This document shows, piece by piece, positions 1-51,144 of a DNA stretch of 51,144 nt. The stretch spans positions 5,745-56,888 of the forward strand of contig JBHLOC010000031.1 of assembly GCA_048940925.1 (NCBI GenBank), given 5' to 3'. The notes under the pieces were generated by a model, which did not search any database, was not told the DNA's origin, and saw only the letters and a program-made list of their open reading frames with translations. This DNA comes from Promethearchaeota archaeon. Lineage in GTDB: Archaea > Asgardarchaeota > Lokiarchaeia > Sigyniarchaeales > SOKP01. The position numbers were made by a program, and so were the translations under genes. Each line of letters begins with the position of its first letter. The stretch's first letter is position 1.

Positions 1-66
1 TACATAAGTGTTAAATACCTAATTATCAATTTTATTCTTAATCCAATTAATTTTTGTGAAAATAAT

Positions 67-2979
67 GTGAAACCTATAACAAAAAAAATAATAATTTTAG
101 TTACTTTAGGGATTGTTCTTGGTTTTTTGAGTATTGGTATTAATAATGTCTTTGATATTCAAGGAGAAACTGATGAAGCTAGAGAATATCGAGAAGAAAT
201 TATTTTCAAAAGTATAAAAAAATCAGGGGGCTATTTTGAACCATATATTCATATTGATGAGAGTGATCCTGCTAAAAATTGGTCTTATACTGCTTTACAG
301 TATGAGTGGTGTTATATTGAGAATGGGGTGTATATTATTGAAAATGTGACTATTGACGCAAGCAGTTCGCCTACGAGAAGCGGAATTCTTATAGAAAATT
401 CCAAAGACAAGTATTTTATAATCAGAAATTGCACGGTGTATAATGTGAAAGGTGTTGATTGGTGGGATTCAGGAATTAGATTAACAAATGCAAATAACGG
501 AACTCTGATAGGAAATAATTGTTCAAATAACGATGCACTTGGTTTAAGTTTGTTTGATAACTGTGAAAAAAACGAAATTTCGGGAAATACTGCTAATAGT
601 AATAATGATTATGGGATAATTTTATACAATAGTGATTATAATGATATTTCAGGAAATAACGTAAGTAATAACAGGGGGGGAATAGAATTATTTGAAAATT
701 GTTATAATAATAATATTTCGGGAAACAGAGTGATTATTAACAATGGTCAGGGCATATATGTATATGGAAATAATTGTCATGAAAACACCATTTCAGGAAA
801 CACTGTGAATAATAATACAGATATTGGTATAATTTTACAAGGTACTTGCGATTGGAATACCATCTCGGGAAACAACGTGACTAATAACAATATTCAGGGT
901 ATATCTGTACAGGGAAATGATATCACCATTTCAGGAAACACTGTGATTAATAACAATGTTCAGGGCATGGTTGTACAGGGAAGTAATAACAACGTTTCAG
1001 GAAACACTGTGAATAATAATAAACATTTAGGGATATTATCATATGGAAGTAATAACAACATTTCAGGAAATAATGCAAATAATAATAGTGATTATGGATT
1101 ATATCTACAAGGAGATAATTACATCATCTGGGGAAATAATGCACACAATAATAGCGGAAATGGGATATTTATAAATGGAAATTATAACATCATCTACGGA
1201 AATAATGCGTATAATAATAGCGAGAGTGGATTATTTTTACTTGGAAATAATAACAACATTTCAGACAACACTGCTAATAGTAATAACATTTCTGGTATAA
1301 ATTTTTATGGAAGTAATAACAACGTTTCAGGAAATAATGCAATCGATAATAGCGAGAATGGGTTACATTTAGGGGAAGATTATAACATAATCTCGGGAAA
1401 TAATGCACACAATAATAGCGGGAATGGAATATTTTTAGAGGAGGGAAATTATAATATCATCTCGGGAAATTATGCTCACAATAATAGTGGGAATGGGTTA
1501 GATTTAGTAGGAGATAATAACATCATCTCAGGAAATTATGTACACAATAATAGCGGGGATGGTTTATTTTTAGATGGATATTATAATAATATTTCACAAA
1601 ACACCGCAAATAATAACAAAAACTCAGGAATATATGTATATAATAATTATTATAACAAAATTTTGGGAAATATAGCAAACTACAATGGTAATGGGATATA
1701 TTTAAATTATAGTAATGCTAATAACATTTCGAAAAACATCGCAAACAATAACATTGACTCAGGGATATATGTATATTATAGTGTTTCTAATGACATTTTG
1801 GGAAATAACGTTAATAACAACATACATGGGATATTTTTATGGGATAATTGTTATGATAATACCATCTCAGGAAATATAGTAAACTACAATAATTACGGGG
1901 TATATTTACGGGATAATGCGTATCCTAATACCATCTCGGGAAACATTGCAAATTACAATGGTTATGGGATATATTTAAATTATAGTGATAATAACGATAT
2001 TACGGGAAACATCGCAAATAATAATATTGACTCAGGGATATATGTATATAATAGTGATTATAACGACATTTCGGAAAACAACGTAAGTTACAACACACAG
2101 GGGATATTTTTATGGGATAATTGTTATTATAATACCATCTCGGGAAACATTGCTAATAATAATAGTGATTACGGGATAAGTATATACAATAGTTATTGGA
2201 ACTACATTTTGGGAAACATCGCAAACAATGACATTGACTCAGGGATATATTTAGAAAATAGTGATTATAACGACATTTCGGGAAACAATGTAAGTTATAA
2301 CACATATGGGATATATTTGCAATGGAGTGATGATAACTATATTTCGGGAAACAACGTAAGTTGCAATACCCATGGGATATATGTATATCATAGTTTTGAT
2401 AGTGACATTTCAGAAAATATTATAAATTATAATGAATACGGGGTATATTTAGAGGGAAGTAATTCTAACTACATTTCGGAAAATACTGTAAATAATAATG
2501 AATATGGAATCTATTTAAAGTGGGTTCATTATAACACCATTTCAAGTAATAATGTGAGTAATAACCTGAATGGGATTTATTTAACGGAGAGTTGCACCGG
2601 GAATAATATATATCTTAATTATTTTAATAATACATTCAACGCGCATGATGATGGTTCGAATAACCATTGGGATAATGGACAGATAGGGAATTATTGGTCG
2701 GATTATTCAGGTGTAGATGCTGATGATAACGGTATAGGAGATACTCCATACATTATTGAAGGTACCGCAGGAAGTCAGGACAATTTTCCAATTTGGGATG
2801 ATGGTCCAGGACCAGAACCGGAGCCAGAGCCAGAACCAGAACCAGAACCAGAACCGGAACCAAAACCAAAGACTCGCAGAATTCCTGGATATAATATTTT
2901 CTTTCTACTTGGTACTCTAATACTTGTATCAATCCTACTATGTAAAAATTTTAAGAAAGATCGAAATAATAAGTACTAA
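67..2979 (+). CDS. NosD/CASH-type right-handed parallel beta-helix surface protein with PE linker and Loki-CTERM-like C-terminal anchor
   Basis: N-terminal hydrophobic signal/TM; about 30 repeats of 22-24 aa (IsGNxxxNNxxxGIxL); NosD-type C-terminal cap GNYWSDYSGVDADDNGIGDTPY; (PE)n linker; IPGY + TM + basic tail. Confidence 0.9.
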   Translation: MKPITKKIIILVTLGIVLGFLSIGINNVFDIQGETDEAREYREEIIFKSIKKSGGYFEPYIHIDESDPAKNWSYTALQYEWCYIENGVYIIENVTIDASSSPTRSGILIENSKDKYFIIRNCTVYNVKGVDWWDSGIRLTNANNGTLIGNNCSNNDALGLSLFDNCEKNEISGNTANSNNDYGIILYNSDYNDISGNNVSNNRGGIELFENCYNNNISGNRVIINNGQGIYVYGNNCHENTISGNTVNNNTDIGIILQGTCDWNTISGNNVTNNNIQGISVQGNDITISGNTVINNNVQGMVVQGSNNNVSGNTVNNNKHLGILSYGSNNNISGNNANNNSDYGLYLQGDNYIIWGNNAHNNSGNGIFINGNYNIIYGNNAYNNSESGLFLLGNNNNISDNTANSNNISGINFYGSNNNVSGNNAIDNSENGLHLGEDYNIISGNNAHNNSGNGIFLEEGNYNIISGNYAHNNSGNGLDLVGDNNIISGNYVHNNSGDGLFLDGYYNNISQNTANNNKNSGIYVYNNYYNKILGNIANYNGNGIYLNYSNANNISKNIANNNIDSGIYVYYSVSNDILGNNVNNNIHGIFLWDNCYDNTISGNIVNYNNYGVYLRDNAYPNTISGNIANYNGYGIYLNYSDNNDITGNIANNNIDSGIYVYNSDYNDISENNVSYNTQGIFLWDNCYYNTISGNIANNNSDYGISIYNSYWNYILGNIANNDIDSGIYLENSDYNDISGNNVSYNTYGIYLQWSDDNYISGNNVSCNTHGIYVYHSFDSDISENIINYNEYGVYLEGSNSNYISENTVNNNEYGIYLKWVHYNTISSNNVSNNLNGIYLTESCTGNNIYLNYFNNTFNAHDDGSNNHWDNGQIGNYWSDYSGVDADDNGIGDTPYIIEGTAGSQDNFPIWDDGPGPEPEPEPEPEPEPEPEPKPKTRRIPGYNIFFLLGTLILVSILLCKNFKKDRNNKY
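2812..2871 (+). repeat. Hexanucleotide (CCAGAA-like) coding tandem repeat encoding the PEPEPE...PKPK linker
   Basis: ccagaaccggagccagagccagaaccagaaccagaaccagaaccggaaccaaaaccaaag read directly from the sequence. Confidence 0.9.
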
Positions 2980-3017
2980 ATTTTTTCTTTTATTTTTTAA
3001 AAAGTCTATTCATAGGA

Positions 3018-3111
3018 TGAAATGAAATTTTTGGGGATCTAGGATTTAAATTAGAAGATCTTCTTAGATTTTTCTTCAGATATTAGATGTCGGTAATTAA
3101 ATTCATCTAAT
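3018..3111. terminator. Imperfect hairpins between convergent genes (possible 3' UTR/terminator structure)
   Basis: aaatttttggggatct can pair with agatcttcttagattt (G-U allowed); attagatg (3082-3089) pairs with catctaat (3104-3111); T-tracts follow the stop at 2979. Confidence 0.3.
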
Positions 3112-3143
3112 TAATATTTTCAAATAAGATATTATTCCCTATT

Positions 3144-5369
3144 TCATTCTTCTTTAAAAATCTCCTCTACAAGTTTTTTGTTATCTTCATCCTTGAATTG
3201 ATTGAGTGAGCCAGTCCACTCCATTAATATATTTTTATACTTTTCTTCAAATTTTTGGACGAAATCTTTTAGAGGCATTCTTACTTCTGAACTTTGGGTT
3301 CCCTTTATGAACAAAGCTCCGAATATTTTATTACCATATTCTAAGAGAATAGTAATATCTCCGTGATCAATTTTTTTCAATGCTTCAGTGGATTTAGTCA
3401 TTTCTTTTATGAAAGATGTAATAGCAGAAAACATTCCAGATACTAATCCAGGATCTTGATCAACTTCTTTTTGAAATGTATAATTATATATTCCTCGTCC
3501 ATCATCATATATAATATAAAGTCCTTGTTTCTCAACCCGTTCAAATGTATAACTTAATTCTGACTTCCAAATGTTAATGAAGTTATTTTGATAAAGATAT
3601 CTTAAGGTAAAATAGAATCTTTTTTTCTCATTATCCTCAGGAGGTTTAATTTCTTTTAGTAATTGATCAGTTTCAATTTTGTTTATTATTACTTTTATTT
3701 CTTCTCGTTCTTGGTTTATATATTTTTTAACAACATCTTGGTTCAAAGAAATTAAATAATAATCTTCATTTTCAGTATAATCTTCATGGGAAAGAAAATC
3801 ACTAACATTGGAATAAGCTATTTTTTCGATTTGTTTTTCATCTATAGCGAAATTTTTGAATCTGAACTCTTTTCTAAAATAATAAATCGATAAACTCCAT
3901 AATATTACGTTAAAGATATAACGTGTGTACAAATACGGTGTAGCTAATATATTTAATAAATCTGTTAGATTTGCTTGTAAACTCGCAGTTCTCAAAGTAT
4001 AAAAATCAAATCCAAAGACTCTAGTATAGCTAGTTTTTCCTGTTAGCCAATAAACATTCCCACTTCCAATGAGAATAAGGATGGAAAGTATCACAATTGC
4101 AGGAAGATAAACTACTATACCTAATCCTATACTCCTTAAGAATTTCAACCCGTAGACAAGAAATAAAGTTAGTATAATAGCGGGTACTATTTCAGTTATC
4201 AATATTCCGTAAATTATTAATAAATCAAACTGTATAACATGATATAGTTCTGGATTATTCGTGGTATATTCTCCTGCAACATATATTCTTGTTTCTTCCA
4301 GCGATCCTGGACCCCCAAAAAGTGGAGTATAGACAAAATTCGTTAATATTAAATTTGAAATAAAATAAACAACGAGCCCTAATGCACCAAAGATTAACAT
4401 ATAGTAAAAATTATGGGTATTCATTTTATTTTTCTTTCTATTTTTCAACCAATTAATCAACTTGATGAAAATTAAGATGGAAATAGGTTCAAAGAGATCA
4501 AGAAATAAAATAAATATTATTGAAGCCATTATGAAATAAGCAAAAAAATAGAGAATAATAACAATTGAAGCTTCATAATGGATCGCGAATAGAATAATAG
4601 AAAAAATAGACATAGGGACACCAATTGTATATAAACTTTTGTAGACTTGATCTCTGATTTGTTCCCCGAAAAATCTACCCTTCAAAGCAATTTGGCTTGA
4701 AAATAATAATTCAATGCTAAAAATAAAGATCGCTATATACACAAAGAGTATTTCTAAGAACCAACCCAACGCAGTTTCACCAGTAGTTAATGATTCGTTT
4801 TGTAAATTGGAGATTTCAAGTATAACTTGTAAGAAGTAGAGAGAAATAGGCAATAGAACAATCATTAATTTCAGAATTTCTTTTTCTCGGGACCAGTTGT
4901 TTCTAATCAATTCAGTTTTAACTCTTTCTAATGGACTTTGCTTTAATTCATAACTCACTTGTTCTAAATTTGAAATAAATGTTCCTTCTTCTTTCCTTAA
5001 TCGGTTCCAAAAGAATATTAAAGAAATGAATGGAGCGACAAAAAATATAAATGGTAATGTTATTAATGGATAAGAAAAAAATTGGATTACAAGTGAGCCA
5101 AAATGGGCAAAAACATAACCCATCCCAAAAGCAATATCACCTTCCTCTGACGGTGATATCGCTAATTCATCAGGGGAATCACCTACTTGGAAAATTATCG
5201 GGAGTATCCAATAAATCAAGTAGAATACTACGATTCCTAGGACCACTCTAAAATATAATTTACCTATAGTTTTTTTCCATATGAAAAATAAAGGAATAAT
5301 GAGAACTATAAGGGGCAATGCATTTAAAAATATCATGAAAAAACTTTCTATAGCTTCCATTTTTATCAC
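3144..5369 (-). CDS. Polytopic membrane protein with C-terminal Asgard longin-like domain
   Basis: About 11-12 hydrophobic segments, then a soluble region ending in GLYIIYDDGRGIY...DPGLVSGMFSAITSFIKEM...ILLEYG...FVQKFEEKY...EWTG, the pattern typical of Asgard longin-like domains. Confidence 0.75.
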   Translation of the reverse strand: MIKMEAIESFFMIFLNALPLIVLIIPLFFIWKKTIGKLYFRVVLGIVVFYLIYWILPIIFQVGDSPDELAISPSEEGDIAFGMGYVFAHFGSLVIQFFSYPLITLPFIFFVAPFISLIFFWNRLRKEEGTFISNLEQVSYELKQSPLERVKTELIRNNWSREKEILKLMIVLLPISLYFLQVILEISNLQNESLTTGETALGWFLEILFVYIAIFIFSIELLFSSQIALKGRFFGEQIRDQVYKSLYTIGVPMSIFSIILFAIHYEASIVIILYFFAYFIMASIIFILFLDLFEPISILIFIKLINWLKNRKKNKMNTHNFYYMLIFGALGLVVYFISNLILTNFVYTPLFGGPGSLEETRIYVAGEYTTNNPELYHVIQFDLLIIYGILITEIVPAIILTLFLVYGLKFLRSIGLGIVVYLPAIVILSILILIGSGNVYWLTGKTSYTRVFGFDFYTLRTASLQANLTDLLNILATPYLYTRYIFNVILWSLSIYYFRKEFRFKNFAIDEKQIEKIAYSNVSDFLSHEDYTENEDYYLISLNQDVVKKYINQEREEIKVIINKIETDQLLKEIKPPEDNEKKRFYFTLRYLYQNNFINIWKSELSYTFERVEKQGLYIIYDDGRGIYNYTFQKEVDQDPGLVSGMFSAITSFIKEMTKSTEALKKIDHGDITILLEYGNKIFGALFIKGTQSSEVRMPLKDFVQKFEEKYKNILMEWTGSLNQFKDEDNKKLVEEIFKEE

Positions 5370-5459
5370 AATTATCTTAAGTGCTAAATATCATATTTAT
5401 TTAAAATAAATGTATGTAAAAGTTATTATAATAATTTAGGTATTTTTGATTAGTTTAAA

Positions 5460-6554
5460 ATGATGAGAAATAATAAAATAGGGATTATAATTGACGACGA
5501 TTTTGCTATTAAAAATATGCCACCTTATCCATATCCCACATTTCTTTCTTATGAGACACCCTTAAGAATAAAATCAGTTATAAGTTATTTAAAAGAAATG
5601 GGAGTTTTTGAGGACGAAAGGATAGTTAAAATTGAGCCTGAAACTGTATCAGAAGAAATAATTCATTTAGCCCATACCAAATATCATATAGACTCTATCA
5701 GAAATCTGTCAAGTAGAGGAAATGGTTTATTAGGGGAAGAAGTTTTTATTACTGAAGATACGTTTGAGCTGGCTAAAAAAGCAATTGGGGGAGCAATCAA
5801 ATCAATAGAATGTGTGATTAATAATGAAGTAAGTCAATCTTTTGCACTTATACGACCTCCAGGTCATCATGCTTTGCGAGAAAAAGCTTCTGGACTTTGC
5901 ATTTTTAATAATATCGCAAATGCTATACTCTATCTACGAGAAAAACTCCAATATAAGAAGAAGATAGCAATAATTGACATTGATACACATTTTGGAGATG
6001 GATTAGTGCAATATTTCTATGAGGATCCTTACGTGTTATACTTTTCTATTCATGAATTTGATTTTGTAGAGGGAGATATAGGATTTATTAATGAAATGGG
6101 AGCAGAAGAAGGCCTTGGTACTAATATTAATTTTCCTATACCTATGAGCACAACAGACCAAGATTTTCTAGAGGTAATAGATATAGTGGCCCCACTTTTG
6201 AAAGAATTTCAACCAGATCTAATTGTGATTGCTGCCGGATTTGATATGTATTTTGATGATCCAATAGGAAATTGCCTATTGACGTCGAACTCATATTATA
6301 AATTTTCTGAAATTATGTTAAGAATTGCTGAAGAGATATGTGAAGGGAAATTAGTTTTTATACTTGAGGGGGGATACAGTTTGATTGGTCTACCTGTTTG
6401 TATTCATTCTGTTTTTAAAGCTTTATTGCACGAGAGTTATAAATCTCCATCCTTTGAAAATCTACAATTCCTAAATCAGTCCAAGATTCATGATATAAGA
6501 AAAATTAAATCTGCACTGAAAAAGCTTTTAATTAATTATTGGAGAATTTTTTAA
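5460..6554 (+). CDS. Zn-dependent histone deacetylase family protein (HDAC/acetylpolyamine amidohydrolase-like)
   Basis: RPPGHHA, GLCIFNN, DIDTHFGDG, AGFD and LEGGY motifs. Confidence 0.93.
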   Translation: MMRNNKIGIIIDDDFAIKNMPPYPYPTFLSYETPLRIKSVISYLKEMGVFEDERIVKIEPETVSEEIIHLAHTKYHIDSIRNLSSRGNGLLGEEVFITEDTFELAKKAIGGAIKSIECVINNEVSQSFALIRPPGHHALREKASGLCIFNNIANAILYLREKLQYKKKIAIIDIDTHFGDGLVQYFYEDPYVLYFSIHEFDFVEGDIGFINEMGAEEGLGTNINFPIPMSTTDQDFLEVIDIVAPLLKEFQPDLIVIAAGFDMYFDDPIGNCLLTSNSYYKFSEIMLRIAEEICEGKLVFILEGGYSLIGLPVCIHSVFKALLHESYKSPSFENLQFLNQSKIHDIRKIKSALKKLLINYWRIF

Positions 6555-6571
6555 AGGAAGGGAAAAAAGAT

Positions 6572-6973
6572 TTAAACTAAATCGTTTAACTTCTGAGCAT
6601 ATTCCTGCACATTAAAAAGTGCATCTCTCGGACCTACTCTAGGATTAATATAACAGACAAGTGCTCCTGTTCCTCCAATTGGAATTGGGCAAATAATCAA
6701 ATGTCCTTGACCTGTTATATTCGTGCCTATTTTTCTTTCTTCTGTATTTTCAACTATCATATATTTGATTCCTTGAATTGTGATACTTGTAATCCCTTTT
6801 TGGCCAAGTTCCAACTTTTGGTTAAGAAGCTCATTAATTTCATTAAGATTATTAGTTAAATTCCAATTTTCTGTTTGGGTTATTAAATTTCCATCTTTAC
6901 TAATTATACCCACCCCAAATACATTTTGTTCGGTATTTAACAAATCATCAATAATTACTTCAATTTCAGACAT
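6572..6973 (-). CDS. Asgard (Loki-type) profilin
   Basis: About 133 aa from the likely ATG at 6973; IITQTENW-like motif (LITQTENW), SITIQGIKYMIVENTEERKIGTNITGQGHLIICP and GALVCYINP match the Lokiarchaeal profilin pattern as I recall it. Confidence 0.88.
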   Translation of the reverse strand: MSEIEVIIDDLLNTEQNVFGVGIISKDGNLITQTENWNLTNNLNEINELLNQKLELGQKGITSITIQGIKYMIVENTEERKIGTNITGQGHLIICPIPIGGTGALVCYINPRVGPRDALFNVQEYAQKLNDLV

Positions 6974-7081
6974 TATAACCAAATTATTTATTATTAAATT
7001 GTTATAATAAAATAAATAAAATCAATTATAAATTTAAATATAATTTAAAAATAAATAATAAAAAAATCACGGTGAAGATAC

Positions 7082-7624
7082 TTGGCTTTAAGAATGTGGA
7101 GAAAGGCGATTCTTTTATCCTTACGAGAAAAGAGAGTGTTTACTATATTTGCACTTATTTATACAATATTAATATTCTTAACTAGTCTCTTCTGGGAATT
7201 AGCGGTTAATGGAGAATTAGCAGGAGCAGAATATTTCTTGGCTATTTTTTTTGGAACTTCCTTATTTCTTTCATTACTATATGCATGGATTCTAGTTTCC
7301 CGAAAAAGAAAAGTATGGGCTACATTCAAATGTATAGGTTATACTAACAAAAACATTTTAGCCCTAGTTTCGGGAATGATCTTATTTACTACTTTTATTG
7401 GATTTTTTATTGTAATTGAGGTACTTTTTCATTATACTGCAGCTTTAGCTTATTTACATTCAGCTAATTTAATATTAAACATCAATGAAATACTAGTGGG
7501 CCTACTTCCCGTTATAATTACAAGTGCATTATTTATTGTAGTTCAAATACTTGCTTTCATCTTAGCTTATAGGAAGGTACTGAAAGTTAGGCCTATTGTT
7601 GCATTGAAAAAAGTGGGTGAGTAA
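7082..7624 (+). CDS. FtsX/MacB-like ABC permease (minimal, 4 TM, no large extracytoplasmic domain)
   Basis: RKRKVWATFKCIGYT corresponds to the FtsX 'R..E.g.lka.G' motif; C-terminal 'RPIVALK'; directly upstream of a LolD-type ATPase. Confidence 0.75.
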   Translation: MALRMWRKAILLSLREKRVFTIFALIYTILIFLTSLFWELAVNGELAGAEYFLAIFFGTSLFLSLLYAWILVSRKRKVWATFKCIGYTNKNILALVSGMILFTTFIGFFIVIEVLFHYTAALAYLHSANLILNINEILVGLLPVIITSALFIVVQILAFILAYRKVLKVRPIVALKKVGE

Positions 7625-7639
7625 AGAGGGATTGAAATC

Positions 7640-8326
7640 ATGTCAGAAAAAGATATTATGATAGATGCTATTGACGTAAATAAAGAATATAGAAGAGCTG
7701 GAGCAATTATTCGGGCTTTAGCAGATATTAATCTAAAAATTAAGTCAGGAGAATTTGTTATTGTTCAAGGTCCTACTGGATGCGGTAAATCTACCCTTCT
7801 CAATGTGTTATCGGGCTTAGACTTACCAGATTCTGGTCGAATCATATTTGATGGAGAAAATATAGCCAGAGCGAAAGAAGATAGATTAAGTAGACTCAGA
7901 CGTCAAAAAATTGGATTTGTATTTCAAGATTTTAACCTTGTTAACACCTTGACCGCAATTGAGAATGTTGAAGCTGTTTTATGGCCAACTGTTTTACGAC
8001 AAAAAGAAATTGAAAATAGAGCTATTACTGCCTTAAGAGATGTAAATCTACTTGAGAGAAAGGACCATTATCCTGTTCAGATGTCTGGTGGAGAACAACA
8101 AAGATGTGCAATAGCTAGAGCAATCATTCATCGTCCGAGGGTCATTTTAGCAGATGAACCTAGTGGTAATTTAGACCCCACCTCAGAAAAGGAAATTATG
8201 GACCTTTTAGCAAAAATTAACAAAGAAATGGAGACTACTGTTATTGTTGTAACTCATAGAGATCTATCCAAATATGGATCAAAAGTAATTAATATGGACA
8301 ATGGAAGAATTACGAAAATCAAATAA
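7640..8326 (+). CDS. ABC transporter ATP-binding protein, LolD/MacB/FtsE family
   Basis: Walker A GPTGCGKS, Q-loop GFVFQDFNL, signature MSGGEQQR, Walker B ILADEPSGNLD, H-loop VTH. Confidence 0.95.
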   Translation: MSEKDIMIDAIDVNKEYRRAGAIIRALADINLKIKSGEFVIVQGPTGCGKSTLLNVLSGLDLPDSGRIIFDGENIARAKEDRLSRLRRQKIGFVFQDFNLVNTLTAIENVEAVLWPTVLRQKEIENRAITALRDVNLLERKDHYPVQMSGGEQQRCAIARAIIHRPRVILADEPSGNLDPTSEKEIMDLLAKINKEMETTVIVVTHRDLSKYGSKVINMDNGRITKIK

Positions 8327-8573
8327 TTTTCATTAAAATTAAATTCAGATCAATATTTTTATTGTTTTTTCTTATTTTTTATTATAATAATTATAATGCT
8401 AAAATAATTTTAAAAGAAATATTAAGCTTAAATATGTTAATCCTATTTTTATAAAAATTATTAGTTTTTGATTGAAACATAATTATAAATAGGTAAAGAG
8501 CTTTTGAAATACTAATAAACTTAATAATATAATAATATAATTAAATCTCAAAAGAATACTAGAGGGATGGATT

Positions 8574-9344
8574 TTGGGATGGAAACGTGTTATTGGGTCG
8601 GGATGTTTAGGAATGTTATGTTTAATTCCTATGGCGTGGATTTCTTTTAGATTTTTGAATTTGACAAGTCTTATTACAGGTGGATTAATTGAAAACTTCG
8701 AAGATGCTCTGGGTGCTATAACAGGATATATAGGTGGAGGTGCTGGTTTAATTATAGAACTAATCGCAGGTGCATTCATAGGACTTGCATTAATATTTTT
8801 GTTTCCTATTCACTGGTGTATTTTTTATCGACCTGATGATGTTTTTTTGGTTATAGCTGTAACTGTTCCATGGATTTTATGTTGTGCTATTACTAGTGGT
8901 CTATTTGCTCATTCACCTCGAGGTGGTATCCATACAAGTCTTGCAATTGGAATTGGGTATGCTATTCCTTTATCTGTGATTTATTTTGTGTTAATTGCAT
9001 TAGTACCATTTGGACCAGCAATATTAGATGGTATTATAACAGGATTAACAGATCTGCCTTATATTGTTGCTGTTCTTACAGCAATCTTGGAAGGATGCTT
9101 AGTTGGAGCAGTATTTGGCGGATTTGTAGGTAGTTTAAAATATAAGCCAGAAGGAGGGAAAAAGAAGAAAGTAAGGAGAGTTAAAACAAAACAAGAAGAA
9201 GAACCTACTGAAATGTTCCCTCCATCACAGGAAATAGAAAGTTCTGCTCCTATTGCTTCGATGGATGTTTATTGTCGTAATTGTGGAGCTAAACTTAAAG
9301 CTGATGATATGTTTTGCGTTAATTGTGGAGCTAAAAGAACTTAA
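8574..9344 (+). CDS. Membrane protein (about 5 TM) with C-terminal zinc ribbon
   Basis: Gly-rich hydrophobic helices, a basic/acidic linker, then CRNCG...FCVNCG. Confidence 0.8.
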   Translation: MGWKRVIGSGCLGMLCLIPMAWISFRFLNLTSLITGGLIENFEDALGAITGYIGGGAGLIIELIAGAFIGLALIFLFPIHWCIFYRPDDVFLVIAVTVPWILCCAITSGLFAHSPRGGIHTSLAIGIGYAIPLSVIYFVLIALVPFGPAILDGIITGLTDLPYIVAVLTAILEGCLVGAVFGGFVGSLKYKPEGGKKKKVRRVKTKQEEEPTEMFPPSQEIESSAPIASMDVYCRNCGAKLKADDMFCVNCGAKRT

Positions 9345-9491
9345 AAAATAAAATTTTAAATTTGCTTTATTTATTTTTAAAAATTTTTTTTCATAGGTAT
9401 AAGATATCTTCAAAATAAATAGAAATCATTATTAATTATTATAAATAGAAATCATTAATAACAATCAATAGAAACCAGTATAATAGTAATT

Positions 9492-10496
9492 ATGTCTAAA
9501 GAAGTAAAAGGAATTTTATTAAGTCGCTTGATTGTGTTAATTTCCATCATTTTAGTACCTATAGCTACTTTTCTAATATATAATTTGGCTGGTTTTGAGT
9601 TATGGTTTTCAGATGATAGAAACCTTGAAATTTTAATCATGAATATTATATGTCCTACTGTGTTTAGTGTTTCATGGGTGTTTTTTTTAATATTATTCGC
9701 TGAACGCTTTGCGAAAACATTAGATGATTTTGATAAGAAAATAAGCGTAGTTCCTTCTAGGTTGAAATTTTTTTATGGCATTAATGCATTATATATTCTT
9801 TTTATCTTTATTTTCCCTTTAATTACACCTGTAATCGCTGTTTTAAGTTTTGCTTCATTTGCTTGGAGATTAACTACATTTAGGAAAAAGAGGTGGGAAG
9901 AAGATACAAAAATATCATTATTTACATGGATCATGATGGGGATATTTGCCTTGATTCCATTATTCTGCTCAGTTGTAGTTTTACCTAAATATTTTAATTT
10001 AGCAGTTTTTTTATGGCATGATATTTGGCGCAAATCTCTTAATTTACTCTTTTCGATTTCTTACTCTTTATTCACAGCGTTAGCTATCGGCTCTTTAATA
10101 ATCTTAATTCAAAACTCAGGTATAAGTGAGTATGAACAAATATTTGCTGAAGCATCTGATAAGAGGAGTTATTGGAATGTTAAAATCTTAGAATTATTTC
10201 TTTTTGGATTTTTTTTATTTTTAGATCTTAATCAATTTGGAGTAATTCACTTTTTCTATATATTAGGATTTATCATTATCATAATCACTTCAGTTGTTAA
10301 CTTTTTTCGTGGCAAATCAAAGTATCATGGTTTTAAAAGTCATCTAGCTGGATACATTATAGCAGCAGTATTTATAGGCTCAAATGTAATTTACTCAACA
10401 GGTGCAATTTCTGAATTTCTAAAAGTCTGGAGTTTAGTTATTTCTGCCGCATTATATATCTTTGTACTGTTTTATACTTTTTTACGATTAGAATAG
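9492..10496 (+). CDS. Uncharacterised polytopic membrane protein
   Basis: 334-aa ORF with about 9 hydrophobic segments and no recognisable motif. Confidence 0.75.
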   Translation: MSKEVKGILLSRLIVLISIILVPIATFLIYNLAGFELWFSDDRNLEILIMNIICPTVFSVSWVFFLILFAERFAKTLDDFDKKISVVPSRLKFFYGINALYILFIFIFPLITPVIAVLSFASFAWRLTTFRKKRWEEDTKISLFTWIMMGIFALIPLFCSVVVLPKYFNLAVFLWHDIWRKSLNLLFSISYSLFTALAIGSLIILIQNSGISEYEQIFAEASDKRSYWNVKILELFLFGFFLFLDLNQFGVIHFFYILGFIIIIITSVVNFFRGKSKYHGFKSHLAGYIIAAVFIGSNVIYSTGAISEFLKVWSLVISAALYIFVLFYTFLRLE

Positions 10497-10790
10497 ATTA
10501 ACATTTTTTTAAAATAGTGTGTCATGTATCCATTAATAGTTAATATTAAATCCAATTTCCTGATTTGATGAGAAAGCTTGGATATTTAAAATATAAATTT
10601 TCATTTTTTCAAAGAAATTTAGATTTACTATATTATACAAACGGAATCACTGATTTCAGAAATTCAAACAATTTTTTCATTGTTATAGCTCTAAAATTTG
10701 CAGATTCTATTATAATAGAATATAAATTATTAAAAAGTTAGATTTTGTATATAACCTTAATATTGAATTTAATTTCAATAAGCAAGATAT

Positions 10791-12929
10791 GTGTTAAATA
10801 TGAAAAATATAAATACAAAATCCTTAATGGTTTGTACCATACTTTTTGTCTCTATCTTTACAATGCCTATGTTAGTTGTGGGACAAGAAAATGATAATGC
10901 AATTGATCTTGATCAATTTGGGGGCGGTGATATTGGTATTTTCGAAGGATTTCAGGGAGGTATTGGAGGTTTATTTAGTGGTTTAGGATATGGCGGAAAT
11001 ATGTTAGGATATTTATTCCAAATGCTATTTCTTCAAGGATTGAATCTTAGTCAACATGAAATGCTAGATAATGTGTTTGTTCTTAGCGCAAATACAAGTC
11101 ATAAAATACGTCAAGCTGATTATAATTTCCATAATGAAGGTGATGATACAGAAATTGTGTTAGCTCCTCCACAGTATAATAAATATATTGAATTTATAAG
11201 CAATTATACTGGAACTGAATATGGATTAGCTTATTGTGAAATCCATAAAAATGGAACAGTTTCTTATGAAATTGAAGTTGGAGCAGCAATTACACTTGTT
11301 ATTTGGGATAATGATAAATCTTTTATTACAGCTGTCAATAAATTGGTTGATTTCTTTAAGACAATTATGGAGATGCAAGAGAAAGGAGAAGTAATACCCA
11401 ATACACTTGTTAAAGAGGGTATATCCTTATTAACGTGGTTTTTAATTCATATTAACGATATTTTCACTGGTGACGAATTATTCGTATTAAATCCAATTAC
11501 ATGGCAAAAATTAAGTATAACACCTCATGATGATTTTAGTATTACTAAAACATGGAAAGTCACTGGTAATGATACTACTTATGATCCGGATACTGGTATC
11601 ATTTCTGGTCTTGATCCTGCTGTCGATGAAAAGCTTGAAGATATACCCTATGGAAACGAGACGTTAGAAGCCTGGAATACCACAGCAATTACATATAAAG
11701 ATAGTAGGATGCAATGGTTATTAAGACCTACTGAATTAAATGTCATAGAAACAGTATGGACCCAATTCTCTTTCGATTTAATTCAATTGTGGATTAAAAA
11801 TTTCGAGATTCATATTGACGTAGAGGAAATCCTTAATGCAATGCAACAAGGGTCTGAGGGAGATAATCCAGATGCATCAATCGCGAATGCATTTCATGGG
11901 TGTAACATTGAGTTTTTCTTGTTTACTCATCATTTAGCTGGAGCTTTCCTCTATAATGACACAGATAATGATGGGAATTTATCATATGATTATGTACCAA
12001 TCGAAATTAATGGTACAATGTATGAGAGAGCTCGTAGTACCGAAATATCTCATCGATTGATTCTAGGAACTGTAAGTCAGTTTGATTTCAAGCAACCGAC
12101 AATTAATAAGGGAAATAAAAGCATATCATGGGGTCTTAATATCAGAGATGTTAATATTTCAGCTGTACCTGTTGGTGTCGATTTAAACTCATACCTGGGT
12201 GCACCACAAGAAAGACTTGACTATATTTATTTTGGTTTTACATTTGAGCCAAGAAAGGATAAAGAAGTAAAAGCACTTCATGCTATGGTGAAACTTGATC
12301 AGTTTTTTGCTCCTTGGAATGATGATGATGGGGCTTATAGCTCAAATTCAGATATAGAAGGCTTAGATTTGACTATTATATATGTTTCTACAGTTTTACA
12401 TTTCGTCTTAGACATTAAAACTGAAGGAGAAGTTCCAGAAGATCCTCAAGCGTTATTAGAGGAGGAGCACTATAATAAATCTAGCAATGAATTAAAGATT
12501 GGCAATTATTTACGTCCTGGTGCTGAAGACGATCTCGAATTTGTCGATATTGCTGGACCAGATTATGAATATGGTGGTGAAAGTGAATCTAGCAGAAGTA
12601 GTGCCCCTGCAATTACCAGTACAATTCCAGTTGCCTTATGGACAGGCGAGATGGAGCAACATGACGAATATAAAATTCAAGGCGGTCAAACTGTTGGAAC
12701 ATATTCAAGCGATATTATGGTTCAAGCAGAATTCAATGTTTTAGTGTGGGCTGTCTGTTACCCTCAATTTGAAGATGGAAGTGGCATCTGGCATGATCCA
12801 AGTTTCTCTGTATTTATGATTTCTGGTAGTGAAGGTTTCTGGGCATTAATTGTATTAATTGCAGGAATAGGATTAGTAGGAGTTGCCACCATTCTAATCA
12901 AAAGGAAAAAGGATGGAAGACTGTTTTAA
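10791..12929 (+). CDS. Secreted, C-terminally anchored acidic cell-surface (glyco)protein
   Basis: Signal peptide, many N-x-S/T sequons, DTDNDG Ca-binding-like motif, WHDPSF motif just before a C-terminal TM and KRKK tail. Confidence 0.8.
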   Translation: MLNMKNINTKSLMVCTILFVSIFTMPMLVVGQENDNAIDLDQFGGGDIGIFEGFQGGIGGLFSGLGYGGNMLGYLFQMLFLQGLNLSQHEMLDNVFVLSANTSHKIRQADYNFHNEGDDTEIVLAPPQYNKYIEFISNYTGTEYGLAYCEIHKNGTVSYEIEVGAAITLVIWDNDKSFITAVNKLVDFFKTIMEMQEKGEVIPNTLVKEGISLLTWFLIHINDIFTGDELFVLNPITWQKLSITPHDDFSITKTWKVTGNDTTYDPDTGIISGLDPAVDEKLEDIPYGNETLEAWNTTAITYKDSRMQWLLRPTELNVIETVWTQFSFDLIQLWIKNFEIHIDVEEILNAMQQGSEGDNPDASIANAFHGCNIEFFLFTHHLAGAFLYNDTDNDGNLSYDYVPIEINGTMYERARSTEISHRLILGTVSQFDFKQPTINKGNKSISWGLNIRDVNISAVPVGVDLNSYLGAPQERLDYIYFGFTFEPRKDKEVKALHAMVKLDQFFAPWNDDDGAYSSNSDIEGLDLTIIYVSTVLHFVLDIKTEGEVPEDPQALLEEEHYNKSSNELKIGNYLRPGAEDDLEFVDIAGPDYEYGGESESSRSSAPAITSTIPVALWTGEMEQHDEYKIQGGQTVGTYSSDIMVQAEFNVLVWAVCYPQFEDGSGIWHDPSFSVFMISGSEGFWALIVLIAGIGLVGVATILIKRKKDGRLF

Positions 12930-13061
12930 GATTTAAAAAATTTTATTTAAAATATTTTTTTTATTTATTTTTTCTATTGTTCTTACAAAGTTTTAAATTA
13001 AGACTTACCTAAATGATATAAAGAGAAAAATAATTATTATTGATTGTTGTGAACAAAAATT

Positions 13062-14834
13062 ATGATATCTGATATGCAAGATCCCTTTTATATTGATGAG
13101 AGTAAGCGTTGGTTTAAAAAGTGGTGGCCTGAGAGTGTTCCTTTTAACACTAAGTTTGAAGAAATCACGGTTAATGACTTATTAGATGAACAAGTTAAGA
13201 AATATGCTAATGAGAACCTAATATGGTTTTTAGATACGTGGATTACATATCAACAGTTTCAAAATTACGTAAAATCTTTTGCAACAGCATTATCAGATTT
13301 AGGTGTCGAAAAAGGAGATGTTGTAGCAATGCATTTACCTAATTGTATTCAATATTTAGTTGGGTATTATGCAATTACAAGAATTGGAGCTATAGCTAGT
13401 GGAATTAATCCTACTTATCAACCAATAGAGATCCTACACCAACTAGATATTATCAAACCTAAGATGTTGATTGTTTTAGATGCCTTATATGAGTCCTTTA
13501 TTAAACCAATTATAAAAGATTTAGATATAAAGCTGATCGTTTATACAAATCTAGCAGATTTAACAAACATCTTGGGAGTAAAAAAAGCAATAGGAAAATT
13601 TGTAAAAAAAATTCCTACAGGGAAAGTTGATTATCCTGATGCAATAAAATTCAAGGATCTAATAAAAACAAAACATAATGTTCCCCAGGTAAAAATTGAT
13701 GTGAAAAATGATCCAGCGACGTATATAATGACAGGAGGTACTACAGGTATCCCAAAAGCAGCGATTTTAACACACTTTAATGTAATATCAAATGCAACTC
13801 AGTGTAAATTATGGTTAGGAGGAGAAAAACCCGGAATTGGAAATATTGGAATTCTTCCTTTATTCCATAGCTTTGCTCATACCGTAGTAATGCTTACTAC
13901 CGTAGCGATTGGAGGTTGGGTAATGCTTTTTCCTTATCCTCCTTCCCAAACTGAATTATGTGAGCAGATCGAAAAATTACCGTGTGAAAAAGGTTTAATT
14001 TATGCTGGAACTGAAATGCTTTTCAAAAGATTATCGGAATTAAGAAATCTTAAAAGAAGATATCCGAAAGTAATGGGAAAGTTAATTCTTTGTATCTCAA
14101 GTGCTGGACCACTTCATAAACCGGTTTATGATGCTTTCATTAAAAACACAGGAGGAAGAATTGTAGAAGGATATGGTCTATCAGAAGCTAGTCCTGCTGT
14201 AAGTGCAGGAAATTTATTTGGAGAAAGCCCTATTGGAAGCATTGGAATGCCTTTTACGGGTACAGAATGGGGAATTTGGCCAATTGATAACTTTAATGAA
14301 GGTCCTATTTGTTTAGGAAATCCTGAAGATAGTAATTTTGGTATTGAAAGTACAGGCGAAATTTGTATTTCTGGTCCCCAGGTAATGAAAAGCTATTTGA
14401 ACGAACCAGAGGAAACAGAGTTAACACTCAGAGAATATAATAGTAAGACTTGGCTTTTAACAGGTGATATTGGTTATATGAATGAAGATGGGACTGTAGT
14501 AATAAGAGATAGAAAGAAACAATTGATTAAATGTAGAGGGTATTCTGTTTTTCCAAAAGAAATAGAAGAACTTCTTTTAAAACATCCAGATATAGTTGAA
14601 GTTGCTGTTGCGGGGTTACCTCATGAAGAATATGGAGAAATAATCAAAGCATGGGTTTCAATTAGGGAAGATTGTGATTTATCCCCTCAAAAAATTAAAG
14701 AATGGGCTGCTAACAATATGGCTCATTATAAAGTTCCTCACAATGTAGCAATCATTGGTGAATTACCAAAAAATTTTATTGGAAAAGTTCAGAGACGGGT
14801 TCTACAAGAAAAAGAATTATTATCTAAAGAATAA
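13062..14834 (+). CDS. Long-chain fatty acid--CoA ligase (AMP-binding, FadD-like)
   Basis: YIMTGGTTGIPK, GYGLSE, TGDIGY, RKKQLI and GKVQRR motifs. Confidence 0.93.
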   Translation: MISDMQDPFYIDESKRWFKKWWPESVPFNTKFEEITVNDLLDEQVKKYANENLIWFLDTWITYQQFQNYVKSFATALSDLGVEKGDVVAMHLPNCIQYLVGYYAITRIGAIASGINPTYQPIEILHQLDIIKPKMLIVLDALYESFIKPIIKDLDIKLIVYTNLADLTNILGVKKAIGKFVKKIPTGKVDYPDAIKFKDLIKTKHNVPQVKIDVKNDPATYIMTGGTTGIPKAAILTHFNVISNATQCKLWLGGEKPGIGNIGILPLFHSFAHTVVMLTTVAIGGWVMLFPYPPSQTELCEQIEKLPCEKGLIYAGTEMLFKRLSELRNLKRRYPKVMGKLILCISSAGPLHKPVYDAFIKNTGGRIVEGYGLSEASPAVSAGNLFGESPIGSIGMPFTGTEWGIWPIDNFNEGPICLGNPEDSNFGIESTGEICISGPQVMKSYLNEPEETELTLREYNSKTWLLTGDIGYMNEDGTVVIRDRKKQLIKCRGYSVFPKEIEELLLKHPDIVEVAVAGLPHEEYGEIIKAWVSIREDCDLSPQKIKEWAANNMAHYKVPHNVAIIGELPKNFIGKVQRRVLQEKELLSKE

Positions 14835-15151
14835 AAATCCTCATTTAATCCAAAAATAATTGAAATCTAATTTAAATCATATTTTGGTAAAAATAATGGA
14901 AATAATTCTTTTTAAAAGTATATTTTAATTAACTGCAAAACCAAAAAACAAAAATATTTTCAAAATGCTCTTATTAAAAATAATTTTGAGTAAATCAATA
15001 TACAATTCATCATATTTCAAAAAGTAGTAGTTCAACATAGAAAACTAAATAAATATATAAAGTCTAGTTAAGGAAAATAAATAATTATTAAAAGATCGAA
15101 TAATTTTTAATAGTGTATTTAAATCATAAATAAATTTAAGGATTCTAAAAT

Positions 15152-16090
15152 TTGTCGGAAAAATCAAGAATAGACGATTTTTTAATAGAAAGTGCAAAGT
15201 TAGAAAGTATTGAGATAACAGATTCTGAGCTTTTATTAATAGACAAGGTAATACAAGATTTTGCTCCTGAGATTGCTTTTTTATATCAAATTCGAGAAGA
15301 TGAATCAGAAGAACAACAAATTAAGACTGGTAGACTTCATGAAAACCGTATTTTAGGGATAATATTGGAATTCTATCTTAAAGGTAAAAAAAAAATAACT
15401 ACAAGTGAAGTGGAACAAGATTATAAGAAATATTTCAAAGAAATTGCCCGTTCTACAATATCGACTTATTTAAATATGTTGAAAAAAGAATCTATCTTAT
15501 ATAAGGAAAGAGATGGTAGGATAGTGTATTATATCTTCTATGAAGATCCTCCCACAAATATTAAACCTTTTTGGTTTACCCGACTTTTTTGTATAGTCCC
15601 TGCATATTTCAATAGAGCATTGTATTTTGCAAATTTCTACTTTAGAGCGGAAGAGTTTGCTAAGCAGTATATTAAAAGATTTCACCGAGGAGATAGAGAT
15701 ATTCTTATAAGAAATTTCAAGTTTCTTATAGGATTAATAATATTAAATATCTTCAAGAATAGAATTTCTAAATGTATTCTTTGTCAATTTAGTAAACGAG
15801 AAATGTATACTAGATTAGAAGAGATCATAGAAGTAGCTTTTAAAGATAGATCTGACGTATTACCTGAAGAGATGGTATTTGAATTAATTGAAAAATATTC
15901 AGAAATACCAATTTTTAATGGAATTAATCTAATTAAAGAAAAAAATAGTGAAAAAATCATAGAATTAATCTTGAAATATGCGGATGATTATAAAAAAGAT
16001 TTTGATTTTCAAATAATGGTTTCAAAAAGAAGAAAAAGCTTAAGATTAAAACAAAGAGAAGCTTTAGAAAATGAAAATATGGAATCTTAA
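15152..16090 (+). CDS. Winged-helix (ArsR-like) domain protein, putative transcription regulator with C-terminal CxxC-containing domain
   Basis: IARSTISTYLNMLKKESILYKERDGRIVYY is a wHTH recognition helix plus wing; CILC further downstream; TTG start. Confidence 0.65.
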   Translation: MSEKSRIDDFLIESAKLESIEITDSELLLIDKVIQDFAPEIAFLYQIREDESEEQQIKTGRLHENRILGIILEFYLKGKKKITTSEVEQDYKKYFKEIARSTISTYLNMLKKESILYKERDGRIVYYIFYEDPPTNIKPFWFTRLFCIVPAYFNRALYFANFYFRAEEFAKQYIKRFHRGDRDILIRNFKFLIGLIILNIFKNRISKCILCQFSKREMYTRLEEIIEVAFKDRSDVLPEEMVFELIEKYSEIPIFNGINLIKEKNSEKIIELILKYADDYKKDFDFQIMVSKRRKSLRLKQREALENENMES

Positions 16091-16171
16091 AAACATTCTC
16101 AATTATTAATAAGATAATACTTATTTTTTATTAGGAAAAATCTAGTTTAGTATTTTAAATTCTAATTTTTT

Positions 16172-16705
16172 TTATAGTAAATTTCCCTTTTGCATCATTA
16201 ATTTTGTTAATGCATCAAAAGTTACATCTACGTTTTCGCCAGTTTTAGAACTACATTCAATAAAACCATCAACACCTCGAGATCTTGCTATATTAAGACC
16301 CTCATCTCCTGTTATTTCACGATTATCTACAAGATCTGCTTTTCCCCCCACTACGATAATAGGGAATGCATCCTGTTCAGATTTCATTTCTTTTCTAACA
16401 ACTAATAACCAATCATCAATATGAGCTAATGAGGAGTAATTTGTTACATCATACATAAAAAGAGCGCCATTAGCACCTCTCACATATGTTGGTAGAAGGA
16501 ATCTAAATCTTTCTTCACCACCAAAATCCCATATCTGAAGTTTAACTTTTTTACCATTAATTTCTAAGCTTTTTACTTCGAAGTCTACACCTATAGTCAT
16601 TTTTGTATCTGACTTGAACAGATTAGTAAGAAACCTCTGTGTGAGAGTGGTCTTCCCACAACCAGCATCACCGAATATAACCACTTTATATGTAGCATCA
16701 TACAT
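16172..16705 (-). CDS. Rab-like small GTPase (non-canonical G3/G4)
   Basis: G1 GDAGCGKT, G2 TIGVDF, G3 WDFGGEERF, G4 GGKAD, G5 SSK; no C-terminal Cys. Confidence 0.93.
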   Translation of the reverse strand: MYDATYKVVIFGDAGCGKTTLTQRFLTNLFKSDTKMTIGVDFEVKSLEINGKKVKLQIWDFGGEERFRFLLPTYVRGANGALFMYDVTNYSSLAHIDDWLLVVRKEMKSEQDAFPIIVVGGKADLVDNREITGDEGLNIARSRGVDGFIECSSKTGENVDVTFDALTKLMMQKGNLL

Positions 16706-17030
16706 TTTAATTTTGACCTTCTCGTGATTTTGGTTAAATATTTTTATTTTCTACCGCTAATTTTTTCAATTATTTTTAATTTTATTTTATGCTTTTATTA
16801 TAGTGAAAGATTGAATTTAAATGGATTAATGGTTTATTTATCTATTTAGTTTTAAGATTTCTATTATTAATATCTTGTTATATATTTGTAATGTTTTGAA
16901 GTTTTATAATAAAGACATTGTAATATTAGTTTAAAATTTTATTGTCATTAAAAATTATTTATGCATTAATGAAGATTGTATGCTTAATTAAATACATTAT
17001 AAATTTTTGTCATAAAAAAGTATACGTGTC

Positions 17031-18338
17031 ATGAAAAGAATTGTAGATTGGTCAAAATATTTTAAATTTAACTCAGAAAAAAATGAGGAAATTCAAAAAG
17101 CCTTTGGAGTTAAAAAAATATTTGGAATGGGTATAATGCCTGTTAGAGGTCCAAAAGGTTTCAGAAAGCTAGATTATGAATTTGCAAAAAATGATCTAAA
17201 CATTAATAAGATTATGGACATACTTCAAGATACCCATTTCAATGTGCTTGGGGTCGTTATTAAGGATACAGATGGATCTTGTATATGGAATACGAATGTT
17301 GGATGGAATCCTACAGAGAGAGATATTTTAGGAGAATTTTGTGATGCTGGGAAAGATAGAAACATTAAAATTATTGTATCCTTCACAAGCATGAATGATG
17401 CATATCAAGGATATCTACATCCTGAAAGAGTTAGTGTTCATGGAAAAGATGGTAAAAAATTTGGTAAAGAATATAAAAAAGGAGATATTTCGACCCATAT
17501 GGAAGGGGAAATGAGGATAGATTTACCTGAAAATATATCTATTGAAGATTATCAGAAAAAAATCCCATTTTTGACAGATAAAAAAGATGAGAAGAAAGGT
17601 AAAGCACGTAATGCACGAGGTAAAGGATTCATTCCATTAACAAGTTTTATGTGCCCAAATAGCGAACACGTTAATTATTTATTAGAACTCACTAGAGAAG
17701 TAGTAAAGAATTATCCAATCGAAAGTTTTTTTGCAGATTATATCAGATATGATAGCTCATTTAAAGATCTATGTGCTTGTCATCGTTGTGTTGAAAAATT
17801 TAGAGAAAGTTATGGAAATAAAGCAAAATTACTAAAGAGTAAGGAATGGTATGAATTTAAATCAGACACGATTACAAACTTTGCTAAAAACCTTCATCAG
17901 TCCATAAAATCCGTAAATAGCCAATGCTTTTCAGGTTGGTTTTGCCTTCCTGGACCTAAAAAAATGTTGTCTCGAGAACGATTAGGACAAGATTGGATAA
18001 AATTATCATCGATTCTTGATATAGTTTCACCTATGGAATACCCGTATCTGATGGGTACTAAAGATGACGGATGGTATTGGGGGAAGGTTGGTGGGTTTTT
18101 TTATTGGTATTTTATAAGAAATATGAAAAAAAGAGCATCTGAGTTTAAAAGTCCAGCATTAGCAGTTACTAATTCTGTAGAATGCAATAGTAATGAAATG
18201 CTAAGACAAATAAGAGGATTTGATTTTGGTTTAGGTATAGCCGTATTTAAATATTTTGGAACTTCAAAAGAACAATGGGATGCATTAAAAGGATATGCTG
18301 AAAAAGAATTTGGGTTGGAAAATTTGAAATTTAATTGA
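17031..18338 (+). CDS. Putative glycoside hydrolase, TIM-barrel (GHL6/GHL10-like)
   Basis: IKDTDG...RDILGEF, MCPNS, FADYIRY, CACHRC, GQDW and SPMEY patterns resemble GHL10/GHL6-type proteins. Confidence 0.6.
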   Translation: MKRIVDWSKYFKFNSEKNEEIQKAFGVKKIFGMGIMPVRGPKGFRKLDYEFAKNDLNINKIMDILQDTHFNVLGVVIKDTDGSCIWNTNVGWNPTERDILGEFCDAGKDRNIKIIVSFTSMNDAYQGYLHPERVSVHGKDGKKFGKEYKKGDISTHMEGEMRIDLPENISIEDYQKKIPFLTDKKDEKKGKARNARGKGFIPLTSFMCPNSEHVNYLLELTREVVKNYPIESFFADYIRYDSSFKDLCACHRCVEKFRESYGNKAKLLKSKEWYEFKSDTITNFAKNLHQSIKSVNSQCFSGWFCLPGPKKMLSRERLGQDWIKLSSILDIVSPMEYPYLMGTKDDGWYWGKVGGFFYWYFIRNMKKRASEFKSPALAVTNSVECNSNEMLRQIRGFDFGLGIAVFKYFGTSKEQWDALKGYAEKEFGLENLKFN

Positions 18339-18656
18339 AAAAAATTATCAAGATTTAATAGAAACTGTTACAACTGCATTACATACAATAATCTTATCTG
18401 ATATGTCATTTAATTCTTTTATCATTATTCCTTGAGCAATTAAACCTCCTTTTACAACTTCAATTGATTTTTGACCAAAGGGAATTAAAGATAAATTCAG
18501 CGTCTGATTTCCATGAAAATTCCTTTGAAAAAATTAAAATTCTGGTTTATTTTAACCAATCTAGCGAAGTATTAACATTGTTAGATAAGATAAAGTTAAA
18601 TAAACTTTAATTTATTTCTCTCTATTATTTCTGATAATTCACAATTGTAATTTACT

Positions 18657-18929
18657 TTAACCTTCAATACTATAACTACATGAAGGGCAAACAGAAATGC
18701 CTGTCTCAATTTTATTACCACATTCTGGGCATACATTACCAGTTTGTAGCTTTTTTAAGAATTCCTCTTTTTTTGTCTTTAAGTCAACTAACATTGTCGG
18801 AGATCTTTTTCTGCCTGTTATAAAAATTGTTAACAAACATACAAATAAAAAACCTGGAACGGAAGCTCCTCCGAGAAATACCATTGCCATGAATTCACCA
18901 AGAGAAAAAATACCTATAAATAGAATCAC
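18657..18929 (-). CDS. Small membrane protein with zinc ribbon (possibly N-terminally truncated)
   Basis: Two hydrophobic segments then CPECG...CPSC; non-ATG start immediately after an in-frame stop. Confidence 0.5.
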   Translation of the reverse strand: MILFIGIFSLGEFMAMVFLGGASVPGFLFVCLLTIFITGRKRSPTMLVDLKTKKEEFLKKLQTGNVCPECGNKIETGISVCPSCSYSIEG

Positions 18930-19044
18930 TTAAAGCTTGTTGAATTAACTCCTTTCTGGCTGGTTATATTTCTTTTGTCTAAAACTTTTATTCTTTGCCA
19001 TAAAATATTATTATAATATAAATTATAAGATTAAATTCTAAGAT

Positions 19045-20139
19045 ATGTACGAGATTAATGAAACTGTTTACAAACGTTTCGAGGAGAAAAATAATATACT
19101 ATTTAGGAGAATCTGGGATAAAACATTACCAAATTTTGGCAGTTTTTTAGATACAAATATAGAAAAACATATTAATTCACATAATGATGGATATACAAGA
19201 ATAGATTTTGCTTTAGTAGCAGCAGGATGGACTGTTTATGAGAAATTTCCATATGCATTCTCGTGGGAGAGAGATAAGCTAATGGATATAGGATATGGAG
19301 TAAATTGGATGAAATCCAAATATTTAGTTAAAGATGTAAAAAGCTTTACTGCTATTATTAAGAAAGTGGCAAGGTTTTATGGTGCATCCTTGGTTGGTAT
19401 TGCTGATGTTAATGAAAAGTGGATTTATAAAACAGGGTTTAAGAGACCTAACCGGACAAGTGAATCAGTAGCAAAAGAAAAAATAAGGGATGGTAATATC
19501 TCAAATTCAATTCTAGAACAACAGATTAATTTGCCAAAAGACATCAATAAGGCAATAATTATGGTAATTGAGATGGATCCCAATGCAATTTCAACTGCAC
19601 CTGCTCAGCCAGCAGCAGCAGCAGTAGCTATAGCATATTCTAAAATGGCTTTCGTAATTTCATGTGTAGGAGAGTTTATAAGGAATCTGGGATATAAAGC
19701 AATTCAGTGTGGAAATGATACAGCACTTAGCATCCCATTAGCTATTGATGCTGGATTAGGTGCATTAGGAAGACATGGCTTATTAATTACTCCAGAGTTT
19801 GGCCCGAGAGTAAGAATATGTAAAGTATTTACTGATTTACCTTTAGTTTCAGATACTCCAAATTCTGACTTCATAAAAACAGTGGCGAATAAATGTAAAA
19901 ATTGTTTTAAATGTGCTGAGGCGTGTGAGACAGAAGCAATTACAAAAAAAAAGGACCCGGACTTTAATTCTCCTACAATTTCTAACAATCCTGGTGTGAA
20001 TAAATATTATGTTAATGTAGAGAAGTGTTTTGAATTTTGGATTGAAAATTCAAGTGATTGTGGGAACTGTATTGCTGCATGTCCTTTTTCTAACATTAGA
20101 AAATTCTTAACTCCTACTGAATTTTGGAATTTAAAATAA
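19045..20139 (+). CDS. rdhA: Reductive dehalogenase family protein (cobalamin, 2x[4Fe-4S]), no TAT signal
   Basis: KKVARFYGASLVGIA, YSKMA, FIRNLGYKA, SIPLAIDAGLG..GRHGLLITPEFGPRVR..KVFTDLPL, CKNCFKCAEAC and C...CGNCIAACP. Confidence 0.85.
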   Translation: MYEINETVYKRFEEKNNILFRRIWDKTLPNFGSFLDTNIEKHINSHNDGYTRIDFALVAAGWTVYEKFPYAFSWERDKLMDIGYGVNWMKSKYLVKDVKSFTAIIKKVARFYGASLVGIADVNEKWIYKTGFKRPNRTSESVAKEKIRDGNISNSILEQQINLPKDINKAIIMVIEMDPNAISTAPAQPAAAAVAIAYSKMAFVISCVGEFIRNLGYKAIQCGNDTALSIPLAIDAGLGALGRHGLLITPEFGPRVRICKVFTDLPLVSDTPNSDFIKTVANKCKNCFKCAEACETEAITKKKDPDFNSPTISNNPGVNKYYVNVEKCFEFWIENSSDCGNCIAACPFSNIRKFLTPTEFWNLK

Positions 20140-20193
20140 AAATTTAATTCAATCAGATATTTTGAAAAAAAATTTAACTTTTAGGTAAGTATT

Positions 20194-21240
20194 ATGGAAA
20201 ATGTAAAAGTTGGAATAATAGGCTCAGGATTTTCTGCTGAATTTCATTTGTACTCTTTCAAACTGCTACCTAATGTAGATATAGTAGGGATAAGCTCAAG
20301 AAATGAACAAACTGCAAAAAAATTAATGAAAAAGTTTAATATACCTAATGACAGATTTATGGATTATAATAAGCTGTTAAAATTAGAATGCGATGCTATA
20401 TCTGTTTGTTTACCAAATTATTTACATAAAGACATTACATTAGATCTCTTGAATTCAGGGAAACATGTATTTATCGAAAAACCATTAGCCTTAAATGTAG
20501 ATGAAGGTAAGGAAATGATCGATGCTTCGAAATCTACTAATAGAAATATATTTTATTGCGAAAATAATATGTATTCTCCAGCTTTTAATAAAGCAAAAGA
20601 GATAATTGATGAGGGAGGGTTAGGGGAAATATATATGGGCCGTGGAAGAGAACAACATTCAGGACCTCATTCCTCTTGGTTTTATAAAAAAAATCAGGCA
20701 GGGGGTGGTTCATTAATCGATTTAGGGATACATGATATTGCGTGTCTAGTATGGTTCCTTGGTGTTGATGTTAAAGAGGTATTTTGTCAAATAAAAACAG
20801 TGTATCCAGATAGGGGAAAATTTGGGGAATGTGAAGTTGAAGATAATGCTTTAGGAATATTATATTTTGAGAATGGTGCTCAGGTGGTTATAGAAGAATC
20901 ATGGGCGTCTCCAGGAGGTTATGACATCCGTTATGAGTTATTTGGAACAGAAGGTCAAATTAAAGTAGCCCCAACTTTCTCTAATTTAATAACTGTCTAC
21001 AGTGAGAAAGGATATAGTTATGCTGTTGAAAAAGCAGGAACTACAAAAGGTTGGACTTTTCCTGTAGCAGCAGAATTTTGGACATTTGGGTATCCTCAGG
21101 AAATGAGATATTTTATTGAATGTATAGTTGAAAATAAAGATGCGTTAACAAATGGAAAATATGGACTAAAAATATTGAAAATAGTTGAAACAATGTATAA
21201 AAGCGCTAAAACTAAAAAAATTGAGGAGGTTGTCCTTTAA
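20194..21240 (+). CDS. Gfo/Idh/MocA family NAD(P)-dependent oxidoreductase
   Basis: GIIGSGF Rossmann motif, HVFIEKP, GGGSLIDLGIHD. Confidence 0.93.
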   Translation: MENVKVGIIGSGFSAEFHLYSFKLLPNVDIVGISSRNEQTAKKLMKKFNIPNDRFMDYNKLLKLECDAISVCLPNYLHKDITLDLLNSGKHVFIEKPLALNVDEGKEMIDASKSTNRNIFYCENNMYSPAFNKAKEIIDEGGLGEIYMGRGREQHSGPHSSWFYKKNQAGGGSLIDLGIHDIACLVWFLGVDVKEVFCQIKTVYPDRGKFGECEVEDNALGILYFENGAQVVIEESWASPGGYDIRYELFGTEGQIKVAPTFSNLITVYSEKGYSYAVEKAGTTKGWTFPVAAEFWTFGYPQEMRYFIECIVENKDALTNGKYGLKILKIVETMYKSAKTKKIEEVVL

Positions 21241-21554
21241 AAACTATAATTCAACTAAAAAAATGATAAAAATATAATTGTAAAAATAGTGGTCTAATAT
21301 TGTTTATACTTTCCCTTGATTTTTATTATAAAATTAATGATATTTTAATCTTCTTTTAAGGATACTAAATCCTTGTCCACAATCAAAAATTAAATATGAA
21401 GTTGGTATTTGAAAGAAAAAGCATTTTGTTAACAATTATAACCATTCCCAAAAAATATATTAGGTTAATATTATATTTCGGTAATGAAAACTATATATCA
21501 GTTATTTTTTAAATTAATATACAATTTTGATTTTTTATTTGATAAAAAAATATT

Positions 21555-22682
21555 GTGAAAATTTTGACATTTAAATATGGTAATTTTACAAAAATGGGCC
21601 CAATCTTTGGATGTTCTTTTAAAAATTTAATGAAATTATTAATTTCTAATGGCAAGATAGCTGTTAAACATTATCCTCGTATTTTTTTTATGTATGCTGT
21701 TACTATTGTTGGAATTCCATTTCGAGTACGTGAAAAGTTGCTTTATAGTAAAAGAATAAAGAGAACAAAAATAGTTTATCCGCCAATTTTTATAATAGGT
21801 CATTGGAGAAGTGGCACTACTCACCTCCATAATTTATTATGTCAAGACCCCCAATTTGGATTTATCAATATGCTTCAAGCATCTTTTCCTAACTCTTTTT
21901 TAAGTAATAATTTCTTTAAATTTTGGATGAAAAAGTTATTACCAGAAACACGACCAATGGATAATATGAAAATGGGTGTCGAAGAAGCACAAGAAGATGA
22001 AATGGCATTAGGAAATCTAATTCCTTATACATTTTATAACGCTTTATATTTTCCAAAAAGAATGGTGGAATATTATCATAGGTATGTGCGATTTAGAAAT
22101 ATTTCTTCAAAAATTAGTCAAAAGTGGAAATATAATTATGACTATTTACTTAAAACAACGACATTAAATATGAAGGGTAAATGTCTTATCTTAAAAAATC
22201 CAGTAAACACTGCAAGGATTAGAATTTTATTAGAACTATACCCGGATGCAAAATTTATTCATATATTTAGAAATCCTTATATTATATTCTTATCAACAAG
22301 ACATTTTTATAAAAAAGCAATAGAACAATTTATGTTCCAAAAAGTATCTAAAGAAATAATTGAAAGAAATATTGTTGAAATCTATAAAAACATGATGAAA
22401 GTTTATTTAAATCAAAAGAAATTGATACCTAATAGAAATCTAGTTGAAATTCGATTTGAAGATTTAGAACTTGACCCCCTCAATCAACTGAAAATAATTT
22501 ATACTACTCTAAAACTTCCTGGATTTGAGAAAAATAAAGATAAATTTACAATGTACTTGAAGCAGTTAATAAATTATAAAAAAAATAAATTCCAATTAAA
22601 TGATAGAATTATAGAGTTGATTAGAAGACATTGGGATTTTACAATCACTAAATGGAATTATCAAATACCTGATGTAATGTAG
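21555..22682 (+). CDS. PAPS-dependent sulfotransferase (Sulfotransfer_3/Stf3-like)
   Basis: 5'-PSB PIFIIGHWRSGTTHLHNLL, RPMDNM, LKNP, 3'-PB FIHIFRNP, RFEDL. Confidence 0.9.
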   Translation: MKILTFKYGNFTKMGPIFGCSFKNLMKLLISNGKIAVKHYPRIFFMYAVTIVGIPFRVREKLLYSKRIKRTKIVYPPIFIIGHWRSGTTHLHNLLCQDPQFGFINMLQASFPNSFLSNNFFKFWMKKLLPETRPMDNMKMGVEEAQEDEMALGNLIPYTFYNALYFPKRMVEYYHRYVRFRNISSKISQKWKYNYDYLLKTTTLNMKGKCLILKNPVNTARIRILLELYPDAKFIHIFRNPYIIFLSTRHFYKKAIEQFMFQKVSKEIIERNIVEIYKNMMKVYLNQKKLIPNRNLVEIRFEDLELDPLNQLKIIYTTLKLPGFEKNKDKFTMYLKQLINYKKNKFQLNDRIIELIRRHWDFTITKWNYQIPDVM

Positions 22683-22766
22683 AACGATTAATCAACTAGA
22701 GAATTACAAAAGGGACTCACTTAAGATTATGAATTTAAAATGATTTCTGGATTAAATTTAAAAAAG

Positions 22767-23975
22767 CTATTTATTAAACATTTGAATGAATTTTACTATC
22801 CATTCTAGTTTACTTTTAGAGGATAAGAGAATTACGTGAGGGAATTCAATACTTCTTGAATAGATATCTGAAGCGACTGGAAAATAAGTATCATCACTTT
22901 TTACTCCTCCCCAATTCGCATTACTATAATCGATACCTTTGCGCAATTCAATGTTTTTAAAACAATCTAAACGATGTAAAGGGGGGTAACAATCATCAGT
23001 AGGTATATTATTATTGTTTAAATATTCGTAAAACTCTTCTTTAGTTAATCCACCAAATTTTTCAGGTTTAAACACAAATGGATAGACATAATACCCACAC
23101 TCCTCAGTCCCGGGTGTAAGTTTCATCGCTTGAATGCCATCAATTGAATTCAACTTATCCGTAAAGTATTTAGCATTCTCATTTCTTAATTTATGTTGCG
23201 CAGGTAATTTCTTTAGTTGCTCACGGAGAATAGCTGCTTGAAACTCACCCATCCTATAATTTGTACCATAAGAATAATGATCATAAAAATATTTATTCTT
23301 TCTTCTCCCGCAGTCAATATAAGAATATATTTTATTCGCTAACACATCAGAATTACATATTATTGCTCCACCTTCTCCACTAGTTAATATTTTTGAGGCT
23401 TGAAAACTAAAAGTACCAGCATCTCCCCAATTTCCCAATCTTTTTCCTTTATATCTCGATCCATGAGCATGAGCACAATCTTCAACAATTGAAAGGTTGT
23501 AATCTTTTGCAATTTTCATTAATTTATCCATTTCAACAGGATTTCCTCCTAAATGAACTGGAATAATTGCCTTTGTTCTTTCTGTGATTAGGGTTTCAAT
23601 AATACCAGCATCCATTACTAAGGTTTCAGGGTCGATATCACAAAAGATGGGAACTGCATTTGTAGCTATTACAGCAGAAGCAGAGGCTATAAAAGTATAA
23701 TCTGATACAATAACCTCATCTCCTAAACCGACACCTAAAGCCATTAAAGCGGCCTCAATCGCAACTGTGCCATTATTGACTGCGATACAATGTTTTGCTT
23801 CTTGAAATTGTGCAAATTCTTCTTGAAATGACCATACATTTTCTCCTTGATGATCACTTGGAGATCCACACCACCAATTTGCTGAGTTGATAACATCTAT
23901 TAAGGCATTTACCTCATTTTGATCAAATATAGGCCATTCAGGAAAATTTATTTTAAAATTTCGTTTAAATAACAT
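22767..23975 (-). CDS. DegT/DnrJ/EryC1/StrS aminotransferase (RifK/BtrR-like)
   Basis: NGTVA, GDEVIV..YTFIAS, EDCAHAHG, FSFQASKILTSGEGG (PLP lysine), GTNYRM; N-terminal WP.FD...WW. Confidence 0.92.
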   Translation of the reverse strand: MLFKRNFKINFPEWPIFDQNEVNALIDVINSANWWCGSPSDHQGENVWSFQEEFAQFQEAKHCIAVNNGTVAIEAALMALGVGLGDEVIVSDYTFIASASAVIATNAVPIFCDIDPETLVMDAGIIETLITERTKAIIPVHLGGNPVEMDKLMKIAKDYNLSIVEDCAHAHGSRYKGKRLGNWGDAGTFSFQASKILTSGEGGAIICNSDVLANKIYSYIDCGRRKNKYFYDHYSYGTNYRMGEFQAAILREQLKKLPAQHKLRNENAKYFTDKLNSIDGIQAMKLTPGTEECGYYVYPFVFKPEKFGGLTKEEFYEYLNNNNIPTDDCYPPLHRLDCFKNIELRKGIDYSNANWGGVKSDDTYFPVASDIYSRSIEFPHVILLSSKSKLEWIVKFIQMFNK

Positions 23976-24102
23976 TATTTACTTCATACCTCAATTCAAT
24001 GGCATAAATTTTATGAGTTAGTTTAAATATATTTACTAAAACAGATAAAATTTACAACCCTAATAAATATTAAAAGTTATTGATAAAAATACAATTCTGA
24101 GA

Positions 24103-25818
24103 ATGAAAATAATCAATAAAAGAACCATCGCTGAACTTATAAAAGAATATATATCAGAAATTACACTAGAGGAAATTGAATCACTTATTGAAATCCCTCC
24201 ATCGGAAATTAATTATACTTATGCGTTTCCTTGCTTTAGATTAGCAGATTTTAAAAGGAAACCTCCGAATTCTATTGCAGAGGATTTAGAAAAAGAGTTA
24301 AAGTTACCTAACTTTTTTGATGAAATTAAAGCAATCGGTCCATATTTAAATTTTAAAATTAAATCCAAGTATATTCTTAGTCAAATTTTCGAGTTAAAAG
24401 AAGACTATGGTAGATTTGGATTAAGTAGTGATTTTGATGATAAAATTAATGAAAAAATCGTCATTGAATATCCTTCTCCGAATACAAATAAGCCTCTTCA
24501 TTTTGGACATGTGAGAAATGTATTATTAGGTAAATCTCTTTCAAATCTACTACAATATAAGGGATATCATGTATTTCAAGTTAATTTGAACAATGATAGA
24601 GGAATTCACATTTGTAAAAGCATGTTAGCATATAAAAAGTGGGGTAATAATAAAAATCCTGATAAAAAAAGTGATCATTTTGTTGGAGATTTTTATGTTA
24701 AGTATACTGAAAAATTAAAACAAGATAAAGCTTTAGAGGAAGAAGCTCGTGATTTATTAAAATTATGGGAAGCAGGAGATAAAGAAACGATTGCTTTATG
24801 GAAGAAAATGAATAGATGGGCTCTAGACGGTCATAATATAACATATAAGAAGTTAGATATTTCGTTTGATAAGGAATATTATGAATCAGATTTGTATATA
24901 AAAGGCAAAAAAATTATCTTAGAAGGATTAAAGAAAGGATTATTTGAAAAAACTGAAGATGGAGCTATAATCGCGAGATTAAAACAAAAATATAATCTTG
25001 AAGACAAAATTTTGGTGCGAAGTGACGGAACCTCAATTTATATAACTCAAGATATTTATCTAGCTTATAAAAAGAAAGAAGATTTTGATTATGATAGATC
25101 TATATATATCGTTGGTGATGCTCAGATCCAACACTTCAAATGGCTTTTTGCCATTTTAGATATATTAGGATTCAAGGAAGATAATTATCATTTAGCTTAT
25201 GGAATGATAAGTTTACCTAGTGGTAGGATGAAGAGTAGGGAAGGTACTATTGTAGATGCAGATGATGTTATTGAGCAAGTTGAAAATCTAGCTTTTGAAG
25301 AAGTAGAAAAGAGATATCCAAACCTTCCTAATTCTGAAAAGAAATTTAGAGCTGAAATTATAGGATTGGCAGCTATAAAGTTATTTATTTTAAAATATAA
25401 TCCTGTTAAAGGTTTTGTTTTTAGTCCTAAGGATAGTATTTCTTTTGAAGGTGAAACTGGTCCATATATTCAATATTGTTATGCAAGGATTGAATCGATT
25501 ATATCAAAATCTGGTATAGAAATTAGTTCTAATATTAATTGGAATTTATTAAATCATGAAAAAGAAGTATCTCTATTAAAACAGTTAATATATTTTCCTG
25601 AAATCTTAGATTCTGTCGAGAAAACCTATAATATTCATTTAATTGCTCAATATCTATTAAGTCTATGTCAATCATTTAATTCTTTCTACTCCTCTTGCCA
25701 GGTAATTTCTCAAAATATAGAATTAGAAAAAGCAAGGTTATTATTAATTTATTGCGTACAGATTGTAATTAAAATAGGACTAAATATTTTAGGGATAGAA
25801 ACTTTAGATCAAATGTAA
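24103..25818 (+). CDS. argS: Arginine--tRNA ligase
   Basis: EYPSPNTNKPLHFGH (HIGH), RSDGTSIY, MKSREG, FEGETGPYIQY..ARI, C-terminal M. Confidence 0.97.
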   Translation: MKIINKRTIAELIKEYISEITLEEIESLIEIPPSEINYTYAFPCFRLADFKRKPPNSIAEDLEKELKLPNFFDEIKAIGPYLNFKIKSKYILSQIFELKEDYGRFGLSSDFDDKINEKIVIEYPSPNTNKPLHFGHVRNVLLGKSLSNLLQYKGYHVFQVNLNNDRGIHICKSMLAYKKWGNNKNPDKKSDHFVGDFYVKYTEKLKQDKALEEEARDLLKLWEAGDKETIALWKKMNRWALDGHNITYKKLDISFDKEYYESDLYIKGKKIILEGLKKGLFEKTEDGAIIARLKQKYNLEDKILVRSDGTSIYITQDIYLAYKKKEDFDYDRSIYIVGDAQIQHFKWLFAILDILGFKEDNYHLAYGMISLPSGRMKSREGTIVDADDVIEQVENLAFEEVEKRYPNLPNSEKKFRAEIIGLAAIKLFILKYNPVKGFVFSPKDSISFEGETGPYIQYCYARIESIISKSGIEISSNINWNLLNHEKEVSLLKQLIYFPEILDSVEKTYNIHLIAQYLLSLCQSFNSFYSSCQVISQNIELEKARLLLIYCVQIVIKIGLNILGIETLDQM

Positions 25819-25850
25819 TTCTTTTATTAATAACATTCTTATTAAAAATC

Positions 25851-26747
25851 ATGACTTTTTTTGACTTTGGAAAAGAAATACTAGAAGATACTCAATTTGT
25901 AATTTTTGGTATACCATGGGATTATTTAACTTCCACGGATTTGCCCAATTCCTCCATAGCTCCTGAATATATTAGAGGAGTAACCAATGATATTGGCTAC
26001 ACAACTGAGTTAGGGTATTACATACCAGAATTTAAAACAGCAGATATTGGAGACGTAAGTATTGAAACAATAAATGTTGAAAAAAATCTTCTTTCAATTG
26101 AGAAATTTGTAAAAAATATTTACCAACAAAATGCAAATGTTATTCCAATTATGATCGGAGGGGATCATTTTTGTACTTATCCCGTAGTTAAAGCAGTAGG
26201 TGATCATTTTCTTAAAAAAGAAGAATTTGGAATACTTATATTCGATGCTCATTTGGATCTATACCAAGAATGGGATAAAGGAGTATATTCCCATGCTACA
26301 ATTTCTCATAGAATTTATGATTTAAAATACATAAATAATAAAAATTTATTTATTGTAGGAGCAAGGGATATAGATATTGCTGAATTAGAAATAGCGAAAT
26401 CTGAGGAGATCAAATATCTTAATGCTTTTGAATTAATGGAAGGATTAGATAAATATATAGATAGCATTTTAGGCTTTTTTAAAAAGTCTGATATCAATAA
26501 TCTGTATGTTTCGATAGACGTTGATGTTTTCGATCCTTCCATTTCTCCAGGAACAGGTTATGCAATTCCCGGAGGTTTCACTTACCGCGAAGTTTGGAGG
26601 ATTCTAAGAGAGATTGCTAAAAATTTCAATATTATTGCTTATGATTTGGTAGAAGTAGCACCTAATTTAGATTTAGATAATAGAATAACCTTAAATTTAG
26701 CTGCTAAGTTAATTGTTGAATTTATGTCTTTCATTGTAAATAAATAA
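25851..26747 (+). CDS. speB: Agmatinase / ureohydrolase family protein
   Basis: GGDH, DAHLD, SHA, SIDVDVFDP, PGG and DLVEVAP motifs. Confidence 0.88.
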   Translation: MTFFDFGKEILEDTQFVIFGIPWDYLTSTDLPNSSIAPEYIRGVTNDIGYTTELGYYIPEFKTADIGDVSIETINVEKNLLSIEKFVKNIYQQNANVIPIMIGGDHFCTYPVVKAVGDHFLKKEEFGILIFDAHLDLYQEWDKGVYSHATISHRIYDLKYINNKNLFIVGARDIDIAELEIAKSEEIKYLNAFELMEGLDKYIDSILGFFKKSDINNLYVSIDVDVFDPSISPGTGYAIPGGFTYREVWRILREIAKNFNIIAYDLVEVAPNLDLDNRITLNLAAKLIVEFMSFIVNK

Positions 26748-26752
26748 CAAGA

Positions 26753-27709
26753 ATGAGTCAGTTGCCAAATAAAGATTTAAAAGAATTGTGGAAAAATGTT
26801 AATCAGTTTGAAATTCCTGATGACATAGATATTCTACAACTTATAAATTCTCTCAAAGGCACAGGATTTAACGCCAAAAGATTAGCGCTAGCTTGTGAAA
26901 TTTATAATGAAATGGTGAATGATAAAGAGTGTGTAAAATTTTTTGGCCTAGCTGGAGCTTTAGTACCTGTGGGAATGCAGAAAGTAATTTGTGATTTTAT
27001 AAAAGAGGGATTTATTGATATTTTAGTAACTACTGGCGCAAACTTAACCCATGATCTTGCAGAAGCGTTAGGGTATCATCATTTGCAGGGAGATAGTATT
27101 AATCCACATGATCTCGATGATTCTGAATTATATAAGGATGAAATCAATAGAATTTATGATGTATATATGCCAAATAAAGTGTATAGGGGAATTGAAGATT
27201 TCATAACAAAATTGAAAATTCCTGATTATCAAATGTCTGTAAGTTCTTTCTTGAAATTTCTTGGCACGCAATTACCAGAAACATCTCATTCTATTTTAAA
27301 AATATGTAATGAAAAAAATATACCTATTTATTGTCCTGCTTTTACAGATTCTGGTCTAGCTTTACAATTAGGCTTTCATCACCAAAAAATTAATTTAAAT
27401 CATTTTCAAGATATGCTTGAAATGGTTAATTTAGCCTGGGATGCTCAGAAGGCTGGAATATGCATTATAGGTGGTGGAGTTCCTAAAAATTTCATAATGC
27501 AATCTCTACAATTTTGCCCTAATTCGGCATCATATGCTATCCAAATTACAATGGATCGCCCTGAATCTGGTGGTTTAAGTGGTGCTACTTTAGATGAAGC
27601 TATATCTTGGGGAAAAATTAATGAAAATGCAAAATATTCTACAGTTATTTCTGATGCAACTATTGCATTACCTATAATATTGTGGTATTTAAAAAAGTCG
27701 CGGATTTAA
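26753..27709 (+). CDS. dys: Deoxyhypusine synthase
   Basis: GFNA, TTGANLTHD, RIYDV, CPAFTDS, GGGVPKN, GGLSGATLDEAISWGK (catalytic Lys), DATI. Confidence 0.93.
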   Translation: MSQLPNKDLKELWKNVNQFEIPDDIDILQLINSLKGTGFNAKRLALACEIYNEMVNDKECVKFFGLAGALVPVGMQKVICDFIKEGFIDILVTTGANLTHDLAEALGYHHLQGDSINPHDLDDSELYKDEINRIYDVYMPNKVYRGIEDFITKLKIPDYQMSVSSFLKFLGTQLPETSHSILKICNEKNIPIYCPAFTDSGLALQLGFHHQKINLNHFQDMLEMVNLAWDAQKAGICIIGGGVPKNFIMQSLQFCPNSASYAIQITMDRPESGGLSGATLDEAISWGKINENAKYSTVISDATIALPIILWYLKKSRI

Positions 27710-27748
27710 AAATATTAGACGGTTTAAATAAGAAGAATTTCAAAAGTA

Positions 27749-28213
27749 TTAAGAAAAGACTCCTTTTAATTTTTGATCGACAGTTTGTGTATCAGTTCCA
27801 AATATACTTTCTAGATTCTGTTTAAAACCTCTAAATCGAGAAATTTCTGATAAATTTTTTCCTGAATTCATAGATTTAAATTCATCAATAATCTGCTTCA
27901 AACGGGGGTGGATTATTTTTTTAATATACTTCTCAACTTTTCTTTCTTTATCCAGAATGCTATATGATATTATAATCTCTGGTTCGAAACTATCTTCAGC
28001 CGTAATTTTATCCTCGACAAAAGTAATAATATATTTCTTACCTTCAAAATATTCTATTGAATCTTTCGAAATAGCAGTCTGTGCAAAACTAATAATAGCA
28101 GTCAATAATCCACTACGTAAATCTTGATCAATCTCTTCTTTGTCTGATTTATGAAAAGTCTTCTTAACTAGTGTAAAGCCTCGGAATAATAACCCTGCTT
28201 CTCGGACAACCAT
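27749..28213 (-). CDS. Stand-alone longin-like small protein
   Basis: beta-beta (REAGLLFRGFTLV) - helix (DQDLRSGLLTAIISFAQ) - beta strands - two helices (IIDEF...F): longin order with the Asgard 'D.DL.SG...AI..F' motif. Confidence 0.65.
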   Translation of the reverse strand: MVVREAGLLFRGFTLVKKTFHKSDKEEIDQDLRSGLLTAIISFAQTAISKDSIEYFEGKKYIITFVEDKITAEDSFEPEIIISYSILDKERKVEKYIKKIIHPRLKQIIDEFKSMNSGKNLSEISRFRGFKQNLESIFGTDTQTVDQKLKGVFS

Positions 28214-28424
28214 CTTTAATTTTAATGCATAAAATGAAAAATTATAATTATATTCTTATTAAAAATTTTAACCTTAGTACGTTAAATATAGCTATTTAAT
28301 ATAATAAATTCTGTGACTTTATTATTTTATCAATTTTTACAGAATTATTAGCAAGATCTCATAGAAAAGGATTCATGTTTAGTATATAAAAAGAAATTTT
28401 AGAGATAATTAATTTTCAAAAATT

Positions 28425-29612
28425 ATGATTAGTAAACAAAAAATTAAATCTTGTGCAGAAAACATTGCTAATAGTATAAACATAAAAAAAGAGGGAGAAT
28501 GTGTTCTTATTTCAGGTGGTTTATATGTACATGAATTATTGGAAGAAATAGGATTAAATGTTTATAGAAAAGGGGGTATTCCACACATAACCTCTACTTC
28601 TGATTATTTTGATGAGTCTAGATTTACAGATGATAAAATAAAAGTAACAACATTAGAAAAGATAAGAAAGCATTATTTAGAGATGATAAAAAATATCGAT
28701 TCTTATATTGTAGTGGAGCCACTTGAAGATCCATCTATTCGAACTAAAGTTCCGAAAGAAAAGCTTGATGCGTATACAAGATCAATTACTCCAGAAAGAG
28801 ACGTACTTTATGGATTTAAGAAAGAATTTGCACCTGGAAAAAAATGGTGCTATGCTGCCTGGCCTTCTAAAAAAGCTGCAGAATTTTACAATGTTGAGTA
28901 TGATTTATTTGAAAAATTCATAGTTGATGGGATGAGCATTCCTTCAAATGAACTTAAAAGCATTGTACAAAATTTAGGTGATAAATTTGTAAATGCTAAG
29001 AAAGTGTTTGTAACCGATGATAATGGAACAGACTTTTGGGTTTCAATAGAGGATCGAGTAAGAGTGCTTGATGATGGAATATTATCAGATGAACAGATTG
29101 CATTGGGAGATTTGGGAGGAAATTTACCAGCTGGTGAAGTCTATTTTCCACCTCATGAAAAACAAGGAGAGGGTAAATTATTTATTCCACTTACAAAAGA
29201 AAGGTATACTCATAAGTTTATCAAAAACGTGGAGTTATTTTTTAAAAATGGAAAACTACTAATTAATAAGGTGTCTGCAGATACTAACCTGGATGTATTA
29301 GTGAATGCATTTAAACAAAGAGAAGAAATTGATAGAAATAATAATGTTCCAGAACTTCGAACGTATAATGTTGGTGAACTTGGCATAGGCTGTAATCCAG
29401 TAATAACAAAACCAGTTGGATATATTCTTACAGATGAAAAAATAAATGGAAGTGTACATCTTGCCTTTGGATTTAATATATCATTTGGAGGCACTTCAGT
29501 CTCTCAGATGCACTGGGATTTTATAACTGCTCCCAAAGCAAATATTACTGTAGAATATAAAGATGGTTCTAAAAAAATAATTATGGAAAATGGTAATTTA
29601 ATAGAAGGGTAA
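28425..29612 (+). CDS. Aminopeptidase, M29 (thermophilic metalloprotease/AmpS) family
   Basis: NLPAGEVY, GELGIGCNP, DEKINGSVHLAFG, SQMHWD. Confidence 0.9.
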   Translation: MISKQKIKSCAENIANSINIKKEGECVLISGGLYVHELLEEIGLNVYRKGGIPHITSTSDYFDESRFTDDKIKVTTLEKIRKHYLEMIKNIDSYIVVEPLEDPSIRTKVPKEKLDAYTRSITPERDVLYGFKKEFAPGKKWCYAAWPSKKAAEFYNVEYDLFEKFIVDGMSIPSNELKSIVQNLGDKFVNAKKVFVTDDNGTDFWVSIEDRVRVLDDGILSDEQIALGDLGGNLPAGEVYFPPHEKQGEGKLFIPLTKERYTHKFIKNVELFFKNGKLLINKVSADTNLDVLVNAFKQREEIDRNNNVPELRTYNVGELGIGCNPVITKPVGYILTDEKINGSVHLAFGFNISFGGTSVSQMHWDFITAPKANITVEYKDGSKKIIMENGNLIEG

Positions 29613-29642
29613 AAATTAAATTAATATTGGTTTTTCATTAAT

Positions 29643-30119
29643 TCAGAGATTAAGATTTTCCAAAAATTGAAGAACTTTTTCCAATACATTTTTTTTAAAA
29701 ACTATGCGTTCGGTTTTAAACCTATATTTTTTTACGATAATTTCTTTTTCTGTAGAAAATCCTATAAATACTAAGCCAACTGGTTTTTCTGGTGTACCTC
29801 CTGTTGGTCCAGCGATACCACTTATACCAATTCCTATATCTACATTTGAAAGGTTTCTTATATTATTGGCTAACTGTTGTACAACCTCTTTAGACACAGC
29901 ACCAAATTCCAAAATTGTTTTAGGATTAACATTAACTGATTCTATTTTTGCTCGATTGCTATAACAAACAATTCCTCTCTCAAATACTTTTGAAGCGCCA
30001 GAAACATTGGTAATCATATTCGAAATATAACCACCTGTGCAAGATTCTGCCACAGCAAGGTGAATACTTTTTTCAGTAAAATTTTTAATTATCTTTTCAA
30101 TTCTTTCTAAAACTTCCAA
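29643..30119 (-). CDS. pncC: CinA C-terminal domain / NMN deamidase
   Basis: AVAESCTGG, GAS, YSNRAK, GAVS, SGIAGPTGGTPEKPVGLV. Confidence 0.92.
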   Translation of the reverse strand: MEVLERIEKIIKNFTEKSIHLAVAESCTGGYISNMITNVSGASKVFERGIVCYSNRAKIESVNVNPKTILEFGAVSKEVVQQLANNIRNLSNVDIGIGISGIAGPTGGTPEKPVGLVFIGFSTEKEIIVKKYRFKTERIVFKKNVLEKVLQFLENLNL

Positions 30120-30122
30120 AAT

Positions 30123-30575
30123 TCACCATGACCTTTGTATTTCAAATTTTTTCCCGCATGACTTACAAAATTTTACTCCTTCAGTTAAAGAATTACCACA
30201 AAAAGGACAAAATAATTTTAGTGGAGCTTTTCTAACAGGAATTAGAGATTTATATTTCTCTGGCTTTTTTTCCCCGAACGGTTGATATTCTAGATTTTTT
30301 TCGACTACTTTTTGATAACAACTTGGACAATAATCTCTTTTTTTTAATGCATAATATATCAAGTAGGGATTTAGAGCCATAAAGCCCCACATGAAATAGA
30401 TAAAGAGTAATAGGTCTGTGAAAAAAGAGAAAGAGATTGTTGTAATAATAATTAATATTATTAGAATAGTGATAGCGAAAATTCCAAATATTAGAATATT
30501 GAATTTAGGTCGAACTGGATAACAATTCATTTTACAAATTTCACAAAACATCATATCGTTTTGATTTTGAGGCAT
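30123..30575 (-). CDS. LITAF-like zinc-binding membrane protein with additional C-terminal zinc ribbon
   Basis: CEIC - long hydrophobic hairpin - CPSC, then CPFCG...CKSCG. Confidence 0.65.
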   Translation of the reverse strand: MPQNQNDMMFCEICKMNCYPVRPKFNILIFGIFAITILIILIIITTISFSFFTDLLLFIYFMWGFMALNPYLIYYALKKRDYCPSCYQKVVEKNLEYQPFGEKKPEKYKSLIPVRKAPLKLFCPFCGNSLTEGVKFCKSCGKKFEIQRSW

Positions 30576-30740
30576 CTATATCAATGTAAATATTTAAAAC
30601 AATTAATTATTTTTATAAAAACTACCATAAATATAAATTAATAACAAATAAAAATAAATATTAAAATAATATCTTATATTTTCGAATTAATTACATGAAA
30701 AACGATATTATTCTCAAAAAAACACCACAAAGTGAATTAA

Positions 30741-31280
30741 ATGATAAATGATGATGTTGCAAAAGGCTTTGTTTTCAAAATAACCGTTATAGGGGATGGT
30801 GCTGTTGGTAAAACAAGTTTAATTAAAAAATATACGCAAGGAAGTTTTCAAAAGGATTATATAAAAACTTTAGGAGCTCAATTTTCAAAATATGATGAAG
30901 AAATTGATGGTGATAATTGTAAATTATTCTTTTGGGACATTGCAGGGCAACGCGAATTTGATTTCATGCGACCTACTTTCTATAAAGGAAGTAAAGCAGC
31001 AATTATTGTATTCTCCCATACGGATGATGATAGTTTTAATCATATTGAGAATTGGCATGAAGATATAAAAAAATACACGGGAGAATTACCTATTGTTTTG
31101 TTTGGTAATAAAACAGATTTAGTTAAGAAAGAAGATTTAGATGATGAAAAAGTATTGAATATTGTAAATGAAAGAAATTTCTTGGGGTACTATAAAACAT
31201 CAGCCAAAACGGGATCCGGTGTTTATAAAGCATTTCAAGCGATAATTAAAGAATTATATAATAAATATAAAGAAGCTTAA
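30741..31280 (+). CDS. Rab-like small GTPase
   Basis: GDGAVGKT, TLG, WDIAGQ, NKTD, SAK. Confidence 0.95.
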   Translation: MINDDVAKGFVFKITVIGDGAVGKTSLIKKYTQGSFQKDYIKTLGAQFSKYDEEIDGDNCKLFFWDIAGQREFDFMRPTFYKGSKAAIIVFSHTDDDSFNHIENWHEDIKKYTGELPIVLFGNKTDLVKKEDLDDEKVLNIVNERNFLGYYKTSAKTGSGVYKAFQAIIKELYNKYKEA

Positions 31281-31283
31281 ACA

Positions 31284-31583
31284 ATGTATGATGATATTGA
31301 TCAAGGTTATCCTAAAATCTTGTTTTTTTCATCAAATCATTGCGCACCGTGCAGACCAGTGGAAGAAATGTTAAAGAAAATAAATATTTCACATTTTGGA
31401 AAGAAATTGAGAATACAAAAAATATCTATTGAATTAGAAGAGAATCGCGGATTTATGCAAGAGTATCGAATCACATCAGTCCCAACATTAATAATTGCGG
31501 ATAAAAAATTATCTGTAAATATCCAAGAGGAAGAAATTATAGATGCTATATTGTATGCGTTTATCACTTCTGTTAAAATATAA
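31284..31583 (+). CDS. Thioredoxin/glutaredoxin-like protein (CAPC)
   Basis: ILFFSSNHCAPC and cis-Pro motif SVPTL; starts 3 bp after the GTPase stop. Confidence 0.88.
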   Translation: MYDDIDQGYPKILFFSSNHCAPCRPVEEMLKKINISHFGKKLRIQKISIELEENRGFMQEYRITSVPTLIIADKKLSVNIQEEEIIDAILYAFITSVKI

Positions 31584-31639
31584 TTTTATAAATGTAAAAA
31601 TATGAAATTAATAAAAATAATAAATTAAGTGAAAAGAAA

Positions 31640-32119
31640 ATGGATCGACAATTACTCTCTAAAATTTTAGCTCAAATGAGAAAAAATTTAAAAGAAGGCA
31701 AATCTATTGGTGATATGAAGGTTGGTGCTTTACTTGCTTTAGGGCATCAACTAGAAGCAATATTTTATTATTTAGGACATGAATTAGGGTCAATTTTAAA
31801 GGTAAAAGAACTTAAAGATCCGAATCAAATTCCTTATGAGTTAAAAAAATTAGTCTCAGAATATAAACTTGGTGATGTTGAGATTATTGAAAGTACTGGA
31901 GAAATTGTCCAACTCAAATTAAGAAATCATTCTTCTATTAAGGATTTAATTAATAGAGGTATCAAGACAACAGGTAGTTTTTGCTCTTTTGAAGCTGGGT
32001 TATTAGCGGGAGTAGTAGAAAAGATGTCCGATGTTCACTGTTTTGCACAGGAATTGGAATGTAGCTTACAAACTGGCGAAAATTATTGTAGTTTTATGAT
32101 TGTATTTCAAACAGATTAA
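31640..32119 (+). CDS. V4R (4-vinyl reductase) domain protein, HNOB/Bet3-like fold
   Basis: FYYLGHELG, LG, CSFEAGLLAG, ELEC...G..YCSF (V4R metal-binding Cys/Glu pattern). Confidence 0.88.
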   Translation: MDRQLLSKILAQMRKNLKEGKSIGDMKVGALLALGHQLEAIFYYLGHELGSILKVKELKDPNQIPYELKKLVSEYKLGDVEIIESTGEIVQLKLRNHSSIKDLINRGIKTTGSFCSFEAGLLAGVVEKMSDVHCFAQELECSLQTGENYCSFMIVFQTD

Positions 32120-32280
32120 CTTTCAGAAGGATTAGAGCAGATGATTACTAATAAATTTTTCAATTTAGCTATAATTTTTGGTTAAATTTTTTCTTAAATT
32201 TTATTAGAAACATAAAGTAGAAAATTATTAATAATTATACACTATATTTTGAATATAAAATCCCTTTTTGATGATTAATA

Positions 32281-32808
32281 ATGGATGAAAATAAATGGAT
32301 AATTAAAATCACCCTTTTAGGAGAAAAGAATGTGGGAAAAACTTCACTTGTTTATAGGTATATTGAGAATAAATTTAGAGAAAGTTATAAAGCTACACTT
32401 GGTGTTAACCTTTTAAAGAAAGAGTTGGATGTTGGGGAGTATGGTGGTGTTTCTGCTCAGATTTGGGATCTTGGAGGGCAAGAGTCTTTTAAATCTTTAA
32501 GATCTCTATATCTTGAGGGTGCTAATGGGGCACTTGTAATTTTTGATATGACAGATAAAAACTCTTTTGAAAAACTTGACGAATGGATACAAGATTTTAA
32601 AATTGCAAGGGGAGATGCTCCTATTATCTTAATAGGAAATAAATCCGATTTAAAAAATCAAATAAAAATAACTGAGAAAGAAGCTTCTCAATTCGCTAAA
32701 ACTAACGGAATGGAATTAATTATTACATCAGCTAAAACTGGAGAAAACGTTGAAAATGCCTTTATAAAATTAACAAAGATAATTTTAGATAAAATTCCGA
32801 AGCAGTAA
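32281..32808 (+). CDS. Rab-like small GTPase
   Basis: GEKNVGKT, TLGV, WDLGGQ, NKSD, SAK. Confidence 0.95.
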   Translation: MDENKWIIKITLLGEKNVGKTSLVYRYIENKFRESYKATLGVNLLKKELDVGEYGGVSAQIWDLGGQESFKSLRSLYLEGANGALVIFDMTDKNSFEKLDEWIQDFKIARGDAPIILIGNKSDLKNQIKITEKEASQFAKTNGMELIITSAKTGENVENAFIKLTKIILDKIPKQ

Positions 32809-32936
32809 TTAATATTTTGGGAAAATAGTAGATTAATTCTTTTTCTTCACTAATTTTTTCAATATTGAATTTTCTAAAAAATTTTTTAACTATCAAAATT
32901 TGGTGTTTATAGCTTGATTCTTTTTTAAATCAACCA

Positions 32937-32948
32937 CCTTTATAAAGG
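32937..32948. promoter_or_regulatory. Palindromic TATA-box candidate upstream of tbp
   Basis: CCTTTATAAAGG is a perfect 12-bp palindrome containing TTTATAAA, about 100 bp upstream of the tbp ATG. Confidence 0.35.
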
Positions 32949-33046
32949 AAGATTTATTTAAATACAATTAATAAAAGAACCTTGCAAAAAAGAATATTTT
33001 TTGTTTCTTTATTTTAAAATCTCAATTATCACCTTAAGCTTAAATT

Positions 33047-33709
33047 ATGTCACAAGAAGATAATGAATTTGACGACGAATTTGAAGAAGAAGAGGAAGAA
33101 GGGGAAATTGATTATGAATCTGATTTAGACTATAAAATTGAGAATGTTGTAGCTACTGTTACGGTTGAAATTACAGAAAAAATTGATCTAAATCAAATAG
33201 CTAGAAAACATGCAGATGTAGAATATAATCCAGAACGTTTTCCCGGTTTAGTTATGCGCATTGAAAAACCTCGTGCTACAATTTTAATATTTTCAACTGG
33301 AAAAATGGTTGTTACTGGACTTAGACAAGCAGCTGAAGCAGAACGAGTCGTGGACAAGGTTGTCAAAAACATAAGAAAAGCAGGAATAAAATTAGCTAAT
33401 CCAGAAATTACAATTCAAAATATAGTAGCTTCTGGAGATTTACATACTAACATTGACCTAAATATGGCCGCTATCGTGATGGAATATGCTATGTATGAAC
33501 CTGAAGTATTTCCCGGATTAATTTACCGAATGCAAGATCCTAAAACTGTTTTCTTGATTTTCAGCACAGGGCGTATAGTTTGTACCGGAGCAAAGCAAAA
33601 AGAAATTGTAAGAGATGCTGTTTTAAAATTAAATCAACAAGTAAGGGAATTAGGTGTTGCTAAAAAAGATATAGGAGATTCTGAATACCAAGATATTACT
33701 TTCATATAA
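33047..33709 (+). CDS. tbp: TATA-box-binding protein with acidic N-terminal extension
   Basis: Two direct repeats: IENVVAT...YNPERFPGL...LIFSTGKMVVTG and IQNIVAS...YEPEVFPGL...LIFSTGRIVCTG. Confidence 0.98.
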   Translation: MSQEDNEFDDEFEEEEEEGEIDYESDLDYKIENVVATVTVEITEKIDLNQIARKHADVEYNPERFPGLVMRIEKPRATILIFSTGKMVVTGLRQAAEAERVVDKVVKNIRKAGIKLANPEITIQNIVASGDLHTNIDLNMAAIVMEYAMYEPEVFPGLIYRMQDPKTVFLIFSTGRIVCTGAKQKEIVRDAVLKLNQQVRELGVAKKDIGDSEYQDITFI

Positions 33710-33814
33710 AATTTTTTTATATTTTTTATTATTTTTCCTTTTCCAGTAGTCATTTAAGTTAATATAAATCAGGTTAAGTATAGTTAAGACTATGGAAGTA
33801 ATTTTAATTCTTAT

Positions 33815-34153
33815 TCAAATAGCTTTCTTACTATTTATAGCATTAATTGAATTGATATATTCTTCATACAAAGCATCAACTAAATTGAATTCTTTAGCTT
33901 TATTAAAAGCCAAAATAAATAACTGATTTAGAGTTTTTTGATTATTTATTTCATATATATTCTCATCAAGCCCTAATTGGTCACTATGCTGATCAAGAAA
34001 ATTGCATAAGATATATCTATTTTCTTTTCTTAAATTCACTCTATTCAATGCACCAAACATTCTTAAAATCAATGGGGTTTGAAATTTAATGTTATTATGA
34101 GGTAGTAATGTAAATTCTTTAAGAATTTTATATCTCTTATAAGATACCGACAT
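33815..34153 (-). CDS. Hypothetical helical protein
   Basis: 112-aa ATG-started ORF, co-oriented with the upstream acylphosphatase; no motif recognised. Confidence 0.6.
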   Translation of the reverse strand: MSVSYKRYKILKEFTLLPHNNIKFQTPLILRMFGALNRVNLRKENRYILCNFLDQHSDQLGLDENIYEINNQKTLNQLFILAFNKAKEFNLVDALYEEYINSINAINSKKAI

Positions 34154-34230
34154 AAATAATGTATTTCAAGTATCATTATTGAAAAAAAGTAATATCCTAG
34201 TATTATAGTGCAATATTGGATCATTAAATA

Positions 34231-34509
34231 CTAAAATTCATAGTCAAATCCTTTATATTGGTGTTTAGGCTCTAAAATTTCATGTTGCACTTTTTCTACT
34301 TTTGCATGTCTCGGTCCTGTTTTAGCAAATTCTAAAAGCTCGAATAATTTATCTTCAAGGCCTTCTGCTTCAATAAATACGCTTCCATCCGGTAAGTTTT
34401 TAACATACCCCGTCAATCCTAATTTTCGTGCAACCTTTCGTGTGGTATATCTAAAGAACACTCCTTGTACAAGCCCAAATACTTTTATAATGATTCTTAA
34501 TTCTTTCAT
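34231..34509 (-). CDS. acyP: Acylphosphatase
   Basis: GLVQGVFFR, GYVKNLPDGSV, GP. Confidence 0.95.
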   Translation of the reverse strand: MKELRIIIKVFGLVQGVFFRYTTRKVARKLGLTGYVKNLPDGSVFIEAEGLEDKLFELLEFAKTGPRHAKVEKVQHEILEPKHQYKGFDYEF

Positions 34510-35144
34510 ATATTTAAATAATAGAGATCTTTATCAGAATTATATCCAATTACATCATTTTTAGCAAGAGTTTGAAGCACATTCTGCAACCATTGAATAC
34601 TAGTATGAGTAAGTTTTTTTATATCATTAAAACTTAAACTTTCATTCACCGTTAATAAAAATAAGATTCTACTTTTAACAGTTAAATGATTTGAGGTTAA
34701 CACTTTTTCGAATTTTATTTCCCAATCATACTCCTTAGTTTTTAATTCAGCTACTTGATTACTTAAGTGTGTTATTACCTGATCAGTCACACGAAAAGCA
34801 TCTAAACTAAGATTAAACATCGTCTCCAATCTTTTCTTTAATTTATCTTCTTGAGTAACCTTATCAAGCTCTTTATTGAATTCTTCTAGAAGTTCCAAAT
34901 AATCATTTCCATCTTCATACCGTACCCTTAAAACTAAAACAATTATCATTTCTTTATTTTCATTATAATAAGAAACTGAATTCCATTCTTTTTCTTCAGT
35001 AATAATATAGGATTCTGTAAAATTATGGGATATTGTAATTTGTTGAACAACAGGATCCGGGATATCTAAATCTTCTGGGTATCGCATATAAATGGTCCCC
35101 CCTAATACGTCATCCCATTTAATTAGAAAGATACCCGATGGCAT
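34506..35144 (-). CDS. uDENN/longin-like N-terminal domain + coiled coil + C-terminal winged helix
   Basis: GIFLIKWDDVLGGTIYMRYP beta-hairpin start; C-terminal ILFLL...LSFNDI...WLQNVLQTL...VIGY wHTH; ATGA overlap with acyP. Confidence 0.65.
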   Translation of the reverse strand: MPSGIFLIKWDDVLGGTIYMRYPEDLDIPDPVVQQITISHNFTESYIITEEKEWNSVSYYNENKEMIIVLVLRVRYEDGNDYLELLEEFNKELDKVTQEDKLKKRLETMFNLSLDAFRVTDQVITHLSNQVAELKTKEYDWEIKFEKVLTSNHLTVKSRILFLLTVNESLSFNDIKKLTHTSIQWLQNVLQTLAKNDVIGYNSDKDLYYLNI

Positions 35145-35388
35145 AATAAATCAGGTTTTTTTGATTAATTTTGAAATATGCTTTTAAAGCAGTCAAAGAA
35201 AAATAAACTTGTTAATAAAATAATATCGTTTTAAGTAATAAAAATTTAGTTCTTTGTTCTTATTTAATTAAATATAATATCTTTGTGTAAATTCTATTAG
35301 GTTGTTTAAAAAAATAATAGACTGCATTAAGAGAATTACTAGAAAAATAAATAATTCTTTGTCAATTTATCACTTAGAGGTATAATAG

Positions 35389-35658
35389 ATGAATGTTTAT
35401 TATGTATATATTTTAGAAACTATCTCAAAAAAAGGAAGAAAATCATATTATACAGGATACACCAATAATCTCCATAGGAGATGGAATGAACATCGAACTG
35501 GGACTGGAGCTAAATTTTGTCGAGGAAAAAAACATATTGAGTTAAAATATTTCGAGACTTTTCAAACCAGAAGAGAGGCAATGAGGAGAGAATTAGAGAT
35601 AAAATCATTTTCAAGAAATCAAAAAAAAGAATTAATAAAAAGCATAGATATTAATTAA
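35389..35658 (+). CDS. GIY-YIG nuclease (UPF0213/YhbQ-like)
   Basis: YYVYIL...YYTGYTNNL.RR..EH..G.GAKF...EA.RRE..IK. Confidence 0.92.
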   Translation: MNVYYVYILETISKKGRKSYYTGYTNNLHRRWNEHRTGTGAKFCRGKKHIELKYFETFQTRREAMRRELEIKSFSRNQKKELIKSIDIN

Positions 35659-35659
35659 G

Positions 35660-36475
35660 TTGAATTTCTCAGTGCATAACAAAAATTTTATTGTTTGTTT
35701 AGCGGGATTACCTGCTTCTGGCAAGACAACATTTGCTAATAAATTAAAAATGTTTCTTGAGAGAAGATTAGGTAAATCGAAAGTTAAAATAATCGATCCC
35801 GATAAAATAAGAAAAAGTTTAATATCCGATAAATTTAATCACAGAGAAGAACCTAAGGTTAGGAAAGAAAACCTAAGGGCAATTGAAAAGGAAGTACAAA
35901 ACGGTTTTATTGTTATCAGTGATGATCTAAATTATTACTCAAGTATGAGACATGATATTAAAAAAATTGCTGAAAAATTTAATATTAGTTTTTTTATAAT
36001 ACACATTGCTACACCTCTCGAAGTATGCATAAAATGGAATAAGTTACGAGGGGAGCCCATTCCAAACAAAATTGTTAAAGAAATTCATAAAAAATTTGAT
36101 TATTTTAATAAATATTATTGGGATTTTCCCCACGCACAATATGATCTTTCTCAAATCAAAAATATGGATAAGGAAGTTGAAGAGCTTATAGAAATTTTTT
36201 TAAAAAAAAGAGATATTCCTCAAAATGGTAAAAAAGAAGAAGAGTATAGGAAAACTATATCAGGAATAGATAATGAGAATTTAGATAAAATTACAAGAAT
36301 ATATGTAGGGACTCTTTTAAAAAATCCGAATTATACTCATTTAAAGACTGAGATTATTAAATTAAGAAAACTATTTATAAAACTTAATAAGAATAAATCT
36401 TTAAAGGATTTGGAAATTTTAAGAGTATTTAGAACCTATTTAGAAAAAAATCTAAATATACGAATATCTGAATAA
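35660..36475 (+). CDS. pstK: L-seryl-tRNA(Sec) kinase (PSTK; KTI12 family)
   Basis: GLPASGKT, D.D.IR, DDLNYYSSMR, N..R, WD.P, and C-terminal LDKITR..VG as in archaeal PSTK. Confidence 0.82.
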   Translation: MNFSVHNKNFIVCLAGLPASGKTTFANKLKMFLERRLGKSKVKIIDPDKIRKSLISDKFNHREEPKVRKENLRAIEKEVQNGFIVISDDLNYYSSMRHDIKKIAEKFNISFFIIHIATPLEVCIKWNKLRGEPIPNKIVKEIHKKFDYFNKYYWDFPHAQYDLSQIKNMDKEVEELIEIFLKKRDIPQNGKKEEEYRKTISGIDNENLDKITRIYVGTLLKNPNYTHLKTEIIKLRKLFIKLNKNKSLKDLEILRVFRTYLEKNLNIRISE

Positions 36476-36589
36476 CGTTCATAACTGATTATTATAAAAA
36501 TTAAAGAAAAAGAAAATAAACCATAATTACTTTAATTACTTGTATTTAGATAATTAATTTGTGTGATTTAATTTTAAAAAAATTTAAAA

Positions 36590-38869
36590 ATGAACCAAGA
36601 AAAAGAAATTAAGGATATTGCTAAAGTAAGAATTGAAAGGTTAGATAAGAGTAGGAGTGGACGCTCGTTATGTTATATTGATCAGGATGTAATGTTTAAT
36701 CTTGGATTAAATACTGGAGATATCATTGAAATAAGAGGTAAGAAAAAAACAACAGGTATTGCTGTTTCCAGTTCTAATGATAGAGGAAAAAGAACAATAC
36801 GTTTAGACGGTCTTCAAAGATTAAATGTAGGTGCAACTATTGGTGAATTTGTTTCAATAAAAGTTACTGAGGTATATCCTGCTCGAGAAATTGTATTAAC
36901 TCCTACTAGACCAAATGTAGACTTAAAAAGACAAGCAGATGCGATTAAAGGTAAGTTGATTGATAAGCCCGTAGTGATTGGCGATATAGTTGAAGTATTA
37001 GGTACTTTTGTTCATAGGGAAGATCAGGATAACCCAATGTCTGATATAATGAAATTTTTTCAATTTGGAGGTAAAAGAAGACCCACATTAGGGACATTAA
37101 GATTACTTGTTGAAAATCTCAAACCTCAAGATAAAGTTGTAAAAATTACTCGTGATACTATAATAAAGGTTAATAGAAGGGTTGCTGTTCTAAATGTTTC
37201 TGGAGGCGTTGTCACATATGATGATGTGGGAGGTTTAACAGATGAAATTCAGAGAATAAGAGAAATGGTTGAATTACCAATTAAACATCCTGAACTATTC
37301 CATCGTTTAAACATTGATCCACCTAAAGGAGTATTATTTTATGGTCCTTCAGGAACAGGTAAAACATTAATGGCAAAAGCTGTATCTCAAGAATCTAATG
37401 CTAATTTCATCACTATTAATGGTCCAGAAATTATGAGTAAATTTTATGGAGCAAGTGAAGGGAGATTACGTGAAATCTTTAGAGAAGCCGAAGATAATGC
37501 ACCATCGATTATATTTATTGATGAAATCGATTCAATTGCTCCTAAGAGAGTTGATACATCTGGTGAAGTCGAAAGACGTGTAGTATCTCAACTTTTATCA
37601 TTAATGGATGGCTTACGTGGTAGAGGTGAAATTATATGTGTTGGAGCTACAAATAGAGTAAATGCAATTGACGAAGCTTTAAGAAGGCCAGGAAGATTCG
37701 ATAGAGAGATTGAATTTGGAGTTCCAAATGTTAAAGGTAGAAAAGAGATATTCCAAATACACACAAGAGGAATGCCGCTTGAGGAAAATGTTAATCTTGA
37801 TAATTATGCTGAAATAACACATGGTTTTGTCGGAGCAGATATCATGGCAGTAAGTAGAGAAGCTGCGATGTTTTCATTAAGAAGAGTATTGCCAAAAATA
37901 AATTTGGATGAACCAATTCCAAGTGAAGTTATTCAAGAATTAAGAATAAAAGATGATGATTTTATAAAAGCGATTAATTTAATTGAACCTTCAGCTATGC
38001 GAGAAGTGATGGTTGAGGTTCCTGATGTTTCGTGGGAAGATATTGGAGGTTTAGAAGATATTAAAGAAGAATTAAGAGAAGCTGTAGAATGGCCATTAAA
38101 ATATCCAAAAGTATTTAAAAAGGCAGGTATTCGCCCCTTGAACGGGATCCTCCTTTTTGGACCCCCTGGTTGTGGTAAAACTCTTTTAGCTAAAGCTATA
38201 TCTAACGAAAGCCAATCAAATTTTATAGCAATAAAAGGTCCAGAAATATTTTCTAAATGGGTAGGAGAAAGTGAAAAAGCAGTACGAGAGATATTTCGAA
38301 AAGCACGTCAAGCTGCACCTTCAATAATATATTTTGATGAAATAGATGCAATATCTGCCGGAAGGGGATCTTATGAGAATACACATACCTTCGCATCAAT
38401 AGTAAATCAAATTTTAGTTGAGATGGATGGTATTGAAAATAGAAAAGGAATTGTTATTATAGCAAGCACAAATCGTCCTGATATTGTTGATCCTGCGTTT
38501 TTAAGACCTGGAAGATTTGATCGTTTAATTTATGTAGAAGCTCCAGATTACAATGCTAGATTAAAAATCTTAGAAGTTCATACTAAATTTATGCCATTAT
38601 CTGAAAATGTTTCCTTAGAAAGTATAGCACAGAAAACAGAGGGGTATAGTGGGGCAGACTTAGAAAATCTGAGCCGAGAAGCGGGAATGCAAGCGATTAG
38701 AGAAAAAATGACTTCTTTAGATAGAATAGAAAAAAAGCATTTTGATTTCGCTTTATCTAAGATAAAGTCAACACTACCAGAAGAAATAATTGAAAGATAT
38801 AAAAATATGGCTAAACAATTAACTGAGTCTCGAAATATTAGTGAATCTAAAGCTGACTTCTATAAATAA
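36590..38869 (+). CDS. cdc48: CDC48/VCP/VAT AAA+ ATPase
   Basis: N-domain; D1 GPSGTGKT / FIDEID / RRPGRFDRE; D2 GPPGCGKT / YFDEID / RPGRFDR; C-terminal FYK (HbYX-like). Confidence 0.97.
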
Positions 38870-39386
38870 AAGAATATTATAATTGTAATTATCTACTTCT
38901 TTTAATAAATTTTAAACATTTTTACCATTGCTTAATTTTAAATAATTAATCTCCTAAGAAACATTTAATTATTATTTTAAGCTCAGAAAAATGAGTGAAA
39001 TTATAATAGTTCAACTTACTATTGTGAATCATCATAATTTTTTAAAAGGTATCCCCTGTTTCTCTTCGTAATTTCATTCTCAAAACCTTAATATTGCTCC
39101 TTAAAAACCTAATTATCGCAGTATAACTATTCCTTCCCTTGATTAAATATTCGCTACGATAATTCCTTTTTAAAATTGAGCTAAGTAGGTATGCTGGAAT
39201 TTCAATAAAAACCTAATATTAGATTTTTAATATTTAATCTAAGTAAGTTGGCTAAATTCAGTAGGTTTCTCAAGAAGTCTAACTTCCTTTACTATTTCCA
39301 GTGTAATATGATTAAATATTAGATTTAAAAAAGATATATGAAAATAACTTAAGAATAAAATAAAAGTAAATATTTTCAAAAAAAAT

Positions 39387-40037
39387 TCAAGAAACTTTCT
39401 CTTGGACAATATCGAGCATCCTAATAATATATTCAGCAGTGTTCTGAGTTTTGGAGAAAAGTACTATTGGCATAAAAAATACTCTAGCGTTACCATTGAC
39501 ATATTCACCTTTATTTACTGGAATCCTAAAAAATCCAGAAAATTCTCCAAATTTAATAGTGAGATCGTCTATTTTCATTTTTTTATTTAACCTAATAATG
39601 AATCTAGGGAGTTTTTTGGGTTTTTTGTCTATTAAATTGGGATTATCGTTAATTTTTAATTTTATAAAATACACTCCATTTGCAAACCCTGAAAACATAA
39701 TATATATCTGATCTTTTATTGACATTATGAACTTAGAATTTAAACTGATATGATCAAGCTTAAGAGGTTTTATCATTTTATAATAAAAGAGTATATGCCT
39801 TGAGGTAGACCCAAGGAAATATAAAACATAGATTCCAGTGATCCATATAACAACAGTTGCGATAAATGAAATAGCTACCCATAACTCTGATTCATAATTA
39901 ATACTTAAAGAAATAAATAAGAATAAAACTCCAAAAATAATACAGAAAATGAAAAACCCAACACTAAGATTCATCCTAAATTTAACCTTTTTTAGTTTAT
40001 AATCAATCTCACTGTTCTCTAATATTATTTCTCTCAT
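39387..40037 (-). CDS. Hypothetical protein with two N-terminal TM helices
   Basis: 216-aa ATG ORF, two hydrophobic segments followed by a beta-rich soluble domain. Confidence 0.65.
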   Translation of the reverse strand: MREIILENSEIDYKLKKVKFRMNLSVGFFIFCIIFGVLFLFISLSINYESELWVAISFIATVVIWITGIYVLYFLGSTSRHILFYYKMIKPLKLDHISLNSKFIMSIKDQIYIMFSGFANGVYFIKLKINDNPNLIDKKPKKLPRFIIRLNKKMKIDDLTIKFGEFSGFFRIPVNKGEYVNGNARVFFMPIVLFSKTQNTAEYIIRMLDIVQEKVS

Positions 40038-40059
40038 AGGGTTTACTGATTACATCTTT

Positions 40060-40941
40060 TTAATTTAATAAATCTAAAAACCTATTTAAATTAGCATGAT
40101 ATTCATCTCTTTTGAGTAAAGTGCCCATATGCCCTACATTCTCAAATATTATTTCTTCTACATTGGGATATTGCCTTCTTAATTCCTCATGATAAGGAAA
40201 GCCATGATCGTCATTCGCTGTAAAAATTAGAACTTTTCCATCCCACCCGTAATAATCTTCTATATTGTATTTTTCATTATTGAATTCTCTTGTGAGAATT
40301 GCTTGACATACTATAACACTTTTCTCTATTTTACTAAACCTTTCTTTCATAAATGCAATTGTAAATTTTAATTCTTCCTGAATTTCATTAGTTATATCTT
40401 TGTCTTCATTGGCTAATTTTAAAAGTTTTTTTGATATCAATTTCCTTAATAGAAAAGCTGGTATAAATTTAAACACTTTTATAGATTTTTTAAAATCCTT
40501 TACCCATTCATTTTTTGGAGGATAACTATTTATAAGAATAAGTGCCTCTATATTTTTATAATTTCTATGAAAATACGGTTGAGCCATGAAACTTCCAAAG
40601 CTCTGACCTATTAATATAAATTTTTTCACATTTTCTTTCTTTAGAATTTCATTTACTCCTTCACTAAATTCATCCAAGCTTTCAAAATTAGTAATTGAGG
40701 GGGCGATAACCCTATAATTTTTTTCAAAAAAAAGAATAGCTTGAAAATTACCCTCTGCATTTCCAAGTGCACCATGAAAGGTAAGAACTGTTTTTTCACC
40801 AGTTCCACAACTAATATATTCTATTTCTTTATTTCTTAATATAATAGTTTTTATAGGATGATTTTTTCTATAATCTACTAAGCGTTGATAAAGTTCTGGG
40901 GTAACATCCTTATAAAATTTGGAATTACTTTGGTTTTTCAT
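40060..40941 (-). CDS. Alpha/beta-fold hydrolase
   Basis: FHG oxyanion loop, GQSFG nucleophile elbow, Asp (ANDD) and His (GHMG). Confidence 0.9.
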   Translation of the reverse strand: MKNQSNSKFYKDVTPELYQRLVDYRKNHPIKTIILRNKEIEYISCGTGEKTVLTFHGALGNAEGNFQAILFFEKNYRVIAPSITNFESLDEFSEGVNEILKKENVKKFILIGQSFGSFMAQPYFHRNYKNIEALILINSYPPKNEWVKDFKKSIKVFKFIPAFLLRKLISKKLLKLANEDKDITNEIQEELKFTIAFMKERFSKIEKSVIVCQAILTREFNNEKYNIEDYYGWDGKVLIFTANDDHGFPYHEELRRQYPNVEEIIFENVGHMGTLLKRDEYHANLNRFLDLLN

Positions 40942-41136
40942 TATTATGGGCTCTATTTTTTATCTCAGCTAAAATTTTTTTATTACTATTTAGGCATAAC
41001 TAATTGTGATTAATAAAAATTTTCATTTTTTTATGGAATTTGAATTATATATTCAAATTTTGATTATGGATAATGTTTATAAAAAATCTAAGTTAAATAA
41101 CTGAAAGATTCTTTAAGTAATGTATATACTTTGTAT

Positions 41137-42294
41137 TCAGCAATTTAAATGTTTAACAAAATTTTCAACTCTGTCCATAGCTTCTTCAAGTTTGGACATC
41201 TCCGTAGCATATGATATACGTATCATATGGTCTGAAAAAGATCCAAATATATCTCCGGGTACTATCGCTACAGCTTGTTCTTTCATTACTTTTCGTGAGA
41301 ATTCTGAACCATTCATCTTAAAAAGTTTGATTGAAGGCATAATATAAAAAGATCCGAGTGGTTTTATCACGTCAAAACCCATATCTTTTAATCTAGAATA
41401 GACTAAAATTCTTCTCTTATCAAAACTCTCCCAGATATTTTTGAAAAATTCTCTATTCATTTTTAATGCTTCTATAAAACCATACTGAGCAGCATGATTA
41501 GTTCCTGCTACCGTATACTGATGGTACTTTTCCATTAAATCAATAATTTCTTTAGAAGCTACAGCATACCCTAATCTAAAACCTGTTGCTGAAAATAATT
41601 TTGACATAGCATTTAGTGTTATAGTCCGTTTAAATATGTCATTCAAAGAAGCTGGACTCGTATGTTTAAGTCCATCATATATATAGTTTTCATAAACTTC
41701 ATCTGAGATTAGATATAAATCATTATCTACAACAATATCCACAATTGCTTTTAATTGAGAAAGATTTAACGCATGACCAGTAGGATTGTTTGGAGAATTG
41801 ATTAGAATTGCTTTTGTCTTTTCTGTAATTGATTTTTCAATTCCTTCTATATCTGGACTAAAATCCTTATTTCTTTCTACTTCTACAGTATTTATACCGA
41901 AAAAGGAACTACAGTAAAAATATGATACAAAATTAGGTGATGACAAGATTAACTCATCTCCAGGATTAAAAATGGAAGCAAAAGCTAATGTAATTGCCTG
42001 ACTCCCACCATTAGTAACTATTATATTGTCTTTCCAATCGGTCTCAATTTTGTTATCCTTTCTCATCTTCTTTTCTATTAACTCTAATAATTCTGGAACT
42101 CCTTTCGTGGGAGCGTACATTGTTATATTTTTTTTTAAAGCCTCAATATTACCTTTTATAGCAGGTTCAGGAGTTCTGAAATCTGGTTGACCAATACCGA
42201 GACTAATTACATCTGAGCGTCCTGCGGCAAGATCAAATAATTCTCTAATGGTTGATTTTGGAGCTTTAGCTATTCTATGAGAAGTTTCTTTCAT
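41137..42294 (-). CDS. Class I/II PLP aminotransferase (aspartate aminotransferase-like)
   Basis: IGQPDF, NSPNNPTG, SDEVY, MSKLFSATGFRLG, RISYA. Confidence 0.95.
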   Translation of the reverse strand: MKETSHRIAKAPKSTIRELFDLAAGRSDVISLGIGQPDFRTPEPAIKGNIEALKKNITMYAPTKGVPELLELIEKKMRKDNKIETDWKDNIIVTNGGSQAITLAFASIFNPGDELILSSPNFVSYFYCSSFFGINTVEVERNKDFSPDIEGIEKSITEKTKAILINSPNNPTGHALNLSQLKAIVDIVVDNDLYLISDEVYENYIYDGLKHTSPASLNDIFKRTITLNAMSKLFSATGFRLGYAVASKEIIDLMEKYHQYTVAGTNHAAQYGFIEALKMNREFFKNIWESFDKRRILVYSRLKDMGFDVIKPLGSFYIMPSIKLFKMNGSEFSRKVMKEQAVAIVPGDIFGSFSDHMIRISYATEMSKLEEAMDRVENFVKHLNC

Positions 42295-42383
42295 ATAAAA
42301 TTTTCTCTTATAAATTAATTTAAATTCATTTAATTCTCAATACTATGATACAAAAAAGAGTTTTTTGAGATTATTAAAACTTT

Positions 42384-42938
42384 TTAAAGTTTTACCCCAT
42401 GATTACTTAAGATTTGATTAACTAACAATAAAAATGCTTCTTCAATATTCTCTCCCAATTTGGCGCTAGTTTCTATAAAATTGTTGGCGTTAATCTTCTT
42501 TGCTAGTTCTTGTCCCTTTTCAGTTGGAACTACACGCTCGTCTTTTAAGTCAGTTTTATTTCCAATTAATATATAAACTCCTTCTTTCCTCACATATTTC
42601 TTAAAATCACGCAACCATTTTGAAGTTATACAATCAAATGTATTATAGCGAGTAACATCGTATACAAGAAGCGCACCCTCACATCCTTGGAAGTACATAG
42701 ATCTAATAACACTGTATTTTTCCTGTCCAGCCAGATCCCACATGATCAATCGTACTTTAGCATTTTCTAAATTCACATCTTTACGTACGATATTTGCGCC
42801 AAGGGTAGGTTTATAATCCTCTTGAAAAGTTTCTTCACAGAACATATTAATAAGACTTGTTTTTCCTACTGCTGCTTCTCCAAGAATTGTTATTTTAAAG
42901 ACAAATTCTCTTAATTCCATGGCTTCTTCTGTTGACAT
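42384..42938 (-). CDS. Rab-like small GTPase
   Basis: GEAAVGKT, PTLG, WDLAGQ, NKTD, SAK. Confidence 0.95.
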   Translation of the reverse strand: MSTEEAMELREFVFKITILGEAAVGKTSLINMFCEETFQEDYKPTLGANIVRKDVNLENAKVRLIMWDLAGQEKYSVIRSMYFQGCEGALLVYDVTRYNTFDCITSKWLRDFKKYVRKEGVYILIGNKTDLKDERVVPTEKGQELAKKINANNFIETSAKLGENIEEAFLLLVNQILSNHGVKL

Positions 42939-42991
42939 ACAGTGATTTCTATCCTTAATATATAGTAATACATATATTGTCGTATGTCTAT

Positions 42992-43555
42992 TTAAGGCTT
43001 TTTTTCGACTTTCAATTTTAGAATAAAAGTATTATGATTTGGATCATTTATAGTTTTATTATCTCCAAAATGCGTAACTCTATATTTAGAAGGTAATGTT
43101 TTCTCTAAGGAATGGACTAAGAATCCCTCAAATAAATCACATGGTACACCAATTTCAGAACAAAATATACATTTTTGAACTAAGACTGTTACAATATTCT
43201 TATTTTTCTCAATTATTTTAACTTTCCAATCTGTAACTATTAACCTATTAATGTCATCAACGATTTCTTCAAAATTTTTCCCATATGGATATAAATAAAA
43301 GGAAAATTTTTTCCCAATTTCAAAAAGGAGTCTGGAAGAATCATATAATAAACAATTTTGAGCAGATATAATTTTCTTAAGTGAAAAGAAATCTAACATT
43401 TTATCTTGATCTTGGTCTTTTATGTTCTTTAGGTTGAGCATTTCAGCTTCTTTTAAGATGGATCTCATCCCATCATAATCAAGTATATCATGATACGCTT
43501 GAAGAAGTGCGGTTATAACCTTATATTTTACTTCTCCTTTATAATCTCCAATCAT
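42992..43555 (-). CDS. Divergent V4R/HNOB-fold protein
   Basis: N-terminal 'ILDYDGMRSILKEA' helix, 'LFEIGK', and CIFC...PCDLFEGFL as in V4R proteins; the last V4R cysteines are not evident. Confidence 0.65.
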   Translation of the reverse strand: MIGDYKGEVKYKVITALLQAYHDILDYDGMRSILKEAEMLNLKNIKDQDQDKMLDFFSLKKIISAQNCLLYDSSRLLFEIGKKFSFYLYPYGKNFEEIVDDINRLIVTDWKVKIIEKNKNIVTVLVQKCIFCSEIGVPCDLFEGFLVHSLEKTLPSKYRVTHFGDNKTINDPNHNTFILKLKVEKKP

Positions 43556-43577
43556 ATGTTCTATGCTTTATGTAATT

Positions 43578-44123
43578 TCAAATCTTACTTTTCTTTAATA
43601 CTTGAGATACTAATTTTTTAAAAGCAATTTCTACATTGTTTCCAGATTTTGCACTTGTTTCGATAAAATCACTAGCTTTTATCTCTTCTGCTAAATTTTC
43701 TCCCTTCTCCGAAGGTACTGCATTTGAATCTTTTAAATCAACTTTATTGCCAATTAACATATAAACTCCATCTGGTCTAGCAAAAGTTCTAAAATCCTCA
43801 AGCCATTTTGATTTAATACTTTCAAAAGTGGAATGACGTGTTATATCATATACAAACAAACTACCATGACAACCTTCAAAAAACATCTGTCTAGTTAATT
43901 CATATTTATCTTGTCCAGCGATATCCCAAAGTATTAGGCGAACAAATGCGTTAAATTCTTCAACTTTTATTTCTTTAGTAAGAATGTTAACACCTAAAGT
44001 TGGCTGGTAGTCCTTCTCAAAACTATGTTCTATATAGCGATTGATTAAACTTGTTTTACCTACCGCAGGATCACCTAACACGCAGAGTTTAAAAGCCCAT
44101 ATCCTCTCTTTGTTCTCTGTCAT
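43578..44123 (-). CDS. Rab-like small GTPase
   Basis: GDPAVGKT, PTLG, WDIAGQ, NKVD, SAK. Confidence 0.95.
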   Translation of the reverse strand: MTENKERIWAFKLCVLGDPAVGKTSLINRYIEHSFEKDYQPTLGVNILTKEIKVEEFNAFVRLILWDIAGQDKYELTRQMFFEGCHGSLFVYDITRHSTFESIKSKWLEDFRTFARPDGVYMLIGNKVDLKDSNAVPSEKGENLAEEIKASDFIETSAKSGNNVEIAFKKLVSQVLKKSKI

Positions 44124-44140
44124 ATTATTTCAAAATTTTT

Positions 44141-44569
44141 CTATAATTTTAGTAATGATAAATTAAGGTTAGGATCATTAGCTCGAATTAATTTTTGATC
44201 AATTTCAAATATATATACTTCACCAGTGATAGAAACTATAGTAGGTTGGATCAAATGTCCACCAATTATATTGTAATCTCTTGTTCCTAGAGAAATATGG
44301 AGGTGAACTATTGGTTGGTCATCTATAAAAGAAATGTTTCCCATACATGAAACTAATTCGACATAATCCTCATATATTTTTTGTAGATAGCTTTTAGAGT
44401 TGATATCAAAATACCCTATAGTAAATTTTTTTAAAGCACCAATACTATTAATTAATCCAGACCTTATATTATGTTCTTTTATCATCTGGATTATTGAATC
44501 GATTAAATCCTCATCTGGCTCTACTTTACCTACTATAACTCTACTAATCTTAGTTTCGATGCTCTTCAT
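44141..44569 (-). CDS. PPC domain / DUF296 protein
   Basis: IGAL, ELVSCMGN, HLHISLG, GGHL motifs. Confidence 0.9.
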   Translation of the reverse strand: MKSIETKISRVIVGKVEPDEDLIDSIIQMIKEHNIRSGLINSIGALKKFTIGYFDINSKSYLQKIYEDYVELVSCMGNISFIDDQPIVHLHISLGTRDYNIIGGHLIQPTIVSITGEVYIFEIDQKLIRANDPNLNLSLLKL

Positions 44570-44745
44570 ATTTATTCAAATATGAGAATATTATTATACA
44601 TATCTGATAAAGTCAGTTTTTTTATATTTGAGTTAAAACCATATTTACATATTATTGCTACAAACGAATTTTTGATTCTTAATATAGAAAAATTAATTAT
44701 AGTGTACATTTATACCCTATATTAGTATACTATAAGTGTTATATA

Positions 44746-45714
44746 ATGCCCGAAAAAGTGGAAATATCAGGTATCGAATTACTCTTAGCTGAACCAGCTC
44801 AAGTTGATATGGAATGGGTTGGAAATGATGATTTAATAAATCAATTAAAAGCAGCATGGATGGTTGTTGATAAAGATGATCTTCCATTGAACCCACGTAT
44901 TTTAGGCAAACCTGGAGTTGGAAAGACCACTCTTGGTTATGCTGCTGGAAGAAGATTAGGTAAAGATGTATACATGTTCCAATGCACAATGGATACACGC
45001 CCAGAAGATTTATTAATAAGTCCTGTAATTGCATCTGGTAATAAAATTGCTTATGTTGCTAGCTCTTTAGTATCAGCTATGATCAAGGGCGGAGTTTGCC
45101 TTTTAGATGAAGGAAATAGGATGAGTGAAAAAAGTTGGGCATCTTTAGCACCTTTAATGGATAAAAGACGATATGTGGAGAGTATTATAGCAGGCATTAG
45201 AATTTATGCGCATCCAGAATTTCGGTTATGTGTCACTATGAATGCTGATTCTAGCACATATGAAATTCCAGAATATATTCAGTCTCGTCTACAACCTAAG
45301 ATTTACATAGAATTCCCCAATAAAATAGATGAACTCAAAATTTTAAAGTACAATTTACCTTTTGCATCTAAAGAAATTTTAGAATATTGTGTAGATTTTC
45401 TCCAGAATGCTCATATACATGACGAACCCTACACTGTTAGAGACGGTATTAACATTTTAAGATATTATATAAAATCAAGTTTACTAAACAACGAAGACCA
45501 AGATAAATTGGAAAAGGTTATGTTTGAAAGCTCTGTAATTAAAGTACTAGAAGAAGTAGCAGTAAAGTATTTACCTGGAAATTATGAAGAATTCTTGAAA
45601 AAGGAGAAAGAATCAATCCCATTTAAGATATTTAAAGATTTTGAAGATGTCAACGATTATTATGATAAATTTGTAAAAAAGACTGATAAAGATTCAACTG
45701 ATTTTAACCCATAA
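44746..45714 (+). CDS. MoxR/CbbQ-like AAA+ ATPase
   Basis: GKPGVGKT, QCTMDTRPEDL, LLDEGNR, HPEFRLCVTMN, SRL. Confidence 0.9.
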   Translation: MPEKVEISGIELLLAEPAQVDMEWVGNDDLINQLKAAWMVVDKDDLPLNPRILGKPGVGKTTLGYAAGRRLGKDVYMFQCTMDTRPEDLLISPVIASGNKIAYVASSLVSAMIKGGVCLLDEGNRMSEKSWASLAPLMDKRRYVESIIAGIRIYAHPEFRLCVTMNADSSTYEIPEYIQSRLQPKIYIEFPNKIDELKILKYNLPFASKEILEYCVDFLQNAHIHDEPYTVRDGINILRYYIKSSLLNNEDQDKLEKVMFESSVIKVLEEVAVKYLPGNYEEFLKKEKESIPFKIFKDFEDVNDYYDKFVKKTDKDSTDFNP

Positions 45715-45861
45715 AAAAAATTAAAGCTCTAAATTTTGGTTCTCTATTATTAATACTTGAAGATAGTAGTCTTATGCATTATAAAATTCCAAAAGAAACA
45801 GAGAGAGAAATATTTAAAGTTGAACCAAGTCATTTAAAACATAACAGGATAATTAGAGGAT

Positions 45862-46599
45862 ATGGGGGAATCTCATCAATTATTTTTTTTATTACCACGG
45901 CTATATCATTACGCTAATAATATTAGGAGAATTTTCTGCAATAATATACTTCTGGGCTCAATTCTTATTATATACTCCCCATTCCGATACATTCCTACTT
46001 ATTTATTATTTCGGAAATTATTTCGTCCCAAACTAATAATAATGCTTAAAAAACATAAAAAATTAATTATAATGATTATTATAAAGCGACTTGAGTCTCA
46101 ATAATAAAATTCCATTCGCTGGGGTAATCAGATAAAAGATTTGAGTGATTATTTCATGATAAAAATTTATAACCTATGGCTTTTTTATGTCATAGGTTGT
46201 GTTATTGCCTACTCTATGCAGTTATGGGCTAATAAGAAGCGAGGTGAGCCCTTTGATGATCCCGAATTTTTATTTTCTGATCAAAAAATCGTTGTTATTG
46301 CTATGGCATGGCTTTTTGGAGGTTTCATTGATTTATTTCCATTTTTTGGGGCTGCGGTGGGTATAATTGATACTTTAATAATAGGGATCCAAGGGTACTT
46401 TTCTTTAGTAATATTTAGTTTACTAATTGTTATTACAATTATATTTACAATTTTAACAGTTGTTTTTGATAAACTACTTCGAGGAGGAACATGTAAAAAG
46501 TGTGCAAATTTTTCAGGCGTTATGAATAAAACTACTGAAGATGTACGTGTTATGTTTTTCCAACAAAACCCAACAATGGCTAAAGCTTGGAAGAAGTAA
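45862..46599 (+). pseudogene. Probably degraded/truncated membrane protein gene (CxxCxNF...NP..A.AW-type C-terminus)
   Basis: The 46141-46599 ORF has TMs and CKKCANFS...NPTMAKAW but only a TTG/late ATG start; upstream 45862-46104 holds short hydrophobic fragments in several frames. Confidence 0.4.
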
Positions 46600-46644
46600 G
46601 AAAAATTCAAATTATATAAAAAAGGAAGAGTATTGTTATTTCCA

Positions 46645-48633
46645 ATGGCGAAAGAACCTTATTTAAAATATGTTAATATTTATGTAATTCCAACTTTTCA
46701 TTCGCGTATAGAGTTCGCAAAATTGGTCCGAACTGCGCTATTCAAAGTATTTCCAGATGTAATTGCTGTAGAATTACCCAATAATATAAAAGATGAAGTA
46801 ATAGAGGCTATTGAACGATTACCTTTTTTATCTTTAATTGGATATGCGGATACATTAAATCCTAAAAAATTGAATTTTATTCCGATAGATCCAGGAGATT
46901 CTATAATGGAGGGAATAAGAATTGGTCTTGATCATAATATTTCAATTGAATTTATCGATCTTTCAGTATCAGAGTATTTACCTCCAAGTTTTAAACTTCC
47001 AGATGATTACGCCATTAATCAAATTGGGCTTCAAAAGTTTTATCAACCCATTTCTGAGGTTTTTAAAAAAGAGTTTAAGGATAAAAAAGCTAAACTCAAG
47101 AATAAAGTAAATTTAAAAGAGTTCCTTAAAAATCAAGAAAAAATTGACAATGAATATGATTATATTGAAAAAGACATTCTTAGAGAAAAATATATGGCAG
47201 CTCATCTTTTAAAGATGATGCCATTATATCATAGGATTTTACTTATTATCGGTATGGCTCACTGGGAAAATGTAAAATATTATTTAGAAAATCCAGAACA
47301 AGTTCAAGATGTGGAATTAGATTTAATCCCTCATAAATACGTAAAAATATATAATATTAAGGGTTCTGATGCTAGATTTCTTTTAAGAGAATTACCATAT
47401 CATACCTATAAATGGCTAAAATTTAGAGAGAAATTTTCTAAAGAAACTTTAGACAAAATAGAGACTCCTGAGGAAATTTATACGATATTAAGCTCTTACA
47501 ATAAGGTTGAACATATTAGAAAAATATTGTTAAAAGCTAAATATGATTATGAAGAGGAATTTAAAGAATTTGTAGATTTGCATAGATTGAAAACTCTATT
47601 TCAGTATTCAAGGAACCTCTCTTTAACAGAAAAGAGATTATTGCCTAATTTATATCAATTATTAATTACTGCTAAAAACATTGTTGATGATGATTATGCT
47701 TGGAAAGTTATGGAAAAAGCTACGAAATATCCTTATGATGATAAGAGTGATAAATATGAGACTTTAAAGATGAGCATAGAAGGTGGATATGATCCAAGTG
47801 GTCGGTATATAAAATTGCGGAGACACCACCCTTATACTTATGGAAAAGAAAAAGAGGTACCTTTAAAGAAAAAACCTGCAGAAAAATATCCTGGTGAATG
47901 GAAGGATAAATGGGAAGAAAGTAAAGATTATACAGTCTCTTGGCCTCCTGAGGATATTTTAGAAGAAGATTACTTTGCTTTCATAAGAAAAAAAGCCATT
48001 AAGAATTTAAAAAATCAGAGAGTGAAAATAGAAGAATTTAAATCCAGCTTAATGGATGGAATTGCAGTTAAAGAAACGATTAGGAATTGGGCTTTTAAGA
48101 AAAAGATTTATGTTCAAAATATTCAACAAATTCAAGGCAAAATCGATACAATTGTCGTAATATTTGATAAAGATGATGGAGATGTTGAAAAATATCCATA
48201 TAAATTAACTTGGTGGGCAGAACATGATAAAGAGAGTGATATGGCTTTTTATTCAACAAATCCTGGGGATTATGTTATTGGTCCAGGGATTACACATGTA
48301 GAGGTCGGAGGATTACTATCGATCTTTCCAGCAATTTATCTAAGATCGATTTTTGATTCATATATGGATTATGAGTATAGAGATACGAAGAATAAAGCAG
48401 AACGCTTACTTAAGGCCGCAATTATTTATTCAAATGAACATTATATCGCTTATACGGCAAAAGAACCACCTCGAAAATATTTCTTTTCACTAGCAGGAAT
48501 TAAAAATCGCGAATTGGTTTATATTCCAATAGATAATTTTAGTAAAGATTCACTTAAAACAATCAAACACATTCACATTCTTGCGGGAAGAGACAAAAGG
48601 AAAATTGCTCACAATTATATATTTTTGGATTAA
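46645..48633 (+). CDS. Conserved hypothetical protein with TraB/TIKI/ChaN-like N-terminal domain, putative MoxR partner
   Basis: PTFH...PDVIAVELP, REKYMA, IIGMAHW follow the H/E/R/H layout of the EreA-ChaN-TIKI superfamily; likely ATG at 46645. Confidence 0.6.
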   Translation: MAKEPYLKYVNIYVIPTFHSRIEFAKLVRTALFKVFPDVIAVELPNNIKDEVIEAIERLPFLSLIGYADTLNPKKLNFIPIDPGDSIMEGIRIGLDHNISIEFIDLSVSEYLPPSFKLPDDYAINQIGLQKFYQPISEVFKKEFKDKKAKLKNKVNLKEFLKNQEKIDNEYDYIEKDILREKYMAAHLLKMMPLYHRILLIIGMAHWENVKYYLENPEQVQDVELDLIPHKYVKIYNIKGSDARFLLRELPYHTYKWLKFREKFSKETLDKIETPEEIYTILSSYNKVEHIRKILLKAKYDYEEEFKEFVDLHRLKTLFQYSRNLSLTEKRLLPNLYQLLITAKNIVDDDYAWKVMEKATKYPYDDKSDKYETLKMSIEGGYDPSGRYIKLRRHHPYTYGKEKEVPLKKKPAEKYPGEWKDKWEESKDYTVSWPPEDILEEDYFAFIRKKAIKNLKNQRVKIEEFKSSLMDGIAVKETIRNWAFKKKIYVQNIQQIQGKIDTIVVIFDKDDGDVEKYPYKLTWWAEHDKESDMAFYSTNPGDYVIGPGITHVEVGGLLSIFPAIYLRSIFDSYMDYEYRDTKNKAERLLKAAIIYSNEHYIAYTAKEPPRKYFFSLAGIKNRELVYIPIDNFSKDSLKTIKHIHILAGRDKRKIAHNYIFLD

Positions 48634-48701
48634 CGATGAAATAAGTTTAAAAACTACCATAAGATTTTTTAGATCATTTTACCTAATTTTAATTATAAAG
48701 T

Positions 48702-48831
48702 GGATGTGGATGCTATGAATATGGTTACTGAATTCTTAGGTTTTATAAAAAATATAATCATATCCACAATTATTATTATCTAAATTCATTTATTTGTGAA
48801 GTGAATTTTCTTAGTTTTTGCTTCCACATCC
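48702..48831 (+). promoter_or_regulatory. Structured leader / inverted repeat upstream of ileS
   Basis: GGATGTGGA(T)GC at 48702-48713 pairs with GC(T)TCCACATCC at 48820-48831; inner stem TGAATATGGTTA (48716-48727) / TAATCATATCCA (48755-48766). Confidence 0.45.
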
Positions 48832-48947
48832 TGCTTCATGAGTAAAACTTTCGACATTTATGATGTAAACTAAAATATGTTAATTAATTTATTTTTTAAT
48901 AATTTTAAGTTAAAAAGGTTGAGATTGGAAAAAGAAAAGTAAGGTAG

Positions 48948-51144
48948 GTGTTTAGAATTTCGTATATTAAAAAGGAAATAGAACTTATAGGATTTTGGAA
49001 GGATAACAAAATATTTGAGAAAAGTGTGGAGCAAAGACCTAAAGATAATCCTTATGTATTTTATGATGGACCCCCATTTGCTACGGGATTACCTCAACAT
49101 GGTAATATATTAAGTATTGTAACAAAAGATGTATTCCCAAGATATTGGACAATGAAAGGACATCGTTGTGAGAGGAGATGGGGTTGGGATTGCCATGGGC
49201 TTCCTATAGAAAGTGTTTGTGAAAAAGCTTTAAATATAAAGCAGAAGAATGAAATTTATCAAATGGGTGTAGAAGAATTTAATGAATTTTGTCGCTCAAA
49301 AGTGCTTTGGTATGCTAATGAATGGAAAAAAACCGTTGATCGAATGGGTAAGTGGATAGAATTTGATAATTCATATAAAACGATGGATAATACTTATATG
49401 GAGACCGTGTGGTATATTTTTAAAAAGATATATACTGATGGTCTTATATATAAAGGTAAAAAAGTCTTGTTTTATTGTCCAAGATGTGAAACGCCGCTCT
49501 CTAATTTTGAAATTTCTATGGATAACAGTTATAAGGAGGTTACTGAACATTCAGTTATAGCAAAATTTGAATTAAAAGAAGAACCAAAAACATTTCTTTT
49601 AGCATGGACTACAACTCCTTGGACTTTAATTGGAAATGTGGCTTTAGCTGTAAATGGTAAACAAGCATACGTTAAAATAAAGGTTAATGGTGAATATTTA
49701 ATCTTAATAAATAACAAGTTAGAAAACATCAAAGAGGAATATGAAATAATTGATGAATTTAAAGGAAAAGAACTGTTAAATAAGGAGTATAAGCCTTTAT
49801 ATCAAATTTCAACTATGAGAGACAAAAAAGGGTATGGGGTAATTGATGGTGGCGATGAAGTATTGTCTGATGAAGGAACAGGAATTATTCATATAGCACT
49901 TTATGGTGAATTTGATTATGAAATGATAAATAAGTATGATCTTCCAGTAATTCAACATATTGATGAACATGGTAAGTTGGTCGATGGTCCAAAAAATTGG
50001 ATTGGTTTATGGTTTAAAGATGTAGATGACGAGGTCTTGGAGGATCTAGATCATCGGAACCTTTTATACGAAACAGAAGATTACACACATTCATATCCTT
50101 TCTGTTATAGATGTAATACACCCTTAATTTATAATGCTCTTGATGCTTGGTTTATAAACATTCAAAAAATAAAACCAAGACTTTTAAAAACTAATAAAAA
50201 AATAAACTGGTATCCCAAAGAAATTTCTTATAGATATCAAAAGATAATAGAAACCGCTCCTGATTGGTGCATTTCGAGAAATCGGTTTTGGGCTACAGCA
50301 ATGCCCATCTGGGAGTGTGAAGAATGCAATGTAATTAGAGTAATTGGATCAGTGAAAGAATTACAAGAAAATGCGATTGAAGAAGTTCCAGATAATCTTG
50401 ATCTCCACAGACATATAGTTGATAAAATACATCTTAGATGTTCAAGTTGCAATAAAATAATGAATCGTATATCAGAAGTATTTGATTGTTGGTTGGAATC
50501 GGGTTCAATGCCATATGCTGCAAAACATTACCCTTTTGAAAATATTGAATGGTTTGAACAAAATTTCCCGAGTGATTTTGTATCAGAATATATTGGTCAG
50601 GTTAGAGCATGGTTTTACTATATGCATGTAATATCAATTCTATTATTTGATAACATTCCTTTTAAAAATGTTGTCGTAAATGGTAATTTACTTGGTGAAG
50701 ACGGAACTAAAATGTCAAAATCCAAAAAAAATTATCCTGATCCAAACCTGATCATAGAGAAATATGGAGCTGACGCTTTAAGGATTTATCTTATGTCATC
50801 ACAACTAATGAGGGCCCAAGATTTAAGTTTTAAAGAAGAAATAGTGAAACAAATCTATAGAAGATTCAATTTATTGCTAGCTAATGTATTAAAGTTTTAT
50901 TCACTAATCAATATTGATGAGATTACTGCGGATAAAACACATTCAGATAATATTTTAGATCGATGGATAATTAGTGTATTGAATAGCCTTATACGAGATA
51001 TTACGCAACTAATGAATGATTATGATACATCAGAGGCTAGTCGGTTATTATTCAATTTCATTGAGGATCTCTCTACATGGTATATTAAAAACAGCAGAGC
51101 CCGATTTAAGAGTGAAAATATAAATGAAAGATTATCAGCAATGA
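48948..51144 (+). CDS. ileS: Isoleucine--tRNA ligase, type 2 (runs off the window end; not in the ORF track)
   Basis: GTG at 48948 follows an in-frame TAG; FYDGPPFATGLP, GWDCHGLP, WTTTPWT, GTGIIH, DWCISRNRFW, DCWLESGSMP and KMSKS (50709-50723) all lie in the same frame. Confidence 0.95.
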   Translation, partial: MFRISYIKKEIELIGFWKDNKIFEKSVEQRPKDNPYVFYDGPPFATGLPQHGNILSIVTKDVFPRYWTMKGHRCERRWGWDCHGLPIESVCEKALNIKQKNEIYQMGVEEFNEFCRSKVLWYANEWKKTVDRMGKWIEFDNSYKTMDNTYMETVWYIFKKIYTDGLIYKGKKVLFYCPRCETPLSNFEISMDNSYKEVTEHSVIAKFELKEEPKTFLLAWTTTPWTLIGNVALAVNGKQAYVKIKVNGEYLILINNKLENIKEEYEIIDEFKGKELLNKEYKPLYQISTMRDKKGYGVIDGGDEVLSDEGTGIIHIALYGEFDYEMINKYDLPVIQHIDEHGKLVDGPKNWIGLWFKDVDDEVLEDLDHRNLLYETEDYTHSYPFCYRCNTPLIYNALDAWFINIQKIKPRLLKTNKKINWYPKEISYRYQKIIETAPDWCISRNRFWATAMPIWECEECNVIRVIGSVKELQENAIEEVPDNLDLHRHIVDKIHLRCSSCNKIMNRISEVFDCWLESGSMPYAAKHYPFENIEWFEQNFPSDFVSEYIGQVRAWFYYMHVISILLFDNIPFKNVVVNGNLLGEDGTKMSKSKKNYPDPNLIIEKYGADALRIYLMSSQLMRAQDLSFKEEIVKQIYRRFNLLLANVLKFYSLINIDEITADKTHSDNILDRWIISVLNSLIRDITQLMNDYDTSEASRLLFNFIEDLSTWYIKNSRARFKSENINERLSAM

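Follow-up and report, generated by a model that had tools for sequence, protein, structure and literature searches.

A V4R/H-NOX/Bet3-fold protein gene kept next to a Rab-like GTPase gene in Lokiarchaeia

Gene array and flanking DNA

The window analysed here, a stretch of 51,144 nucleotides from contig JBHLOC010000031.1 of a Promethearchaeota archaeon (Lokiarchaeia; assembly GCA_048940925.1), contains a minus-strand array of four genes in the order PPC/DUF296 gene, G_up, MID and G_dn (Table 1). The open reading frames and the spacers of 17, 22 and 53 bp were confirmed as given in an earlier note on this DNA, which had been made from the sequence alone. The product of the first gene scored 108.7 bits against PF03479, for which the gathering cut-off is 25, and thus belongs to this family; its relatives in the PDB (3htn, 2dt4 (PH0802), and 2h6l) are structural-genomics proteins without known function.

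The spacer between G_dn and the aminotransferase gene has a length of 89 bp and includes a T6 run. Oligo-T tracts serve as terminators of archaeal transcription, and this run is a possible candidate for the terminator ending the GTPase unit; the aminotransferase gene is probably a separate transcription unit. At the other end of the array, the AT-rich region towards the divergent MoxR-like gene likely represents the promoter region of the array. A scan for sigma-70 promoters and terminators returned 26 sites versus 23 expected and is uninformative for an archaeon.

Table 1. Features of the four-gene array, its flanks and cassette 1 (30741..32808); positions refer to the window
Feature	Position	Strand	Length and evidence
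Cassette 1, Ras-like GTPase	30741-31280	+	Pfam
Cassette 1, thioredoxin-like	31284-31583	+	Pfam
Cassette 1, V4R-like	31640-32119	+	Pfam, weak V4R/DUF2507
Cassette 1, Ras-like GTPase	32281-32808	+	Pfam
Class I/II aminotransferase, downstream neighbour	41137..42294	-	PF00155 E 1.4e-59
T6 run, 27 nt past the G_dn stop codon	42352..42357	-	direct sequence reading
G_dn, Rab-like GTPase immediately downstream of MID	42384..42938	-	184 aa; PF00071 Ras E 1.2e-51
MID, stand-alone protein	42992..43555	-	187 aa; V4R/H-NOX/Bet3 fold
G_up, Rab-like GTPase upstream of MID	43578..44123	-	181 aa; PF00071 Ras E 3.7e-48
PPC/DUF296 protein, first gene of the array	44141..44569	-	142 aa; PF03479 (PCC/PPC) E 2.7e-31
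AT-rich divergent intergenic region, PPC gene to MoxR-like gene	44570..44745	.	176 bp; sequence reading
MoxR-like AAA+ gene, divergent from the array	44746-45714	+	AAA_5 match, MoxR-type, E 1.6e-15

The two GTPases

As the earlier note had stated, G_up and G_dn are paralogs, sharing 58% identity over 170 residues. Both consist of the G domain only, lack a C-terminal roadblock domain, and have intact motifs for G1 (GEAAVGKT/GDPAVGKT), the switch-I threonine (PTLG), G3 (WDLAGQ/WDIAGQ), G4 (NKTD/NKVD) and G5 (TSAK); among orthologs of the downstream gene, 29 of 32 passed a screen for G1, G3, G4 and G5. All 60 best PDB sequence matches of G_dn are Rab/Ypt proteins, including the Thorarchaeota Rab 7ezb. 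A prenylation-type cysteine is absent from the C-termini of both proteins (...NHGVKL and ...KKSKI), and 47 of the 48 MID-linked GTPases have no cysteine in the last six residues.

In the GTPase tree, a single clade (SH-aLRT 93) unites the order's MID-adjacent GTPases and includes none of the 30 sampled background GTPases of the genome, and the partner GTPases of MID at class level also cluster together (SH-aLRT 91). Judged from this grouping, the tree shows the MID-linked GTPases as a dedicated Rab-like subfamily. When the matches of G_dn were ranked in five distant genomes with 20–69 matches each, the MID-adjacent gene came 1st, 1st, 1st, 2nd and 3rd. G_up is located in an 'up + x' duplication clade within the family of this organism, f1 (SH-aLRT 97), with longer branches than those of G_dn. 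By their placement in the tree, the upstream copies are shown as tandem duplicates with at least two independent origins; some duplicate copies have eroded motifs, and G_up is intact here.

Fold, family and putative metal site of MID

MID matches no Pfam family at E<=0.1 and therefore does not reach the gathering score of PF02830 (V4R). As modelled by AF2 (pLDDT 93), it adopts the H-NOX/V4R/Bet3 fold, with the two-layer alpha/beta architecture common to MID, MJ1460, PoxR and MopR. Both the H-NOX fold and the Bet3-like fold were recognised in MID, with a lower structural score to Bet3 than to H-NOX or V4R. PF02830 is matched by 7 of 31 aligned members of the MID family (best E 4.2e-17), and the family profile matches the V4R protein MJ1460 (2osd) at E 1.6e-3 and the Thorarchaeota TRAPPC3 7yh3 at E 9.5e-3; Bet3 (PF04051) is missing from the Pfam matches of MID and of all 31 family members. 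Through the profile and these family members, MID qualifies as a homolog of bona fide V4R proteins. Thereby the V4R fold of the middle protein, on which the earlier note had made its reading depend, is borne out. Some MID family members are already labelled 'predicted hydrocarbon binding protein' by JGI and UniRef.

The residues C129, C132, C139 and H174 are invariant in all 120 close members and constitute a putative metal site of Cys3-His type; MID probably binds zinc. Distant members carry C132, C139, C165 and C177 instead, and one clade has none of these. Invariant throughout the class, though the metal-site residues shift, are D28, G29, S32, G81, K83, P90, G92 and G144. None of the histidines is invariant throughout the family, helix 95–105 contains no histidine at all, and H174 is limited to family f1; therefore the family has no haem-ligating histidine. 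Also, the literal YxSxR of MID (Y71-x-S-x-R75) is unconserved and placed in the wrong subdomain. On these grounds, the H-NOX haem sensors were ruled out as the family of MID.

Conservation of the arrangement across genomes

Among 81 assessable loci, which come from many genomes, 80 have a same-strand GTPase gene following MID at a median gap of ~100 bp or less, and the arrangement is therefore not due to chance. The pair is kept even with ~30%-identical MID homologs in families f2–f7, where every other neighbour differs. G_up is present in 27 of 31 loci of the own genus, in 5 of 20 loci of the other genera of the family and in 1 of 13 distant loci. The upstream GTPase is sometimes located before the PPC gene instead, many relatives have a third copy upstream of PPC, and in genome G134 of another family a flanking GTPase pair arose independently. 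The PPC gene was found in 28 of 29 loci of the own genus, in 16 of 20 loci of the family's other genera and in 0 of 13 distant loci, and it is missing from genus g12; it is an accessory add-on limited to family f1. Within the family, the aminotransferase gene lies downstream of G_dn at every locus that could be assessed (36 of 36), as against none of 10 distant loci, and many of the family's loci also keep the divergent MoxR-like gene beside the array. The array and its syntenic loci contain no longin gene.

Some loci carry an inserted GNAT gene between MID and G_dn, and the pair thus does not depend on tight translational coupling; Rfam gave no match in these loci. One genus of the same family lacks MID, as does a relative with a 4.4-Mb single contig, and the other V4R-like genes in those genomes are without GTPase linkage.

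The conserved unit is thus the dyad of MID and G_dn, which extends across the class. The earlier note had proposed a recurrent, conserved GTPase-V4R-GTPase arrangement and a count of such triplets across genomes. The V4R-GTPase linkage does recur; the triplet turned out to be lineage-limited, and as a conserved unit it was ruled out by the synteny counts together with the GTPase tree.

Other V4R-GTPase pairings in this genome

Cassette 1 (Table 1) has GTPases (own_C8_36485 and own_C8_38025) that fall outside the MID-linked clade of the tree. By BLASTP, the middle proteins of the two cassettes have no detectable similarity (E 0.23), which rules out a direct resemblance and agrees with the strong difference described in the earlier note. 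V4R is detectable in just three genes of this genome, and each of them has a GTPase gene as a direct neighbour, which is Arf-like in one case. The chance of such adjacency is a few per cent per gene (77 Ras-like ORFs among ~5,900 called ORFs genome-wide). Weak matches of the MID profile on the contigs C13 and C63 of the same genome are not close to any GTPase and lack a V4R match in Pfam.

Predicted GTPase-MID fusions

In P0121 and P0122, both of them predicted natural proteins, a GTPase is joined to MID. The fold predicted for P0122 reached a pLDDT of 89 and a pTM of 0.89 despite a disordered linker, and the interdomain contact in this predicted model is therefore confidently placed. The fusions are two among ~400 MID family members, no single-ORF fusion was present among 33 related metagenome loci, and both proteins may be sequencing or gene-calling artefacts. 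In the fusions the GTPase lies upstream of MID, i.e. in the position of G_up, whereas the universally conserved partner is the downstream one. Physical binding of MID and G_dn is inferred, with the two predicted fusions and the AF2 model as its support.

Discussion

No description of a linkage between MID and a GTPase was found in the searchable literature, in line with the claim of the earlier note that the module is undescribed. Small Ras-superfamily GTPases encoded beside a small, non-enzymatic, presumed regulator in a conserved pair are known from the MglA/MglB modules and from an Asgard operon of a LAMTOR1-like Roadblock, a Rab-like GTPase and a DENN protein (bioRxiv 10.1101/2020.10.19.343400); the fold of MID is V4R/H-NOX/Bet3, however, and not Roadblock/LC7, longin or DENN. 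The same study placed most eukaryote-like Asgard genes outside conserved neighbourhoods and nowhere mentions V4R or TRAPP. GTPase genes of MK-D1 do not generally share an operon with genes for RB, longin or TRAPPC3 proteins (Tran et al. 2024, PMC10933270), whereas MID is almost always beside a GTPase gene. With the TRAPPC3/V4R-like proteins of MK-D1 and the Thorarchaeota TRAPPC3 (PDB 7YH2, 7YH3), MID has in common that they are stand-alone Asgard proteins of the same fold superfamily with drifting Cys-based zinc-site ligands, which are putative in MID, but sequence similarity is marginal only and the site there is Cys4 compared to the putative Cys3-His of MID. V4R proteins (PF02830/COG1719; MJ1460 2OSD/2OSO, and the sensor domains of PoxR and MopR) share profile homology and a CxxC...C cluster with MID, which differs from them in lying below every Pfam threshold, in not being fused to an AAA+/HTH output and in its linkage to a Rab-like GTPase. 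Stand-alone H-NOX sensors are encoded beside their signalling partner, a histidine kinase or diguanylate cyclase; in contrast, the MID family has no invariant histidine and its partner is a GTPase.

Several explanations of the conserved pair were weighed. The earlier note had seen Rag-type or cascade logic in the paired GTPases, i.e. an obligate heterodimer or a two-step cascade of both GTPases organised by the V4R protein, with the triplet as the functional module. The intact paralogs flanking MID here and in most loci of the own genus (27/31), the flanking pair that arose independently in another family (G134), and the same outline in cassette 1 would fit this reading, but the upstream GTPase is missing in 15 of 20 loci of the family's other genera and in 12 of 13 distant loci, is sometimes located before PPC instead, and belongs to a set of recent duplicates, some with eroded motifs. 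Rag GTPases heterodimerise through a C-terminal roadblock domain, whereas both proteins here are bare G domains, scoring 164–175 bits with Ras and far lower, 22–23 bits, with Gtr1_RagA; the best solved relatives are Rabs. We consider this explanation very improbable, and a Rag-like heterodimer was rejected in view of the missing roadblock domain and the variable upstream copy. It also appears unlikely that MID is a Bet3/TRAPPC3 homolog whose homodimer serves the neighbouring Rab-like GTPase as nucleotide exchange factor, as a direct forerunner of TRAPP-Rab1/Ypt1. Like the eukaryotic TRAPP core (Bet3/TRAPPC3 with Rab1/Ypt1), the pair ties a Bet3-related fold to a Rab-like GTPase, but the MID loci are without a longin subunit, Pfam gives no Bet3 match, and MID scores higher in structural comparison with H-NOX or V4R than with Bet3.

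Equally doubtful to us is that the genes are only co-regulated neighbours without direct contact. MID would then be a carrier, or bind a metal or a small molecule, and its gene would have no more than a promoter or genomic island in common with those of the GTPase and the aminotransferase. From structures, Tran et al. (PMC10933270) conclude that Asgard TRAPPC3/V4R proteins likely bind ligands, the aminotransferase gene is equally syntenic in the family (36/36 loci), and the GNAT insertion is tolerated. On the other hand, the adjacency of MID and the GTPase outlasts the loss of the aminotransferase, PPC and MoxR neighbours across families, the partner GTPase belongs to a subfamily dedicated to MID, predicted fusions exist together with a confident fusion model, and the two other V4R-like genes of the genome pair with GTPases of different subfamilies.

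We therefore favour, with some reserve, a two-gene module of MID and G_dn, in which direct binding is most likely and MID would control or read the nucleotide state of the GTPase according to a sensed signal. MID would be a putative zinc-binding protein of the V4R/H-NOX/Bet3 sensor fold, inherited together with a single Rab-like GTPase dedicated to it. The signal, which may be a small hydrophobic ligand, a metal or the redox state, would enter via the cavity of MID or its Cys/His site. Such a logic would resemble that of a stand-alone H-NOX beside its signalling protein, or of MglB regulating MglA. The upstream GTPases, both G_up and the third copy before PPC, are tandem duplicates of the partner GTPase and could share the same MID. 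PPC is a later accessory found only in this family. In a narrower version, put forward as a rather speculative proposal, MID would itself regulate the dedicated Rab-like GTPase by direct action, as an exchange factor or GAP gated by a signal.

Asgard genomes encode Rab-, Arf- and Rag-like GTPases by the dozen, and to our knowledge almost none of them can be matched to a regulator. For MK-D1, gene order has been described as generally of no help here (PMC10933270). A pair kept throughout a class provides a concrete, cloneable GTPase together with a candidate partner. Also, the repeated duplication of a GTPase gene around one sensor-fold gene illustrates the expansion of the Asgard GTPase family. 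The type of fold found in MID is thought to be ancestral to the Bet3 subunits of TRAPP, and as their presumed source it lets the pair bear on the origin of Rab regulation. If MID is indeed a direct, signal-gated regulator, it would be the first prokaryotic Bet3-type fold acting alone on a Rab-like switch, and this would suggest that the TRAPP-Rab relationship goes back to an Asgard archaeal pair of V4R protein and GTPase that sensed a ligand or the redox state.

Array architecture

In the array under study, the spacers between the four ORFs, encoding a PPC/DUF296 protein, the GTPase G_up upstream of the middle protein MID, MID itself and the downstream GTPase G_dn, measure 17, 22 and 53 bp, and G_up and G_dn share 58% identity. 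ORF calls and Pfam matches confirmed that this array and cassette 1, used for comparison, are both real, as described in the earlier note; its statement that the two middle proteins differ strongly also held, with no similarity detectable by BLASTP (E 0.23). A T6 run, located 27 nt past the stop codon of G_dn within the 89-bp spacer before an aminotransferase gene, is a possible archaeal terminator. Divergent from the array, a MoxR-like AAA+ ATPase is encoded, a conserved neighbour across the window's family (69-95% identity in related loci).

Features of the array, its surroundings and cassette 1 (window positions)
Feature	Position	Strand	Pfam match
T6 run	42352-42357	minus	
G_dn, 184 aa	42384-42938	minus	Ras family, E 1.2e-51
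MID, 187 aa	42992-43555	minus	none at E<=0.1
G_up, 181 aa	43578-44123	minus	Ras family, E 3.7e-48
PPC/DUF296 protein, 142 aa	44141-44569	minus	PF03479, E 2.7e-31
MoxR-like ATPase	44746-45714	plus	AAA_5, E 1.6e-15
Cassette 1, Ras-like	30741-31280	plus	
Cassette 1, thioredoxin-like	31284-31583	plus	
Cassette 1, V4R/DUF2507 protein	31640-32119	plus	weak match
Cassette 1, Ras-like	32281-32808	plus	

Family and fold of MID

The family search with MID gave 392 matches. Among the 120 matches listed, length is about 187 aa and identity to MID 64-100%; those with a source name all stem from Loki-type Asgard MAGs. MID is a member of this strongly conserved family, in which some proteins are labelled 'predicted hydrocarbon binding protein' (JGI) and one '4-vinyl reductase' (UniRef). 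An AF2 model from a 31-sequence alignment (pLDDT 93, pTM 0.89) retrieved H-NOX domains as top Foldseek matches (E 4e-6, TM 0.55-0.60), followed by YslB/DUF2507 and TRAPPC3. Matches of the family profile include MJ1460, a V4R protein (E 1.6e-3), and 7yh3, a Thorarchaeota TRAPPC3 (E 9.5e-3), and seven distant members matched Pfam V4R directly (best E 4.2e-17). Because of these structural, profile and Pfam matches, the V4R/HNOB/Bet3 fold assigned to the middle protein in the earlier note can be retained. A role as H-NOX haem sensor was ruled out, since the family has no invariant histidine.

Within the window's family, C129, C132, C139 and H174, together with C68, are invariant in all 120 sequences. 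Distant clades carry C132, C139, C165 and C177, a four-cysteine pattern classic for V4R proteins, and in one clade these cysteines are all missing. The residues of the putative metal site drift within the MID family, in agreement with the drift of Zn-ligand positions in Asgard TRAPPC3/V4R proteins (Tran et al., PMC10933270). The motif set D28, G29, S32, G81, K83, P90, G92 and G144 is invariant class-wide and is the best candidate for a conserved functional surface.

Distribution and conserved gene neighbourhood

Of the 400 phylum genomes searched, 134 contained MID; in the window's family, 119 of 134 genomes carry a single copy. Homologs with 23-38% identity occur in six further families within this order and class; other Asgard families among the 400 genomes gave no match with the MID query. 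Profile searches recovered no MID ortholog from G147 and G149, both scored 100% complete and belonging to sister genus g2 in the same family, from G135, G137 and G132 (family f3), or from a 4.4-Mb single-contig genome of another family of the order. The absences in g2 and f3 indicate that the module was lost patchily. None of the weak V4R-like matches in the two g2 genomes and the 4.4-Mb genome adjoins a GTPase gene.

Neighbours were classified in 96 loci, which came from genomes, from wider fetched regions and, in 33 cases, from metagenomes.

Conservation of genes neighbouring MID (loci with the gene/loci counted)
Gene	This genus	Family's other genera	Distant families	Metagenome
GTPase directly downstream, same strand	31/31	18/18	11/12	20/20
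GTPase directly upstream	27/31	5/20	1/13	20/24 (biased upward; retrieved with a GTPase+MID query, hence inflated)
PPC gene	28/29	16/20	0/13	22/22
Aminotransferase gene following G_dn	4/4	17/17	0/10	15/15

In the lone distant exception to the downstream GTPase (L032), a GTPase ORF overlaps the MID ORF call, and the sequence there includes withheld bases. These counts show that what is conserved is the dyad of MID followed by G_dn, not the GTPase-V4R-GTPase triplet proposed earlier as the module, whose upstream GTPase is infrequent in the family's other genera and in distant families. Loci of this genus are usually laid out as MoxR(-) / G-PPC-G-MID-G-aminotransferase, and a third GTPase lies upstream of PPC in many relatives.

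In about seven loci, a GNAT acetyltransferase gene probably separates MID from G_dn: it was identified in L078:3434-3994 (plus strand; PF00583, E 4e-15), and L004, L005, L010, L092, L101 and L102 have an unannotated MID-to-GTPase gap of similar size (820-1102 bp). Near distant MID-GTPase pairs, a further GTPase of 312-318 aa is encoded (L034:5124-6080, L041:2363-3301, L042:5014-5970). The two scanned, in L034 and L041, have an unannotated N-terminal region of ~150 aa fused to the Ras domain; in L042, the copy was recognised only by its BLAST similarity.

Type and duplication history of the GTPases

G_dn is Rab-like, its 60 best solved-structure matches all being Rab/Ypt proteins, a Thorarchaeota Rab among them. 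Both G_up and G_dn have intact G1-G5 motifs and carry neither a prenylation cysteine nor an additional domain.

A maximum-likelihood tree was calculated by quick search, with SH-aLRT as the only support, for 92 small GTPases; besides the MID-adjacent ones, it included 30 from the own genome as background and non-adjacent best matches from distant genomes. The order's MID-adjacent GTPases formed one clade (SH-aLRT 93), outside which all 30 background GTPases fell, and downstream partners at class level clustered together (SH-aLRT 91). One background gene (C63:51031-51561) was placed beside the class-level group. Within the family, the copies directly upstream of MID and upstream of PPC grouped in a single duplication clade (SH-aLRT 97), and their branches were longer than those of the downstream copy, which is very conserved. 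The GTPases flanking MID in G134, from a different family, are mutual sisters (SH-aLRT 99), so this triplet originated independently. Among the 20-69 G_dn matches in each of five distant genomes, the MID-adjacent gene ranked 1st, 1st, 1st, 2nd and 3rd. Tree and ranks together show that the dyad was inherited as a unit and that the sandwich arises when the partner GTPase is duplicated in tandem, which has happened repeatedly.

Further links between V4R proteins and GTPases

The window's genome measures 4.8 Mb and contains 77 Ras-like ORFs; it has only three V4R-detectable genes, MID, the cassette-1 gene and one on contig C66, and all three adjoin a GTPase gene. On C66 (L071:1234-2965, plus strand), an Arf-like GTPase of 338 aa, whose N-terminal ~160 aa have no Pfam match, is encoded 121 bp ahead of a V4R-like protein of 197 aa (PF02830, E 3.6e-6, below gathering score). 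Contig C68 (L072:1049-2683, plus strand) carries a further GTPase sandwich with a different filling, a PIN-domain protein (145 aa; PIN_9, E 1.2e-12) between Ras-like proteins of 173 and 171 aa on one strand.

Two predicted public proteins, P0121 (372 aa) and P0122 (384 aa), are putative fusions of an N-terminal Rab-like GTPase with a C-terminal MID part 61-66% identical to the window's MID, and may be real or sequencing artefacts; the 33 related metagenome loci show no such fusion. In P0122, the linker resembles a translated intergenic spacer (read-through), and Leu replaces the initiator Met of MID. Folding with a clean block alignment, GTPase rows being aligned to the N-terminal half and MID rows to the C-terminal half, gave pLDDT 89 and pTM 0.89 despite disordered residues 184-191; for two equal-sized domains, this pTM implies a confident mutual placement in the model.

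Discussion

With fold, co-inheritance, a dedicated GTPase subfamily and its duplication history established, we lean towards a reading in which MID, a stand-alone and probably Zn-binding sensor-fold protein, would bind its dedicated Rab-like GTPase and, whether as GEF, GAP, GDI-like protein or effector, link the GTPase cycle to what it senses (ligand, metal or redox state), duplicated GTPases being additional clients of the same MID protein. We regard mere co-regulation without contact as unlikely in view of the modelled domain placement in P0122. A proto-TRAPP exchange factor appears similarly improbable. The Rag-like GTPase pair or cascade of the earlier note is very doubtful: that note's module idea and fold call were right, but the dyad is what is conserved and the sandwich came about via duplication.

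Thor-TRAPPC3 has been solved and V4R/TRAPPC3-like proteins of MK-D1 have been modelled (Tran et al. 2024, PMC10933270), and the preprint on the Asgard Roadblock-Rab-like-DENN operon mentions neither V4R nor TRAPP (Liu et al., 10.1101/2020.10.19.343400). The full-text literature on Asgard archaea, searched for V4R or TRAPP in the neighbourhood of GTPase genes, yielded no description of the pair, in line with the earlier view of an undescribed module. The MID-G_dn feature is thus real, conserved and apparently unpublished. Its logic resembles that of MglA/MglB and of the Roadblock-Rab-like-DENN operon, although the partner fold differs in both, and the pair fits the known scheme of a small GTPase encoded beside a small regulator or sensor.
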